A stretch of 52,734 nucleotides of DNA from an uncultured archaeon (GTDB lineage: Archaea; Asgardarchaeota; Heimdallarchaeia; Heimdallarchaeales; Heimdallarchaeaceae). The stretch covers positions 1 through 52,734 of the forward strand of contig CAZHRF010000018.1 of the NCBI GenBank assembly GCA_964534625.1. Reading direction: 5' to 3'. Of the stretch, positions 1-52,734 are shown one piece after another. Position 1 is the stretch's first letter; every line of letters begins with the position of its first letter. The translations under genes and the position numbers were made by a program. Under the pieces are notes generated by a model. It searched no databases. It saw only the letters and a program-made list of their open reading frames with translations, and was not told the origin of the DNA.

Positions 1-31
1 CCTTTTTTTAACTTGTATCTTATTCTTTCTA

Positions 32-100
32 TTTTGTAACTTTTTTATTTTCTTGAGATCAAAAAGCTTACTTTGGGATAGGTGACTTGTCACCAGCGAG
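32..100 (+). repeat. ~70-bp repeat, copy 1 (inverted relative to 6294-6364)
   Basis: TAACTTTTTTATTTTCTTGAGATCAAAAAGCTTACTTTGGGATAGGTGACTTGTCACCAGCGAG matches the reverse complement of 6294-6364 with about 4 mismatches and one indel; contains hairpin GGTGAC-TT-GTCACC. Confidence 0.9.
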
Positions 101-206
101 GTTTTTTTAGTTTTTTTCCTTTTTTCTTTTAATATTTTGTATTATCCTTCGTCGTAAGAAATATATAGGCGCAGAAATAATTCATAAATAATACAGTTTA
201 TTTAGG

Positions 207-1268
207 GTGATTACAGTTTCTCCTCGTTCCTCAAATGTTTATTCAATTAATGTTCCTGCAAGCTTTAAAGATGCAGTCATTGACAAATCGCAAGTTTTTG
301 GTGGCACTAGTGAGATGATTGCTCTTTGCCTTGATGATTTAGCTTTACGTTTAAATAAACTCTCTAAACGTTTACAAGTTGTTGAAGAATTAAATGACTA
401 CATTAAGCTTGAAGTTTTGCTTATGAAAAAATATAGCGATGATGATTCTTCTGCTTCTGATAAAAAACTTACTTTTCGGCTTAAAGATCAAGTTGTCAAA
501 GAAAGTCTTAAGATTATCAAACGTAAAACAGGTTGGAACACATCTAAATCCATTCGCATCTCTCTTATTTGGTATCTTTATGCAAATTTTGATGATTTTG
601 TTGCTACAGAAGATTTTATTCCTTTATTGAAATGTAATTTTTGTGGGTATATAACGCATGATCAACGAGCTCTTGCCGTTCATATCAAAGATCTCCACGA
701 AATTGTATGCCCTTATTGTGGCAAGCATTACTCTAATACAGAAGATCACCTTTGTGAACAGATGATTGCTTTAAGGGGGTCAGATGGAAAACAATTTACT
801 AAAGATATAATCTCTCCTGCTCTCTCCAACACATCCTTATCCGATACAGAAAAACTACAAAAAATTGTCGAAGCGTTAGATATTGATAGTTTGCAATCGT
901 CTCCAGAGAGTATAGATACAAAAGATACTACTGGCTCTGATATGATAGATGATACTGACCAAAAAATTCTTAGTTCGTTAGGGTTAGATAGTTTTGAATT
1001 CCCCAAAGCACCTGAAGATGAAACAGCAGAAATAAGAGAACTCTTACCGGATAAAGAAATGTTTGATCAATCTGAAACACAACTAAAAGAACTATCTGAA
1101 CAGATCTCAGAGATAGGAGGAACACTCTTAGATTTACCTAAAAGTAATGAAAATATACCCACACCTGATAAAAGAAAGAAGAAAAAACACCAAGATGAGG
1201 AATTAGAGAAATTAGATGATGAAATTGCAGAAATATTAAAAAGTCTTAAAAAGGATGGCGTACTCTAA
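207..1268 (+). CDS. Zn-finger protein (C2H2 + C2HC) with possible ribbon-helix-helix N-terminal region and acidic C-terminal tail
   Basis: CNFCGYITHDQRALAVHIKDLH and CPYCGKHYSNTEDHLC; LTFRL...SKSIRISL resembles RHH; GTG start. Confidence 0.7.
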   Translation: MITVSPRSSNVYSINVPASFKDAVIDKSQVFGGTSEMIALCLDDLALRLNKLSKRLQVVEELNDYIKLEVLLMKKYSDDDSSASDKKLTFRLKDQVVKESLKIIKRKTGWNTSKSIRISLIWYLYANFDDFVATEDFIPLLKCNFCGYITHDQRALAVHIKDLHEIVCPYCGKHYSNTEDHLCEQMIALRGSDGKQFTKDIISPALSNTSLSDTEKLQKIVEALDIDSLQSSPESIDTKDTTGSDMIDDTDQKILSSLGLDSFEFPKAPEDETAEIRELLPDKEMFDQSETQLKELSEQISEIGGTLLDLPKSNENIPTPDKRKKKKHQDEELEKLDDEIAEILKSLKKDGVL

Positions 1269-1324
1269 GTTTTGTTATAATAAAAAGATACATATATTTA
1301 ACAGAGAAATAGGAAAAGAGAAGA

Positions 1325-2182
1325 ATGTCTAAATTACAATTAAAAGTACTGTTAGTCGAGGATGATACTGATATTGCTTTCTTAGTCAAGGCTAACATAG
1401 AAAAACACTTTGATGATGTAATGATTAGTATAACTGATACAATAGAAGAAACTCTTGACATTCTTCATAAAAATAATTACGATTTCGATGTTATTCTTTT
1501 AGATTATTTACTTGGCAATGTTACCGGACTAGAAATTTTAGAAAAAGTGCGTGAAGTAACCCAGATACCTGTCGTTATTATTACGGGTCAAGGATCTGAA
1601 GAGGTAGCTGTCAAAGCAATGAAACTAGGTGCTAGTGACTATATTGTTAAACGAGGACACTTTTTCAATCAGATCCCCGAAGCCATCAAAAAAGTTGTCA
1701 AACTCAAACCTAAATATGATACTGCCAAAATATTTTTAGCTTTTTACAGATTTGGTAAATCGGGTACAGAACCTATTTATCTTAAAAACTTACCTGTTGA
1801 ATATGCAAATAATAAAGAAACGGTTACTTTATCTTTAGGCGTTCTTTTATTCACTCTCTTTGGTATGGGAGAAATTGATAAGATTGATGATGGTTCCATT
1901 ATCTCTGGTCCCGTTAGAATTCCTAAAATGAAAGATTATAGCGCAACAAGTTTTCTGTATGTTTTAAAAGACAAGGGACAAGAAGATCCCCGTTTTTCAG
2001 GAAAAGATTATTGTATAGTCGCCCTTGCTTATCCGGCTGATTATGAAAGTTTAGTCTATGAAATAAGCAAAATACAAAATATCTTATCCGCCTTTTTTGA
2101 AGGAATTGAAGATATCTCCGAAGTAAAAGAAAAGGCAGAACAAGTTGAAAAGAAAATTTATAATATAATTTCAAGATTTTAA
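1325..2182 (+). CDS. Response regulator receiver domain fused to a longin/uDENN-like domain
   Basis: LLVEDD, ILLDY (phospho-acceptor Asp), IITG, YIVK; C-terminal FLAFYRFGKSGTEPIY...DPRF resembles Asgard longin/DENN-like domains. Confidence 0.8.
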   Translation: MSKLQLKVLLVEDDTDIAFLVKANIEKHFDDVMISITDTIEETLDILHKNNYDFDVILLDYLLGNVTGLEILEKVREVTQIPVVIITGQGSEEVAVKAMKLGASDYIVKRGHFFNQIPEAIKKVVKLKPKYDTAKIFLAFYRFGKSGTEPIYLKNLPVEYANNKETVTLSLGVLLFTLFGMGEIDKIDDGSIISGPVRIPKMKDYSATSFLYVLKDKGQEDPRFSGKDYCIVALAYPADYESLVYEISKIQNILSAFFEGIEDISEVKEKAEQVEKKIYNIISRF

Positions 2183-2189
2183 TACGATA

Positions 2190-3353
2190 CTATTTCTTTT
2201 TCCAACACGCTTCATAAATCTCTTCTATCTTTGGTATCTCTTTTTCCCAATTGTAGTGCTCAAAAAAAGCTGTTTGTGCTTCTTTTTTTAATTCCTCAAG
2301 ATTTTCTCTGTGATATATCCTTTCAATAGTTTTTGCTAGCTCCATAGAGGAAGTTGGATCAATCAATAAACCGAGATTTTCATGCCCTTCAGTTCCAATT
2401 TTTAAACCTTCAAAATCGGATCCAATAAAAAGAACTCCTGCACTAAAATATTCATAGAGTCTATTTGGTATCCTCAAATAATTGTTTTTTCCTGGTTGAA
2501 ATAAGATTAGACCCACATCAGCTGTTCTCATTACAGAAAGTGCCTTATGATAATCCATCCAACCAGTGAGTCTAAAATAATTTGATAAATCTAATTCGTT
2601 TATTTTCTGCTTCATTGGGAGGTAAGAAGAACCAGAACCTATGATAAGAAAATGTATTTCGTTTGAAGAATATTTTTCTCTTAAAATATTAGCTGCTTCA
2701 ACAACCTTGTTGTAACCTAAATTATGATACATCACACCGAAATACACTATTCTAAACTGCTCTTGTTTTCTAAATTTTTCTGGTATTTCTTGGTCATGGG
2801 CTTGTTTAACATCAACTAAAGAAGGATAATTGGCAATATAATCACATTTAACACCATATTTTTTTTCTAAATTTTTTGAATAGGAAGGACCCGGGGTTAT
2901 AACATGATCAACTTTATGGATGTAAAACTTTTCTAGTAATGTATAAACCCAAAGAGCGATTACTCCATAAGTTTCGGACATTTGTTCGGGAAAATTTTCA
3001 TGACTATCATAAATAAAGAATTTTCCTTTCTTCTTTAATTTAGATACTAAAGGTAAGACATTCAGATCATGTAGATGAATAAAATCGTATTTAACTGAGA
3101 CTTTGTCAACATATTTTTTCACTTTTCTCCAGAATTCCCAATACTTGAATATTGCCCGTTTTTTACTCGGTAATCGTATAATCGTGTATCCATCTCTATG
3201 TTCCCTTTTTTCCAAATCTCCCGTTCGATCTATACCAATAACTGTTAGTTCATGTCCTTGAGAAGCTAGATATCTAGCTTCTTTTTCCACTCTAACATCA
3301 GGATTGACCGTACTTAAGACAACCATTAAAATTTTCCAGTTGCTACCAGACAT
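2190..3353 (-). CDS. Glycosyltransferase family 4 (GT-B)
   Basis: DVRVEKEA, IHLHD, IYDSHE, PNRLYEYFSAG, C-terminal YNWE. Confidence 0.9.
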   Translation of the reverse strand: MSGSNWKILMVVLSTVNPDVRVEKEARYLASQGHELTVIGIDRTGDLEKREHRDGYTIIRLPSKKRAIFKYWEFWRKVKKYVDKVSVKYDFIHLHDLNVLPLVSKLKKKGKFFIYDSHENFPEQMSETYGVIALWVYTLLEKFYIHKVDHVITPGPSYSKNLEKKYGVKCDYIANYPSLVDVKQAHDQEIPEKFRKQEQFRIVYFGVMYHNLGYNKVVEAANILREKYSSNEIHFLIIGSGSSYLPMKQKINELDLSNYFRLTGWMDYHKALSVMRTADVGLILFQPGKNNYLRIPNRLYEYFSAGVLFIGSDFEGLKIGTEGHENLGLLIDPTSSMELAKTIERIYHRENLEELKKEAQTAFFEHYNWEKEIPKIEEIYEACWKKK

Positions 3354-3440
3354 ATATGAACATAGATATTTCTTTTAATATGTTTTCCTCAATGAATGTA
3401 AGCATATATTCTTTTGACATTTGAGATGCTACTGATTAGA

Positions 3441-4382
3441 CTAGTCTGATATCAAAATATCATCTAAAACAGATTCTAGATCTGGTCTTTCTGGAGGTTC
3501 ATCTGATTTTTTTAGATCACCTTCAGTTATTGCACCAGAGAGGTCTAGACCGCCCCCTCTCCTTCGTATTCGAGATGGAGAGGCTACTACCATATTACCA
3601 CTCAGCTGTTCTATTTTAGTATTAATAGTTGTTACAAGATCTACAAGTTTTGAAATTTGTTCGTTATTAAATGTACCTACGCCATCAAGATCTTTTTCAG
3701 CCTGCTTTCTAATTGCTTCTTTATCTTCCGTTGCTTTTTCTAGTTTGTCAAAACTTGAAACTTTTTGTTCTGGTTTTAACTCCGTTTGCGTTTTTACAAT
3801 TTTTCCCATATGATTTTCGGTAATGGCTTCTGCAACTTGTTCTGCCACCATATCTGATGGAAATAGCTCTGTTAATTCCGTCAACACTTGTCTCTGATTT
3901 GTTTCATTAAGATTACGTATCTTATCCCTTAATTCATCTCTCTCATTTATAAGATCTGCAAACTCACTTTCTAATGCTGAATATTTTTGTTGCAATAATT
4001 TATTACCACTATTCAATAATTTAATGAGTTTAAGCATCTTAGGAAAACTTCGACTCAGCTCAGCTGCATTCTTTTGCATTTCATGATATCTAGCAGCTGA
4101 TACAATCTTTATACCCTTTCCCTCTTTATCTCGCAGATCTTGTTCTAAGAACTCCACACGCCTTTTAAGTTCTCTATTCTGTTTCATTAGTTTATCTACA
4201 AGTAACTTAACTTTGCGGAGAGCTTCTAATAGGACCATATTACGCTGTGTTAATTCTTTAACATAAGCAGAACTATAGGTATCATGATGTAAAATCTCAT
4301 CTATTTCTTCAAATTCATTCTCATAATACTCTTTAGTTCTTGAGAATAATTTTTTTTCTGGTCCTATATTTGGATGATTCAT
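3441..4382 (-). CDS. Coiled-coil protein of unknown function
   Basis: Long heptad-rich segments; C-terminal RRRGGG and PPERPDLESVLDDILISD. Confidence 0.75.
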   Translation of the reverse strand: MNHPNIGPEKKLFSRTKEYYENEFEEIDEILHHDTYSSAYVKELTQRNMVLLEALRKVKLLVDKLMKQNRELKRRVEFLEQDLRDKEGKGIKIVSAARYHEMQKNAAELSRSFPKMLKLIKLLNSGNKLLQQKYSALESEFADLINERDELRDKIRNLNETNQRQVLTELTELFPSDMVAEQVAEAITENHMGKIVKTQTELKPEQKVSSFDKLEKATEDKEAIRKQAEKDLDGVGTFNNEQISKLVDLVTTINTKIEQLSGNMVVASPSRIRRRGGGLDLSGAITEGDLKKSDEPPERPDLESVLDDILISD

Positions 4383-4530
4383 TTATTCCACCATGGGAAT
4401 TCTAAGCTAATAATAAGTCTTAAGATTATTACTATTACTATTGGGGTATATTAAATCTTAGCTGTCATTTAGATATATACATATTTGCTTTTATGTTACT
4501 TTTCAATTTTAAGTTCACATTCTCCATTGC

Positions 4531-4565
4531 CAGAAAGCCGACTCCTTTAGGGTAGAGTAGTTCAT
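4531..4565 (+). mobile_element. IS200/IS605 (IS1341/TnpB-type) right-end-like remnant
   Basis: GAAAGCCGACTCCTTTAGGGTAGAGTAGTTCAT resembles the GAAGCCnnnnCTTTAGnnnGGGTAGTTCAY hairpin end of tnpB elements; no transposase or tnpB in window. Confidence 0.55.
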
Positions 4566-4596
4566 ATTATGCATGAATAATTTAAAGATATGAAGG

Positions 4597-4667
4597 AAAG
4601 GTTGGTAATGAATTAAAAGAAGAAAAAACTAAATTTTTTAACAATAGAAACAAACTCTTTGCTTCAC
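4597..4667 (+). repeat. Exact 71-bp intergenic copy of coding sequence 5200-5270
   Basis: AAAGGTTGGTAATGAATTAAAAGAAGAAAAAACTAAATTTTTTAACAATAGAAACAAACTCTTTGCTTCAC occurs at both positions. Confidence 0.95.
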
Positions 4668-4795
4668 CTGAAGATACTTTATACTGCATTATTATTATAG
4701 TCTACTGCTTTTATCATAGTTATCTGTTATTGCGAAAAGATTTATAATCTATCCTATTAACTTCATGTATCCAATATTATTAAAGCGTGAAATAA

Positions 4796-6124
4796 ATGGT
4801 TGCAGTTCAATATGTAGATATAGGCATTGCGTATGGAGATTTCATAGTTTGTCAACATTTAGATTTAGACATTGAAGATGGAGAGATAACTACTCTTTTA
4901 GGTCCTAGTGGTTGTGGTAAAACCACTTTATTACGTTCATTAGCTGGTTTTGTTGAACCTTTTCAAGGTAGAATACATATGGATAATAAAGATATTACTG
5001 AATTGCCTCCCCAGAAAAGAAATACTGCCATGATATTTCAAAACTATGCTTTATGGCCACATATGAATGTTTTTCGTAATATCGAATATGGGCTTAAATT
5101 ACGTAGCAAAGACAAATTAAAAGATACGAAACGCCCTTGGTATGCCCGTTTTTTCTGGCTTACTAAACCCGTTTTTTGGTTTCATAAACAAACTTTTGTA
5201 AAGGTTGGTAATGAATTAAAAGAAGAAAAAACTAAATTTTTTAACAATAGAAACAAACTCTTTGCTTCACTCTTATGGCCTTTCAAGTTAGTATTTCGAG
5301 GCATTAAGCTAATATTTGAGCAATCTACTCAAGTATATTACGATAAAAAAGCATCAGTTGATCCTCACTTCAAATTTCGTCGAGATAAAGTGTTTAAAGT
5401 TTTACAGTTAGTACATCTGGAGAATCAAGCTTATAAAAGCCCCCCTCAGTTATCAGGAGGTCAACAACAGCGTATTGCATTATGTAGGGCTATAGTCGTT
5501 GAACCGGACATATTGCTTTGTGATGAGCCTTTAAGTAACTTAGATGCTAAACTTAGATCTGAATTACGAACAGAAATTCGCTCTATTATTAAAAATATAG
5601 GTATAACAGCTGTTTATGTTACCCACGATCAAGAAGAAGCACTAGCAATTAGCGATAAAATAGCTATTATGCATGAGGGAAACATCGAACAATATGGTGA
5701 CCCCATAAAGGTATTTAATGATCCTCAAACCCTATTTGTAGCCCAATTCATCGGTGAGTCAACCACCATCAATGGAAAAGTTACAGCAGAAGAAACAATA
5801 ACTCTTGAGGGTGGAGAGGTTCTAAAGATAAAAACAAAGGAAAAGTTACCTAAAGCAACAGATTTGCAAATAGTTATTAGACCTGAAGATGTTAAATTAG
5901 TTCAAGAGAATGGCTATCATCCAATTGAATTCGAGATAAATACAATAGAATACCTTGGTGTTATGCTTAAATTAACGGGTAAACTTAAAGATGGTACTAT
6001 ACTTCTTGTTGATGTAGAAAAACAACCAGAAGCTTATACTTCACTGAAAGTTGGTAACAAACTAACTGGATATGTAAAACCAGAGGCTATTTTTGTTTTT
6101 AAAGATAATCAAAGGGTATATTAA
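4796..6124 (+). CDS. ABC transporter ATP-binding protein (MalK/PotA/FbpC type, TOBE C-terminus) with ~90-aa insertion
   Basis: Walker A GPSGCGKT, Q-loop FQNYALWPH, LSGGQ, Walker B LLCDEP, VTHD. Confidence 0.93.
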   Translation: MVAVQYVDIGIAYGDFIVCQHLDLDIEDGEITTLLGPSGCGKTTLLRSLAGFVEPFQGRIHMDNKDITELPPQKRNTAMIFQNYALWPHMNVFRNIEYGLKLRSKDKLKDTKRPWYARFFWLTKPVFWFHKQTFVKVGNELKEEKTKFFNNRNKLFASLLWPFKLVFRGIKLIFEQSTQVYYDKKASVDPHFKFRRDKVFKVLQLVHLENQAYKSPPQLSGGQQQRIALCRAIVVEPDILLCDEPLSNLDAKLRSELRTEIRSIIKNIGITAVYVTHDQEEALAISDKIAIMHEGNIEQYGDPIKVFNDPQTLFVAQFIGESTTINGKVTAEETITLEGGEVLKIKTKEKLPKATDLQIVIRPEDVKLVQENGYHPIEFEINTIEYLGVMLKLTGKLKDGTILLVDVEKQPEAYTSLKVGNKLTGYVKPEAIFVFKDNQRVY

Positions 6125-6293
6125 ACATTTTTTGTTTTTTCATCATTAAACTATCATTTAAAATGTCTTTAGAATTAGTTTTTTACTAATCTTTGTCTTT
6201 TAGAGCATAATTACATGGTCTATTTTTAGGGAAATCTGTAATATATTTGTACTTAGGAAACGGAATTTTTTCAAATTATCATATTTACAAAAA

Positions 6294-6364
6294 CTCGCTG
6301 CTAACAAGTCACCTATCCCAAAGTAAGCTTTTTTGATCACAAGAAAATAAAAAAGTTATAAAAA
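6294..6364 (-). repeat. ~70-bp repeat, copy 2 (inverted)
   Basis: Reverse complement of 32-100. Confidence 0.9.
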
Positions 6365-6429
6365 ATCAAAGGTTAACAGAAAAACGGAATTATTAGAATA
6401 TAAATAAAGTAAAAGGGAAAAAATGGACA

Positions 6430-8448
6430 CTAGAGGTTGTTTATTATTCTTTTTCTTTTTTTTCTTATGAGTACCATTAATATTCCAATGGCAGTAAGTA
6501 AAATAGAATAATTGGTTTTTTCAGTAAGTGTTGTGGTTTCTGTTTCTTCATCTGGAGGATAATAAAATTCTATTTGCAAAGAAAATTGTACTATTTCATT
6601 TTCACCTGTTTGCGTTTCTTCATCGGCATAATATATCATAACTGTATCTTTTTTGTTTACATATAGTTTATTATTTTCAGAAGGTGCTTCATCCACTAAT
6701 TTCACTATAGAACTGAATAGAGTTGAGCTTTTACTTTTTTCTTTTAATACGACATTTAATCCCAGTGGATCTGCCGTGGAATTCACAAGGACAATGACTT
6801 CTTCGATTGCTGATTCGTTCTTATTCAAGTCTCTATCTAGAAGCTGGATTTCAATTTTGTTATTATCCACAACTTTACAATTTAAAGAACCGCGAATATT
6901 ACCTTTAAGTGTAATAAACTGGGATGTAGATACAACTTTGTCAATGCCATCATTTGCGCTCACTCTAAATTGAAATTCTCCCGTGGGTATTGAGGCTAAA
7001 TCAATTAAGTAGTTCTGTTCACTAATATTGCGAGAGAGTGCATTCCATTTATTATTATTTCCATAGTACAGAGTAAAAGTTAGATCATCTTGATCTACAT
7101 CAAACGCTTCCCAAGAAATATTTAGATATTGTTCATCAACTGTTAACTCTATAGTAGGTTCAGATAAAACAGGTATAGAATTTTCTTCTTCATAGTGCGG
7201 ATTTGTCGCTAGTAGAAATAGTGCGTTATAAATAAGTTCTGAATTTGCTATTACTTGATCAGCGGGAGGATTAAAAAACTCCCAAAAATAGTCGCTGAAA
7301 TCATTTCCATAAGTCTCAATTGTAATAGCCAAAATATCGCGTATTCCCAATTGATGATCACCCCAATCACCATTAGTAGCATAGCCTCCAACTTCTTCCC
7401 ACGTTGGAAAACCAGTTATGTTTTTTAATGCTGATAAAACAGCCTCAAATTCTTTTACATGAGGTGGAGGATCACTTGTGTGTCCCCAAGGAGCAATTAG
7501 GGCTTTTATTCCAGAATGTAAACTAACAGCCCATCTAAAATCGTGTTCATATGAAAAATCTACCAATGCTCGAACTTCTGGTTCGCTATTACCACTAAAA
7601 CCTCTGAAAACATCACTACGTCTGTTTGAACTAGAACCTGGACCATTCCAATGATAATCATAATTTCGATTCAAGTCAACTCCACCAGGAGCATCCTCAT
7701 TTATCGAACCATCACCATCAAGATCCTCATAAATGATATCACTAACATTAGAAGTAGTGTTCCAAAAATATATGACTTCTTTTTCGTCAATAAGTGTGCG
7801 ATCTCGGTCATCATCGATTGGTCGCAAATTTTTTCTCATTGGCGGGTACCAATGGAGGATTGAATGCCCATCTGGGTTTAACAGTGGGATCACATATATT
7901 TCTGTTGTATTAATCAACTCTTCAACAGTTTCATTTTGGTTTAATAAATCATGCATTAGCAGATCAATGAAATATAATGAATTCTCGACAGTTATAGCTT
8001 CTCGGGCGTGATGTGCCCCAACAACATAATATTCAGTTTTACTTGTTCGAATAGATTCATTAGTAATTCTTACTGTCCATAATTCTCGACCTTCAATAGA
8101 TTGACCTATCGAGAACAAATCCACATAGTCTGGCAAGTATGTTTCCAAGCTGTGTAATTTATCCGTTACTTCAGTATAATTATGATACGGGCCTAAACTT
8201 GGCCCCCAGTATACGCAATCCTCCCCCGGAAAAGCCGAAGGAGCCCCTTCATAAGTTTCCCAGATCCATTCATAATTTATGGTTTGTGTTTGGTCTACTT
8301 CCGAAGGTTTAACGTTGAATCTTATGCTAGGATAAACTCTATCTTGAAAGATATTATCGCTCCTAACTGCTATAGAAGACACTAAACTTAAAGAAATCAA
8401 AAACATTAATGCAATTGTTACTATCTCATTATTTCTTGTAAACGTCAT
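6430..8448 (-). CDS. Secreted, C-terminally anchored M14 zinc carboxypeptidase
   Basis: HHARE, LNPDG, DLNRNY, SLHSG; hydrophobic signal after probable start MTFTR (8448; ORF open to 8547); C-terminal Thr-rich linker + TM helix + RKKRKR. Confidence 0.9.
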   Translation of the reverse strand: MTFTRNNEIVTIALMFLISLSLVSSIAVRSDNIFQDRVYPSIRFNVKPSEVDQTQTINYEWIWETYEGAPSAFPGEDCVYWGPSLGPYHNYTEVTDKLHSLETYLPDYVDLFSIGQSIEGRELWTVRITNESIRTSKTEYYVVGAHHAREAITVENSLYFIDLLMHDLLNQNETVEELINTTEIYVIPLLNPDGHSILHWYPPMRKNLRPIDDDRDRTLIDEKEVIYFWNTTSNVSDIIYEDLDGDGSINEDAPGGVDLNRNYDYHWNGPGSSSNRRSDVFRGFSGNSEPEVRALVDFSYEHDFRWAVSLHSGIKALIAPWGHTSDPPPHVKEFEAVLSALKNITGFPTWEEVGGYATNGDWGDHQLGIRDILAITIETYGNDFSDYFWEFFNPPADQVIANSELIYNALFLLATNPHYEEENSIPVLSEPTIELTVDEQYLNISWEAFDVDQDDLTFTLYYGNNNKWNALSRNISEQNYLIDLASIPTGEFQFRVSANDGIDKVVSTSQFITLKGNIRGSLNCKVVDNNKIEIQLLDRDLNKNESAIEEVIVLVNSTADPLGLNVVLKEKSKSSTLFSSIVKLVDEAPSENNKLYVNKKDTVMIYYADEETQTGENEIVQFSLQIEFYYPPDEETETTTLTEKTNYSILLTAIGILMVLIRKKRKRIINNL

Positions 8449-8564
8449 TAAACTCGTTTTTTTAAAGGCATTTATTAAGTTTACTTGCATTTTATTGAAA
8501 ATAGGCAAAATCGACTTTAGACAAAATATATTTATAATTGCAAACAATTGTTTAATCGATTACT

Positions 8565-9239
8565 ATGTTTGAATATGAAAATATTAAAATCAAGTGGCTT
8601 GGGCACGACTCTTTTTTAATCAAAGCAAAAGGGAAGAATATATACATTGACCCTTATAAGATTGAAGATAGCGACCTACCCTCTGCTGATATAATTATAA
8701 CTACCCACGAGCATTTTGATCATTGTCATCCTGAATCTATTAATGCTTTATCTACAGACAAAACCACGTTAATTGGACCAAAAATTACTCAGGAAAAACT
8801 CAATGAAATAGAACAGAAAAAAGAAATTCTTGAATTAAACCCAGGTGGGAAAATAGCTGTTGAAGCCTTTGTATTTACAGCTATACCCGCCTATAATTGG
8901 CACAGATTTAGAGATCCCAAAACAAAAACGCCTTTCCACCCTAAAGAATCCGGACATATAGGACCAATTCTACACATCGATGATTTGAAAATCTATCATT
9001 CAGGAGATACTGATAAAATAGAAGATATGACAGGATTAAAACCAGATATTGCTTTGATCCCCATTAGTGGCACATATGTAATGGATGTAGACGAAGCTAT
9101 AGAAGCAGCACAATCAATTAATGCAAAAATAACAATACCAATGCATGTGGGAAGGGGAATAGGAGAGGTTTCATATACACAAGAATTTAAAGAAAAATTA
9201 CCTAACATGAGAGTCGAAGTATTAGATCTAGAAACGTAG
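8565..9239 (+). CDS. MBL-fold metallo-hydrolase (UlaG-like)
   Basis: WLGH, THEHFDH, YHSGDT, IPMH. Confidence 0.9.
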   Translation: MFEYENIKIKWLGHDSFLIKAKGKNIYIDPYKIEDSDLPSADIIITTHEHFDHCHPESINALSTDKTTLIGPKITQEKLNEIEQKKEILELNPGGKIAVEAFVFTAIPAYNWHRFRDPKTKTPFHPKESGHIGPILHIDDLKIYHSGDTDKIEDMTGLKPDIALIPISGTYVMDVDEAIEAAQSINAKITIPMHVGRGIGEVSYTQEFKEKLPNMRVEVLDLET

Positions 9240-9419
9240 AAAGGAAAAGATAATACTATTGAATTATAAGATCTCTTTGTGATTGTATTTTTTCATTTTT
9301 TCTTTTATTATTGATTTATAGCACATCGAATTTAAATAAAAAAAAATTTCCTAGTTTAAATCAGTTTATTTTGAGTAAGATTTTATATAAAAGCTAAATA
9401 AGATGTGAGTTGAACAATA

Positions 9420-10901
9420 ATGGATGACCAGAAATCTAGTTTAGATAAAAGTAAACTAAAAAAGGTAGAGACGAGTGAGAAATCAAAAAATACACCAGAT
9501 CCCTTGACCACAAAGAGTACAGTACTATATGGCTTTGGGTCCTTAGCAGATCAAATGTCGACACAATTTTTTCAGTTTCTTGTATTCACTTATTATTATG
9601 CAATAGTGGGTGTTGGGGTTGATTTATTAGCAATGGGGTTCGTTATTTTTGCTCTATGGGACTCGATTAATGATCCAATGGTCGGAACGCTGACAGATAA
9701 GACAAAACCAAAAATGGGACGAAGGAAATTTTGGACGATTGTCTCTTTAGTACCTTTTGCGTTGGTTAATGTGCTATTATTTACTCCACCGTTTTTCTTT
9801 GGAAATACAAACATTATGATTAATTATGTATATATGATTATAGTAATAATTGTTTACGATACAATGATAACATTTTTTGGAGTAAGCCAGCTCAGTTTAT
9901 TCTCTGAAATGTTTATAACAGAAGAAGAGCGTGGAAGAGCTAACATGTGGAAATGCGTATTAACCATTGTTGGAGTGATTATAGGGTTTGTAGTTCCCAC
10001 ACTAATTATTGATGAACTTGCTCCTAAACCAAATACACCGCCTGAGGTTATAGCTGCTCTTCCAAATCAATATTTCATAACAAGTATAATGGTAGCAGTA
10101 TTAATTATCATAGGAGGATTAATATTTTACAAATATGGAATTGTTGAAAATAGACATGATGAAAAGTATTTGGAAAGCCAAGATGATCCAGGATTATTCC
10201 AAATGCTAACAGACACATTAAAAAATAAGAAATTTGTGCTCTTTTGTATAGCAAACATGGTTAAATGGGTAGTATTCAAGATGTTGGTTACGATTACGCC
10301 TCTTTGGGCCATTCATAATTTGGGGCTTTCTGGTATTTGGGTCAGCGTATTTCTTCTAATTGCATTTATCTCATCTATGATTATGTTTCCTATCATGGAG
10401 CTGGTAGGTAGAAAAATCGGTTGGAGAAATGGATTAATTGTTATGCAACTTTTCTGGTGTATAGCATTAGTCCCTTATTGGTGGTTAGATTTTCGTCCAT
10501 ATCTTGCTATGGTCTTTGTTGTGTTTGTTGGTGCAGGTTTATCGGGAGCTATCTACTTTGTAGAACCTATTATAGCTAATGTTATCGATGAAAATGAACT
10601 ACGAACAGGAAGAGCAAAAGCGGGCTCATACTATGGTGTAAATGGACTGATTAACCGACTTAGTACTATTATGGTCTTTGTTTTAATAGCTATAGTTTTA
10701 TCGGGTTATGGCTGGGAACAATATATTGTAGGTGCTGAAATAGAAGAACTAGCACAATTGAGAGAAGGATTAAGGGTGCTATTTGTTCCAGTAAGTATTG
10801 CGGGAAACCTCATAGTAGCTATTTTATTACTATTTTTCCCACTTCACGGTGAAAGATTAGAAAAAGTCCAAGCTGAACTAGCTGAAGTTCGCTCTAGATA
10901 A
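9420..10901 (+). CDS. MFS transporter, GPH (MelB-like) family, paralog 1
   Basis: WDSINDP, GRRKFW, ANVIDENELRTG, about 12 hydrophobic segments. Confidence 0.92.
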   Translation: MDDQKSSLDKSKLKKVETSEKSKNTPDPLTTKSTVLYGFGSLADQMSTQFFQFLVFTYYYAIVGVGVDLLAMGFVIFALWDSINDPMVGTLTDKTKPKMGRRKFWTIVSLVPFALVNVLLFTPPFFFGNTNIMINYVYMIIVIIVYDTMITFFGVSQLSLFSEMFITEEERGRANMWKCVLTIVGVIIGFVVPTLIIDELAPKPNTPPEVIAALPNQYFITSIMVAVLIIIGGLIFYKYGIVENRHDEKYLESQDDPGLFQMLTDTLKNKKFVLFCIANMVKWVVFKMLVTITPLWAIHNLGLSGIWVSVFLLIAFISSMIMFPIMELVGRKIGWRNGLIVMQLFWCIALVPYWWLDFRPYLAMVFVVFVGAGLSGAIYFVEPIIANVIDENELRTGRAKAGSYYGVNGLINRLSTIMVFVLIAIVLSGYGWEQYIVGAEIEELAQLREGLRVLFVPVSIAGNLIVAILLLFFPLHGERLEKVQAELAEVRSR

Positions 10902-11095
10902 TCAAAATAAGAGGAGAAAATCAGGTAAATAGCAATAATAACATACTCGAAATATCTTAAATAGAAGAAAAAAGTGTACATTAGTTAAATTTATGCTATA
11001 GACTTTTTTTTGATTCTTAATTTTTTCTTTTAAAATAAATATAATTATGAGCAATAGTTTATATATAACCCTCAAAAAAATCCAAACAGAGTTTT

Positions 11096-12568
11096 ATGTC
11101 TGAACAGATAATGATTAATGAGGAAAGTATTGAACCAAGCCATGAAAAAATTTCTAGAAAGAGCACAATCATGTATGGTTTTGGTTCATTCAGTGATCAG
11201 ATGTCATCTCAAATGTTCCAATTTCTTGTCTTTACTTATTATTACGCTATAGTACAGATCAGCGTAGAGTATTTAGTTATTGGTTTTATAATTTTTGCAT
11301 TATGGGATTCAATTAATGATCCTATTGTTGGAACTTTGACAGATAAGACAAATGTTGAAATGGGTAAGCGTAAATTTTGGACTATTGTCTCTTTGCTACC
11401 TTTTGCGTTGGTTAATGTGCTATTATTTACTCCCCCGTTTTTCTTTGGAAATACAAATGTTTGGCCTAATTTCATTTACATGATTCTAATCATCATTGCT
11501 TATGATACTGTATATACATTCTTTGGTGTTAGTCAGCTCAGTCTTTTTTCTGAGATGTTCATAACTGAGGAAGAGCGTGGAAGAGCAAATATGTGGAAAT
11601 GTGTTTTAACCATCTGTGGTGTAATTATAGGTTTTGTTGTACCAACTATTATTATTACAGAACTTGCTCCTGATAGCAATACAAGTCAAGCAGTTTTAGA
11701 ACTTATCCCCAAACAATATGTAATAAGTGGGCTTATTGTTGCTGTTGCTGTTATAATCTCAGGCTTAATTTTCTTTAAGTATGGTATCATCGAAGACCGT
11801 CACGATAAAGAATATCTTGAGAGTCAAGCTGATCCCGGATTAGTAGAAATGGTAAGTGATACGATCAGTAACGGTAAATTCGTTCTTTTTTGTACAGCCA
11901 ATATGATCAAATGGACCGTTTTTAAGATGTTGACTAGCATTATACCTTTATGGGCCATACACAATTTACAAATTACAGGTATTAGGGTTAGCCTCTTATT
12001 ATTAGCTGCATTCATTGCTTCTATGATCATGTTTCCTCTTATGGAAAAAATTGGTCAAAGATTTGGATGGCGTAATGCGTTCATTGGGACTCAGCTTTTC
12101 TGGTGTCTAGCTTTATTACCCTTCTGGTGGTATGATGGAAAACCCAATTTGGCAATGATTAATATGATCTTTGTAGGTGTGGGTTTATCGGGTGCTATCT
12201 TTTTTGTAGAACCCATTATTGCTAATCTTATCGATGAAGATGAACTCCGAACAGGAAAAGCAAAAGCTGGTTCATATTATGGTGTTAATGGGTTAATTAA
12301 CCGTTTAAGTACGATTCTGGTGTTTGTTATTATTGCTATCGTCTTAAGCGGCTACGGTTGGGAACAATATTTAATTGGAGCAGGAGAAGATCAACTTACA
12401 AACTTACGAGATGGATTAAGAGTCTTATTTGTTCCAGTAAGTATTGCAGGAAATCTTATAGTAGCACTATTACTATACATTTTTCCACTTCATGGGAAAA
12501 GATTAGAACAAGTCCAAGCTGAACTTGAAAAAGTTCGTTCAAGGAAAGTTTCAAAAACAAATCTATAA
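11096..12568 (+). CDS. MFS transporter, GPH family, paralog 2
   Basis: Same motifs; clear tandem paralog of 9420-10901. Confidence 0.92.
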   Translation: MSEQIMINEESIEPSHEKISRKSTIMYGFGSFSDQMSSQMFQFLVFTYYYAIVQISVEYLVIGFIIFALWDSINDPIVGTLTDKTNVEMGKRKFWTIVSLLPFALVNVLLFTPPFFFGNTNVWPNFIYMILIIIAYDTVYTFFGVSQLSLFSEMFITEEERGRANMWKCVLTICGVIIGFVVPTIIITELAPDSNTSQAVLELIPKQYVISGLIVAVAVIISGLIFFKYGIIEDRHDKEYLESQADPGLVEMVSDTISNGKFVLFCTANMIKWTVFKMLTSIIPLWAIHNLQITGIRVSLLLLAAFIASMIMFPLMEKIGQRFGWRNAFIGTQLFWCLALLPFWWYDGKPNLAMINMIFVGVGLSGAIFFVEPIIANLIDEDELRTGKAKAGSYYGVNGLINRLSTILVFVIIAIVLSGYGWEQYLIGAGEDQLTNLRDGLRVLFVPVSIAGNLIVALLLYIFPLHGKRLEQVQAELEKVRSRKVSKTNL

Positions 12569-12630
12569 AATAAAATAAAATCATCTTGAAATTCCATCTA
12601 AAAAACTTTTTTAATTTATTTCAATTTTTT

Positions 12631-12873
12631 CTATTCATACGCATCATCTGTTTCTTCGTATGTCAGTTTTAATCCACTTGGAGGAATATTATTTCCGCCA
12701 ATATATCCCACAAATGTTGCTCTTACATTAGCCTTCTCTTGACTCCGTTTCATATTAGGTTTTGTATGAACAAACTCAACTTGTTTGTTATATCTACTAT
12801 TAAATGTAGCAATTAACCATAATAGCAGTATGATTACAACCAACATCAAGATCATAGCTTGAAAGACTTGCAT
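12631..12873 (-). CDS. Small single-pass membrane protein
   Basis: N-terminal hydrophobic helix; fills intergenic space; divergent from the actin-like gene. Confidence 0.6.
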   Translation of the reverse strand: MQVFQAMILMLVVIILLLWLIATFNSRYNKQVEFVHTKPNMKRSQEKANVRATFVGYIGGNNIPPSGLKLTYEETDDAYE

Positions 12874-13006
12874 TTTTATCTGTGTACATATAGTCTTCCC
12901 TCCTTATAAACTAACCTTTACAACAATAATAAAACTTTGAAATTACATGTTTAAAGCAACTTTATCAAAGCTAGGTTTTTATATCCAAATATTTTCGAGT
13001 CAGATA

Positions 13007-14062
13007 ATGAGTTCTGATTCTATTTATGGCGTTGGCGTCGACTTGGGTACATCAACAATCAAAGTATCTTGCCAAGGTTTTTCATACAAAATACCGTCTA
13101 TTATAGGCGATAATAATCCTGGAGGGTGGGAAGGTTTAAATTCCAATAAAGAACTAATTGACAATTTATCTATTTATGATGATAATAATCGCTTAATATA
13201 TGTGGGGGAATTAGCTCGTCTTCAGTCCCCTATTAAAAAATCTCTTGCATCGGAAGGACGCATGAAATCAATACAAAATGTTATTCTTGCCCTCAAAGCT
13301 GCTTTAAGCATTATTCAGCAAAAGAAAGGATACGACACGTTTGTTATTGCCACCGGAGTTCCTGTAGCTAGCTCTAAAGATCAAAGTTTACGTATGATCC
13401 GCGGGATGAAAGGCAAACATTCTTTTAAAATTCGTAATGATTCTACAGGGGATGAAACTACTATTAACCTTCATTTTCCTAGGGCTATGGTTTTACCTGA
13501 ACCTTATGGAACTTACTGGCAAACCCTTAGTGTTTTAGGTGAAAGTAAAGCTGTCGATGCCATTATATGTGATATAGGTCACGGTAGTACCGACTTTTTA
13601 TGTATGTATAAAGGAGGAATTATGCGTGGAGCATCTGGATCTATAGAAGAAGCCACCGATAGTTTGACTAACGCACTTACTCGCGCTATTCAAGAAAAAA
13701 CAGGTAAGATCCTCCGACCCTTTGAGCTCATTAAAACTATAGAAGAAGGACGTAATCAAGTACTTGTCGGTGGAAAAGTTATGGATATTTCTTCTGCCAT
13801 TCATCAAGCTACTGTTGCAATTTCTGATGTTATTGTTGATGAAAGCCACCGTTTGCTTAACAATCTACCACCTGATGCTTGGATTGAGAAAGTCATTGTG
13901 TGTGGTGGAGGAGCACATATTTTTGGTGATTATTTAAAAAATGCTTTTGTTGCAGATGGTATAGTCAATTCAAAAGAAGAAATTTACGTGCCGCCAGATC
14001 CTGTAATGAGCAATGCCATTGGCTTTGAAACCATCGCCAATTCTCGTAAAGATAAAATTTAA
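13007..14062 (+). CDS. Actin-like ATPase, ParM/StbA/Ta0583 family
   Basis: Phosphate-1 VDLGTSTIK, ATGVP, LPEP, phosphate-2 CDIGHGSTD, adenosine CGGGA, SNAIG; likely start MSSDS at 13007 (ORF open from 12947). Confidence 0.9.
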   Translation: MSSDSIYGVGVDLGTSTIKVSCQGFSYKIPSIIGDNNPGGWEGLNSNKELIDNLSIYDDNNRLIYVGELARLQSPIKKSLASEGRMKSIQNVILALKAALSIIQQKKGYDTFVIATGVPVASSKDQSLRMIRGMKGKHSFKIRNDSTGDETTINLHFPRAMVLPEPYGTYWQTLSVLGESKAVDAIICDIGHGSTDFLCMYKGGIMRGASGSIEEATDSLTNALTRAIQEKTGKILRPFELIKTIEEGRNQVLVGGKVMDISSAIHQATVAISDVIVDESHRLLNNLPPDAWIEKVIVCGGGAHIFGDYLKNAFVADGIVNSKEEIYVPPDPVMSNAIGFETIANSRKDKI

Positions 14063-14165
14063 CGCTTACCAAATATATCAATCCACTATAGTTATTAAAT
14101 TTGAGTAGCATTAACTTATTCTACATATCCGAAGTTTAATTAATAACAAATCATTTAGTGCACAT

Positions 14166-14507
14166 ATGAAAATTAAAGAATTTATCATCAAAATTTACCG
14201 TAGATTATTTAAACAAAAATACCAAAGAGATGAAGATCAAACGTTTATTGATCCCTTTATGTATACAAACGATATTACTTTAGAATATTTAACTACTACT
14301 TGGCCTCATCTCAATGAAAAACAAAAAAATGACATTTTAAATTCAGATGAAAAAATGAAAAACCTCCCAGACGATCTTAAAGATAGACTTAAGACCATTA
14401 ATAGAAGTAATATCGATGAAATAACTAATGCTGAACGCGATTCCCTTAACAAAGCATACGAAATGATAATATCCGATTACTCCGGTTTTGTATCGGATCA
14501 TATGTAA
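14166..14507 (+). CDS. Small helical protein, paralog A
   Basis: TLEYLTTTWPHLNEKQKNDILNSD shared with next ORF; basic amphipathic N-terminus. Confidence 0.85.
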   Translation: MKIKEFIIKIYRRLFKQKYQRDEDQTFIDPFMYTNDITLEYLTTTWPHLNEKQKNDILNSDEKMKNLPDDLKDRLKTINRSNIDEITNAERDSLNKAYEMIISDYSGFVSDHM

Positions 14508-14721
14508 ACATACATTTCTATTTTTTTCTTAATTTCATAATTTTCATTATTAGCTTAATAATCCAAAGCATCCCGCGTATTGCCACATTACTTGCGATAT
14601 TCTAACTTACTTTTATGTTTTATCGTTTTTTTATATGTATTAGATTTTACATCTATTCATTATGTTAATAGGGTATTCTATCAATAGCAATATTAATTAA
14701 AGGTTAATTTCTAGTACATGT

Positions 14722-15072
14722 ATGTCAATCAAAGAATTCTTCCTAACCATCTATCAAAACCTTTTTGGCAAAAAAAAAGGCAAAACCCAAAAACAACCTG
14801 AGAAAGATATCAAAGATGTTTTACAAGTCAAAGATGCTGATCTTTATTCCCAAGATGCAACTTTAGATTATTTCCTTTCAACTTGGCCAGGACTATCGGA
14901 GAAGCAAAAAAATGATATTCTGGCTTCAGATAAGCACATGAAAGACTTTTCAGAAGACTTTAAGGAAAAACTACGGGCTATTAATAAGCGAGATGTAGAT
15001 AAAATTACTGAAGACGAGAGAGAGACAATAGAAGCAGCTTACCAAGCTGCTGTTCAAAAATATAATCTCTAA
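14722..15072 (+). CDS. Small helical protein, paralog B
   Basis: TLDYFLSTWPGLSEKQKNDILASD; same N-terminal pattern. Confidence 0.85.
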   Translation: MSIKEFFLTIYQNLFGKKKGKTQKQPEKDIKDVLQVKDADLYSQDATLDYFLSTWPGLSEKQKNDILASDKHMKDFSEDFKEKLRAINKRDVDKITEDERETIEAAYQAAVQKYNL

Positions 15073-15159
15073 ATTTTTTTTAGTTTCTTATTTATTTTTT
15101 TTAAAACAACTTAATTTTGGAAAATAGATACATAATTCCCAGTTAAATCAATCAACTAT

Positions 15160-16665
15160 TCAATCTAATTCTGTTATTACAGAAGTTATCCAAAAAGGCT
15201 TCCTATCAACAAAATGCGCCAATTCTTTTGCAAAATCAAAATCATAATCATATATTTCTTTTAATCCTGATTCAAATGTTGCTATTTTTAGCTTATCAAT
15301 AATTTCCATCTTTAAAAACGAGTCTACATTTAACAGATACGTGTTTTCTTTCACTAAATCATGTAAGAAATCCAGTACATGTGACCCTTTATTTGCAAAG
15401 TACACTACCCATTTATGATTATCTATAAATGGTCCTGCTATAACATCAGAATGTGCTGTATATTGTTTTAAAAAGTCCATTGATGCTTCAGAGGTTACTT
15501 CTGGACCCTCTTTTCTAAGTGACATATGTGGTTGTGGATTGAGCATAGATATTAGTATTCCATAATGTTCAGCTGTCACATATGATTTTACTCTATCAAC
15601 AATATAGCTATTCCTTCTCAACTCTTCTTCAAAGGCCTTTTTCAATGCCAGAGATTTTTGCCAACAAACTTCAGGCTCTTGGAAATTTCGTTCAATGGCC
15701 ATTGTAACTACAGTTCGACCTGCCAGATGAGATTTTCTCTCAATCTCTTCAAATGCTTCAACTTTGAGTATTTGTTCAATAAAATATTTTTCACTTGGTT
15801 CCATCAAATAAAGATTAGCTGCAGCTATTATGGACTTAAATTGATCGTTTGAGACTGTAGCTGCTACATTTTCTCTTGGATTTAAAGGGTCTGGAACATA
15901 CAAGGGATAATAACGTGTTAATAATGCTACTGTTAACTCATCTACATCTTCAACTATCTCTTTGTTCTTCTTTACATCTACTATTGTTCTAGGTTCCCAT
16001 TTTGTAAGTGCCCTAAGAGTCGTTCTAAAATCGCCATAAAAAAGGATTAAGATCTCACAGAGATAGCCATTAAAACCCGGAGCACCAATTTCTGAACTGT
16101 ATACCCCTAGATTTTTCAAGAATTTTTTAAATAGTAAAACATCTTTTCTTTTATTCTTCTCAAGGTGAGTCAAAATGTACTGCGTATGGTGAGGTGCTAA
16201 ATCAAACAGGGATATTTTGGGTTCACCAGGTATTATTTCAAATCCCACAAAAAGATGTACCAATTCTGCTTCTACCATTATTCTAATGTATGGATTTTTA
16301 CCAGTTATTTTTTCAACATTAATTGGACCCTTTTTAATTCGATCTTTTTTTAGCCGTGCTACCAATGAATCTAAAATACGGTGAATATTTACTTTTTCTT
16401 CTCTTGGTAATATGAGTAATAAATCAAAGGAATCATCATGAACCAAGTACGTTTTTTTCACAAAAGAACCCTGTATTTCAACTCTAGCTGGGATACGCAA
16501 GGAACTTAAATCTAGCATTATTTTTTCTTTTAATATAGATAACAGTTCTCTAATTTGCTCATGTTTTTCATCATCTACAGTAATTTCTTTGAGAACTGCA
16601 TTTTCAATCTTCTCATATTTTATTTCCAATTCGTTTTGTGCTGTGTCTTTTGTACTTGATGACAT
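15160..16665 (-). CDS. cca: Archaeal class I CCA-adding enzyme homolog with degenerate active site
   Basis: QGSFVKKTYL, NPYIR, LLFKKFLKNLGVYSSE, GFNGYLCEILILFYGDF, PDPLNPRENVAA, EGP; adjacent to thpR as in many archaea. Confidence 0.85.
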   Translation of the reverse strand: MSSSTKDTAQNELEIKYEKIENAVLKEITVDDEKHEQIRELLSILKEKIMLDLSSLRIPARVEIQGSFVKKTYLVHDDSFDLLLILPREEKVNIHRILDSLVARLKKDRIKKGPINVEKITGKNPYIRIMVEAELVHLFVGFEIIPGEPKISLFDLAPHHTQYILTHLEKNKRKDVLLFKKFLKNLGVYSSEIGAPGFNGYLCEILILFYGDFRTTLRALTKWEPRTIVDVKKNKEIVEDVDELTVALLTRYYPLYVPDPLNPRENVAATVSNDQFKSIIAAANLYLMEPSEKYFIEQILKVEAFEEIERKSHLAGRTVVTMAIERNFQEPEVCWQKSLALKKAFEEELRRNSYIVDRVKSYVTAEHYGILISMLNPQPHMSLRKEGPEVTSEASMDFLKQYTAHSDVIAGPFIDNHKWVVYFANKGSHVLDFLHDLVKENTYLLNVDSFLKMEIIDKLKIATFESGLKEIYDYDFDFAKELAHFVDRKPFWITSVITELD

Positions 16666-17226
16666 TTATTCACCTTCTTCAAGTTGATATAATGTTATGT
16701 ATTCTGGTCCATCTTTTTTCAATATTGACTGCTTTAATTTAATTGTTTCTACTCGTTGCTTCCCAAATTGTTTATTTGTTAGCTCATTAACTTTACGTAC
16801 TAATTCATGCTTATTTTTACCTGATTTAACTCTACCTATGGTTAGATGCGGGGTGAAAGGTCTATTATCACCCTTAAAGCCTTTCTTTTGTAATTTTTGA
16901 CATAATTCATTTTTAATGTTTGCCAATTTTTCGACTTTTCCACTTATATCTGCATACACAACCCTAACATAATTTTCATTAGGTAATAATCCTAATCCTT
17001 TTACTTCTAATTCAAGTGGATGAAAGGTAATACTATCCATAATCTTCTTTACTTCATTTATTTTTGATTCAGATATTTCACCAAGAAATGCTAAAGTGAT
17101 ATGTAAAATATCCTTGTCTACATATTTTATGTGTGCCCCACTTTCTTTCAGCTCATTCTGAACCTTGATTATATTCTCTTTTATTGTTTCATCCATAAAA
17201 TCTACACTTATAAAGGCTCTAACCAT
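16666..17226 (-). CDS. thpR: RNA 2',3'-cyclic phosphodiesterase (2H family)
   Basis: Start MVRAFISV; two HxT motifs LHITLAFLG and PHLTIGR. Confidence 0.93.
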   Translation of the reverse strand: MVRAFISVDFMDETIKENIIKVQNELKESGAHIKYVDKDILHITLAFLGEISESKINEVKKIMDSITFHPLELEVKGLGLLPNENYVRVVYADISGKVEKLANIKNELCQKLQKKGFKGDNRPFTPHLTIGRVKSGKNKHELVRKVNELTNKQFGKQRVETIKLKQSILKKDGPEYITLYQLEEGE

Positions 17227-17363
17227 ACAAGCTAAAATTTGAAGATTTTTTATAAAGTCTCCGCTAGATAGTGCAATTTTTAAGGCAATCGTAGCAGATT
17301 CAAATCTTTCTTCCATCTTTAACAAACTTTTTAAGAATCTCTTTTTGTCTGTATCTGACTACA

Positions 17364-17930
17364 ATGAGTGTTCATGTTATTGGAGTAACTGGCATGCCTG
17401 GCAGTGGAAAAACAGTCTTTGCTAGATTTGCAACAGATTTTGGCTATAAATCGGTTGTGATGGGTGATATGGTACGAAAAGAAGTTAGAAGGCGAGGGAT
17501 GGATCCTACACCTCAAGCGTGTCGTGATACGATGATCGATATGCGCAAGATTGATGGTGACGCAGCAGTTGCAAAGATTACTTCTAAGGAAATCTCAAAA
17601 CTCATTCAATCGGGAGAAAAAAAAATAATTATCGATGGTATCCGTAGCCAACATGAAGTGAAAGAATTCGAGAACGAATTTGGTAATTCGTTTAATATCA
17701 TAGCAATTCATGTAGACCCTAAAATACGATTTAAGAGATTAAAAGAGCGAGGAAGACGTGATGCTCCACAAGATATGAAAGAATTTGATGAACGAGATTT
17801 CGTCGAGCTTAATTTAGGGGTAGGAGAAACGATCGCTTTTGCAAATTTTGTTATCCCTAATAATGACAGTGTAGAGCAATTTAAGGTTAAGTCTATTAGC
17901 CTTCTTGAAGAAATTGAAAAGGAGAATTAA
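17364..17930 (+). CDS. UPF0200 / dephospho-CoA kinase-like P-loop kinase
   Basis: GMPGSGKT, MGDMVR, IDGIRS, RGRRD. Confidence 0.85.
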   Translation: MSVHVIGVTGMPGSGKTVFARFATDFGYKSVVMGDMVRKEVRRRGMDPTPQACRDTMIDMRKIDGDAAVAKITSKEISKLIQSGEKKIIIDGIRSQHEVKEFENEFGNSFNIIAIHVDPKIRFKRLKERGRRDAPQDMKEFDERDFVELNLGVGETIAFANFVIPNNDSVEQFKVKSISLLEEIEKEN

Positions 17931-17935
17931 ACCAA

Positions 17936-18379
17936 ATGAAAATATCTTTGTCTGTTCCATTTTATCCTACAGAAATGTTAGAAAAAGTTGAAGTTACTAT
18001 AATTAATTTATTAGAAATGCTTCCTGAACTTGAACATATTAAGATGAACGAATATATACTTCTTACAGCAGAGGATCTACCTGTAGAAAGTTTACAAAAA
18101 TTTTTCAAGAACATTAGGAGAGACAGAGTTGTAGATACGGTGCGGAATTGTGCAATAGTTGAACCAAATCGTTCAATTATATTTATTTTACATAAACAAG
18201 CTTTATTTGTAGAGAGAATAGCTGTTATTACTAAAGATGCCTCTTCACCTTTAGGAAATATTGAGCTAAAGATTCAGACTCCTTTTCCAGAAAAAGTTCT
18301 TGATTGGTTAGCTCCAAAAACAGTAGAAGGTGAAATCATACATCCCCAACCTTTCAAAGCCGTACATAGTCTTTCATGA
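17936..18379 (+). CDS. UPF0201 (DUF54) putative RNA-binding protein
   Basis: YPTE..EKV, LHKQA, PLGNI, DWLAPKT; typical partner of UPF0200. Confidence 0.8.
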   Translation: MKISLSVPFYPTEMLEKVEVTIINLLEMLPELEHIKMNEYILLTAEDLPVESLQKFFKNIRRDRVVDTVRNCAIVEPNRSIIFILHKQALFVERIAVITKDASSPLGNIELKIQTPFPEKVLDWLAPKTVEGEIIHPQPFKAVHSLS

Positions 18380-19300
18380 ACCTTCTATAACTATTTTTAA
18401 TCCGTCATAAGCGAATTGTGCATTAGAAAAAAGAGATTGCGTTTGTTCAAGATATTTATTTTTATTTACTGGATAAATTGGTGATAAATGTGTCATGATC
18501 AGTTTTTTTGTCTTTGCGTATTTGGCTACAATTCCAGCATCTATATTTGTTGAATGCTTATATTGCATAGCTCGTTTTCTATCACAAGCAGGAAAAGTTG
18601 CCTCATGTATCAACAAATCTGATTTATAAGCTTGAGATATAACTCGATCATCTATTGCTGTATCACCCGAATACACCAGTTTAATACCTTTTGCAGGATT
18701 AGGATCTAAAATATCAGAAGGGTAGATGGTTCTATCTTTTTGAGATAATGGATATCCTTCTTTGAATCTTTGCCATTGTTTACCTTTAGGAACTTGCAAG
18801 TCTTTAGCGTTTTTGACGTTAAATTTGCCAAAAGAGGGAAAGGTCACTAGTTTATATCCAAAACAATTTTGTCTATGGTGAACAGCAAATGCTTCAATTG
18901 CAAAGGTAGGTGTAGAAAAAACCATTTCATTTCCTGGCGTTTCAATTATTTCAATTGGATAATCGGGCAGAACCCTATAAGTGTATAATAATAGAGTAAC
19001 AAAAGTACTTGTACCTGGCGGCCCAATAATTGTAATAGGATGATCTATATCATTCATGTTTCTTGTTGTTAGATATCCTATCAATCCCAATGTGTGATCT
19101 GCATGTAGATGAGTGAAGCATATTAACGAATTTTTTCCAAATCCCATTCCATGTTCTACCATGCGCGATTGTGCTCCCTCGCCCATATCAAATAGTATTG
19201 TGTAATCCCTATATTTTACACCGATACAACTCTGATTTCTTTTTGGTTGTGGAGAGGAGGAGGAAGTACCTAGGAAAGTAATTATCAATTTATTTGCCAT
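18374..19300 (-). CDS. rnz: Ribonuclease Z
   Basis: FLGT, DMGEGAQ, THLHADH, flexible arm, YSGDT, HEATF, HST, THLS. Confidence 0.93.
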   Translation of the reverse strand: MANKLIITFLGTSSSSPQPKRNQSCIGVKYRDYTILFDMGEGAQSRMVEHGMGFGKNSLICFTHLHADHTLGLIGYLTTRNMNDIDHPITIIGPPGTSTFVTLLLYTYRVLPDYPIEIIETPGNEMVFSTPTFAIEAFAVHHRQNCFGYKLVTFPSFGKFNVKNAKDLQVPKGKQWQRFKEGYPLSQKDRTIYPSDILDPNPAKGIKLVYSGDTAIDDRVISQAYKSDLLIHEATFPACDRKRAMQYKHSTNIDAGIVAKYAKTKKLIMTHLSPIYPVNKNKYLEQTQSLFSNAQFAYDGLKIVIEGS

Positions 19301-20346
19301 TAGTTATTCACCAATACTAAAACGCGTCTAGTTAAACTTCTGTGAAGTCTTTCATCAATTACTGTTTTAACTGTCCAATTCAAATCCGCTGCAAGTTTTT
19401 CTGGATGGTTTCTTTTTGGAGCACACATAACTAATATTTTATTCTTTTTCAATATTAGCTTCATTTCTTTTAAAAAATCAGTTACCAACGTGTTGACTTG
19501 CTCTCCATGAGTTGAACTTTGTATAGAATAAGGTGGATCAGTTACTATCCCATCCACTTTTTTTATTGGGGTAAATCTCGAATCAGCAATAAATAATAGA
19601 ACGTTTGAAGGAAAATAGTGATCAATATTTTTTTTTGCTCCTCTAATAGCTCGATAATCCAGATCCGATCCAAAACTATGCATTCCTAAGGCAATGGACT
19701 CGAGTAAAATTCCGCCACTTCCAGAAAAGGGGTCATATAAGACCTCTCCTTTGTTTAACTGGCACAAGTTTATTAAAGCACGTGCAAAATCAGTTTTCAT
19801 TGAACCGGGTCTAAAAAAGGGCCTTTTTCCTGGTTCTCTTTGTGCATATTTTTTGAGATCTATTGACCACTCTATCAATCCACAATATAATGTTTTTTTA
19901 TATAATATACCTCGTATTTCCTTATCTGGATTATCAAGGTCAACTTTAATATCATTATGTTGTTTTTCCCAGATGTATTCAGCTAATTTTCTTTCAAAAT
20001 CATATGTACTATATGAAGTATATTTATCTCCATAACGAGTAACTCGTACTCTAAAACTATAGTTAGGATCAAGTTCTAACGGTAAAATCTCTTCAATATC
20101 TATCTTATCGTCACCTTCAATACTGAGAATATAGTTTAATTTTATTACACAATGAGTTAAACTACAACGTTTTACTGCGTTTGGTATAATTTTACTACTT
20201 TGAATATCATTTGTTTCAATGATCAGTATTTGGTTCTCATGCTTTATCAATTCATAATTAATTTTGCTTGCTTCTAGACATGCAAATAATTCCTCTGTAG
20301 CCAGATTAAGATAATGCCCTCTTAGAAATATCACATAACGATTCAT
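19300..20346 (-). CDS. trm11: tRNA (guanine(10)-N2)-methyltransferase, THUMP + MTase
   Basis: VDLDNPD, RPFFRPGS, DPFSGSGG, TDPPY, HRSLTR. Confidence 0.9.
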   Translation of the reverse strand: MNRYVIFLRGHYLNLATEELFACLEASKINYELIKHENQILIIETNDIQSSKIIPNAVKRCSLTHCVIKLNYILSIEGDDKIDIEEILPLELDPNYSFRVRVTRYGDKYTSYSTYDFERKLAEYIWEKQHNDIKVDLDNPDKEIRGILYKKTLYCGLIEWSIDLKKYAQREPGKRPFFRPGSMKTDFARALINLCQLNKGEVLYDPFSGSGGILLESIALGMHSFGSDLDYRAIRGAKKNIDHYFPSNVLLFIADSRFTPIKKVDGIVTDPPYSIQSSTHGEQVNTLVTDFLKEMKLILKKNKILVMCAPKRNHPEKLAADLNWTVKTVIDERLHRSLTRRVLVLVNN

Positions 20347-21233
20347 ACGTAATGTTCCTTTATAAATTCTGTTAGGAAGGGAGTAATATCAATTTGTTCA
20401 ATATCATCCCTGGGAATTGTGTTTGTCGAGAGTAAATATTTCAGACCTAGGTTATTCATATTTTTGAACACTTGTCTCTCCGACATTGCATGAATAACTA
20501 TGAAACTTACGCTCCTAGGTTCATTTTCCAATATATATTTGATAGCTTTACTTGCTGTTCCTCCAGATGTAACAACATCATCAATTAGTATAACATCCTT
20601 GTCTTTGAGTTCGAGTCCAGGATTTTTCATTTTGACTTCATGTGTTTCCGGGTCTCTATGTTTTTCAAAACAACCATAAGGAACTGATAATGTTTTTGCT
20701 ACTTTCTTTACATCGATTAATGCCCCTTGATCTGGACCAACAATGAATAAATTATCCAGAGGTAAATTCTCAATATATTTATTTAAGTGTTGAAAAAGAT
20801 TCAAGTTCTTTTTTTTCAGTCCATCTGAAGGTTCTATATAGGCTTGTTCATTATGTACATTACATGTTAAAAGTTGATCTACTCCAGCTTCACCAAGTAA
20901 TTGGAGACTAATTTGGTGAGATTTAACTTCCCCCTCTAATCTTCTTCTATCTGCTCTTGCATAACAGAGATAGGGAATTATTGCTATTACTTCTTTAGCC
21001 CCTAATTCTTTTACTGTTTTACTGAGAAAACAGACTTCTAGAAAATGTTTTTCTTGTGGCTCATCTGTAGTTTGAATTATAATAATACGTTCATTTTTTA
21101 CATCTCCTTCTACACGGAGATAGGTTTCTCCATCGTAAAATCTTTTTGTATCAAGATTTAACAAGGGGAGATTTAAACCCTCTGCCACATTTTTCGCCAG
21201 TTTAATGCTTGATGGTCCAGGTAAAACCTTCAT
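20343..21233 (-). CDS. prs: Ribose-phosphate pyrophosphokinase
   Basis: FYDGE, PYLCYARADR, PDQGA, IDDVVTSGGT. Confidence 0.93.
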   Translation of the reverse strand: MKVLPGPSSIKLAKNVAEGLNLPLLNLDTKRFYDGETYLRVEGDVKNERIIIIQTTDEPQEKHFLEVCFLSKTVKELGAKEVIAIIPYLCYARADRRRLEGEVKSHQISLQLLGEAGVDQLLTCNVHNEQAYIEPSDGLKKKNLNLFQHLNKYIENLPLDNLFIVGPDQGALIDVKKVAKTLSVPYGCFEKHRDPETHEVKMKNPGLELKDKDVILIDDVVTSGGTASKAIKYILENEPRSVSFIVIHAMSERQVFKNMNNLGLKYLLSTNTIPRDDIEQIDITPFLTEFIKEHYV

Positions 21234-21442
21234 TTATAACAACCTTAAGATAATTTTGTTTAAATTGATATAAATACTATGATTGAGTAATTTCTTAATT
21301 TAAACCTTTTATCTGTTTTATTTTTTCTTCTGTACTACTACTAATATTTAACTTTGTAAGAAATAGGGTGGAAATTAACATATTCTGAAATAAGTTAACC
21401 TTTATTAAGGTATTAAGTTCATAAAAGACAGAAAGTACTATA

Positions 21443-21463
21443 GCAGTAGTAGTAGTAGTAGTA
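21443..21463 (+). repeat. (AGT)n microsatellite upstream of lonB
   Basis: AGTAGTAGTAGTAGTAGTA; complementary TACTACTACTA near 21333. Confidence 0.6.
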
Positions 21464-21494
21464 TAATTTTCTTATTGCTTAAATGTGATAAATT

Positions 21495-23408
21495 ATGGCA
21501 GAGAAAGAACAATCCATGAAAAAATCAACGGAAAAAAGCGATGTATTGCTGGATATTAATTTTAATGATACGTCTGAAATATCCGTTCCTCCTCGTTTAA
21601 TTGATCAAGTTATTGGTCAAGATGATTCTGTTGAAATAATAAAAAAGGCAGCCCTACAACGTAGACATGTATTATTAATAGGTGAACCTGGAACGGGCAA
21701 ATCTATGTTAGGTCAGGCTATGGCAGAATTACTACCTAAAGAAGAGTTAGTTGATGTTCTATGTCTACCAAATCCTAAAAACCAAAACATCCCCCGTATT
21801 GCCACACTACCTGCAGGTCATGGAACTAGGAAAGTCGAAATGGACAGAGCAATGGCAAGGAAGGGAGGAAATAAACGTTTTCTCATCTCTTTAGTCATTC
21901 TTGCAGCCATTATAATTTATGCACTTATTGCGACTGCACCTTATTCTCAAACCCAACCTCAAACTTTGCTGTTCGCTTTCTTTGTCGGATTCTTTATTTT
22001 CTTCATGTTAAATCAATCAAGGAGTAAACAAGAAACACTTGTACCTAAATTGCTAGTCGATAATAGCAACAAGGATACAGCACCATTTAATGACGCTACG
22101 GGGAGTCACGCAGGTGGACTATTAGGTGATGTACGCCATGATCCTTTTCAATCAGGTGGTCTTGGTACTCCTCCTCATGAGCGAGTTGAACCCGGTTTAA
22201 TCCATAAAAGCCACAACGGAGTGCTTTATTGTGATGAAATCGGTACATTAGAGATTCGTACTCAACAAAAGTTACTCACCGCCATTCAAGATGGTAAATT
22301 AGCTATTACAGGACAATCAGAACTAAGTAGCGGTGCTATGGTAAGAACTGAACCCGTTCCTTGTAATTTCGTTCTTGTAGCATCAGGTAATTTTGAGACC
22401 GTTCGTTCTATTCATCCGGCATTACGTTCTCGTATACAAGGTATGGGGTATGAAGTATATATGAAAGAAACGATGGATGATAGCATCCAAAATCGTCGAA
22501 AACTTGCACGCTTTGTTACCCAAGAAGTTGTCAAAGACCGCAAAATCCCTCATTTTAAGAAAGAAGCAGTTGAAGAAATCATATATGAAGCACAAAGACG
22601 AGCAGACCGTAAAGGACATCTCACCCTTAGATTACGAGAACTTGGAGGGCTTGTTAGGGCAGCTGGTGATATTGCTAAAGAAACTAATGAACGTTTTGTC
22701 TCTGCTGAAACCGTCCGAAAAGCCAAAAAATTAGGGCGAACACTTGAAAATCAAATGAGCGATATGTATGTTGAGGAGCGAAAACAATACAAAATTATCG
22801 AAACAACTGAAACAAAAGTAGGCCGTGTTAATGGTCTTGCTGTTATTAATAAACGATCAGGAATAGTTATGCCTATTGAATCTGATGTCGTACCCGCTTT
22901 CAGTAGACGTGAAGGAAAAATTATAGCAACGGGACAGTTACGTATTATTGCCAGAGAAGCAGTACAAAATGTCTCAGCCATTATTAAAAAATATGTTGGC
23001 AAGGACATTTCTAGTTATGACTTTCATATCCAATTCGTAGGAGCATATTCTGGCGTTGAGGGTGATTCAGCTTCAATTTCCATTGCTACATCTGTTTTCT
23101 CGGCATTTGAAAATGTTCCGATAAGACAAGATACTGCAATGACGGGCAGTTTGACTGTTAGGGGGAAAGTTTTACCTGTTGGTGGCGTTACAAGTAAAAT
23201 TGAAGCAGGATCTGATGCAGGTATCAAACGATTTATCATCCCATTTCATAATAAGGGAGATGTAAAGATAGAAGAAAAATACAAGGATCAAGTTGAGATT
23301 ATACCGGTTAAAACTTTCAATGAGGTGCTTAGAGAAGCAATCCCCAAACAATATCAGGATGTAGTAAAAAAATATGAAGATGCTTCCCAGCACAAAAATA
23401 GTATATAG
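21495..23408 (+). CDS. lonB: Archaeal membrane-anchored Lon protease
   Basis: GEPGTGKS, TM insertion, DVRHDPFQSGG, catalytic GDSAS and GGVTSK. Confidence 0.97.
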   Translation: MAEKEQSMKKSTEKSDVLLDINFNDTSEISVPPRLIDQVIGQDDSVEIIKKAALQRRHVLLIGEPGTGKSMLGQAMAELLPKEELVDVLCLPNPKNQNIPRIATLPAGHGTRKVEMDRAMARKGGNKRFLISLVILAAIIIYALIATAPYSQTQPQTLLFAFFVGFFIFFMLNQSRSKQETLVPKLLVDNSNKDTAPFNDATGSHAGGLLGDVRHDPFQSGGLGTPPHERVEPGLIHKSHNGVLYCDEIGTLEIRTQQKLLTAIQDGKLAITGQSELSSGAMVRTEPVPCNFVLVASGNFETVRSIHPALRSRIQGMGYEVYMKETMDDSIQNRRKLARFVTQEVVKDRKIPHFKKEAVEEIIYEAQRRADRKGHLTLRLRELGGLVRAAGDIAKETNERFVSAETVRKAKKLGRTLENQMSDMYVEERKQYKIIETTETKVGRVNGLAVINKRSGIVMPIESDVVPAFSRREGKIIATGQLRIIAREAVQNVSAIIKKYVGKDISSYDFHIQFVGAYSGVEGDSASISIATSVFSAFENVPIRQDTAMTGSLTVRGKVLPVGGVTSKIEAGSDAGIKRFIIPFHNKGDVKIEEKYKDQVEIIPVKTFNEVLREAIPKQYQDVVKKYEDASQHKNSI

Positions 23409-23419
23409 AAGTGTAAGAG

Positions 23420-23743
23420 ATGAAAAGGTCAGCTGGTTATTATCATTATATTTGTCATATCGTTGCACGTCCTAATGATGAAGACGAATATGAAGATTTT
23501 GGCCACTTTGATTTATACCTTAGCCTTTTTCAACAGGAATTAGAGAAAAAAGAGCCTAAACGTGAACCTTATCTTGAAACTTCTTTTTATTCAGAAGATT
23601 GGATAGAAATAAATTTTCGATTTAAAACATCGTATAGAGATTCTGAAACAGATATAAGATTATATATAGAAATGGTACAAGAAGAAATGGAAAATCATTT
23701 GAATATAACAATAATAGACTTCCAAATAGAAGATATTATCTAA
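23420..23743 (+). CDS. Acidic hypothetical protein
   Basis: 107-aa ORF 11 bp downstream of lonB, same strand. Confidence 0.7.
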   Translation: MKRSAGYYHYICHIVARPNDEDEYEDFGHFDLYLSLFQQELEKKEPKREPYLETSFYSEDWIEINFRFKTSYRDSETDIRLYIEMVQEEMENHLNITIIDFQIEDII

Positions 23744-23971
23744 TGGCATTTAAGATATTTTGGAATTAACGGATAAAACTGATTAAAATAGATTTTCAAA
23801 TAGCAAAGAAAAATGGATCCGTTTTTAGCGATTCAAGAGTGCGCGTTCAGTTTTTTCTTCTTTGTTTTACATAGAAATGTTGCATTCGAGCTTTTTCTTT
23901 GTTAAACCGCTGGTTGTAAGATTTGAATGGTTTTACCATATTTTGAACAAAAAAAATATGAGTGTAGTGTA

Positions 23972-25006
23972 TTATGACATCGTAATGTATAGTTCATATT
24001 GACATTTGTTACAATGTCCATGCAAAGATACCCACTCAACATCTGTGCTCATTTCTTGCCGCTTGATTAGTCTTGTATTACAATTAGGACAATAAGTGTG
24101 CATTGAATCGCTATTCGAAATATTATCAACATAGACGTAATCTAATCCTTCTTCAAGTGCTTTTTCTCTTGCTTCTTCCAGATACTCATTTGCTGTGGGT
24201 AATAAACTAGATACTCTATACGTAGGCAACAAGCGCATTATATGTAGAGGAATCTCTTTTGATAATTCATTACTCATCCATTTTGCAAGTATTTCTACAT
24301 CTTCAATTCCTACTCCTAATTCTTCGTGAATAACTATGCCTAATTCAATATGAATCTCATTTTCATGAAACAATTTAATTATTTGTTTAATATGTTCAAA
24401 ATCTCCGCCTTTACATATTCTTTGATATCCTTCTTTATCAACAGCCTTTAATTCTATCATAACTCCATCTAGGTATTCAATGAGTTCTATTATTGGTTCT
24501 TCTGTAAAGAAACCATTTGTTCTTAGAAAAATTTTCATCCCGTTAGCCTTTGCTGCTTTTGCAGTATCTCTCACCCATTCAAAGGAAATTAGAGGTTCTG
24601 AATCACCAAAACATAAGACCCTTGAACCAGAAGCTTTTGCTATCATTGCAGCTGTAGCAGGGGGGTATTTACGACCAAGAGGGTTATCAGGATCAGCTTT
24701 TGTTTTATCTGTAACGGGACAGTAGGAGCAATCAAGATTACAAAACAAGGTAGAAAAAGTCTGTGTACGTGAGTTGGGGATAAAATGATAAGCATGTTGC
24801 TTTTCTATATGATCAATAGATACGTCTGTATAACCATATGATAAACTATAGAGAGTACCATCAATATTCTTTCGTGCAATACATTTTCCCGATTCACCCG
24901 GATTTATCTCACAATAATGAGGACATAAGTTGCAGCGAATTTGTTGTAGTTCAGGGTCAATTATTTCATAATATTCTGCTTCATGTAAATCAGACATCTT
25001 AACCAC
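23972..25006 (-). CDS. amrS: AmmeMemoRadiSam-type radical SAM protein (divergent paralog)
   Basis: CNLCPHYC, CNLDCSYC, TYCPNC, CNKC. Confidence 0.8.
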   Translation of the reverse strand: MVKMSDLHEAEYYEIIDPELQQIRCNLCPHYCEINPGESGKCIARKNIDGTLYSLSYGYTDVSIDHIEKQHAYHFIPNSRTQTFSTLFCNLDCSYCPVTDKTKADPDNPLGRKYPPATAAMIAKASGSRVLCFGDSEPLISFEWVRDTAKAAKANGMKIFLRTNGFFTEEPIIELIEYLDGVMIELKAVDKEGYQRICKGGDFEHIKQIIKLFHENEIHIELGIVIHEELGVGIEDVEILAKWMSNELSKEIPLHIMRLLPTYRVSSLLPTANEYLEEAREKALEEGLDYVYVDNISNSDSMHTYCPNCNTRLIKRQEMSTDVEWVSLHGHCNKCQYELYITMS

Positions 25007-25120
25007 TAAACAATTTCTTTTATACTTATTAAATTTTATTCAAGTACACACGTGTGTTAACAAAATGTTATTAAGAAAAAAAAAGATGTATAACTAGTAT
25101 AAAAATATAGATGATAGATA

Positions 25121-26260
25121 ATGTGGTCTTTTTTGTCTAGTAGAGCTAATTCAGTATGGGAGAATAAAGAAGTAAAAGAACGTTTACCAATTTATAAAAA
25201 AATTTTTACAGGAGAATGTTTGCCTAGATATCAACTCGCTAAGTTATTCCATACCCCTGTAAAGAAGGATAAACAGAGTAATTTGGAGATCCATAAAAAA
25301 TATCAAATGCAATTTAAGAAATGGGTTAAAGAAAACCAGCATTTATCTCATGAAGAAGTAGAAAAAAAGGCGTTGAAACTCCATTCACTTGAAGAATTGG
25401 AACAGAATAATTATCTTCATCTAAAATCAAAAATTTTCTATGATATTTTAACAGAATGTGAATTCTGTGGAAATAAATGCCATGTTGATAGAACAGCAGG
25501 TCAAGTAGGGAAATGTTTGATAGATGACCAAGCATATGTTTCAAGTTCTTTTATCCATGTGGGAGAAGAAAGCCCCATAATACCGTCAGGTACTATTTTC
25601 TTCTATGGTTGCACAATTCAGTGTGTTTTTTGTCAAAATTGGGAAATAAGTCAAGAACATAATATTCAATCGTATAAGGGGAGAGGGATAAATGCAGAGG
25701 GATTAGTTAGAATCTATGATGATCTAAGAAAACAGGGAGCGAGAAATATCAACTTTGTAGGGGGCGAGCCAACACCAAACTTACATTTAATAGTCGAATC
25801 TTTGCTTAAAACCGATATAGATATACCTATGCTATGGAATAGTAATATGTATCTATCGAAAACTAGCATGGATTTAATAGTAGACATATTTGATATTTGG
25901 CTTCCCGATATCAAATATGGAAATGATGATTGTGGAAAAAAGTATTCTTTAGTGCAGAGATACTGGCAGGTAATAAAGCGTAATGTGAAAATGATTGAAG
26001 AGAAAGGAAGTGGAGAATATATTATTCGTCATCTAGTCATGCCCACCCATGTGGATTGTTGTTCTTTACCAATATTAAATTGGATAGATGAAAACCTTGA
26101 AACACCGCTTGTAAATATTATGGGACAATATAGACCTCAATATAAAGTAAGAAAAGACTCTAAATATCAAAAAATCAATACCTTTCCTACAAGTAAAGAG
26201 ATGACTAAAGTACGGAATTATGCAGAAGAAAAAGGCATATACTGGAAAAGTGTATCATGA
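25121..26260 (+). CDS. pflX: PflX-like radical SAM protein
   Basis: HVGEE, PSGTIFF, CTIQCVFCQN, GGEPTP, RHLVMP, NIMGQYRP. Confidence 0.88.
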   Translation: MWSFLSSRANSVWENKEVKERLPIYKKIFTGECLPRYQLAKLFHTPVKKDKQSNLEIHKKYQMQFKKWVKENQHLSHEEVEKKALKLHSLEELEQNNYLHLKSKIFYDILTECEFCGNKCHVDRTAGQVGKCLIDDQAYVSSSFIHVGEESPIIPSGTIFFYGCTIQCVFCQNWEISQEHNIQSYKGRGINAEGLVRIYDDLRKQGARNINFVGGEPTPNLHLIVESLLKTDIDIPMLWNSNMYLSKTSMDLIVDIFDIWLPDIKYGNDDCGKKYSLVQRYWQVIKRNVKMIEEKGSGEYIIRHLVMPTHVDCCSLPILNWIDENLETPLVNIMGQYRPQYKVRKDSKYQKINTFPTSKEMTKVRNYAEEKGIYWKSVS

Positions 26261-26343
26261 TCCAAAGAGTATGTGGGTATATCTTACTTAAATAAATCTT
26301 CAAAAGTAATCCTTTTGTACTAACATTAAACTAACAATATACT

Positions 26344-26412
26344 GGGGAATGATCGGTAGGCATTTGATTGATGCTCCAAAGGAGCGATGAAAAAAGAAGC
26401 TTGGGTGACCCC
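26344..26412 (+). ncRNA. Probable box C/D methylation guide sRNA
   Basis: Terminal GGGG/CCCC stem; box C-like ATGATCG (26349-26355); 12-nt guide; D' TTGA (26368-26371); hairpin GCTCC-AAA-GGAGC; C'-like CGATGA; 14-nt guide; D-like GTGA (26405-26408); GC-rich island between convergent genes. Confidence 0.7.
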
Positions 26413-26423
26413 TTAAATGCTTT

Positions 26424-27623
26424 TCACAGGCTTTCAGAGAGTTCTTGCATTTGTTCTATAGTTATTTTGATATCTTCTTGAGTATTATATACGTGGGTAG
26501 ATAACTGAACTAATGATTCTTTATTCATTTCTTTTAGTTGGGTTTGAGCACACAATCCTCCGCTTCTCACTATTATTTTTCTTAAATCTTCCAATATTAT
26601 TGCCAAATCGTGAGTGTCAATTATTTCAACCTCTAAGGCCATAATCGGTCCATAACTACATCCTTCAATTTCTACGCTTTTAAAAGGTACAATACCCCTA
26701 ATCCCTTTTACTAGTAGTTCTCGTAAGTTTTTTTGATGAGCATGGATTTTTTCTAATCCTATTTCATTTAACACTTTGAAGCTATTAACCATCGAAACAA
26801 TCGCAGGAGTGTTTATGAAACCTGTTTCAAACGAATTGAATGTATTTGATAATGAATAAGTTTTTTCATCCATATGGTTGATTGAATTTGTACCTACTAT
26901 AAGTGGCTCTACATGCTTTCTCTTAAATGTCATAAATGCTGATCCCATAGGTCCTAATGTCCCTAATGGACCATTACATAGCACATAATCAGGTTGAACA
27001 TTGTCCAATGTGAGTGGTTCCAAGCCTATTGTTCTACTCACATCTAAAATGAGAGAAATGTTAAGATCTTCAAGTAATGTGGTTATTCGTTTCCAATCTC
27101 TTTTTATTCCTACTCCAACAGTTTGAGAGGATAATACAACAACTGATGTTTTGTCAGTCACTTTTTCCTTAATACTCTCTACTATATTTCTTTCATCTTC
27201 TTTGTGAAGAAAGTCTATGGTATAATTGAATAACTTCTTCCCTCTATATACAGGTCCTAACAGGGAATGGTCTTCCATCATACTAGTGAGTACATGATCT
27301 TTTTCATTCAGTTTATGAGAGAAAAGTATATTGCTCAACATCACTTCCATATCCGATGAAAATGATATATTGTCAGGAGAAATGTTAATTAGAGAACCTA
27401 ATTCTTTTCGTGCTTTTTCCAATTTAACATTGGCACAAATAGAGTATTCATGTGTTCCTCTATTTTTAACTCCTCCACATTTTTTATAATAGTCTGATAT
27501 AATATCGATCGACGAGAGGGGTAGACGTCCTATTGTTGCTGAATCTAAATAAATCAAATCATCAGGTAAAGCAAATGAAACCCCAAAATTTTCTCTATAT
27601 TCTGAACTCATCAAATATATCAT
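26424..27623 (-). CDS. SufS/CsdA-like class V aminotransferase fold protein, PLP lysine apparently missing
   Basis: IYLDSAT, RGTH, FETG, HDLA, VRSGGLCA, HVYNT. Confidence 0.82.
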   Translation of the reverse strand: MIYLMSSEYRENFGVSFALPDDLIYLDSATIGRLPLSSIDIISDYYKKCGGVKNRGTHEYSICANVKLEKARKELGSLINISPDNISFSSDMEVMLSNILFSHKLNEKDHVLTSMMEDHSLLGPVYRGKKLFNYTIDFLHKEDERNIVESIKEKVTDKTSVVVLSSQTVGVGIKRDWKRITTLLEDLNISLILDVSRTIGLEPLTLDNVQPDYVLCNGPLGTLGPMGSAFMTFKRKHVEPLIVGTNSINHMDEKTYSLSNTFNSFETGFINTPAIVSMVNSFKVLNEIGLEKIHAHQKNLRELLVKGIRGIVPFKSVEIEGCSYGPIMALEVEIIDTHDLAIILEDLRKIIVRSGGLCAQTQLKEMNKESLVQLSTHVYNTQEDIKITIEQMQELSESL

Positions 27624-27742
27624 ATTCCATCCTCTTTTTAATATTCTCTTTATCCAAAATTATACAGCAACAACCTCTAACTTTTAGCTGGAAGACACAT
27701 AAGAATACAAATATGCATCCAAAATAATAGGAGGAACTACGT

Positions 27743-28237
27743 ATGAACCACTATTTTTTTAATTGCTTAGAGTTTTTTCACGTAATGACTTTGAATAAAG
27801 AAGAGCTACTCAAAGAAATCAAATCAAAAACATTATCCCAATATAAACGATATGTAAAATTATTAAAGGAAATAGAATCTAAAAAGGACAGTGAGGTACA
27901 TGCTACCCTTTGGGAAGTCAGGGCTTTTTTTGAGCTCTGTCAGATTCAATTAAAACATTATCTTGATAAAGAATATATAAGTGAACCTTGGCAACATGAA
28001 TTTTTGAAGAAAAAAGAAACAAAATTTCGTGATAAAGCAATCGAGAGATTAAAAGAATTTAATCTTTCTACAAAAAAATTACAAAAAAGATTTGATACCG
28101 ACTTAGAAGCAGTTTTTCAATACATATGGAAAATAAAAGCAACTATATCTATGGTCATTGATGCCTTTCCCATTCCAAAGTATAAGCTCATTGATGGGGA
28201 ACTAAAAAGAGAGAGAGAGGATATTTTCGTTTTATAA
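27743..28237 (+). CDS. Helical hypothetical protein
   Basis: 164-aa ORF; start may be MTLNK at 27785. Confidence 0.7.
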   Translation: MNHYFFNCLEFFHVMTLNKEELLKEIKSKTLSQYKRYVKLLKEIESKKDSEVHATLWEVRAFFELCQIQLKHYLDKEYISEPWQHEFLKKKETKFRDKAIERLKEFNLSTKKLQKRFDTDLEAVFQYIWKIKATISMVIDAFPIPKYKLIDGELKREREDIFVL

Positions 28238-28389
28238 CTGATGCAGATAGACTATTCTTTCACTTGTCTTTTCTTAATTTTGGGGATTTTCGATAATTTA
28301 ATATGGAGGGGGTTTGAAAAATGAAAATATCCAATAAGTAACAAGCGTAATCTTTAAAGAATTGAATCTTTTCTTCTTTTTGTGGTAAA

Positions 28390-28884
28390 ATGAGTGATGA
28401 TAATGATTCACTAACAGATAAACAAAAAATCGCTAAAGCATTTCAAATTCAAGCTTTTACTTGTCCTCATAAAGGAGGTATTGAATATCCATGTGTGATA
28501 TGTAAACAATGCCGAGAGATGGATCTGGAACAATATGTTCTTAAAAATGGTATGGTTGAAAGAACAAAAAACTCCAGTTTAATTAGTCTTTCTTTGGATC
28601 TAAAAGATCCTTTTGATGATATGCTCTTAAATCAACTTTCTAGTGCATTAGCACAAGACACAGGCATAGTTCAAAACGAAGCAGAACCTGGTTTTTCAAT
28701 AACTTTTTATCTAACCAATGTCTTACTGGAAAGGGTTCAAGAAAAAAACAAATTGATTGAGTTTATAGCCGACTTTCAACACAAATTCCTAACAGAGACT
28801 ATCGCAGCAAGAAGTGCTCTCAATAGATGGAAAAGACAAACAACAAAAAGATTAATCAATCAAATGACAGTTATTCCAACATAG
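28390..28884 (+). CDS. ARPC4 (Arp2/3 complex p20 subunit)-like protein with N-terminal Cys cluster
   Basis: [11 protein letters not shown]..LE....KNKLIEFI..F aligns with ARPC4 [29 protein letters not shown]; also NS..S and long C-terminal helix; length about that of ARPC4. Confidence 0.78.
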   Translation: [164 protein letters not shown]

Positions 28885-28909
28885 ATAACTTAGTATATGT
28901 ATTTTAGGG

Positions 28910-28923
28910 AAAAAATTATAAAA
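28910..28923 (+). promoter_or_regulatory. Putative BRE/TATA promoter of tRNA-Gly
   Basis: A-rich run followed by TTATAAAA about 33-40 nt upstream of the tRNA; AT-rich background limits certainty. Confidence 0.4.
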
Positions 28924-28955
28924 GAAAGAGTCATATTTCTTTTAGTTATTTTATA

Positions 28956-29029
28956 GCACGCGTAGTCTAGTGGTAGGACTCGACCCTCCCACGGTCGAAA
29001 CCCGGATTCGAATTCCGGCGCGTGCACCA
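28956..29029 (+). tRNA. tRNA-Gly (CCC), intronless, CCA encoded
   Basis: Acceptor GCACGCG/CGCGTGC, D-arm GTCT..GGAC, anticodon arm CGACC-CTCCCAC-GGTCG, T-arm CCGGA-TTCGAAT-TCCGG, 3' ACCA. Confidence 0.97.
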
Positions 29030-29155
29030 ATTATAAAAAAGAAAGAAAAGATATAGCGAAATTTCATAACATTTGTTTTACCGAATCTTAATTTTTAAAT
29101 AGTCCTCGTTTTTAATATCACACGAACAATTAACAGTTATCATGGAGATAAAATT

Positions 29156-29383
29156 ATGCCAACATGTCCAGATTGTGGTGGAGAAATGAAATGGCGTCCG
29201 CCTTTCTACGTTTGCCAAGAGTGTGGTCTTTCATTCCGTCGTGGTGAGGTTGAAAGAATGCGCAAGAAGATTAAGGATGAATTTCGTCAAGCTATTGGTG
29301 AAAGCGATCAAGAAAAAGAACGTAAAGAGCGCAAGAAAAAATCCGACTATTACAAATGGTTAATGAAAAAAGAAGACGATTGA
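29156..29383 (+). CDS. Small CPxCG zinc-ribbon protein
   Basis: CPDCGG...CQECG then charged helix; GGAG upstream. Confidence 0.85.
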   Translation: MPTCPDCGGEMKWRPPFYVCQECGLSFRRGEVERMRKKIKDEFRQAIGESDQEKERKERKKKSDYYKWLMKKEDD

Positions 29384-29470
29384 TATTCAATTTATCCACA
29401 TACAAAAACACATATAGTTAGTTTCTTAGTGTCTACTAACAACACTAACATTATCAGGAGTTATTAATAT

Positions 29471-29728
29471 ATGACAATTATTGCCCAACATTTACGCTGT
29501 GATATGCGAGAAAAATGCGTTAGTTGTACAAAATGCATGATTTCACCTAAGGAAGAAAAAAGGTATTTTTATTGTCCGGGTTGTAAATCTGATATTCTTT
29601 GTGATCGTGGTCTCATACAGAAATTTGGTGAAGATCGTGATGGAATGATCCAAAAACAAAACCTTTGTATGAAATGCAATTCTGAAGTTGAAGAACGAAT
29701 GTGGCCTGAAGATACCGAACGTATCTGA
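29471..29728 (+). CDS. Small Cys-rich (9 Cys) metal-binding protein
   Basis: CVSCTKC, CPGC, CMKC; AGGAG upstream. Confidence 0.8.
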   Translation: MTIIAQHLRCDMREKCVSCTKCMISPKEEKRYFYCPGCKSDILCDRGLIQKFGEDRDGMIQKQNLCMKCNSEVEERMWPEDTERI

Positions 29729-29812
29729 AAAAGTTTATCCAGATTGCTTTGATAAATAAAATAACGTGTAAAGAATTAATAAAAGAAAATAAAAAAGTAG
29801 CAATAGAGTTTC

Positions 29813-31201
29813 TTATTCTTCTACATGTATATACAAACCAGGATCATCTAATAAATAGATTACTGCTTCTGGGTTTTCATCTAAAACTCTTTGTACTTCT
29901 TCTCTAAGGACAGATAATGGATCTTCTCCTTCTTCTTTTAGAGGTTGAATTCTAAATACAGTTTCTAATTGGTCGCCATCCATATCTGTAATCATTTTTA
30001 TATTTCCTTCGCCTACTGTCTTTAGTATTCTTAGTAGATCTACTGGTTTCTGGTTACCTATTTTGAATGTTTCAATGCCACAATAATTTTCTAAGACATA
30101 TTCTAAAGATTCTTGAAGCTCTTTGTCCTTACACTCTATCATGGTATTCTCATAATTGGCATTACCTACCCCATCTGGACAAGGAGCAAGCATCAAAATT
30201 TCTCCCTTTCCATCTTTTCTTACAGCATTCCATGCAGCATGTAAACCTTTACCTGCTTGATATAAGTTGATTCCCCAACTTTTGAGTCCTGTTATAACTA
30301 AATCTCCTGCTTTAGGTACTTTAACTGTCCGCATAGGTAAAATCTTCTTCTTTGCATCATTGTGTAAAGCTATTAAATCTCCTGCTTGAAGCGTAACAAT
30401 CTCTCCTTCAGTTACTAGGGCATCTATACCAAAGATGGTCACTCTTTTCTTTAATACTTTTACCATGTTTTTAATATCCGTAATAACAGGATTAGTCTCA
30501 TCGGCATTCCCCAGTCTACATCCAGGAACAAACCCTAATTCCTTATCAAACATTCGAGGATGATTGTAGCTTACTGTTTTACATGCAGCTATTCCAGGAC
30601 AGATTTCTTTAATTGTTCCAGCTACTCCAGCAAAATAGTGTAATTCGCTATCTGTTAAAGGGATAAGTAATGAACTCTCAAATGCTAGATTATTGAAACC
30701 CATTGGCGTACCCGCTTCACTCTCTCCTATAAACTCCGTTACATCTTTGCAAACATGTGGAATGACTTGGTTTTTATATTCTTTATAGATATCTTCTCCT
30801 ACGATCTTAGGATATTCTTTTTCATAAGGAGTCCTATGTGTTCCACAAGCAATTAAAACACGTATGTCATCTTTAGTTACACCTAAGGATAGAACTTTTT
30901 GTATAAGAATAGGAAGTAATATCTTTGTGTGTGTATTTGGACGGGTAGAATCGTCTACAGCAAAGGTTATTGGTTTACCTTTTTCATACTTTTCTTTGAC
31001 TAGTTCGTCAAAGCTCATATCTATACCCAAAGGATTCTGTAAAACTTTTTCAAGTGCTTCAGCTATTGTCCCCTCAAACTGCTTTTCTTTAGAAAATTCA
31101 GGTGGATTAAGAAAAGTAACATTATTTTTGAATGCAGAAGGAATAAATTCATCTAACATATCATCGCCCCAGCTTATTGGGGTATGTAAATATTCGGTCA
31201 T
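29813..31201 (-). CDS. larA: Lactate racemase LarA-family (nickel-pincer) protein
   Basis: DDSTRP, ACGTHR, HYFAGVAGTIKEICPG, NLYQAGKG, CPDGVG. Confidence 0.87.
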   Translation of the reverse strand: MTEYLHTPISWGDDMLDEFIPSAFKNNVTFLNPPEFSKEKQFEGTIAEALEKVLQNPLGIDMSFDELVKEKYEKGKPITFAVDDSTRPNTHTKILLPILIQKVLSLGVTKDDIRVLIACGTHRTPYEKEYPKIVGEDIYKEYKNQVIPHVCKDVTEFIGESEAGTPMGFNNLAFESSLLIPLTDSELHYFAGVAGTIKEICPGIAACKTVSYNHPRMFDKELGFVPGCRLGNADETNPVITDIKNMVKVLKKRVTIFGIDALVTEGEIVTLQAGDLIALHNDAKKKILPMRTVKVPKAGDLVITGLKSWGINLYQAGKGLHAAWNAVRKDGKGEILMLAPCPDGVGNANYENTMIECKDKELQESLEYVLENYCGIETFKIGNQKPVDLLRILKTVGEGNIKMITDMDGDQLETVFRIQPLKEEGEDPLSVLREEVQRVLDENPEAVIYLLDDPGLYIHVEE

Positions 31202-31324
31202 ATTATCTCAAGAGAATGATAAAATAACATATTTATATCTATTTCTTAATCTCCAAAAAATAGTTTTTTTGTTTAGAAAAACATTAGGATGAATTCCGAT
31301 ACATTGTTGTTGAGAACAATTATT

Positions 31325-32218
31325 TCATTTAAATGGTCGATCAATAAGTACATCTTTTATTTCTTCGGAAAGGTCATCTGCCATTTTTTTTAAACATTCA
31401 TCAATTTGAAACTTATACTCTGGTTTGTAGAAGTAGTATCCCAATAGCCAGAAATCACTCGAATCTTTAGTTTTGGCTAATTTTTCTAGAAACCATGCTT
31501 CTTTATATACTGACGTATCTTCTACAAAATATTTGAGTCTCTCTTCTTCATCAGGCTCCAATTCAGAAATTATACTTAATGTATGATCCATTAAGAAGGT
31601 ATCCATTAGATTACTAAAGAGCTCATGTCCATTAGTTTCAACTAGTTTTGGTTCATGCATAAATGAAACAGCTATTCCCCCATCTATATCGCCTATAAAC
31701 AAATCAGCAAAGATAGCGCTTTTTTCTTCCATAACAGATATTCTTTTTTTGATCGAATTCACTAACTCTAAAGATAAGTCTTTTTCTGTCAAATTTTGCG
31801 TATGTTTAGCTATTTCTGTTATTTTATTCATTATTTCTCTTGGTGGACTAAAACATTCTAAATTAATGTAAGGATGCAATAAGTTGTGTATAGCTTTAGC
31901 TTTTGCTATAATATATACATCACTATCGTGCAAATCTGTGAAAAAAACATATCTAAGTGGTTTATTCTTATCCGGTCCCCAAATTAATATTTTCACATCT
32001 ATTAAAATTGCATTTACTAGGTCCTCTTCATGACTGGTTGTTTCTTTTACAAAACTATTTAAAGCGCATATCATTGAATAAATCAATTCTTCTCTGACGG
32101 GTACTCTATCATCAGAATACAACGTTATTCCCAAGCCAATTTCGATATCCATGAATGCCATAAGGTTTATCATTGTTAGTTTCTTTATACTCATTACTTT
32201 CTTAATTCTTTCTGTCAA
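31325..32218 (-). CDS. Asgard-type longin-like domain protein
   Basis: FMDIEIGLGITLY...LIYSMICALNSFVKE; second similar unit FIGDIDGGIAV...LFSNLM; true start probably a downstream Met. Confidence 0.6.
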   Translation of the reverse strand: MTERIKKVMSIKKLTMINLMAFMDIEIGLGITLYSDDRVPVREELIYSMICALNSFVKETTSHEEDLVNAILIDVKILIWGPDKNKPLRYVFFTDLHDSDVYIIAKAKAIHNLLHPYINLECFSPPREIMNKITEIAKHTQNLTEKDLSLELVNSIKKRISVMEEKSAIFADLFIGDIDGGIAVSFMHEPKLVETNGHELFSNLMDTFLMDHTLSIISELEPDEEERLKYFVEDTSVYKEAWFLEKLAKTKDSSDFWLLGYYFYKPEYKFQIDECLKKMADDLSEEIKDVLIDRPFK

Positions 32219-32411
32219 AAAAATCGACCAGTTGAAGTTTGAACAGAATACTAGTTAGATTATTTACGATTGTTTAATCTATTTTGATGTTAGCAAAATA
32301 TTGATTCTACCGAAATTATTATTAGTAATCTACCATAGTTCAGATTAGTATAGTAGTATATGAATTTCAATGATTATATGAATATATAAAGTTTCGAATT
32401 AACGATGTACA

Positions 32412-32861
32412 ATGTATCATGAAGAGAGCGCAGGTATTGTTATTTATAATAGTAATGGCGAATATTTGCTTTTAAACTATGGTCGGTCTTGGAACTCCCC
32501 TGATCGCTTTGGTTTTACCAAGGGACATATTGAGCAAGGTGAGTCTATCCAAGAGGCAGCCTTACGTGAGGCTTATGAAGAGACAGGTATTCAAAGTCTC
32601 AGACTCATTCCTGGTTTCAAGCATAAAGTCACCTATTTTTTTACCCGAGGAACAACGAAAATAAAGAAAACTGTAGTTTATTTTATTGCTGTCACTGATA
32701 CAAAAAAAGTTGAGATTTCAAATGAACATGTTGGGTATTGTTGGCGTACGTATGATGAAGCTCTTGAAATGCTAACTTTTGAAAATACACGCAATATACT
32801 AATTGCAGCTGAAAAGCACCTTAGGAAAAAAAATTTAACTGTGGAAACTGATGGAGGATAG
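32412..32861 (+). CDS. Nudix hydrolase, Ap4A hydrolase (NUDT2-like)
   Basis: SAG, KGHIEQGESIQEAALREAYEETG, KTVVYF, SNEH. Confidence 0.92.
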   Translation: MYHEESAGIVIYNSNGEYLLLNYGRSWNSPDRFGFTKGHIEQGESIQEAALREAYEETGIQSLRLIPGFKHKVTYFFTRGTTKIKKTVVYFIAVTDTKKVEISNEHVGYCWRTYDEALEMLTFENTRNILIAAEKHLRKKNLTVETDGG

Positions 32862-32866
32862 ATAAA

Positions 32867-33439
32867 ATGTCATTACTAGAATCTGATATTACTCAAAAAC
32901 CCCGTGTGAGTAAAAAACCAAAAACATTTAATCCTTTAGGAGCCATTTTTACAGGAATTTTCCTTGGCTTAGGACATGCATATATCTACAGAAGCTTAAT
33001 TACCAGTCAATTAATTAATTTTTGGAGAATCTTTTCTGGTATTATTTTGGTACTTCTCTCATCTTTTACAATGGTCATAACGCTTTCTTTGACCTCAAAA
33101 TCCATCAGATTTTTCTTAATCATAGATAAGACCAAAACTAAACCTAGTATGATTGTTTCGAATACACTATTGTTTTATATAGGTTTAGTCCCAACTTATG
33201 GATTTGCTGTTAAATATACTACTCCTGCTATCCCTTTTTATTTTATCCTAATCGCCATAGGGGTATTAGTATTATCCATTGCAGGATTATTATATCTAAA
33301 TATTACCTTGCTTGAAGAAACAGGAGCTAGACTAGGTGATTTAATGGAGACAGAAAATCAACCTAAGAAAATACTATTGGTACTAAGCTGTTTTATTCCA
33401 ATAATATTATTAACTGTGCTCTTAGCACTTATAGCATAA
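32867..33439 (+). CDS. Multi-pass membrane protein
   Basis: About 5 hydrophobic segments. Confidence 0.8.
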   Translation: MSLLESDITQKPRVSKKPKTFNPLGAIFTGIFLGLGHAYIYRSLITSQLINFWRIFSGIILVLLSSFTMVITLSLTSKSIRFFLIIDKTKTKPSMIVSNTLLFYIGLVPTYGFAVKYTTPAIPFYFILIAIGVLVLSIAGLLYLNITLLEETGARLGDLMETENQPKKILLVLSCFIPIILLTVLLALIA

Positions 33440-33520
33440 TTACGCAAGATTCTATTTAAAATGGACAAATTGAGACACATTAGATTAGGTATTCTTCCAC
33501 TTAAATCTTGTTAGAAAAGC

Positions 33521-33566
33521 AAAAAGGTAAAAAGGTAAAAAGGTAAAAAGGTAAAAAGGTAAAAAG
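33521..33566 (+). repeat. Tandem 8-bp repeat (AAAAAGGT)x5 plus partial unit
   Basis: Directly visible between convergent genes. Confidence 0.95.
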
Positions 33567-33628
33567 TCAATTTCATGTTAATTCTTACAATAAATAAATA
33601 TTTGAATCTATGCTCTCCTCAATAAACC

Positions 33629-34009
33629 CTAATAGTCTATAGGTTCGTATCCTTTATCTTCTAGTTTTTGTTTTTCTTCATTTAAGGTTTTCACAGCTTC
33701 ATCAAATTCTACTTTACTGGTAAGTGTTTCTACTTGTTTTATTTGGCTTCCTCTAAAACGCCATAATTCTATAGAATAAAGAAATTCATCGGGTTCTGGA
33801 ATATGCAACCCTTCACGATCATAAATATAGCCGCTTCTTTGTCCAAAGCTCAGCATTATTACAAACCAATAATAAGGAGTGGAATCATCATCATTTGATT
33901 CTTCTTTAAGAATAACTGTTTCCTCTAATGTCCCACTTTTGGTATTTGCTGACAATTCGAGTTTTTTTAAGTTCTTATATACATCAGGGGGCAATCTACG
34001 CATCGACAT
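33629..34009 (-). CDS. Hypothetical protein
   Basis: 126-aa ORF; ending EEKQKLEDKGY loosely WGR-like. Confidence 0.7.
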   Translation of the reverse strand: MSMRRLPPDVYKNLKKLELSANTKSGTLEETVILKEESNDDDSTPYYWFVIMLSFGQRSGYIYDREGLHIPEPDEFLYSIELWRFRGSQIKQVETLTSKVEFDEAVKTLNEEKQKLEDKGYEPIDY

Positions 34010-34409
34010 TTTATCATTCTCTAAACAGAATACATATACTTTGTTTGACCAATTTATTAATTTTACTGATATAAGGCTAATGCAAGTATAACGATAGTTA
34101 CTGTCTAATTCACATCTTACTATTGTTTATATAAATCTACCTAAAAACCTATAGTAGCGAGGATATTTGAATAAAGATAGATTATTATATCATATACCAT
34201 CTCAATGTATTTATTTTTTCATTTAAATTTTTTATTGAAAAACATATAGCCGACATTAAACCTAAAACCATCCATAAACAACCTTAGAATTTTTTTGTTT
34301 TTCTTAGGTGCTGTAATGGTTGAATCCGATAGAATTTAAAAAGACTTTATATATATGTATATATACTGTTAACATAGATTGCAATATTTCCTTTAAAGGT
34401 GATAGATTT

Positions 34410-37004
34410 ATGTCAAATACCCATTCCTCTCTTGATTTAATTGTTGTTAATCTAGATTTCTTTATTGATACCGAGGAGTCTAATGGAGGAGAGGAACCTG
34501 TAATTCGTCTCAGGTGTAAAAATGATGCTAACGAAAATATTTTTTTACATGTTTATGGTTTTTATCCCTATTTTTACATTGACGATACGCCTAGAGCTAA
34601 TAGTTTGATACAAAGAATTCTTCCTAACGAGAAAGAATTTGGTCAATGGATTAAAGATCATCAGCCACACTCTAAGCGTACATATTATCGTCATCGTCCT
34701 ATTTATCTGACAAAGATTAAAGGCAGAAACCCTTGGGGTATTGCAAAATATAGTTCTGTTCTTCATAATAAAGGGATTAAATGTTATGAGAATGATATTC
34801 CTTTTGTGGCTCGCTTTTTAATTGATACTGGCATTAAAACTTATAACGCTATTACCGTTAATAACTTTCAGTTTATTGAAGAATCTCCTCATGGAGAAAT
34901 CTATAAGGTCGATTACGAAGATATTGAAGTAACATTAGACCAAATTTCAGAGTATACTCCCTCAGTTCTTGCATTACGAATATTTGTTGACTGCATCGAT
35001 GAAGGCAAGCATTTATCCCTCAATACTGTGCTCAAATATGGTAAACAAAGGATTATTGGCGCAAGTATCTGTTGGGGACAACAACGTTCTGTTGAAGGTA
35101 CAAAAACCTTCCTTTTAACTGAAGACAAGGATAATGCAGAAAAAGAGCTCATTTTATCTTTCATACAAACGATTCATGATATTAGCCCTGATATCATTGT
35201 AACATTCAATGGAAATAATTTCGATTTTGCTTATTTAATTAAACGCATGAGTAAATTATACTTAAATAATAATTTAATGTCGCTATATGAAGCTAAAATA
35301 AAAAAGCCCACCATTTTTTATGGCTACCGTATTCCCGGGTACACTTTTTATGATCTTCTTCGTCGCTCTAGATCTGTTAAAACTCGTTCAGGAAAGATAA
35401 GTTTAACTGACTATGCTTTTGAATTTTTACACGTTAACCGCAAATATAATCCTTTTCTTGTTAACCAAAAATGGCATACTGCAATGGACCAAGAAAAAAG
35501 TGCAGTTCTGGATAAATTAAAAGTAGCTATTGATGAAGATGCCCAGCTTATCTTTTCTCTATTCTACGAGATGGGCACAGAAGAATGGCTAGAAATCGTC
35601 AAATATGTGGGAATCCGTCCGTCTAAAGGCATTTATGGAACAGCTCGTCATCTAGGTGAATTTCAAATTTTGAGAAATCTATATACCAAAGGCACCCTTA
35701 TTCCCCCCGAACCTTCAGCAGAAACAAGAAAGATACGCGCCAGAAATAGACCTCAAGCTGTTGGTGGGTTTGTTATGACCCCCAAAGGTTCTTTGCATGA
35801 AGCAGTTTTAATTGCTGATTTCCGCAGTATGTTTCCTAGTATTATGGTTCAATACAACATTGGTGGAGAAAGTTTCAAAGGTATTACTTACCCCCCTGAA
35901 GAACGTTTTCATTCTGAGCCAACTACTGCTATTAAAATGATGGAAAAACATATACTTGAAAAACGCAAAACTATTAAAAAAGATATTTTTGAATTAGAAG
36001 CTTATTTAAACGCTTTTTCTGATAGTATAGAGAAAAAAAGATTGAAAGATAAACTAAAACTGTTAAAACAAAGATCTAGCGCGCTTAAAATTGTTGCCAA
36101 CTCCACTTATGGGGCTCATAATTATGTTGGAAGTCGATTTTTCAACACAGATATTTCCAATACAATAACTCATTTATCTCGTTTATATTTAGACAAAATT
36201 ACCAGATGGACAAAACAATGTTCAGACGGTAAGGCTGAGGTAGTGTATGGTGATACTGACTCTGTTTTTATCAAACTGGCTGATAAGGAACCTGTACTTA
36301 ACCTGATTTACCAATTAAAAAATGGAAAAACATTTTCATTGCAAGATGTGCCCGAAGGTAAAGAATTACTCGATTTCTATACTGATGAGTTACCAGAAAA
36401 TATCGACATCGATCTAGTGGACATTGCTCTTAGAATCATTTTTGCTCCTAAAACAAAGAAACGTTATGCATACCTTAGTGCTATAACTGGAGAACTAGTA
36501 ATAGTAGGGTTTGAAGCGATAAGAAGTGACACTTCACCTCTTGCTGCCAAAGTTCAACGATTAGCTCTCCAACGTATTTTATCAGATGGGATCTATTTAG
36601 GAGCGAAAAAAGTTGTTATCAAGACTTTACTTGATTTTCTGAAATCTGATAATGATAAAGAACACCTACTAGATGATATCACTATTTATGGGCCTGTTAA
36701 AAAAGATCCAAGTAAATACAAGAATAAAACTCCCGCCTATGTCGCCTTAGAACATTTTGCTCGGGAAAAAAACAAAAGTTTTAGAGAGGTATGGGCGGAT
36801 TATCAACGATTTCCTTATGTTATAACAAAAGGGAAGGGGGCCATTTCTTCAAGAGCCCGACATCCAAATCTTGTTAATTTGGATGAAATTGACAAAGAAT
36901 ATTATATTAAAGAAACCCTCAGAATTGTCCAAAGGATTAATTTAGATATCACTAGACAACATCTTGATGTGAAAAGTAAAAAATTGCAGTGGGATCAGTT
37001 TTAA
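34410..37004 (+). CDS. polB: Family B DNA polymerase
   Basis: GFYPYFY, ExoII TFNGNNFD, DFRSMFPSIM, KIVANSTYG, YGDTDS, KKRYA, GFEAIRSD; AGGTGA before ATG 34410. Confidence 0.95.
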   Translation: MSNTHSSLDLIVVNLDFFIDTEESNGGEEPVIRLRCKNDANENIFLHVYGFYPYFYIDDTPRANSLIQRILPNEKEFGQWIKDHQPHSKRTYYRHRPIYLTKIKGRNPWGIAKYSSVLHNKGIKCYENDIPFVARFLIDTGIKTYNAITVNNFQFIEESPHGEIYKVDYEDIEVTLDQISEYTPSVLALRIFVDCIDEGKHLSLNTVLKYGKQRIIGASICWGQQRSVEGTKTFLLTEDKDNAEKELILSFIQTIHDISPDIIVTFNGNNFDFAYLIKRMSKLYLNNNLMSLYEAKIKKPTIFYGYRIPGYTFYDLLRRSRSVKTRSGKISLTDYAFEFLHVNRKYNPFLVNQKWHTAMDQEKSAVLDKLKVAIDEDAQLIFSLFYEMGTEEWLEIVKYVGIRPSKGIYGTARHLGEFQILRNLYTKGTLIPPEPSAETRKIRARNRPQAVGGFVMTPKGSLHEAVLIADFRSMFPSIMVQYNIGGESFKGITYPPEERFHSEPTTAIKMMEKHILEKRKTIKKDIFELEAYLNAFSDSIEKKRLKDKLKLLKQRSSALKIVANSTYGAHNYVGSRFFNTDISNTITHLSRLYLDKITRWTKQCSDGKAEVVYGDTDSVFIKLADKEPVLNLIYQLKNGKTFSLQDVPEGKELLDFYTDELPENIDIDLVDIALRIIFAPKTKKRYAYLSAITGELVIVGFEAIRSDTSPLAAKVQRLALQRILSDGIYLGAKKVVIKTLLDFLKSDNDKEHLLDDITIYGPVKKDPSKYKNKTPAYVALEHFAREKNKSFREVWADYQRFPYVITKGKGAISSRARHPNLVNLDEIDKEYYIKETLRIVQRINLDITRQHLDVKSKKLQWDQF

Positions 37005-37768
37005 TCCATTAATTCATTTACATCTTCATCTAGAGGTGGATGTAAACCGTTTTTTTCCATTTTTTCTTCAAAAAGTAACGCGAGCAGATCATCAAGATGT
37101 TCTCTTTTTTCTTTTTCTTCGACCATTTTCTTTATAACATTCATGATTGATAATTCGCTGAATAAGAGTAATAAATCCCATAATTTTTCATCTATTTCCA
37201 GCTCATAATCGCTCTTTAGGTTCTCCATAGAGCTGTGTATTAAATCTACTGCGTCTTTCACAATTATTGTTAATATTTCTATTTTGAAATCAGTTTTATC
37301 AAGAAAAAGCTTATCACCAATTTTCCGGGCGATTCGTTCAACAGCACGTTCAGGTATAGGTATTCTGGCCTTCATATTTGTGGTGTCAACTTGATCAAGT
37401 GGTGCCCACAATAACACATTAATACCATCAGGTTGGTAGTTAGCCCGATAATACTTAATTGTCTTAGCCATGTTTTTTATTTTTTCTTCTCTTACGACAC
37501 GTACTAATTTGGATTTTTCTAAGATATTTAAATGATGATAAACAGCTTGTGGTGTACTATCTATTTTTTCGGCTATTTCGGATAGATTCAATTCTTCTTC
37601 CGTCAAGTGTTTGAGTATATTAAGACGCTTACTAGAGCCTAAGGCTTTAGTTATATTAACCGTTTCGCCTTTCTTTAATTTGATTATATTCAAATCTTTC
37701 TTGTCAGTATTCGTCTTTTCCTTTTTGTCACTCATAAAAGAACTCACTCTAAACTCTAGTAATTTCAT
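37001..37768 (-). CDS. ArsR-family winged-helix regulator with C-terminal helical domain
   Basis: KALGSSKRLNIL, LSEIAE, QAVYHHLNILEKSKLV, KYYRA; likely start MSDKK at 37735. Confidence 0.88.
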   Translation of the reverse strand: MKLLEFRVSSFMSDKKEKTNTDKKDLNIIKLKKGETVNITKALGSSKRLNILKHLTEEELNLSEIAEKIDSTPQAVYHHLNILEKSKLVRVVREEKIKNMAKTIKYYRANYQPDGINVLLWAPLDQVDTTNMKARIPIPERAVERIARKIGDKLFLDKTDFKIEILTIIVKDAVDLIHSSMENLKSDYELEIDEKLWDLLLLFSELSIMNVIKKMVEEKEKREHLDDLLALLFEEKMEKNGLHPPLDEDVNELMD

Positions 37769-37935
37769 TTGTTTATAAAGATTTATAACAATTATTATCG
37801 GTTTTTGATTTTCTTCTGCACTAATGATTTTGTAGCAAGATATTTTTAAAGAATCTTCTCTTTTCTTTGTTTTATCCTATGGGCTTATTGGTGGGTATTC
37901 TATTTATCTTATCTCCTTTTTTGGATTACTCACTT

Positions 37936-39666
37936 TTATTGCTCTCTTTTTCTTATCAGATAATCTTTTTGTAGATTAAAAGGCAAATAAATTACATCAT
38001 GATAGCCTTTTGTTTCAGCATAGTTTGAAATGTCAGGAATGAAAACCGAAAAGATATCATAATACTCTTGTGCAACTAACCTTGTGATATTATATTTGAC
38101 TGGTTGGTTTCTTAATGCCACTTCGAGATTTCTTAGATAAATATCTACTTCACTTTCCAGCGTTTGTGGAAGTGAAAACATAATCTCTTCTGTTTTTTTC
38201 TTCATTTTCATTATGAAATCATCTCTTGTTAGTTTGCTTTCAATTAGCTGTATTAGATTTCCAAGTAAATAAAAAGAGATTATCTCACGCGATTGATATT
38301 GTATAGTATCCGCCAATAATAAAAATATATCAGAATATACCAGCATATCTTTAAAATTCTCTTTTTTTAGATCTATTGTTAGTTTAATCATCTGTAATTG
38401 TCCATTTAGAGAAGGGTATCTTTTGATTCCCGCATCACTAAAAAAACACGCATATTTACATTCGAGCTCAAGCAGAGATTTATAGTCTAGTTGGTTTAAA
38501 GCGATTATTCCTTTGAAGAAAATCAACAATTCTAGTATCTGTCTTAATGCATCAGCAATTTGACTAGAAATAAATGCAGGATTTTTCATCATTTCGGTGA
38601 ATCTGGACAGAAACTTATCTAATACAGCAATTACTTCACGTTCTAAGTCATCTATTCGGTCTGTTTCTTCTTTGATATGAAAATCATAACCAATTTTATA
38701 GCCCTTTACTACAACTTTCGATAGCTGTAATTGAAGAAGGGTTTCTTTAAGTTCGGGTTTATTTAGGGGGTCGTCATTTATATCAAATGTTCCCTTCTCA
38801 ATATGACCCTTTAAATCGTCAATGTATTTTTGAAATTGATTAAAGAGTTTAAATATAGAACTAAAGAATTCATCTGGTGTACTCACATTGACTATATTTG
38901 AAGGTATAGCCTTCTTTACTGGCTGTTCATACAGATATCTCTGATTGCTAATTAGAAAGGTAATTATTTGATCAAATCCAGTGAATGTTGCTCCGTATAT
39001 GGAGTAATTGTGTCTTTTATTTAGCCGTTGTTCTAAACCTATAATTTTTGGTATATTCCAAAATACATCAACATATTGAAGAAACTGCGCTGTCGCCTTG
39101 AATCCCTCTTCCAGCCAGTGTATTAAATCATGGTCATAAATTGAATATAAGGTTGAGCATAAACTAAAGAAAAATAACATAGCTGAACTCAGATAATTCA
39201 TAATCATATTTCTTCTTTTTTCAAATTCAGGATGAGTCCAATCAACAAGGAGATGTTCTACATCTAACGTTTCTATTCCCATTAAGACTTGTGCCAGAGC
39301 GTGTGCAGTTCCTGCTATATGTAAATTACCCGCATCACCCCAAAGGTTCGCATACATTGAAGCAAAGCGCAATCTAAATAGTTCCAATTGATACCATTCT
39401 ATACTCATTTCGTCTTTATCTAGAAAACTTTGTAATTCGGTGAATTTTTGCAATATTTTCTCAAAGAATGTACTATATGCTTCTGAACTAATAAGATTTT
39501 CAAGAGTATAATTAACCATTTTTTGTTTTATTGTATCAATTTTAGCTCGAATTAATATTTTCTGTCTCGTTATTGAGGTTGATCTCCATTTGCTATTCTG
39601 AACAATTGCGAACATGTCTTCAATTTCAGCTAATATCTCCTTAAAATATCCTTTTTCTGATTTCAT
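37936..39666 (-). CDS. Large all-helical hypothetical protein
   Basis: 576-aa ORF, no recognised motif. Confidence 0.8.
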   Translation of the reverse strand: MKSEKGYFKEILAEIEDMFAIVQNSKWRSTSITRQKILIRAKIDTIKQKMVNYTLENLISSEAYSTFFEKILQKFTELQSFLDKDEMSIEWYQLELFRLRFASMYANLWGDAGNLHIAGTAHALAQVLMGIETLDVEHLLVDWTHPEFEKRRNMIMNYLSSAMLFFFSLCSTLYSIYDHDLIHWLEEGFKATAQFLQYVDVFWNIPKIIGLEQRLNKRHNYSIYGATFTGFDQIITFLISNQRYLYEQPVKKAIPSNIVNVSTPDEFFSSIFKLFNQFQKYIDDLKGHIEKGTFDINDDPLNKPELKETLLQLQLSKVVVKGYKIGYDFHIKEETDRIDDLEREVIAVLDKFLSRFTEMMKNPAFISSQIADALRQILELLIFFKGIIALNQLDYKSLLELECKYACFFSDAGIKRYPSLNGQLQMIKLTIDLKKENFKDMLVYSDIFLLLADTIQYQSREIISFYLLGNLIQLIESKLTRDDFIMKMKKKTEEIMFSLPQTLESEVDIYLRNLEVALRNQPVKYNITRLVAQEYYDIFSVFIPDISNYAETKGYHDVIYLPFNLQKDYLIRKREQ

Positions 39667-39784
39667 CTCAACCTATAGTTATTTCTATTTGGGTACAATA
39701 AATCTTTTTGTCTTATTTTTTTTATACTAAATGCATAATTTTTTTTATAATAATAATAATCTTGTAAACATCAATAGTGATTCT

Positions 39785-40807
39785 ATGAAATTTAAATTGC
39801 ATGAAGCAGAATATTATGAAAAAAAGTCTGATTTGAAAGTTCAATGTAAGCTTTGTCCGAGATATTGCTTAATAAAACCGGGTATGTTAGGTGATTGCAA
39901 GGCTAGAAAAAATGTTGAAGGGACGTTATATGCCTTATGTTATAATCGTTTTACAGCAATCCATAGTGATCCAATAGAAAAAAAACCTCTGTATCATTTT
40001 AAACCTGGTTCATCTGTTATGAGTTTTGGTGCTGCGGGTTGTAATCTACATTGTGATTTTTGTCAGAATTGGCAGATTTCTCAAAGTTCTATTGAGGATT
40101 TACATTCAAATAAGGTTTCTCCTGAACAAGCTGTCCAGCTTACTGTCAAGAACGATTGTGAATCTATTGCCTATACATATAATGAACCTTTAATTAATTT
40201 TGAATGGATGCGAGATACATGCAAAAAGACGCAAGAGGAAGGAATATCCAATGTTCTTGTTTCAAATGGATTAATAAATACTGAACCACTAAATGAATTA
40301 ATACCTTGGTTAGATGCAATTAATGTAGATATGAAGGCCTTTAATGATGAATTTTATAAAGAATTAACGCATTTTCCAAGTTCAAAACAAATAAAAAAGA
40401 ATATCTTACATTTACATCGAGAAGGAGTACATATAGAATTAACCATGCTACTAATCCCCAATTATAATACTAGTGTTGACGAAATCAGACATTTTGCTTT
40501 ATGGGTATTGGAAAAATTAGATCCAATGGTACCTGTTCATTTTAGCCGTTTTTTCCCCCATTACAAACTAAAACATATATCACCAACCTCCCCTTCTAAA
40601 ATAAAGCAAGCCAAAAAAATCGCTGAAGATGTAGGGTTGAAATATGTTTATACTGGCAATCTTCATTGGGGCGAAGTTAATATCACTAGATGCCCCCATT
40701 GTAATGCTGAATTGATTAGCAGAGAATCATATAGAGTTACTATTAAACAACTGAATCCCGATGGGACTTGTAAATCATGTGGTTCACCTACTACTATAAG
40801 AATGTAA
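39785..40807 (+). CDS. amrS: AmmeMemoRadiSam radical SAM enzyme
   Basis: CKLCPRYC, DPIEKKPLYHF, GCNLHCDFCQNW, AYTYNEP, HFSRFFP, YVYTGN; likely start MKFKL. Confidence 0.93.
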   Translation: MKFKLHEAEYYEKKSDLKVQCKLCPRYCLIKPGMLGDCKARKNVEGTLYALCYNRFTAIHSDPIEKKPLYHFKPGSSVMSFGAAGCNLHCDFCQNWQISQSSIEDLHSNKVSPEQAVQLTVKNDCESIAYTYNEPLINFEWMRDTCKKTQEEGISNVLVSNGLINTEPLNELIPWLDAINVDMKAFNDEFYKELTHFPSSKQIKKNILHLHREGVHIELTMLLIPNYNTSVDEIRHFALWVLEKLDPMVPVHFSRFFPHYKLKHISPTSPSKIKQAKKIAEDVGLKYVYTGNLHWGEVNITRCPHCNAELISRESYRVTIKQLNPDGTCKSCGSPTTIRM

Positions 40808-40879
40808 AGTGAATCAACCAAGCAACCAATCATTTTTATTAATTAGTCTTAGGCTAAGGTTTATAATTCCAACTTTAAA

Positions 40880-42283
40880 ATGTCCCTTATTATGTTAGAT
40901 AAACTTGAAAAAGAGCTTAACAAGTTTGATCTTTCTGATAAACAGTTTGTTGATGTTCGTTATGCTTATAGTGCAGGAGAATCAGTTACTGTAAGAAATG
41001 GCAGATTTGATTCTATTAGTAATCTTACCATGGGTGGTATCGCCGTTCGAGCACTTATTAATAACGCATGGGGCTTCACAACCACTGTTAACACAGACTC
41101 AGACTCAATACACGAAGCGATTAAAAAAGCCATAAACATTGCAGAAATTAGCTCCAAATACGCAAAACAAGAAAGAGCCATCAATCCTGATTGGGTTTTT
41201 GAAGGAAAAGGACAAACTAAATTAAAAATCGATCCTCGAGATATCGACAAAGACACAAAATTCGAAAAATTAATCCTAACAGAAAAAACAGCTCGAGAAT
41301 ATTCCAATAAGATAGCCCAAGCAGTAATTTCTTATATTGAAACGCACAATAATGAATTTATCATTAACAACCGTGGTACACGTGTAGAAAACGAAACGCA
41401 TTCCATTCGCTTAATGAAGAATATAACTGGAAGAGAAGGGCAAGAAATGCAAAATGTATTCGATTCCATTGGAGGTACGGGTGGATGGGAACTCATAAAA
41501 CATTGGGATCCCGAAAAAGAAGGGCTTGAAGCAGCTCAAATGGCTGAAAAACTATTGACTGCTAAAAATCCCCCTAGTGGTAAAATGAATATTATTATGG
41601 ATCCTAGTTTAACTGGGGTCTTTATACATGAAGCCTTTGGTCATGCATGTGAAGCTGATGCTATAATAGCTGAAACATCTATTTTGGCTGGTAAAATCGG
41701 TCAACAAGTTGGAGTTGAGGGAATTACTATAATTGATGATCCTACTTTGCCTGGTCTAAGAGGTTCTTTTGAATACGATTCGGAAGGTACAAAAGCCAAG
41801 AAGAGATATTTAGTAAAACAAGGAGTTTTAAAAGAATACTTCCAAACATTAGAAACCGCAACAGCTTTAGGGGCTGACCCCAACGGATCAGGGAGAGCTC
41901 AAAACTTTAACAGTCCTCCTCTCGCTCGTATGGGGAATACCTATGTAGATGAAGGAGAGTTGACCTTAGAAGAATTAATAGAAGAAACGCAAAATGGCGT
42001 ATATCTAAAAAGTTCTTATGGTGGTTATGTTTCTCCCGCCAAAGGACAGTTTTATTTCACTTGCCAAATGGGTCATTATATTGAAAATGGTGAGTTAACT
42101 GATCTTATGGGTAATGTCGGAATGAGTGGCATGACGTTAGATGTCCTACAGAATGCATATGGGGTGAGTAAAAAGTGGGAACCTTCATTTCTTGGTACGT
42201 GTGGAAAAGGTGGCCAATGGATTCCTGTAACTGGTGGAGGGCCTAACATTGGTGTTAGCGATTTAGTCGTAGGAGGCAGATAA
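40880..42283 (+). CDS. tldD: TldD metalloprotease
   Basis: HEAFGHACEAD, DDPT, YDSEG, GSGRA, RMGNT, CGKGGQ. Confidence 0.95.
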   Translation: MSLIMLDKLEKELNKFDLSDKQFVDVRYAYSAGESVTVRNGRFDSISNLTMGGIAVRALINNAWGFTTTVNTDSDSIHEAIKKAINIAEISSKYAKQERAINPDWVFEGKGQTKLKIDPRDIDKDTKFEKLILTEKTAREYSNKIAQAVISYIETHNNEFIINNRGTRVENETHSIRLMKNITGREGQEMQNVFDSIGGTGGWELIKHWDPEKEGLEAAQMAEKLLTAKNPPSGKMNIIMDPSLTGVFIHEAFGHACEADAIIAETSILAGKIGQQVGVEGITIIDDPTLPGLRGSFEYDSEGTKAKKRYLVKQGVLKEYFQTLETATALGADPNGSGRAQNFNSPPLARMGNTYVDEGELTLEELIEETQNGVYLKSSYGGYVSPAKGQFYFTCQMGHYIENGELTDLMGNVGMSGMTLDVLQNAYGVSKKWEPSFLGTCGKGGQWIPVTGGGPNIGVSDLVVGGR

Positions 42284-42284
42284 G

Positions 42285-43634
42285 ATGAACGAAATAATAG
42301 ATTTACATTCTTTAGCAAAAAAAGCCATTAACATAGCCTTGGATCTGGGTGCTGATCAAGCTGAAAGCTACATTATTTATGGTGCATCTAAATCCATTCA
42401 AATTGAGCGTGGATATATACGCAATTTTACTGATAAAAGTAGTTCTGGTTTAGGCATACGAATTGTGAAAAACAATGCAGTAGGTATGGCTTCTACTACT
42501 ATCTTTTCTGATGATTCGATTAAGAAAACAGTAAAAGATGCATATAATCTTGCTTCAGCTATTCCAGCTGACGAAAATTTTCAATCACTTCCTACAGACA
42601 AAAGAGAGAGTAAGCCAATTTCTCGAACGTTTGATAACAATATTCTTGAGCTTGAAATAGAACAATTTACAGATATTATTCTTGAATCAGCAGAGCAAGC
42701 CAAAATCAAAAAAGACACGAATGTAAGCGGAAATTTCAGTGCTGGATGGGGTGAAAGATACATTCTTAATTCTCTTGGTATTGATAGACACACTAAATCT
42801 ACTTCAATTAGTGGATATTTACAAGCAAAAATTACTCAAGACGAGGATATAGGCAATGCATATTATTGGGATAATGCGTGTGAATTGAAAGAGTTTGATC
42901 ATATGAAAATAGGGAAAATAGCTGGTGAAAGAGCCATTAAAATGCTTGGAGCAAAAACAATTGAAACTAAAGAACTTCCCATTATTTTAGATCCAGAAAG
43001 CACTATGGGTACAATAAGTGCAATTATAGGCAATGGTATTGATGCATTTTCTATCTACAATCGTACAGCCTTTTTTGTTGATAAAATAGGAGATACAATA
43101 GCTAATGATAAGCTAACAATTATTGATGATCCATTCTATGAAGGTGGAACAGATTCTTCACCGTTTGATGATGAGGGAGTAATACCCCAGAAACTCACTT
43201 TAGTCAAAGATGGGGTATTACAGACATATATCACAGATTCGTATTCTGCCCCTCTTGTTGGACTAGATAATACGGGACACGCGTCAAGAAGTAGCTTTTC
43301 ATCTAAACCTTCACCTTCACCTTATGCTTTACAAGTATTGCCTGGTAAAGCAAGTCAAGAAGAAATGTTAAAAGACATGAAAGAAGGATTGTTTTTGATG
43401 AGTTCATCTATTCCACCTATGGGGTCTAATCCAAATATTTCAGCACAAGTTAATCAAGGATTTTATGTAAAAGATGGTGAAATTCAACACCCAGTTAAAA
43501 ATACAGTCATTGGTACAACAGTCTTTGAGATCCTAAATAAAATACAACTCTTATCAAAAGAAACAGTAAATCATAAAGGGCATATTGCACCTTCTATTAA
43601 ATTAGCTCCACTCAAAGTAAGTAGTGGAAACTAA
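42285..43634 (+). CDS. tldE: TldE/PmbA subunit
   Basis: GLGIR, DDP, PFDDEG, TGHASR; lacks HExxxH; coupled to tldD. Confidence 0.93.
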   Translation: MNEIIDLHSLAKKAINIALDLGADQAESYIIYGASKSIQIERGYIRNFTDKSSSGLGIRIVKNNAVGMASTTIFSDDSIKKTVKDAYNLASAIPADENFQSLPTDKRESKPISRTFDNNILELEIEQFTDIILESAEQAKIKKDTNVSGNFSAGWGERYILNSLGIDRHTKSTSISGYLQAKITQDEDIGNAYYWDNACELKEFDHMKIGKIAGERAIKMLGAKTIETKELPIILDPESTMGTISAIIGNGIDAFSIYNRTAFFVDKIGDTIANDKLTIIDDPFYEGGTDSSPFDDEGVIPQKLTLVKDGVLQTYITDSYSAPLVGLDNTGHASRSSFSSKPSPSPYALQVLPGKASQEEMLKDMKEGLFLMSSSIPPMGSNPNISAQVNQGFYVKDGEIQHPVKNTVIGTTVFEILNKIQLLSKETVNHKGHIAPSIKLAPLKVSSGN

Positions 43635-43651
43635 TACTCCCTTTCTTTTTT

Positions 43652-44608
43652 ATGCTTTTTAGGGTGATTACAATTAGACTCAAGGAAAGAGCTGTTTTTT
43701 TAGCTCCTTTATCTGCCTATAGTAATTATCCCTACCGCGTTGTTGCAACTCAAAACGGTGCAGATTATACAGTTACAGAAATGGTTAATGTGAATGGACT
43801 TTATTATCATTTTACCCGTACCTTTAATCCTCGTACTGGGGTCTTGATTTATACAGATGAACTTGAGAATAATGCAGGGATTCAATTATTCGGTAATGAT
43901 CCCCGCTTCTTTAAGAAAGCTACCAACATTGTAAATGAGAGGTTATCATTCAAATTCATTTCTCTTAATGCAGGATGTCCAAAGAATGCTATTACCACAA
44001 CAGGTGCTGGGGCAGACCTATTAAATAACATCAGCACCCTCAAAGCTATTATCGAATCAACAATCAATTGTACTAATTTGCCTGTTTCTCTCAAGTTACG
44101 TCTTGGTTATAATAGCATCAATATTTTTGATGTGCTAAAAGCAATTGAGGAGTATGATCTTTCATGGCTCACAGTTCATCTAAGATTGGCTTCTGAATCG
44201 TATAAAACACCTGTAAAAAAAGAACTATTGAACGAGGTAATACGCCACTCACCATTTCCAATTATTGCTAATGGAGATATACGTTCGCTCAATGATATAG
44301 AAACATATTTTGATAATGGTGCATATGGGGTAGCGATAGGGAGAGCAGCAATAGGTAATCCTTTTATTTTCTCTCGTAATAATGAACCAACCATCAGTGA
44401 TCGTATAACCGTCTTTAAACAATTCATTAAACTTGTAGAGAGACAAAAAAGCAAGAGCAAGAATGGTTTAGCTCTACGTTTCACTAAAGACTTTACCACC
44501 AAGCTCTTTCGTGATCTCCCCAATTCAAAAAAAACAAGAATGAAAATACGAGCTGTAAAAACTCTAAATGAATTGGAGAAACTTATTCTAGTTGAACTAT
44601 ATGATTAA
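43652..44608 (+). CDS. dus: tRNA-dihydrouridine synthase family protein
   Basis: LAPL, TEMV, QLFG, LNAGCP, GAGADLL, KLRLG, ANGDI, GRAAIGNP. Confidence 0.9.
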   Translation: MLFRVITIRLKERAVFLAPLSAYSNYPYRVVATQNGADYTVTEMVNVNGLYYHFTRTFNPRTGVLIYTDELENNAGIQLFGNDPRFFKKATNIVNERLSFKFISLNAGCPKNAITTTGAGADLLNNISTLKAIIESTINCTNLPVSLKLRLGYNSINIFDVLKAIEEYDLSWLTVHLRLASESYKTPVKKELLNEVIRHSPFPIIANGDIRSLNDIETYFDNGAYGVAIGRAAIGNPFIFSRNNEPTISDRITVFKQFIKLVERQKSKSKNGLALRFTKDFTTKLFRDLPNSKKTRMKIRAVKTLNELEKLILVELYD

Positions 44609-45066
44609 GATTCATCTGCAAAGTGAACTCGTGAATATCTTTTTTTTGCCTGTACAATTTGAGCAATTTGCCCTGTATGGTGATTTAGATGGTAAATGTA
44701 TTCATGTAACAATTCAGAGATATTCATTGTATATTCTTTAACACTAACCTCTCTCTGTAAATCTTCGTTTTTCAATTGGGCTATCTTTTGTTCATTAGAT
44801 TCTAACATCTTTTTTGTTTTAGTTATTAATTGTTCTATATTTAGCTCATGAAACTGTTTTTTTTGTTCATTCTGAATATTAAAAATCTCATTTAAAAACC
44901 ATGTCTGGTGGTTTAAGATATGCATGAGGATCTCTTTTATCGTTTTGCTAAACTCATTTATTTTCCATTCTAATACAGCTTCAGAAAGATTATTCAAATA
45001 ATCTAAATACGCAGTATGAGCATGTTTAGTAATGTTTAGATACACGTTGATAGCATAATCAACCAT
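44605..45066 (-). CDS. DinB family protein
   Basis: TIKEILMH and HLNHHTGQI. Confidence 0.85.
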   Translation of the reverse strand: MVDYAINVYLNITKHAHTAYLDYLNNLSEAVLEWKINEFSKTIKEILMHILNHQTWFLNEIFNIQNEQKKQFHELNIEQLITKTKKMLESNEQKIAQLKNEDLQREVSVKEYTMNISELLHEYIYHLNHHTGQIAQIVQAKKRYSRVHFADES

Positions 45067-45267
45067 ACATTACCAAAATTAAACAGATATATAATAGTTT
45101 AGAATATCCCATAAACCATCTGTTCTGCTTATATCATAACTTGTTTATGTACAGCATGAAAATAAAATATTTATTTGTATGCGAAATAGATGTGTCGCCT
45201 CTCATATACTAATCTACTAGAATTTTTTTACTATAAACACTTATATTATAGAAAGTTAAATACATTT

Positions 45268-46647
45268 ATGGGGTATCAGTTGAAAAGTTTTGAGGGGGTA
45301 TTGTCTTCCGATGTTGTTATTATTGGTGCTGGACCTGCTGGTCTTTCATTAGCAATAAATCTTGGTAAACGCAATATTTCTACATATCTGGTTGACAAAA
45401 AGAATAGATATAAAATTGGGACAAAAGTTTGTGGTGATATTCTCAGTAAAAACTTAACCCATAAACTTTGGAGCGTAGCAGGTATCAATAAACCATCAAT
45501 AAACCATGATGAACTTTGTGAGAGAATAACTTCATGTGTCTTTCATTTGAAAGGTTTAGATCCTATTACTGTTCAATATGAAACCTATTCAATTGATCGG
45601 TTAAAATACGGCCAAAGGTTACTTAATTCATTAATTGATTATCCATGGATAAAAATACTTCCAGAACATACTTTTATTGATTTAATTGTTAAAGAGAAAG
45701 CTATCAAAGGGGTTATAGTCAAGGATAAAAACAATCAAACTAAAAGAATAAAAACTAAAATAGTGGCTGATTGTTCAGGATTTAATGCCGTAGCTAGAAA
45801 GAAAATAATGCCAGATATTTCACCTTTTATCCCCCAGCACTTATCCGAAGAAGATATAATCATTGCACATAGACAAATATTGAAAACACAAACTTCTCAC
45901 AACTTTCAAAACAAGATGTTTTTATCACAAATTGACAATATTCCTAAAGGTTATTTTTGGATTTTCTCAAAGGGATCTCACTTACTAAATGTAGGTATTG
46001 GGGGATTGAAAACCAATATTTCATCTGACCAACTCAAACCTACTCTTGAATCTTTGAAGAAAGAGTATCTGGCTCATCTATCATACGAATGCATATCTTC
46101 ATCTGGAGGTAATTTGTCTGGTAGATTACCTCTTTATTCCTTAGTTGCTCCTGGTTTCATGCTTTGTGGTGATGCTGGGGCATTAGTTGAACCATTGAGT
46201 GGAGCTGGACATGGTAATGCATTGATAAGTGGATTATATGCAGCAATAATTATAGAAGAAGCACTATTGGCTAACGATTTTTCTAGTGAAACGCTTTGGA
46301 AGTATAACCGTTTAATATGGCATGAATTCGGAAAAGAGAATGCTATAGGTATAGGTATTTTCAAACTATTAGACAGTATTGATGCTAACGATTTTTCTGA
46401 TCTGTTTGCACGAAAAATTATAAATCAAGAGTTTATCGAACAATTGTTTCAATATGAGATAAGTAATGTTCCAATAAGAACAATTATCAAACTTGTATTT
46501 AACAAGCCAGTATTGTGCTTTTACCTAACTAAGATGTATTTTTATATTAAAAAATTGCAAAAGATGGCAATAAACTATCCACAAAAACCACAAAAGTTCA
46601 AACGCTGGTATAAAAAAATACGAAAATTAGAAAAAAAGACCCTTTAA
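45268..46647 (+). CDS. Geranylgeranyl reductase family flavoprotein
   Basis: IIGAGPAG, KVCGD, ADCSG, GYFWIF, NVGIG, GDAG..EPLSGAG; likely start MGYQ. Confidence 0.9.
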   Translation: MGYQLKSFEGVLSSDVVIIGAGPAGLSLAINLGKRNISTYLVDKKNRYKIGTKVCGDILSKNLTHKLWSVAGINKPSINHDELCERITSCVFHLKGLDPITVQYETYSIDRLKYGQRLLNSLIDYPWIKILPEHTFIDLIVKEKAIKGVIVKDKNNQTKRIKTKIVADCSGFNAVARKKIMPDISPFIPQHLSEEDIIIAHRQILKTQTSHNFQNKMFLSQIDNIPKGYFWIFSKGSHLLNVGIGGLKTNISSDQLKPTLESLKKEYLAHLSYECISSSGGNLSGRLPLYSLVAPGFMLCGDAGALVEPLSGAGHGNALISGLYAAIIIEEALLANDFSSETLWKYNRLIWHEFGKENAIGIGIFKLLDSIDANDFSDLFARKIINQEFIEQLFQYEISNVPIRTIIKLVFNKPVLCFYLTKMYFYIKKLQKMAINYPQKPQKFKRWYKKIRKLEKKTL

Positions 46648-46687
46648 AGGATACTAGTACTATTGTTCATACAGCTCATCCAGTATC

Positions 46688-46840
46688 TCATTTCAGATTT
46701 TCTCTCTCTATAATTTTACCATCTCGTAGGTATACAACCCTTTTCTTTGCTTAATTTTTTGATTAATTTTACAACAACAGTTACTGTCGGAGAATCTAAA
46801 TCCCCCGTTGGTTCATCAGCAAATAGTAGTTCACGATTTA
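46688..46840 (-). pseudogene. Remnant of LolD/MacB-type ABC ATPase C-terminus
   Basis: Minus strand reads ELLFADEPTGDLDSPT...KLSKEKG, then in another frame RVVYLRDGKIIE*; H-loop segment deleted, no N-terminus; not in ORF track. Confidence 0.8.
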
Positions 46841-47148
46841 CCTTAGTTAGGTAAAAGCACAAGGAGGGAAATCATCTGATCAAACAGAATGGCAATTTGA
46901 AATAAATTCATATGATGATTCAGAAAGAGCTTGGTGGTAACGTTTACTGGTTCGTTCTTCTTTTTTTTACGAACTTCAAAGTTCATTGTAACTTATCATT
47001 TTTTTTATGTTAATCATCTAACTGATTATATTTGTTGGCGGAGGGGGAAAGAGAAACTCCAAGGGGATATTTTTTTAATTTTCATTAAATTAGAGTTAGA
47101 GCAAAAGAAACCTTTTTTATGTTCTATTTTCTACTTTAGTACCTTTAT

Positions 47149-48363
47149 ATGGAATCAGAAGTTTTAACGATGATAATCATTGATGAGGGCGGTTTACCCC
47201 GCTATTTTATGAAGAATAATCAAACGACTGATCTAGACGATAATTCTGTACTCATCTCAGGGTTTGTTACTGCCTTTAGTAATTTTCTTTCTGAAGTTTT
47301 ACAATCTGAAAAAGAAATAATCCAATTCGCACAGCAAGAGTACGAAGGCATCATTGATAAATTAGAGTCGGGTTATTATTATACTGTCATAGGCAAAAAT
47401 CTCTTCAAAAATAGCCCTTTTATTTATGACCAATTTTTCCAATTTCTGGATATACATTTTGTTAAGAATAGTGAACGAAGTATTAATGAAGAATCTGAAC
47501 AAATACGCTCGTTAATTCACGAGATTATTTCTTCCGATTCCAACTATGAGTTGTTTGTTTCTCAAAAGACCCAAGGCCAATCGTTCTTATGGAGTGCTCA
47601 TTCTGCGACGACCTATGATTATATTGATGGAGTGAAGAATGTAAAAGAACTTTCTCTAACAACCGAAATAGGCGAAAGTGAAACCTTTGCAATCTTGAAA
47701 ATTTTTGAATGGCAACAAGCTGTGATATTGGATCTAGAACTTCGAGATTATATGATCTTTCAGAAAACTGATCAAGCCCTCTTACTTTCTAAAAGGCGTA
47801 CTGAGGAGAGTCAGCAGATGGAAGAATATTTCCCTGATGCTTTAAATCTTCTACGAGAAATAAATGGCGCTTATAATATTGGACAGTTGAAATCCCGCTT
47901 GTCAGATACCGATGTTGAGATGAATCTAACTATTTTGATTGAGCAAAATTTAGTAGAAACGATCTCCAACGAACAAACACTAAATATATTGATTTTTGAG
48001 TATCTACAGCTAATCTATTCGAGTTTAACGGACTATTTTGAAGTAGAGCGCGAAAAAATATTTGAAGAATTACGGAGGGAAACAAGTATCTTAACAGCCA
48101 ATTTGTTGAATCTAGATAGTTTTGGCTTGCATTCTGTAACGAAAATTAACAATTCACTTTATCAAATGGGCTATACTTTTGATGAAGTTTTAGAAAATTT
48201 TATGGAACTAATAGATTTTATCCATGATAAACTCCTTGAGATTTCCAAAGAGAAAACAGAACAACTTTTTGGGTTTGTTTTTTCCAATTTAATCGAGAAA
48301 CACAGTTTCACCTTGGAAAGGATGAATCTATTGAATATTCTATGCCCGGAAGAATATATCTGA
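47149..48363 (+). CDS. Longin-like N-terminal domain + winged-helix-like repeats protein
   Basis: IIIDEGGLPRY...LISGFVTAFSNFLSE; IDGVKNVKELS and INGAYNIGQL repeats. Confidence 0.7.
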   Translation: MESEVLTMIIIDEGGLPRYFMKNNQTTDLDDNSVLISGFVTAFSNFLSEVLQSEKEIIQFAQQEYEGIIDKLESGYYYTVIGKNLFKNSPFIYDQFFQFLDIHFVKNSERSINEESEQIRSLIHEIISSDSNYELFVSQKTQGQSFLWSAHSATTYDYIDGVKNVKELSLTTEIGESETFAILKIFEWQQAVILDLELRDYMIFQKTDQALLLSKRRTEESQQMEEYFPDALNLLREINGAYNIGQLKSRLSDTDVEMNLTILIEQNLVETISNEQTLNILIFEYLQLIYSSLTDYFEVEREKIFEELRRETSILTANLLNLDSFGLHSVTKINNSLYQMGYTFDEVLENFMELIDFIHDKLLEISKEKTEQLFGFVFSNLIEKHSFTLERMNLLNILCPEEYI

Positions 48364-48538
48364 TTTTATGATTTTAAAATAGATAGAATTGGACAAGAGA
48401 TTTTCAGTACTGACCCTTTTTTAAATCGAGCAGAAACACACATTAAGGAAATAGCAGAGCAAGGAATTTTATGTAATTCCATACATTTGTCTATTTACAT
48501 TGGAAAGAGAAACTTTTGCAGAAAATAAAAATCAAAAA

Positions 48539-49010
48539 TTATTTTTCTATTTCTATTCCAAACCAAGGTTCTGCTTTCATATCTTTCAAGAAGTATTCTC
48601 TGTCATCTTCTCTTTCTATACTTTTACTCGCTTCTAGCGCTTTCTTGAAATGCACTTGTGCCTTTTTTCTATTTTTGTTACAAGCATAAGGCCTAGCCAG
48701 CCCTTTATAAGAATATGCAAGGTCAAAACCTTTCAAGTTTGCTTTTTCTGTCCATTCTCCGCATTCTTTGGCGTGATAAAGTGAAGCTTCAGGTCTGTTT
48801 AATAAGGCATATATCCTTGCGAGTAACCATTCTCCCCGTTGGAAATTAACTTCTGATCCGATATATCCCCAATAGAGTCTTGAGGTATGAGCTAACCCTA
48901 TCATCTCATTTCTTTCTTCATCGGTTTTATTTTTACCCTTTTCTATTAATTGCCACGTTTTGTTAAAGCTATGTACAGCTTCTTATTTTTTTCTTCGTTT
49001 GATCATCCAT
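48539..49010 (-). pseudogene. Helical conserved hypothetical protein with 5' lesion
   Basis: Frame continues upstream of 48904 (AVHSFNKTWQLIEK...EM) to TAA at 48985; ATG at 49010 is out of frame across an A7 run. Confidence 0.65.
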
Positions 49011-49141
49011 ATCTATCATTGAAAACAACTTTTTTACATATAAAAAGCTGTTTCTTTCATTAGGTGTACTTGTTTCTTTATATACTCCCTAGGTTGTGAC
49101 GTGAAAGTGAAACATATAAAGGTTTGACTTTTAGAAGGATT

Positions 49142-49984
49142 ATGAATAAAGAAAAAAAGTTTGAAGAATTTATAGAGGCTAATAGGAAAAATTGGGATGC
49201 AAGAACTAAAGCACATATTAAAAGTGACTACTATAATCTTCAAGAGTTTGTAGAAAACCCTCAATCTCTCTCTTTTGTAGCAGATGAACATAAAGATTTG
49301 GGAGAAATAAAGGGTAAAAAAATACTGCATTTGCAATGTCACTTCGGGTTAGATACTCTCTCCTTATGTAGATTGGGAGCAGAAGCAACAGGGGTGGATA
49401 TATCCGGAGAGGCAATAACTTTTGCCCGACAAGTAAATGAACAAGTGGGATTGGAAGCCGAATTTATAGAATCGGATGTATATGACCTAAAAAAACATCT
49501 AAATGAGAAATATGACATAGTGTTTACGTCAGTAGGTATACTCTGTTGGTTGCCGGATTTAGAAAAATGGGCAGAAATGATCGAATATTATCTAAAACCA
49601 GGAGGGCTATTCTATATTAATGATGGACATCCTGTAAAAAATATTGTAGAAATAGATGAAGAGGATGAACAAAATCTGGTGTTGAAATATCCCTATTTTA
49701 GTGAAGGAAAAACCTATGAGTGGGATGAAGAGGGGACATATGCTGATCCAGAAGCAGAATTGGAACATACAAAAAATTACCAATGGGATCACACTTTGGG
49801 AGAAATAATAAATTCTTTAGCTCAAGCAAGATTGAAAATAGAAGAATTCAAAGAATATCCCTATTTAGCAGACAAAAGATACCCATGTATGGAAAAAGTA
49901 GAAAAAAATAGGTGGGTTCTAGCAGGAAAAATGAAAAACATGTTACCTCTATCATTCTCAATAAAAGCAAGAAAAGAGAGATAA
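49142..49984 (+). CDS. Class I SAM-dependent methyltransferase
   Basis: LHLQCHFGLDT, GVDIS, YDIVFTS, LKPGG, DGHP; likely start MNKEK. Confidence 0.92.
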   Translation: MNKEKKFEEFIEANRKNWDARTKAHIKSDYYNLQEFVENPQSLSFVADEHKDLGEIKGKKILHLQCHFGLDTLSLCRLGAEATGVDISGEAITFARQVNEQVGLEAEFIESDVYDLKKHLNEKYDIVFTSVGILCWLPDLEKWAEMIEYYLKPGGLFYINDGHPVKNIVEIDEEDEQNLVLKYPYFSEGKTYEWDEEGTYADPEAELEHTKNYQWDHTLGEIINSLAQARLKIEEFKEYPYLADKRYPCMEKVEKNRWVLAGKMKNMLPLSFSIKARKER

Positions 49985-50115
49985 AGAAAGATAAAAGGAA
50001 AAAGGACGTTTTTTGTGGAAAAAATTGAACATTGAACTTCTAAAATTCTAAAACTTATTTTATAGTTGATAAACTTAATATACTTAAGAAGCTCCTATTT
50101 GATGAGGAATAACTA

Positions 50116-50964
50116 ATGCCAGAAGAACAAAAGAAGGAAGAGAAACAAGAGGAAAAAAAGAAAGAAACAGTAAAGAAAGAATAAGAAAAGAGAGAAATAT
50201 ATACATCATTTGATATAGACTTGTGGGCAACAGGTTTACACGCAAGAAAAATAAAGATATTTAAGCATGAAAGAAGGGCAGCAAAAGACAGGCAGTGGTC
50301 GAAGGACTCCAATTTAATAGGAATAGTAGAAAGAGATGGCAAAGAATGGGGGCCAATAGCGTATAGAGAAAGTGAATGGAACAATGATCGAGACGACCAT
50401 TTGAAGAGCAAATTAGTAATAAAAGCATTTACACCAAGCGATTACTGGAGAGGATCAATTGAACTACAAATGGGCACAACCGTTATGCTTTCAAGTGTAG
50501 CAAATGAACCTACGCCAGCATTTATCGTGAATTATGACGGATCACAATATGTTACCCGGATTCAAAAAGTACCACATAAAAACTTCTTTTCAACAAGAGG
50601 TGAGGTATGGGGCTTTGACTTGTTATTGGATGATGAAGTAAAAACCTTTGAAATAGATGACAACCGCTTTACTTTAGGCACTGATTTTTACGTTAAAGAT
50701 ATTAATAATCTTTTAGTAGCCCGAATAGACGGCAAGCTTTGGAATGTGTGTGGTCGCTATACTATTGAGATTTATGATAAAGATTTAGCCAAAGACAAAC
50801 GTTTCTATATCACGTTGGTGCTGTTCACGGCTACAATAGAATTTCTAGACTCAATAAAGGAAAAGATCAAACTCCTTGTAAATAATCTACAAAGAGGAGA
50901 AAAGCTGGTTCTTGAAAGCTCTGAAAAGGAATTGTACTTTAATCCTAGGCGAATGACTGATTAA
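50116..50964 (+). pseudogene. LURP-one/tubby/scramblase-like protein, paralog 1, interrupted by in-frame TAA
   Basis: ATG 50116 in frame with ORF 50221; TAA at 50182-50184 in E/K-rich leader; homology to paralog 2 extends upstream of 50221 (FDIDLW vs FNVDIW). Confidence 0.75.
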
Positions 50965-51089
50965 TTCCTAGTTCTTATTTTGAGATTTTTTTGTTCTACA
51001 TATTAGAACATCTTCTATTAGGTTCTAAGTGCTTGTTCATTGATAACGTTAATAAAAGGGTACAAACATCTTTTATTTGAAGATAGATT

Positions 51090-51929
51090 ATGTCAGACAA
51101 TGAGGATAACAACGGTACTAATGAAGAAGCAAAAGAAGAAAATAAACAAGAGACAAAGGACTTGGATACAATTCACGCAAGATTCAATGTTGACATATGG
51201 GCAAGTGAGCTACATAAAGAAGAGATAGGTTTTTTCAAGGACGCCCGCAGGGCATTTAAGGATCGTCAGTGGTCTAAAGATAGCGAAATTCTTGGTATGG
51301 TTCAACGTGATGATGAGGAATTTGGCCCTTTAGCTTTCCGTGAAGGCGAGTGGCAAGTTGATAATTTTATTGACTCCAAGTTAGTGATCAAGTCTTTCAC
51401 ACCGAGTAATTATTGGCGAGCTTCAATAGAATTTCTCCCCGGTAAGAGCATAATGTTATCGCATGTGAGTAATGAACCTACACCGGCATTTATTGTGAAT
51501 TATGACCGTAGTGATTTTGTTACGCGCATTCACAAAGTACCTCATAAACGATCTTTCAGAGGCGAAACTTGGGGCTTTGACCTTCTTCTTGACGACGGTG
51601 AGGTACGTTCTTTCTGCGTTGATGACAATCGTTTCACACTTTCTGATGACTTCTATATCAAGGATATTCATAATAATGTCATTGGTGAAATCGATGGTAA
51701 ATTTTTAAACGTCGGCGGTAGATATGATATTAAAATTTATGACGCGGATCTTGCTAGTGATAAGAGATTTTATATGACTATTATTCTCTTTACTTCTGTC
51801 ATCGAATTTCTTGACGAGCTCAATGATCGCATTAAAATTATGGTTGGCAAACTTCGTCGCGGAGAAAAATTACAGTTAGATCATCACAGCGAAGAGTTGT
51901 ACTATAACCCCCGTAAACTTCACGGCTAA
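51090..51929 (+). CDS. LURP-one/tubby/scramblase-like protein, paralog 2
   Basis: FTLSDDFYIKD....IGEIDGKFLNVGGRYDIKI followed by hydrophobic helix; strong similarity to paralog 1. Confidence 0.75.
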   Translation: MSDNEDNNGTNEEAKEENKQETKDLDTIHARFNVDIWASELHKEEIGFFKDARRAFKDRQWSKDSEILGMVQRDDEEFGPLAFREGEWQVDNFIDSKLVIKSFTPSNYWRASIEFLPGKSIMLSHVSNEPTPAFIVNYDRSDFVTRIHKVPHKRSFRGETWGFDLLLDDGEVRSFCVDDNRFTLSDDFYIKDIHNNVIGEIDGKFLNVGGRYDIKIYDADLASDKRFYMTIILFTSVIEFLDELNDRIKIMVGKLRRGEKLQLDHHSEELYYNPRKLHG

Positions 51930-52164
51930 TTTTCTCCCTTTTTTCTTTAAGCTTTGATTTCTTTCTTCTTTTTGCTTTCATTTTCGTTTTGAGTATTAGA
52001 GGGACATTTTAGTTCTTAGATTTTTTTTTACTTCTCTGTTCTATTCTTTTTTTCAAACTATTTAAAAAAAGAGAGAAAAGAATGTGCATTTCATGAGTAG
52101 TTTCACATTAAATCCTCCTTACTCTTAATTTTCTATTTGCTCCTATTTTTTCTTTTTTTCTTTT

Positions 52165-52413
52165 TTAATACCCTAACCACGCACCCCAAGAGAACCCTAT
52201 TATAGTTATAGGTTCGTTTCCTTTTTCATGAATTATTTGATATAATTCTTCTATTTGCCCTTGTATAGTTGGTTTTGTTTGATAGGTTTCTATAATCCCG
52301 TATTCTTTTTCTAGTTCTAGAGCTACTTCTGTCATCTCTCCCCAAGCTCCTGGTCCACCATGAAGAAGAATTACCCTATAAGGTTCTTTTCCGTACAATC
52401 GATAGTTTTTCAT
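52165..52413 (-). pseudogene. Truncated alpha/beta hydrolase
   Basis: LLHGGPG and nucleophile GFSWG, then stop at 82 aa followed by an A-rich tract; catalytic Asp/His region absent. Confidence 0.75.
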
Positions 52414-52734
52414 CTTATTATTGACCTTTTTACTTACTTAATAAATTAAGCCTTTTGTATTCCTCATTTTTGGAATAAAGCCTATTCTTTTCAAACTTCT
52501 AGATAATATGGGTAATCACTTACGAAACAATCCAACTGATAATTTGTTTTTATGTCCTTTAGGTAGGACTAATAAATGAAAATAGGTGATACAAACAAAT
52601 GGTTTAATTGTCAAATAAATTCCATTACAGAAATTAAATATACAATATATACAAGACAATATGATATGTCTACGGATACATGTGCAAAATGATATATAAA
52701 GGAGATAAAATGTTTGGCGAAACAATTAAATACA

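Follow-up and report, generated by a model that had tools for sequence, protein, structure and literature searches.

The window analysed here is a stretch of 52,734 nucleotides from an uncultured archaeon of the family Heimdallarchaeaceae. Its positions 12,631 to 15,072 carry an actin-like gene, two small genes on the same strand and one divergent reading frame, with the following features.

12631..12873, minus strand: ORF of 80 aa with a single TM segment, divergent from the actin-like gene; coding-like codon usage, orphan
12947..14062, plus strand: ParM/Ta0583-type actin-like ATPase (ALP), 371 aa as annotated; likely true start at Met21 (13007), giving 351 aa
12976..12986, plus strand: TATA-like element TTTTTATATCC, read from the sequence, about 26 nt 5' of the Met21 ATG
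14166..14507, plus strand: small1, 113 aa, member of an orphan family; predicted cationic amphipathic N-helix, short linker and helical C-domain
14521..14632, plus strand: two T7 runs (14521-14527 and 14626-14632) in the spacer that separates small1 from small2; they resemble archaeal oligo-T terminators
14722..15072, plus strand: small2, 116 aa, paralog of small1; N-helix more hydrophobic, followed by a K-rich stretch

The initial annotation had described these four genes, including an intact actin-fold ATPase and two paralogs of about 115 aa, and this description is borne out. The WH2-like transporter that it mentioned, about 3.5 kb upstream, is a separate feature. In codon usage, the three small ORFs all fall within the range of real genes, with scores of 0.29-0.35 bits per codon (0.29 for the single-TM ORF) at a median of 0.31 for true chunks and about 0 for shadow ORFs. 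No homolog of the 80-aa single-TM ORF was found among 30 genomes of its family, and its Pfam matches, to Pilin_N and BatA, are sub-threshold. Since the ALP and small1 genes lie on the same strand, 103 bp apart, with no oligo-T run of five or more between them, their co-transcription by read-through from ALP into small1 seems possible. The two T7 runs that set small2 off from small1 look like terminators, and two T8 runs are found 3' of small2, at 15074 and 15095.

The ALP scores above the gathering thresholds of two Pfam families, ALP_N (PF17989; 52.2 bits, gathering 26.3) and the Ta0583-type MreB-like_C (PF21522; 54 bits, gathering 27.8). The phosphate 1, phosphate 2 and adenosine motifs of the actin fold are intact (DLGTS at residue 32, DIGHGSTD at 209 and CGGGA at 319), and 90 of 96 family-conserved residues are retained. 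The AF2 model (pLDDT 86.4) gave pCBH ParM, Alp7A, pSK41 ParM, CorM and Ta0583 as top Foldseek matches; against the solved ParM-type structures and Ta0583, E-values range from 1e-15 to 4e-19 and TM-scores from 0.66 to 0.76, at a sequence identity of 14-20%. The ParM-type structures compared were pCBH ParM (6ixw/6izr), pSK41 ParM (3js6), Alp7A (5ec0) and Dh-cParM1 (8x1i). Profile matches to PDB sequences (E 2e-12 to 5e-8) agree in placing CorM among the best hits. By sequence and model, the 371-aa product is an intact ParM/Ta0583-type actin-like ATPase, and its motifs and fold suggest that ATP binding and polymerisation have most likely been retained. Since in the orthologs the start precedes the GxDLGTS motif by 9-10 residues and TTTTTATATCC lies about 26 nt 5' of position 13007, the true start is probably Met21 and not the annotated one. 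The element would fit a leaderless transcript from 13007, an inference only, given the AT-rich genome.

The ALP family is Asgard-wide (45-61% identity; 'ParM/StbA family' in the NCBI naming), and almost all Heimdall, Loki, Thor and Hel genomes have a chromosomal ParM/Ta0583-type actin-like protein. Besides Lokiactin, Asgard archaea carry a strongly conserved chromosomal actin of the ParM/Ta0583 type, of which the window holds a divergent second copy. Of 24 genomes of the same family, 22 have one ortholog, with about 60% identity to the window ALP. The genome itself also has this ortholog, on another contig (C2), 61% identical to the window ALP, and a search of 5.8 billion proteins gave no relative above this identity. 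In the tree, the window ALP is sister to the orthologs of its own family (f1; SH-aLRT 99), with a terminal branch of 0.69 against a median of 0.042. The window ALP is a lineage-specific, fast-evolving duplicate of the Asgard-wide protein, found in one genome. Its housekeeping flanks and the chromosomal orthologs that are its nearest relatives indicate a chromosomal gene, as had been annotated. The actin-fold ATPase, ALP_N and the Ta0583-type C-terminal domain are shared with Ta0583 of Thermoplasma acidophilum and the ParM ALPs, whereas the window ALP belongs to a separate, Asgard-wide chromosomal clade and is not accompanied by a ParR, parC or plasmid.

At about 50 loci of ALP orthologs that were read, no small amphipathic-helix gene lies beside the ALP, and the C2 copy of the same genome has none either. 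Instead, the orthologous loci have other conserved neighbours: in f1, a GTPase and a 190-aa orphan, with genes for a CDP-alcohol phosphatidyltransferase and a PS decarboxylase in convergent orientation, and in another Heimdall clade MoxR, a DUF58/VWA protein and a membrane protein. No prior description of Asgard ParM-like or Ta0583-like actins was found in the searchable literature, in which the function of this chromosomal clade is uncharacterised.

The small1 and small2 proteins are 41% identical (BLASTP E 2e-28), share a W-P...EKQKNDIL block and are true paralogs. With a dN/dS of 0.16-0.20 among three members of their family, these are real proteins, and the family is under purifying selection. 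The Eisenberg hydrophobic moment of the N-helix is 0.75 in small1 and 0.35 in small2, the 99th percentile of the window ORFs (n=38) being 0.63. Moments of 0.67-1.08 are found in six family members, and all seven reach a HeliQuest-type D of 1.8-3.4. A cationic amphipathic N-helix of the membrane-targeting kind is therefore predicted to be conserved across the family. The basic amphipathic N-helices of the initial annotation are thus retained as a cationic, family-conserved feature, with a high moment in small1 and a weak one in small2.

The AF2 model of small2 has a helix at residues 3-19 (pLDDT modest, about 50-60), a disordered segment at residues 16-45 and a four-helix domain at residues 48-113 (pLDDT 75-82); the pattern E.EK..I..AF of the terminal helix is conserved across the family. 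This layout is shared by the whole family: a predicted amphipathic, cationic helix at the N-terminus, then a basic/acidic linker that is disordered, then about 65 residues folded as four helices. SepF, which anchors FtsZ to the membrane in bacteria and archaea, also has an N-terminal amphipathic helix, a flexible linker and a small polymer-binding C-terminal domain. This likeness of architecture is an analogy only; the small family has no sequence or fold similarity to SepF and its C-terminal four-helix bundle has no PDB match. The small proteins are most likely peripheral membrane proteins that would hold some partner at the membrane, and this partner need not be the ALP. As a separate observation, the adaptor-like layout of amphipathic helix, linker and binding domain mirrors both CorR and SepF, and this counts against reading the gene arrangement as a coincidence.

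Searches for a fold relative of the small proteins gave a best Foldseek E of 2.9 against the PDB, and a best VIA-align Z of 4.6 among 48,161 chains. The latter, to acyl carrier proteins (ACP), is at noise level for small helical bundles, and an ACP reading was rejected, the family having no conserved Ser at the position of the ACP attachment site. A DUF3106 identity was discarded as well: the match is sub-threshold and is given by the two window paralogs only, with no other member matching. The ESM Atlas returned no usable match, PHROGs and PADLOC searches nothing meaningful, and Pfam, NCBIfam and PDB sequences no similarity to ParR or the RHH fold; similarity to CorR was not found either. What emerges is a small Heimdall-only family with a SepF/CorR-like layout and no known fold relative.

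This family is known from seven loci, two of them in the window. Between five and seven of its proteins were found in the libraries of 5.8 billion and 1.84 billion proteins, the latter searched at all protein lengths, and it was found in 3 of 47 genomes of the order, multi-copy and patchy. One further stand-alone locus was detected by a pattern scan with alignment A3, alignment A2 being too divergent for such scanning; metagenome and viral scans with small2 gave no relatives. A 594-aa match (P0007), a carrier-protein repeat, was taken as spurious. All five loci outside the window are without an adjacent actin-like gene, and their neighbours are DegV, secreted proteins, a 2-oxoacid:ferredoxin oxidoreductase, an MBL-rhodanese protein and an alkaline phosphatase. 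The small family thus appears to be Heimdall-restricted and normally a stand-alone gene. The ALP family, for its part, is present in every genome that has the small family.

The locus lies in a variable stretch of the chromosome. A block of RNase Z, kinase, LigT and CCA-enzyme genes is syntenic in five relatives, and synteny stops exactly at the 3' end of the CCA gene; the ALP and small genes share the stretch beyond it with a tandem pair of MFS transporters. No plasmid genes are present, nor is the context that of a plasmid or mobile element, the flanks being formed by MFS transporters, the CCA-adding enzyme, LigT, the kinase and RNase Z. GC content is unremarkable, no tRNA lies within 13 kb and no integrase nearby. 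At the locus itself, neither a parC centromere nor an iteron array was found, just short two-copy chance repeats, and an RHH-type ParR is absent, the small proteins being modelled as all-helical with no N-terminal strand. These results confirm the absence of an iteron array and an RHH-type ParR that had been noted from the outset. The ALP reaches 59.2 bits with the NCBIfam ParM equivalog (PRK13917), far below its cut-off of 417; none of the defining marks of a ParMRC type II partition system (RHH ParR, parC, plasmid context and the PRK13917 score) is found here. As a side observation, duplicates of two different families stand side by side at this locus, which is notable and counts against coincidence.

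We lean, with some reserve, towards the view that the locus is a young lineage-specific ALP duplicate beside unrelated peripheral-membrane orphans, and not a dedicated machine. The ALP would be an extra copy of the chromosomal ParM/Ta0583-type actin that is diverging fast while catalytically intact, and small1 and small2 would be tandem duplicates from an orphan family that normally stands alone. Both, together with the tandem MFS pair, would have gathered in the variable stretch where conserved gene order ends. Accumulation of new duplicates in this stretch would best account for the adjacency. That the genes form one functional module, as proposed in the initial annotation, found no support in the synteny check that it named: five of the seven small loci and about 50 ALP loci are unpaired, the linkage is seen in a single genome, within a variable region, and small2 is set off by the two T7 runs. 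Since the adjacency is not conserved, an operon should be assumed here only on experimental grounds. On the other hand, the relatives lack the window ALP paralog altogether, and absence of the linkage in them is for this reason not a clean test of this pair.

The main alternative is a new module resembling CorMR, in which the duplicated ALP polymerises and small1, small2 or both tether the filaments to the membrane. In Anabaena sp. PCC 7120, the N-terminal amphipathic helix of CorR recruits a chromosomal ParM to membranes, and the structure of the CorM filament has been solved (PDB 9rmi; Springstein et al., bioRxiv 10.1101/2025.06.27.661541). As in the window, the gene that comes next after the chromosomal ParM-type gene, in the same orientation, encodes a small protein whose N-terminus forms an amphipathic helix and which has a disordered linker, and both systems lie outside any DNA-segregation context. 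The N-helix would contact lipid and the C-terminal helical domain the ALP, with an adaptor that evolved independently and is unrelated to ParR. Several features would suit such an arrangement: the ALP and small1 are co-oriented with no terminator-like T-run between them, the conserved cationic helix is followed by a disordered linker, the ALP has CorM among its best structural matches, and both partners are lineage-specific duplicates, as expected of copies recruited into a new pair. However, the adaptor helix is a prediction (moments 0.35-1.08 across the family), it is weak in small2, which the T7 runs also set apart, and in place of a ParR homolog with an (RHH)2 domain there are proteins modelled as all-helical, with no ParR or CorR similarity and a C-domain that matches no known fold pointing to actin binding. 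Furthermore, the ATPase-adaptor pair occurs in one genome with no replication, and the two families are unlinked elsewhere. We regard such a module as unlikely, though worth keeping in mind. Slightly more doubtful still is the fuller scenario that, in this Heimdall lineage, an extra copy of the Asgard housekeeping actin of ParM type was coupled with surplus copies of a membrane-binding orphan to give a new membrane-tethered filament system, functionally convergent with CorMR but built on a non-ParR adaptor.

A dedicated membrane-anchored filament machine is thus possible yet not supported, and the idea is weakened but not refuted. Its earlier presentation as undescribed calls for qualification, CorMR of Anabaena being already a bacterial precedent for the membrane tether. 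If the pair does work together, it would illustrate how, in the archaea most closely related to eukaryotes, duplicated genes can give rise to a cytomotive module. ParM-type filaments would then have been turned to membrane use a second time, independently, and archaea would have their first ParM-type cytoskeleton with a membrane anchor, observed as it arose.

The small proteins could also be soluble filament regulators whose N-terminal or last helix docks in a hydrophobic groove of the ALP. The tail helices of ParR and arcadin-2 dock in this way into their actin-like proteins, and R1 ParM with a bound ParR C-terminal peptide (4a62) is also among the Foldseek matches of the ALP. The conserved E.EK..I..AF pattern of the terminal helix and the co-occurrence of the ALP in every small-family genome would agree with this reading, and action in trans on the housekeeping ALP too would explain why most copies are unlinked. 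But since the ALP is Asgard-wide and the small family occurs in 3 of 47 genomes of the order, the latter cannot be a general ALP partner, and the last helix is modelled inside the four-helix bundle and not as a free tail. Such a role appears improbable.

Finally, a partition cassette left behind by an integrated plasmid or virus, with a ParM and accessory genes from a mobile element, might account for the variable region, the patchy, multi-copy small family and the match of the ALP to the phage 'partition protein' phrog_691 (E 1e-32), but it is very hard to credit, given the unremarkable GC, the lack of integrase, tRNA, flanking repeats or a parC array, small proteins with no PHROG or viral-contig match, and an ALP that is nearest to the chromosomal orthologs of its own family and not to plasmid or phage ParMs.

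The four ORFs of the initial annotation were all found as described and their coordinates were verified. They lie beside a transporter pair and an MBL-fold gene:

8565-9239, MBL-fold gene
9420-10901 and 11096-12568, two tandem MFS_2 transporter paralogs
12631-12873, - strand, single-TM ORF of 80 aa (ORF call)
12947-14062, + strand, actin-fold ATPase (ALP) of 371 aa (ORF call, Pfam)
14166-14507, + strand, small1, 113 aa (ORF call)
14722-15072, + strand, small2, 116 aa (ORF call)

The ALP is intact, as originally proposed, with ALP_N and the Ta0583-type MreB-like_C domain both above Pfam gathering scores and 3/3 nucleotide-binding motifs present. Its match to the NCBI ParM equivalog, 59 bits against a cut-off of 417, falls far short. 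The nearest structures to a confident AF2 model (pLDDT 86.4) are, by Foldseek, pCBH ParM, Alp7A, pSK41 ParM, CorM and Ta0583 (E 4e-19 to 2e-16), and the same set was retrieved from PDB sequences by the family profile. Translation probably starts at Met21 (13007), since orthologs begin 9-10 residues ahead of GxDLGTS and an TTTTTATATCC element lies ~26 nt upstream of this ATG. A start at the first ATG (window 12947-13006) would extend the N-terminus by a hydrophobic, weakly amphipathic stretch of 20 residues (moment 0.37, D about 1.0), which brings to mind the N-terminal membrane helix of MreB but is missing from the orthologs; the segment is more likely an untranslated leader or promoter DNA.

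The ALP family is strongly conserved and chromosomal, with copies 45-61% identical in Heimdall, Thor, Hel and Loki/Promethearchaeota genomes, many of them labelled 'ParM/StbA family protein' by NCBI. One copy is present in 22 of the 24 genomes of the window's GTDB family. The window's own genome carries an ortholog on another contig, C2, with 61% identity to the window copy, and no protein among 5.8 billion exceeded this value. The initial annotation had proposed a phylogeny of the ATPase; a maximum-likelihood tree built from 67 sequences places the window ALP as sister to all 31 chromosomal orthologs of its GTDB family (f1), within a clade of SH-aLRT 99. With so long an end branch (0.69 vs a median of 0.042), the duplication may be old, or it may be recent and followed by acceleration. 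The window ALP departs from the family at 6/96 conserved positions, compared with 1 for typical orthologs, which points to a derived but not a decaying protein. In G002, a genome of a sister genus, the sole ortholog, an ordinary one, is broken over two contig ends (L029, G002:C578; L030, G002:C183), one coding for residues 12-189 and the other for 186-367, a break in the assembly rather than a second gene.

The paralogy of small1 and small2 was confirmed (41% identity, E 2e-28). All members of their family carry an N-terminal helix that has a face rich in Arg/Lys opposite one rich in Phe/Ile/Leu, a variable charged, Ser- and Gly-rich linker, and a C-terminal domain of roughly 65 residues in which W-P, K, I-N and E positions are invariant or nearly so. 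The AF2 model of small2 comprises a helix (3-19), disordered residues 16-45 and a four-helix domain (pLDDT 75-82). The N-helix has an Eisenberg moment of 0.67-1.08 in six members but only 0.35 in small2; the 99th percentile of the window ORFs (n=38) is 0.63. The HeliQuest-type discriminant, whose threshold is about 1.34, reaches a largely charge-driven 1.8-3.4 in 7/7 members. The most economical reading of these features is that the small proteins would be peripheral membrane proteins presenting a small binding domain; an Arg-rich nucleic-acid-binding helix is also possible. No convincing structural relative of the C-terminal domain was found by Foldseek or exhaustive structural alignment, and searches of Pfam, NCBIfam, PHROGs, PADLOC, PDB sequences and the ESM Atlas gave nothing above noise.

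A dN/dS of 0.16-0.20 among three members and the gene-like codon usage of both window copies indicate that this is a real protein family. A four-sequence profile retrieved only 5 members from a 5.8-billion library, and exhaustive HMMER, run on 1.84 billion representatives without a length limit, gave 5 clear members plus a fragment and a repeat protein judged spurious. Profile searches, 47 genomes of the order and one metagenome scan together yielded seven loci: the window pair, a third copy on contig C23 of the window's genome, a single one in G002, two in the genome G046 and one on a metagenome contig. The two G046 genes are on separate contigs (L052, G046:C24; L053, G046:C82; pS about 0.6), whose neighbouring genes, taken together, are those of the single metagenome contig L093. 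Since G046 carries about 8% contamination, they may represent two strains rather than paralogs.

The synteny comparison across Asgard genomes envisaged in the initial annotation went mostly against a linked module. The five small-family loci outside the window adjoin DegV, Tyr/Asn-rich secreted proteins, 2-oxoacid:ferredoxin oxidoreductase, MBL-rhodanese, PNPOx-like and alkaline phosphatase genes, and in 0/5 is an actin-like gene adjacent. Conversely, none of roughly 50 ALP loci of f1 and a second Heimdall clade has, downstream, a small gene whose product begins with an amphipathic segment. To the right of the window locus, the RNase Z, 147-aa protein, kinase, LigT and CCA-adding enzyme genes form a block that is syntenic in 5/5 relatives examined. 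Since the 3' end of the CCA gene is exactly where synteny stops, the stretch holding the MFS_2 pair, the 80-aa ORF, the ALP paralog, small1 and small2 is lineage-specific; in one relative the MBL-fold gene lies ~3.7 kb beyond this end. A homolog of the 80-aa ORF was sought in 30 family genomes and none was found. The WH2-like transporter of the initial annotation, the first of the MFS_2 pair, shows no evident link to the locus, as WH2 motifs bind actins of the eukaryotic type and are not known to bind ParM-type proteins. New duplicates piling up in a variable region would explain the adjacency of ALP and small genes without function. Going by sequence alone, read-through from ALP into small1 is possible, as their 103-bp gap holds no T-run of 5 or more. 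Two T7 runs in the 214-bp gap between small1 and small2, and T8 runs downstream of small2, make an own transcript likely for small2 at least. At 24-26% GC, TATA-like strings carry no information in the spacer.

We thus lean towards a lineage-specific ALP duplicate lying next to tandemly duplicated members of an orphan family that normally stands alone, probable peripheral membrane proteins, without dedicated coupling. CorMR of Anabaena sp. PCC 7120, a chromosomal ParM (CorM) with an amphipathic-helix adaptor (CorR), is an experimental example of a ParM-type filament anchored to membrane, not DNA, and controls cell shape (bioRxiv 10.1101/2025.06.27.661541). The window locus resembles it in gene order and in the helix-plus-linker layout of the small proteins, but these have no ParR/RHH homology and the gene pair is not conserved; a CorMR-like neo-module seems rather unlikely. 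Chromosomal ParMs of Firmicutes are documented both with and without ParR (PMC12270681). That the small proteins are soluble regulators acting in trans on ALPs would suit their stand-alone loci, and is improbable. A mobile-element remnant is very improbable; replication gene, repeat array, tRNA and integrase are all absent near the locus, where the initial annotation had likewise seen no replication gene or iteron array. The ALP belongs to a known kind and the small orphan family is undescribed; our literature search found no description of the Asgard ParM/Ta0583-like family or of the small proteins.

Elsewhere, ALP neighbourhoods are conserved. The f1 ALP is flanked on one side by a small GTPase, Ras/Roc-like and found upstream in most genera, together with a divergent 187-190-aa orphan that has no Pfam match. 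On the other side, convergent CDP-alcohol phosphatidyltransferase and phosphatidylserine decarboxylase genes follow the ortholog in nearly all genomes of the family (L005; L007-L028), including beside the C2 copy (L005, G000:C2:111895-115923). This conserved neighbourhood connects the ParM-like actin of Asgard archaea with genes for lipid synthesis and a GTPase. In the second Heimdall clade (L078, L079, L081, L083, L085 and L087, positions ~60-5050 each), a co-oriented cluster ends with the ALP ortholog (48-50% identical); ahead of it lie a MoxR AAA+ ATPase bearing a poly-Pro N-terminus, DUF58/VWA and a ~450-aa membrane protein. The cluster may be an operon that couples the actin-like protein with a MoxR-VWA system.

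Follow-up and report, generated by a model that had tools for sequence, protein, structure and literature searches.

A stand-alone box C/D sRNA of a Heimdall-group archaeon with guides predicted to direct methylation of A1938 and G1920 in LSU rRNA

The stretch of DNA analyzed here (the window; 52,734 nucleotides) comes from a genome of 3.37 Mb with 32% G+C. Named records whose sequences are identical to homologs of the element described below belong to Ca. Heimdallarchaeota, which places the host in the Heimdall group of Asgard archaea, in agreement with the first-pass annotation. The element occupies positions 26344–26412 of the plus strand, within a 163-nt gap between two open reading frames, and overlaps neither. 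Upstream lies a radical SAM (activase-like) gene (25121–26260, +), a neighbor specific to the host. Downstream and convergent is a SufS/cysteine desulfurase-like gene (26424–27623, −; best E-value 1e-47, below NCBIfam cut-offs). A TATA-like element at 26313–26320 (+), 24–31 nt upstream of the 5′ stem, is a putative promoter, and T-rich or TATA elements are found at comparable distances upstream of many homologs. A sigma-70 promoter scan is not informative for archaea. The sole Rfam match in the window is a tRNA-Gly(CCC) at 28956–29029 (+).

The 69-nt element has the layout C, guide, D′, hairpin, C′, guide, D within a GGGG/CCCC stem, and every element proposed in the first-pass annotation was recovered at its place. 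The 5′ arm GGGG (26344–26347) pairs with the 3′ arm CCCC (26409–26412), and two-sided changes occur in three of these four pairs. A bulged A separates the 5′ arm from box C (AUGAUCG, 26349–26355), whose sixth position is a C that pairs with the G of box D (GUGA, 26405–26408). The D′ guide (12 nt, 26356–26367) is followed by box D′ (26368–26371), which is UUGA in the host and U-N-N-A in homologs. A hairpin at 26373–26385 connects D′ to C′; it has 5 bp in the host and 2–4 bp (GC/GC) in homologs. Box C′ (AUGAAAA, 26387–26393) has an A at position 6 that pairs with the U at position 1 of D′, a U-A pair seen in 24 of 25 distinct rows, and the D guide (11 nt, 26394–26404) extends from there to box D. 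All of these features are on the plus strand.

Archaeal box C/D sRNAs carry boxes C, D′, C′, and D in this order within 50–70 nt and have guides of 10–12 nt. The box order, length, and guide lengths of the host element all agree, and homolog cores measure 55–65 nt. The literal consensus (RUGAUGA and CUGA) is absent, the host boxes being AUGAUCG and GUGA. This consensus is typical of archaeal C/D sRNAs and not strictly defining, since published members (Mka sR107 and sR4) deviate likewise. The terminal K-turn is formed by the 4-bp stem, a 3-nt bulge, tandem G-A pairs, a U-U pair, and then a C-G pair that replaces G-C. L7Ae recognizes the stem, the 3-nt bulge with the box C uridine, and the tandem sheared G-A pairs of a K-turn (PMC7994747), and all three determinants are present and conserved. 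The host has the proteins of an archaeal C/D sRNA system: fibrillarin and Nop5 genes are adjacent on contig C27, and an L7Ae gene is also encoded. The folding z-score is modest (−1.85), as expected for a class of RNA that folds on protein. The first-pass annotation had called the element unannotated, and an Rfam scan of the locus gave no family at gathering score and only chance-level matches at E≤10, with the sR20, SNORD15, and snR13 families not among the latter. Among sequencing runs, none of RNA was listed as containing the stretch, and four DNA runs from one study, which may be the source of this DNA, contain it unchanged; neither result bears on expression. It is nearly certain that 26344–26412(+) is an intergenic archaeal box C/D sRNA.

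A homology model built from 15 homologs detects the sRNA at E<1e-11 in 28 of the 31 host-family genomes, and 13 of these 28 were outside the model-building set. The three family genomes with no strong match are 72%–79% complete. The order has three further families, and no convincing ortholog was found in those of their genomes that were searched. Among 27 family homologs, the hairpin and flanks are variable, whereas hardly any variation is seen in the boxes or in either guide core. Homology and covariation had been named in advance as checks of the proposal, and both came out in its favor. The nine proposed pairs are paired in 87% of structure cells, compared with 27%–46% in slid controls, and five of the nine show two-sided changes among relatives that are not independent. 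One homolog (L059, genome G030) carries a 12-nt internal tandem duplication within the sRNA, and a copy of the 5′ half (L014, G012:C15:380858-380900) lies 3 kb from a full copy.

The pair between position 6 of box C and position 1 of box D (C6:D1) is Watson–Crick in all 27 family homologs, as C-G in 25 and A-U in 2 (one row, G002, was corrected by eye for misalignment). The proposal of noncanonical C and D boxes with a compensated K-turn pair is thus borne out. Of eight orthologs from the outgroup family f6, which are mostly canonical with CUGA, six have a G-C pair here and the other two have a C-C mismatch. Pairing at C6:D1 is therefore favored and not strictly required. The flipped pair is less special than the first-pass annotation had suggested, since precedents exist: flipped G:C box pairs occur at C′/D′ of the published Methanopyrus sR107 and sR4 and also in Asgard family f12. 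Consensus-based scans will miss Heimdall sRNAs with a flipped C6:D1 pair.

At 25 of the 28 loci, a SufS-like homolog is found next to the sRNA. This linkage, together with the weak folding z-score, would suit an alternative in which no RNA gene is present and the SufS-like gene carries at its 3′ end a terminator or an antisense element whose complementarity to rRNA is due to chance. Against this, the sRNA persists in three family loci and in six checked outgroup loci that have no SufS-like gene in the fetched flanks, its conservation tracks the boxes and guides, and guide and rRNA co-vary (see below). We give an element of this kind very little credence and regard the SufS-like gene as a syntenic marker that is separate from the RNA. 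Two tandem SufS-like paralogs flank the sRNA, which lies antisense to them, in 19 of 28 loci (e.g., L035:221-1408 and 1591-2748), and the host locus has the downstream paralog only. The tandem arrangement in relatives bears on the idea that the protein encoded at 26424–27623 in the host has an active partner paralog.

The host has one LSU rRNA (C1:19540-22912), which is numbered here according to the E. coli row of the alignment by Dennis et al. The 16S rRNA (C1, about 12500–14050) shares this strand and lies about 5.5 kb away. Nucleotides 26357–26366 of the D′ guide form 10 Watson–Crick pairs with LSU 1935–1944, and the guide core is invariant in 27 of 27 homologs. At N+5, U26363 pairs with A1938 (G000:C1:21584, where G000 is the host genome). 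The positions of yeast C2278, A2280, A2281, and G2288 place the third A of CAAAUGCC at A2281, which is guided by snR13 (PMC4174444). The target named in the first-pass annotation, this third A, is therefore the one found. That proposal depended on the host 23S rRNA carrying the target sequence, and the host LSU rRNA does contain it.

When both guides were compared with the host 16S rRNA, LSU rRNA, and 46 tRNAs, a comparison the first-pass annotation had also recommended, the longest Watson–Crick match of each was the A1938 site for one and the G1920 site (below) for the other. Both guides form a Watson–Crick pair with host rRNA at N+5. Shuffled D′ guides reached 10 Watson–Crick pairs in 7 of 300 cases. 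Targets in tRNAs and 16S rRNA were rejected because they offer at most seven Watson–Crick pairs. A second host match to the D′ guide, near LSU 263–272, has a similar duplex energy (−14.7 versus −13.6 kcal/mol; 9 Watson–Crick plus 2 G-U pairs). This site is absent in eight relatives and so cannot explain the conservation of the guide, although it may serve as a side target in the host only. The D′ guide very probably directs 2′-O-methylation of A1938 (Am1938). An experimental map of Am1938 in archaea was not found in the literature searched, which is not proof of its absence.

The first-pass annotation had no target for the second guide, and this gap can now be filled. Nucleotides 26394–26403 pair with LSU 1917–1926, the 3′ strand of helix 69, through 8 Watson–Crick and 2 G-U pairs. 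At N+5, C26400 pairs with G1920 (G000:C1:21566), 18 nt from A1938. The duplex has only eight contiguous Watson–Crick pairs, and shuffled guides match this somewhere in rRNA or tRNA in 75 of 300 cases. Far fewer (32 of 5000) reach eight pairs when the search is confined to roughly 100 nt around the A1938 site. Under the rule that Lui et al. published for dual guides (PMC6009581), which sets a threshold of 32, the two guides score 38. The guide also fits the form of helix 69 that is found in the host family. This strand reads AGCUUCU in 16 of 16 family LSU sequences versus ACUCUCU in 14 other class members. The stem is remodeled accordingly, with C1910-G1920, A1908-U1922, and G1907-U1923 pairs (host G000:C1:21552-21570), and the 1910–1920 pair is flipped. 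The D guide core AGAAGC is present in 27 of 27 homologs. The corresponding spacer is unconserved in the eight f6 orthologs, so that the G1920 guide is specific to the host family among the orthologs seen. Methylation of G1920 (Gm1920) by the D guide is likely.

A different role for the D guide can be envisioned, in which A1938 alone is methylated and the pairing with helix 69 is an accessory or chaperone contact. The shortness of the D duplex and the lack of a D guide in the outgroup orthologs are in keeping with such a contact, as is a slip of register in 3 of 27 homologs, where the guide lies one base nearer box D, its C falls at +4, and the target would move to C1921. Precedents include the extra base-pairing of snR13 (PMC5389607) and the conserved, nonmethylating guides of Pyrobaculum sR33 (PMC6009581). 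In the other 24 homologs, however, the C forms a Watson–Crick pair at N+5, and the guide adjoins the better-conserved C/D K-turn. Furthermore, sRNAs of Sulfolobus and Methanococcus are predicted to target position 1920, and in bacteria TlyA 2′-O-methylates the same position (PMC5778110). A purely accessory contact is therefore improbable. The reading that we favor, with good though not overwhelming confidence, is a stand-alone double-guide box C/D sRNA that is predicted to methylate both A1938 and G1920.

The observed anatomy, conservation, complementarity, guide–target co-variation, and three protein genes can be joined to established C/D biology, which supplies transcription, RNP assembly, the N+5 register, and methylation, to give the most likely mechanism, that of a conventional L7Ae–Nop5–fibrillarin sRNP. 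L7Ae would bind the terminal K-turn, and Nop5 and fibrillarin would then assemble onto the sRNA. Each guide would pair with its own stretch of pre-LSU rRNA, an 8-nt linker (1927–1934) lying between the two stretches, and fibrillarin would 2′-O-methylate A1938 through the D′ guide and G1920 through the D guide. Because this dual pairing requires an open helix 69, the sRNP would act before or during the folding of H69–H71.

In most homologs the best-conserved guide, D′, adjoins a degenerate C′/D′ motif. The tandem G-A pairs of C′/D′ are intact in the host and are not intact in the other 26 of the 27, which keep one G-A plus the U-A pair. Such a motif might shift or double the D′ register (A1937 plus A1938, or U1939), or it might inactivate the D′ side in most relatives, leaving G1920 as the sole methylated position. 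The variable U-N-N-A form of D′ and a GUGA that lies one base earlier in five homologs would allow this. Likewise, the unusual D′ of yeast snR13 changes the register (A2280/A2281; PMC5389607), and box mutations lower the activity of archaeal sRNPs (PMC3001065). Yet the last A of D′ and its distance from the guide are invariant (27 of 27), the host G-A pairs are intact, and the same register occurs with canonical boxes in other Asgard lineages. An altered or inactive D′ side is thus even less probable than a purely accessory D guide, and A1938 remains the preferred D′ target. Lower conservation of C′/D′ has been described as a eukaryotic trait (PMC7994747). It is conceivable, albeit unlikely, that the D′ side methylates A1938 with no L7Ae bound, in sRNPs that are asymmetric in the eukaryotic manner and have a single Nop5. 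If true, archaeal sRNPs and eukaryotic snoRNPs would be linked by an intermediate form that can be tested.

Guide and rRNA change together. At position 1944 the host rRNA has A, in contrast to U in 15 relatives, and the host guide has U where 26 homologs have A. This compensation is a single event, and it is found in the most divergent genome. A further case is family f5, in which the rRNA has U1937 and the guides have the matching A (loci L226, L227, and L229 of f5, with L093 and L094); the rRNA and sRNA sequences come from different f5 genomes. In many Asgard families, an A1938 guide precedes a D-like box with the register unchanged. The pattern occurs in 73 of 400 genomes, far above the reversed control, although some of these matches are due to chance. 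The A1938 guide precedes D′ in families f1, f5, f6, and f12 and precedes D in f8, f11, f13, f17, f23, and f27, and the partner guides differ. In Asgard genome G284 (L256, G284:C84:13640-13800), guides for 1920 and 1938 occur together in swapped order. The best Rfam match of this sRNA is sR20 (E 4e-4, below gathering); a search for the rRNA of this genome did not find it. These results show that, from one Asgard lineage to another, guides take new partners and exchange box positions. No catalog of Asgard C/D sRNAs was found in the literature searched, which does not prove that there is none.

Both sites have been assigned guides in other archaea. Dennis et al. (2015) predicted A2204 (= A1938) as a target of Sac-sR125 and Iho-sR109 (PMC4644070, Additional files 1 and 3) and C2186 (= 1920) as a target of Sac-sR20 and Mma-sR104; these sRNAs were seen by RNA-seq, the targets are predictions, and LSU helices 68–71 are named a hotspot (PMC4644070). 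The Sulfolobus acidocaldarius Sac-sR125 and Ignicoccus hospitalis IHOsR109 RNAs have the same AGGCAUUUG guide in the same register, and their partner guide also aims at helix 69. In these RNAs the A1938 guide precedes box D, the partner before D′ is directed to G2172 (= 1906), and the terminal C6:D1 pair is G-C, whereas in the host the A1938 guide precedes D′, the partner is directed to 1920, and the pair is C-G. The host sRNA is thus of a different type and has only the A1938 guide in common with them. Sac-sR20 and Mma-sR104 (Rfam sR20, RF01140) likewise have a guide aimed at the 3′ strand of helix 69 whose N+5 position falls on 1920, but the base there is C rather than G, and the guide precedes D′ rather than D. 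Bacterial TlyA places a 2′-O-methyl at the same helix 69 position (Cm1920; PMC5778110); it is a protein-only enzyme that acts on C, in contrast to an RNA guide and G in the host.

Among eukaryotic RNAs, yeast snR13 (Am2280/Am2281), SNORD15 (RF00067), and plasmodium_snoR21 (RF01864) target the same stretch as the D′ guide. Like the host sRNA, snR13 uses its D′ side, with a nonconsensus D′ (PMC5389607; PMC4174444), although one snR13 guide methylates two adjacent A residues, unlike the single A1938 predicted here. The guide precedes box D in the plasmodium_snoR21 alignment and apparently also in SNORD15, judging from model positions 95–141/146. The likeness to snR13 and SNORD15 is limited to a target-dictated 9-mer with varying box position, which is no basis for inferring homology. 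We also considered the D′ position as a trait shared by Heimdall archaea and eukaryotes through snR13 and rejected it because the position of the guide differs between eukaryotes as well as between Asgard families. The special link between Asgard archaea and eukaryotes that the first-pass annotation had drawn from the A1938 guide does not hold, since crenarchaea (Sulfolobus sR125 and Ignicoccus sR109) have the same guide. Neither the target sites nor the flipped box pair is new, and both sites have published predicted guides in non-Asgard archaea. For the archaea that stand closest to eukaryotes, the map of rRNA modification gains a well-supported sRNA family that is absent from Rfam, along with two concrete predictions, Am1938 and Gm1920, at the subunit interface.

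Other C/D candidates were also observed in the host genome. A strict intergenic scan yielded eight candidates, whereas a loose genome-wide scan gave mostly noise. Contigs C48 and C98 contain possible further copies of the guide, which were rejected because they have no box layout. Intergenic candidates at C32:5385(+), C114:120(−), C5:94154(+), and C15:34526(−) have 9–11 Watson–Crick matches to rRNA, and their C6:D1 pairs are G-C, G-C, A-U, and U-A, respectively.

Follow-up and report, generated by a model that had tools for sequence, protein, structure and literature searches.

ARPC4 is one of the core subunits of the Arp2/3 complex, the machinery with which our cells branch their actin filaments and which in its canonical form has seven subunits. 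An extract of PMC9894260 describes the pairing of ARPC4 with ARPC2 in Arp2/3 via antiparallel helices, identifies the antiparallel C-terminal helices of the two subunits as an axis of rotation, and reports that the isolated ARPC2/ARPC4 pair binds filaments with micromolar affinity. A relative of the subunit is already on record in Asgard archaea, as the sequence-only reading of this DNA had held: PMC7444086 lists an 'ARP2/3 subunit 4' family for them, and passages in PMC7444086, PMC7522288 and PMC12583498 mention the family only in passing. An excerpt of a preprint places ARPC4 among catalogue-matched clusters. Literature searches on ARPC4 or Arp2 'subunit 4' in Asgard or other archaea returned passing mentions only; neither PMC12962969 nor the preprint 10.1101/2023.03.07.531504 has 'arp2' or 'arpc' in its main text, and 'arp2' occurs in PMC13716822 in the reference list only, while the supplements of each may list the family.

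The gene itself is not new, having been catalogued years ago, and the protein described here belongs to the same family as the Asgard 'ARP2/3 complex subunit 4' eukaryotic signature protein (listed for Heimdallarchaeota), with no difference in kind. As far as our searches go, what appears to be new is the presence of a putative four-cysteine site family-wide, the reach of the family well beyond 'some Heimdallarchaeota', the fused forms of the ARPC4-like domain, and the failure of a candidate neighbour-partner when tested. The gene is located in the window (here the whole stretch of 52,734 nucleotides that was analysed), next to a tRNA gene:

28390..28884, plus strand: ARPC4-like gene, from the list of open reading frames, with an ATG start and a 164-residue product; the coordinates include the stop codon.
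28956..29029, plus strand: tRNA-Gly(CCC), predicted by ARAGORN, immediately 3′ of the ARPC4-like gene.

The product matches the Pfam ARPC4 profile (PF05856) with 35.3 bits against a gathering score of 22.2 (E 1.1e-8), residues 34–156 aligning with profile positions 36–165 of 167; as a profile match this is far above chance. A six-frame search of the genome with PF05856 returned this gene as its single match (34.5 bits), indicating a single copy. Three sequences, bovine, human and yeast ARPC4, were aligned when the protein was compared with solved chains by HMMER (E 0.008–0.011; five rows were listed at E≤10, the two non-ARPC4 rows both having E>1). The alignment takes in the strand around N61-S62 and the PGFSITF and KNKLIEF blocks, the same three regions of similarity to human ARPC4 that had been noted when only the sequence was in view.

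The AF2 model (pLDDT 81.4, pTM 0.72) has one globular alpha/beta domain and, after it, a long C-terminal helix, as in ARPC4. With this model the best nine Foldseek rows are all ARPC4 chains (E 1e-8 to 1.6e-6, TM 0.72–0.75), followed by ARPC2 (E 5e-4 to 1e-2). VIA-align superposes the model on ARPC4 chains with Z 13.3–14.2 and rmsd 2.6–3.1 over 150–153 residues, compared with Z 6–9.9 for ARPC2 and 5.1 for the next unrelated fold, and the alignment runs nearly end to end (model residues 6–159 with residues 7–168 of the ARPC4 chain). Profile and fold together identify the protein as a true homologue of eukaryotic ARPC4, and the ARPC4-like identity first read from the sequence is borne out.

Eukaryotic ARPC4 (p20-Arc, Arc19; PF05856; chain F of 1K8K, 1TYQ, 3DWL and 6W17) is of the same length class (166–168 residues against 164) and shares its globular alpha/beta domain and long C-terminal helix with the archaeal protein, with common blocks at N61-S62, at the G-[YF]-x-I-[ST]-F strand and in the C-terminal helix, although the archaeal protein is only 17–20% identical to the solved chains. 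The globular domains and C-terminal helix of ARPC2 (p34-Arc, PF04045; chain D of Arp2/3 structures) are of a common fold; however, ARPC2 has two domains and the archaeal protein one, and ARPC4 is clearly the better match. The ARPC2 profile, PF04045, gave no match to the archaeal protein.

The genome, which is 89.8% complete, was also searched for partner subunits, namely ARPC2, ARPC3 and ARPC5, with ARPC1, a WD40 protein, outside the search. Neither PF04045 (ARPC2) nor PF04062 (ARPC3) gave a match at E≤1, the sensitivity of PF04045 for ARPC2 being uncalibrated since that profile matched none of the control genomes, which were all prokaryotes, and PF04699 (ARPC5) gave only matches with E 0.16–0.20, below the cut-off. 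With ARPC2, ARPC3 and ARPC5 all undetectable, the ARPC4-like protein is not a subunit of a canonical seven-subunit Arp2/3 complex. Two actin-family genes are present in the same genome (441.7 and 279.1 bits), the organism's actin being encoded on contig 5 and the second actin-family protein on contig 2; the second gene is closest to actins, with 'HC1 actin' as its top row. We consider it reasonably probable that this is an archaeal ARPC4-like protein that stands alone in an Asgard genome of the Heimdallarchaeaceae type.

The clearest departure from the eukaryotic subunit lies near the N-terminus:

28462..28512, plus strand: four-cysteine loop C-x9-C-x2-C-x2-C, codons C25–C41, a putative metal site recognised by conservation.

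The cysteines (C25, C35, C38 and C41) are invariant in all 18 close homologues, and the pattern C-x5-10-C-x2-C-x2-6-C recurs in 103 of the 107 archaeal relatives that cover the N-terminus, sequences that are not independent of one another; the remaining four have four cysteines, or three cysteines and a histidine, in shifted spacing. Across 24 diverse archaeal rows, only 17–30% identical to the window protein, C25 and C41 never vary, and conservation of C35 and C38 is 90% or higher. No other residues in the archaeal family as a whole are as well conserved as these four cysteines. H27, by contrast, is H, Q, T, N, R or K in close homologues and is therefore outside the conserved ligand set, so that of the CPH...CVICKQC cluster picked out earlier the cysteines stand and the histidine does not.

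The cluster is absent from all four aligned eukaryotic ARPC4 rows, where the linker is free of cysteine at the place at which the archaeal family has its four. Given the lengths of the two proteins and their end-to-end structural alignment, the cysteines must fill the linker that leads from the first helix to the first strand, a stretch modelled with pLDDT 82–88. The cysteine cluster thus takes the place of the linker that joins helix to strand in eukaryotic ARPC4, and no domain has been added; the sequence-only reading was right that eukaryotic ARPC4 has no such cluster, and wrong to regard it as extra length.

Four conserved cysteine ligands in a compact loop, as the sequence has here, are the mark of a Cys4 site, and the cysteines probably hold a metal. 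The likeliest metal, which we favour with some hesitation, would be a structural zinc, and a metal so bound would rigidify the linker loop. A less likely assignment is an iron-sulfur cluster, and the protein would then be a module sensitive to redox state or oxygen. Ferredoxin-type 4Fe-4S sites take their ligands from a C-x2-C-x2-C triad and a remote Cys-Pro, and compact cluster loops have a span similar to the 17 residues seen here; the spacing of the last and first ligands, however, varies among the archaeal relatives (2 to 5 and 7 to 9 residues), which is more usual for structural zinc sites. Comparison of the N-terminal fragments of eight homologues with Pfam gave no consistent Fe-S or zinc family, only sub-threshold matches scattered over DUF7891, Mss4, zf-C2HC5 and others, and this too counts against a cluster.

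Genes for Fe-S metabolism or Fe-S proteins lie near the ARPC4-like gene in several lineages, which also speaks for an iron-sulfur cluster. Two such genes occur at the window locus:

26424..27623, minus strand: divergent class-V aminotransferase, of the cysteine desulfurase family by similarity (Pfam PF00266, 158.5 bits; NCBIfam matches below the NCBIfam cut-offs).
25121..26260, plus strand: radical-SAM, activase-like gene (Pfam PF04055 and PF13353).

The aminotransferase gene is found in 25 of 25 related loci, and in 19 of the 25 the radical-SAM gene is placed on the other side of the ARPC4-like gene. An orthologue of the radical-SAM gene (47% identity) is adjacent to the ARPC4-like gene in a second family, 4Fe-4S ferredoxin-domain genes adjoin it in two loci of a third, and another such gene is two genes off in a fourth lineage. 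Nonetheless, these neighbours differ between lineages, and Fe-S genes are common in anaerobic archaea, so that such neighbours are often to be expected by chance. The radical-SAM gene was also considered as a conserved neighbour in the wider family and rejected, since its adjacency is confined to two related families; the radical-SAM gene adjacent in a third lineage is a different one.

The part of the protein that corresponds to the pairing element of the eukaryotic subunits is at the other end of the chain:

28774..28866, plus strand: long C-terminal helix, residues 129–159 (DSSP on the model, H129-159), the predicted antiparallel dimer interface.

Modelled as a homodimer, the protein gave ipSAE values of 0.86, 0.86 and 0.85, against 0.00 for the best of three controls. 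The runs have 117–125 contacts with a partner pLDDT of 88–90, and at least 96% of contacts agree between runs. In the score calibration, which is only roughly valid here because the homodimer run used a custom alignment and an accompanying zinc, 20 of the 30 proteins solved as pairs reached the mark, as did one of the 23 solved as single chains. The modelled interface is formed by the helix 74–93, residues 115–125 and the helix 132–164, in antiparallel packing with helix–helix contact pairs 140:147, 136:151 and 132:155, and the cysteine loop lies outside it. W147, conserved in archaea, is located at the centre of the interface; the corresponding position in eukaryotic ARPC4 is not tryptophan in any of the four aligned rows.

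The interface is not conserved beyond the rest of the protein. Among close homologues the mean column entropy is 0.68 at the interface and 0.64 elsewhere (p 0.71), and in the diverse set the interface is the less conserved part (2.54 versus 2.28, p 0.05). The best-conserved archaeal residues, namely those of the cysteine loop together with T59, N61, S62 and D73, are all outside the predicted interface, and the main selected function may therefore be something other than pairing. The homodimer expected from the sequence is thus present in the model, with antiparallel C-terminal helices, and is not matched by any additional conservation of its interface.

The antiparallel-helix geometry predicted for the archaeal homodimer is that of the ARPC2/ARPC4 pair in Arp2/3, although eukaryotic ARPC4 pairs with ARPC2 and the archaeal protein is predicted to pair with itself. 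The homodimer score may also reflect the model's memory of the solved ARPC2/ARPC4 pair. We think it fairly likely, from the modelling, that two copies would pair via their antiparallel C-terminal helices, and the homodimer would then be a symmetric counterpart of the ARPC2/ARPC4 heterodimer at the core of Arp2/3.

The family is present in 96 of 400 genomes of the phylum and is absent from whole families (0 of 135, 0 of 19, 0 of 14 and 0 of 12 genomes). The nearest database relatives of the window protein are 'hypothetical proteins' of Heimdallarchaeota and Heimdallarchaeaceae MAGs, among them Heimdallarchaeum aukensis and H. endolithica, with 55–67% identity and one at 96%; further members occur in records labelled Wukong-, Njord-, Frey-/Sigyn-, Hermod- and Kariarchaeaceae. 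Fused forms occur in some lineages, with the ARPC4-like domain joined to an ATC_hydrolase (V4R-like) domain or carrying a long C-terminal extension. Actin is found in Asgard lineages generally, and if that is so, the patchy distribution of the family implies that archaeal actin does not in general require the protein.

In an unrooted tree of 38 rows, from which three fragmentary eukaryote-like matches (P0076, P0079 and P0083) were left out, the eight eukaryotic rows form one group (100/100), which attaches to the branch of the window's family (97/92). An alternative tree, in which the window's family is placed together with the rest of its order, a group named after the tree had been seen, is not rejected (AU p 0.088), and the attachment of the eukaryotes to the window's family is therefore not firm.

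Since the ARPC2/ARPC4 core binds the sides of actin filaments, we tentatively propose, by analogy, that the dimer may bind filaments of the archaeon's own actin, or else an actin-related protein. Somewhat more doubtful is a reading in which the protein has the ancestry and fold of ARPC4 and no archaeal actin role; it would then be a small adaptor or chaperone-like module, dimeric in form, which eukaryotes took into Arp2/3 at a later stage. Its fold is also like that of homodimeric type III secretion chaperones and of DR_1245, with Z 4–5; the resemblance to ARPC4, however, is full-length and specific (Z 14 versus 5 for the chaperones). The fused forms and the patchy distribution would suit such a module, as would the surroundings of the gene: among 20 distant loci, with 70 adjoining proteins scanned, there is no universal neighbour across lineages and no actin gene beside the ARPC4-like gene (0 of 20), and the neighbours vary between Roadblock/LC7, IFT52-GIFT-like, fibrillarin/Nop, LonB and Fe-S proteins. 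Against it, the protein retains the C-terminal helix through which ARPC4 pairs in Arp2/3, this helix is predicted to pair here as well, and the genome encodes both an actin and a second actin-family protein.

The remaining candidate partner is encoded directly upstream, with a potential promoter element between the two genes:

27785..28237, plus strand: conserved upstream neighbour, a helical protein of about 150 residues and no known family; the conserved start is M15 at 27785, and the listed open reading frame starts at 27743.
28353..28358, plus strand: TTTAAA, a TATA-box-like element read from the sequence, 31 nt 5′ of the start codon of the ARPC4-like gene.

In 24 of 25 related loci a homologue of the upstream gene immediately precedes the ARPC4-like gene and is read from the same strand, and within the window's family the two adjoin in all 26 genomes that have the upstream gene. 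Its product has invariant W, R, E and K positions and is confidently modelled as a helical bundle (pLDDT 88.4), has no Pfam or NCBIfam family, and gave no PDB match at E≤0.001, with no ARPC2 among the rows listed. Outside the window's family, none of the 17 genomes with a match to the upstream gene has an ARPC4-like gene on the same contig, and 11 of the 17 are without any ARPC4-like gene. One family has the upstream gene in 11 of 12 genomes and the ARPC4-like gene in none of the 12; in two others, 10 of 12 and 21 of 22 genomes carry the ARPC4-like gene, and none matches the upstream gene. An hhalign link between the upstream family and a 252-residue ARPC4-adjacent gene in another family (47% probability, 37 columns) was too weak to be retained.

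By eye, a conserved A/T box is seen some 24–33 nt 5′ of the start codon in related loci as well, within the short spacers between the genes. The ARPC4-like gene is probably transcribed from a promoter of its own, with no obligatory co-expression with the upstream gene. Fold and phyletic uncoupling from the ARPC4-like gene argue against the upstream product, named as a partner to be tested when the sequence was first read, as an ARPC2-like partner, and adjacency is found within one family of close relatives, so that the synteny may be inherited rather than selected. That the ARPC4-like protein instead heterodimerises with this product as a functional stand-in for ARPC2 is very unlikely: the conserved, confidently folded and same-strand neighbour speaks for it, while its helical bundle, its uncoupled occurrence and the TATA-like box between both genes all stand against it.

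To our knowledge, ARPC4 is the only non-actin subunit of Arp2/3 with a clear Asgard relative, and that relative has never been characterised; the protein is small, single-copy and easy to express, which makes the question directly testable. In its fullest form, which we regard as improbable, the proposal of a self-pairing, actin-binding ARPC4-like protein would make it the ancestral symmetric ARPC2/ARPC4 core, a metal-dependent (possibly redox-sensitive Fe-S) homodimer clamping the side of the Asgard actin filament. Among living forms, the Heimdallarchaeaceae version would then stand closest to the eukaryotic subunit, and the metal site would have been lost in eukaryotes when the dimer became a heterodimer after duplication. 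If true, this stand-alone, self-pairing and metal-holding form would show what the job of the core was before the complex existed.

The ARPC4-like gene lies exactly where the sequence-only reading had placed it and is present as a single copy in the window's genome. The features of its neighbourhood are as follows:

25121–26260: radical-SAM activase-like gene, upstream of an aminotransferase gene
27785–28237, + strand: upstream ORF, listed from 27743; conserved start (M15) at 27785 by comparison with relatives
28390–28884, + strand: ARPC4-like gene (from the ORF list), ATG start, 164 aa
28956–29029: tRNA-Gly(CCC)
29156–29383, + strand: small cysteine-rich ORF, 75 aa
29471–29728, + strand: small cysteine-rich ORF, 85 aa
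29813–31201, − strand: LarA-like gene (lactate racemase N-terminal domain), ordinary context
32412–32861: NUDIX gene, ordinary context

The Pfam ARPC4 profile (PF05856) matches the protein at 35.3 bits (E 1.1e-8; curated cut-off 22.2), with residues 34–156 aligned to profile positions 36–165 of 167. A sequence search of PDB chains returned three distinct ARPC4 sequences (bovine/human, fission yeast) at E 0.008–0.011; the blocks paired in these alignments are the similarity blocks named in the sequence-only reading. The AlphaFold2 model, made with 18 homologues in the alignment (mean pLDDT 81.4, pTM 0.72), begins with two short N-terminal helices and the cysteine loop; three strands, one helix and a fourth strand follow, and the chain ends in a long C-terminal helix (129–159). 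All 13 Foldseek matches in the PDB at E<=0.001 are Arp2/3 subunits, i.e. nine ARPC4 chains (E 1e-8 to 1.6e-6, TM 0.72–0.75, 156–157 columns, 17–20% identity) and four ARPC2 chains. VIA-align gave Z 13.3–14.2 for ARPC4 (rmsd 2.6–3.1 over 150–153 residues, model 6–159 on chain 7–168) and Z 6–9.9 for ARPC2; unrelated folds came next, with DR_1245 and type III secretion chaperones at 5.1 and below. Sequence and fold matches agree, and homology to ARPC4 is therefore established; on both counts the initial family assignment holds.

The gene is thus real and its family already known: 'a distant homolog of ARP2/3 subunit 4' is reported for some Heimdallarchaeota in a passage of PMC7444086, as the sequence-only reading had anticipated in not calling the family new; PMC7522288 and PMC12583498 also mention it in passing, and a 2026 preprint places ARPC4 among catalogue-matched Asgard–eukaryote clusters. 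As a member of a known family, the gene is no surprise. Open-access main texts yielded no printed mention of experimental work on an archaeal ARPC4-like protein, or of its cysteine cluster.

Of 64 candidates from a word-indexed search, 50 proteins reached E<=0.001; these measure 119–166 aa, and every one has a precomputed PF05856 match. The named relatives are 'hypothetical protein' entries from Heimdallarchaeota or Heimdallarchaeaceae MAGs, the best being 96% identical to the window protein and the others 56–67%. When 1.84 billion representatives were scanned using HMMER with a profile from the alignment of 18, 35 matches were obtained, 24 archaeal-type (including two long fused forms) and 11 eukaryote-type (one yeast Arc19 cluster, one plant ARPC4, one named ARPC4, and the rest without a name). 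Source names of the archaeal clusters include Wukongarchaeota, Njordarchaeia/-ales, Kariarchaeaceae, Freyarchaeota/Sigynarchaeota, Hermodarchaeota and one 'Odinarchaeota'; one cluster is labelled Korarchaeota/Thermoproteota. Searched in six frames with the archaeal profile, the phylum showed the family in 96/400 genomes and 26/85 genera. It is near universal in the window's own family (27/30) and over four families (10/12, 21/22, 6/6, 18/19), and was not found in others in the same search (0/135, 0/19, 0/14, 0/12). An in-frame TAG is present in one ARPC4-like gene elsewhere in the phylum (genome G289, contig C167:9317–9778). Fused forms, marked by longer open frames (370–436 aa), occur in three families. 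The first type (loci L061, L077, L062; protein P0059) has an N-terminal domain before the ARPC4-like domain, the former scoring 28.5 bits for ATC_hydrolase (V4R-like) in P0059 (cut-off 28.1), and a short C-terminal CPxC tail; the second (loci L063, L078; protein P0070) carries a C-terminal extension of ~200 aa that matches no Pfam family.

In an unrooted maximum-likelihood tree of 38 rows, from which three fragmentary eukaryote-like matches were left out, the eight eukaryotic rows form one group (support 100/100) on a long stem (2.21). Eukaryotes plus the window's family are split from all other archaeal rows with support 97/92; the alternative, in which the window's family joins the rest of its order, was not rejected (AU p 0.088, for a group chosen after the tree was seen).

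The protein contains C25, C35, C38 and C41 in the linker from helix 1 to strand 1, as placed by the model and structural alignment. These cysteines had been described as an extra cluster. They are real, and four aligned eukaryotic ARPC4 rows have no cysteine in the corresponding columns; however, the loop replaces a linker rather than adding a domain, eukaryotic ARPC4 being equal in total length to the archaeal protein, and H27 is variable. The four cysteines, P26, Y33, P34, V36 and K39 are invariant in the alignment of 18 homologues. C25, C41 and N61 do not vary among 24 diverse archaeal rows that are only 17–30% identical to the window protein, and P34, C35, C38 and S62 are conserved in at least 90%. 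The pattern C-x5-10-C-x2-C-x2-6-C is kept by 103 of the 107 archaeal sequences covering the N-terminus, which are not independent of one another, most commonly with spacings 8/2/2 (57 sequences) or 9/2/2 (20); the remaining four have four Cys, or three Cys and a His, at shifted positions. The cluster is thus ancestral to the archaeal family rather than peculiar to the window gene.

The loop probably holds a metal, most likely zinc. An Fe–S cluster is a less probable but realistic alternative, because the C-x2-C-x2-C triad with its remote Cys-Pro resembles an Fe–S ligand set, and because Fe–S proteins are frequent neighbours. A divergent class-V aminotransferase gene, assigned by similarity to the cysteine desulfurase family with scores under the NCBIfam cut-offs, is present in 25/25 related loci. 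A radical-SAM activase-like gene occurs in 19/25, there 3′ of the ARPC4-like gene and on the other strand (comparison of loci L008–L030); its position in the window differs, with the tRNA gene in its place, so a local rearrangement has occurred.

No single neighbour recurs in all of the 20 loci taken from distant lineages; ferredoxin-domain genes adjoin the ARPC4-like gene in two, and fibrillarin/Nop, LonB or radical-SAM genes are neighbours in others. In one genus, 3/3 loci (L068, L069, L079; 3397–3842 region) have a Roadblock/LC7 gene immediately 5′ of the ARPC4-like gene on the same strand, and in two other families 3/3 loci (L064, L065, L080) have an IFT52-GIFT/ABC_transp_aux/DUF4350-like gene beside the ARPC4-like gene; both domains have eukaryotic trafficking relatives. 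The two small cysteine-rich ORFs, with only zinc-ribbon-type matches below Pfam cut-offs, are kept as a pair in 8–9 related loci (50–72% identity); in those loci they precede the ARPC4-like gene by ~3.5 kb, on the opposite strand.

The upstream ORF had been suggested as a partner of the ARPC4-like protein. A homologue lies directly 5′ on the same strand in 24/25 related loci, with 30–40% identity compared with 55–67% for the ARPC4-like gene. It represents a conserved orphan family of ~150 aa (invariant W43, R46, E50, W69, Q70, K84, A85, W115) that matched no Pfam or NCBIfam family; its model is confident (pLDDT 88.4) and consists of a helical bundle plus a small hairpin at the C-terminus, and no PDB structure matches it at E<=0.001. 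Its profile matches 43/400 genomes of the phylum. Adjacency to the ARPC4-like gene is seen in 26/26 matching genomes of the window's family and in 0/17 outside it, 11 of these 17 belonging to one family that lacks any ARPC4-like gene. In that sister family the ORF occurs in 11/12 genomes, with in-frame stop codons in 4/11 matches. Two families rich in ARPC4-like genes gave no match to the ORF profile. The window's spacer between the two genes contains a TATA-like box 31 nt before the ATG, and a conserved A/T box, judged by eye, lies ~24–33 nt before it in related loci. We conclude that the pair reflects synteny inherited within one family rather than an obligate partnership.

Searches of the window's genome (3.37 Mb, 120 contigs, 89.8% complete) gave no match to ARPC2 or ARPC3 at E<=1; the ARPC2 profile was likewise silent in prokaryotic control genomes, as expected for prokaryotes, so its negative here is a provisional one. 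The ARPC5 profile gave only two chance-level matches (E 0.16–0.20). Two actin-family genes were found (441.7 and 279.1 bits), the nearest PDB entries of the weaker being actins rather than Arp2 or Arp3. The protein is an ARPC4 family member by descent but, with ARPC2, ARPC3 and ARPC5 not found in this genome, not a subunit of a canonical Arp2/3 complex.

Prediction of two copies with two zinc ions gave a homodimer, as had been proposed, with ipSAE 0.86, 0.86 and 0.85 (best of three controls 0.00), a mark reached in calibration by 20/30 proteins solved as pairs and 1/23 solved as single chains, counts that apply only roughly here. The models have 117–125 contacts, partner pLDDT 88–90, and at least 96% contact agreement between runs. 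The predicted interface is symmetric (helix 74–93, residues 115–125, C-terminal helix 132–164), and residue pairs 140:147, 136:151 and 132:155 indicate antiparallel packing, the geometry described for ARPC2/ARPC4 in PMC9894260. Against this, the interface is no more conserved than the rest among close homologues (0.68 vs 0.64 bits, p 0.71) and less so in the diverse set (2.54 vs 2.28, p 0.05), and the model may echo solved Arp2/3 structures. Interface positions are, however, more hydrophobic than the rest (0.50–0.51 vs 0.39), and of the 20 positions with the highest conservation they include four (L79, L87, F125, W147).

The gene encodes a stand-alone ARPC4 homologue whose four-cysteine loop is shared across the family. 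From the models, the protein would pair as a symmetric dimer resembling the ARPC2/ARPC4 core; far more tentatively, this dimer might be a side-binder of the archaeon's actin filaments, by analogy with isolated eukaryotic ARPC2/ARPC4, which binds filaments in this way according to PMC9894260. The best conserved surface, comprising the cysteine loop with T59, N61, S62 and D73, lies outside the predicted dimer interface and may be the true functional site.
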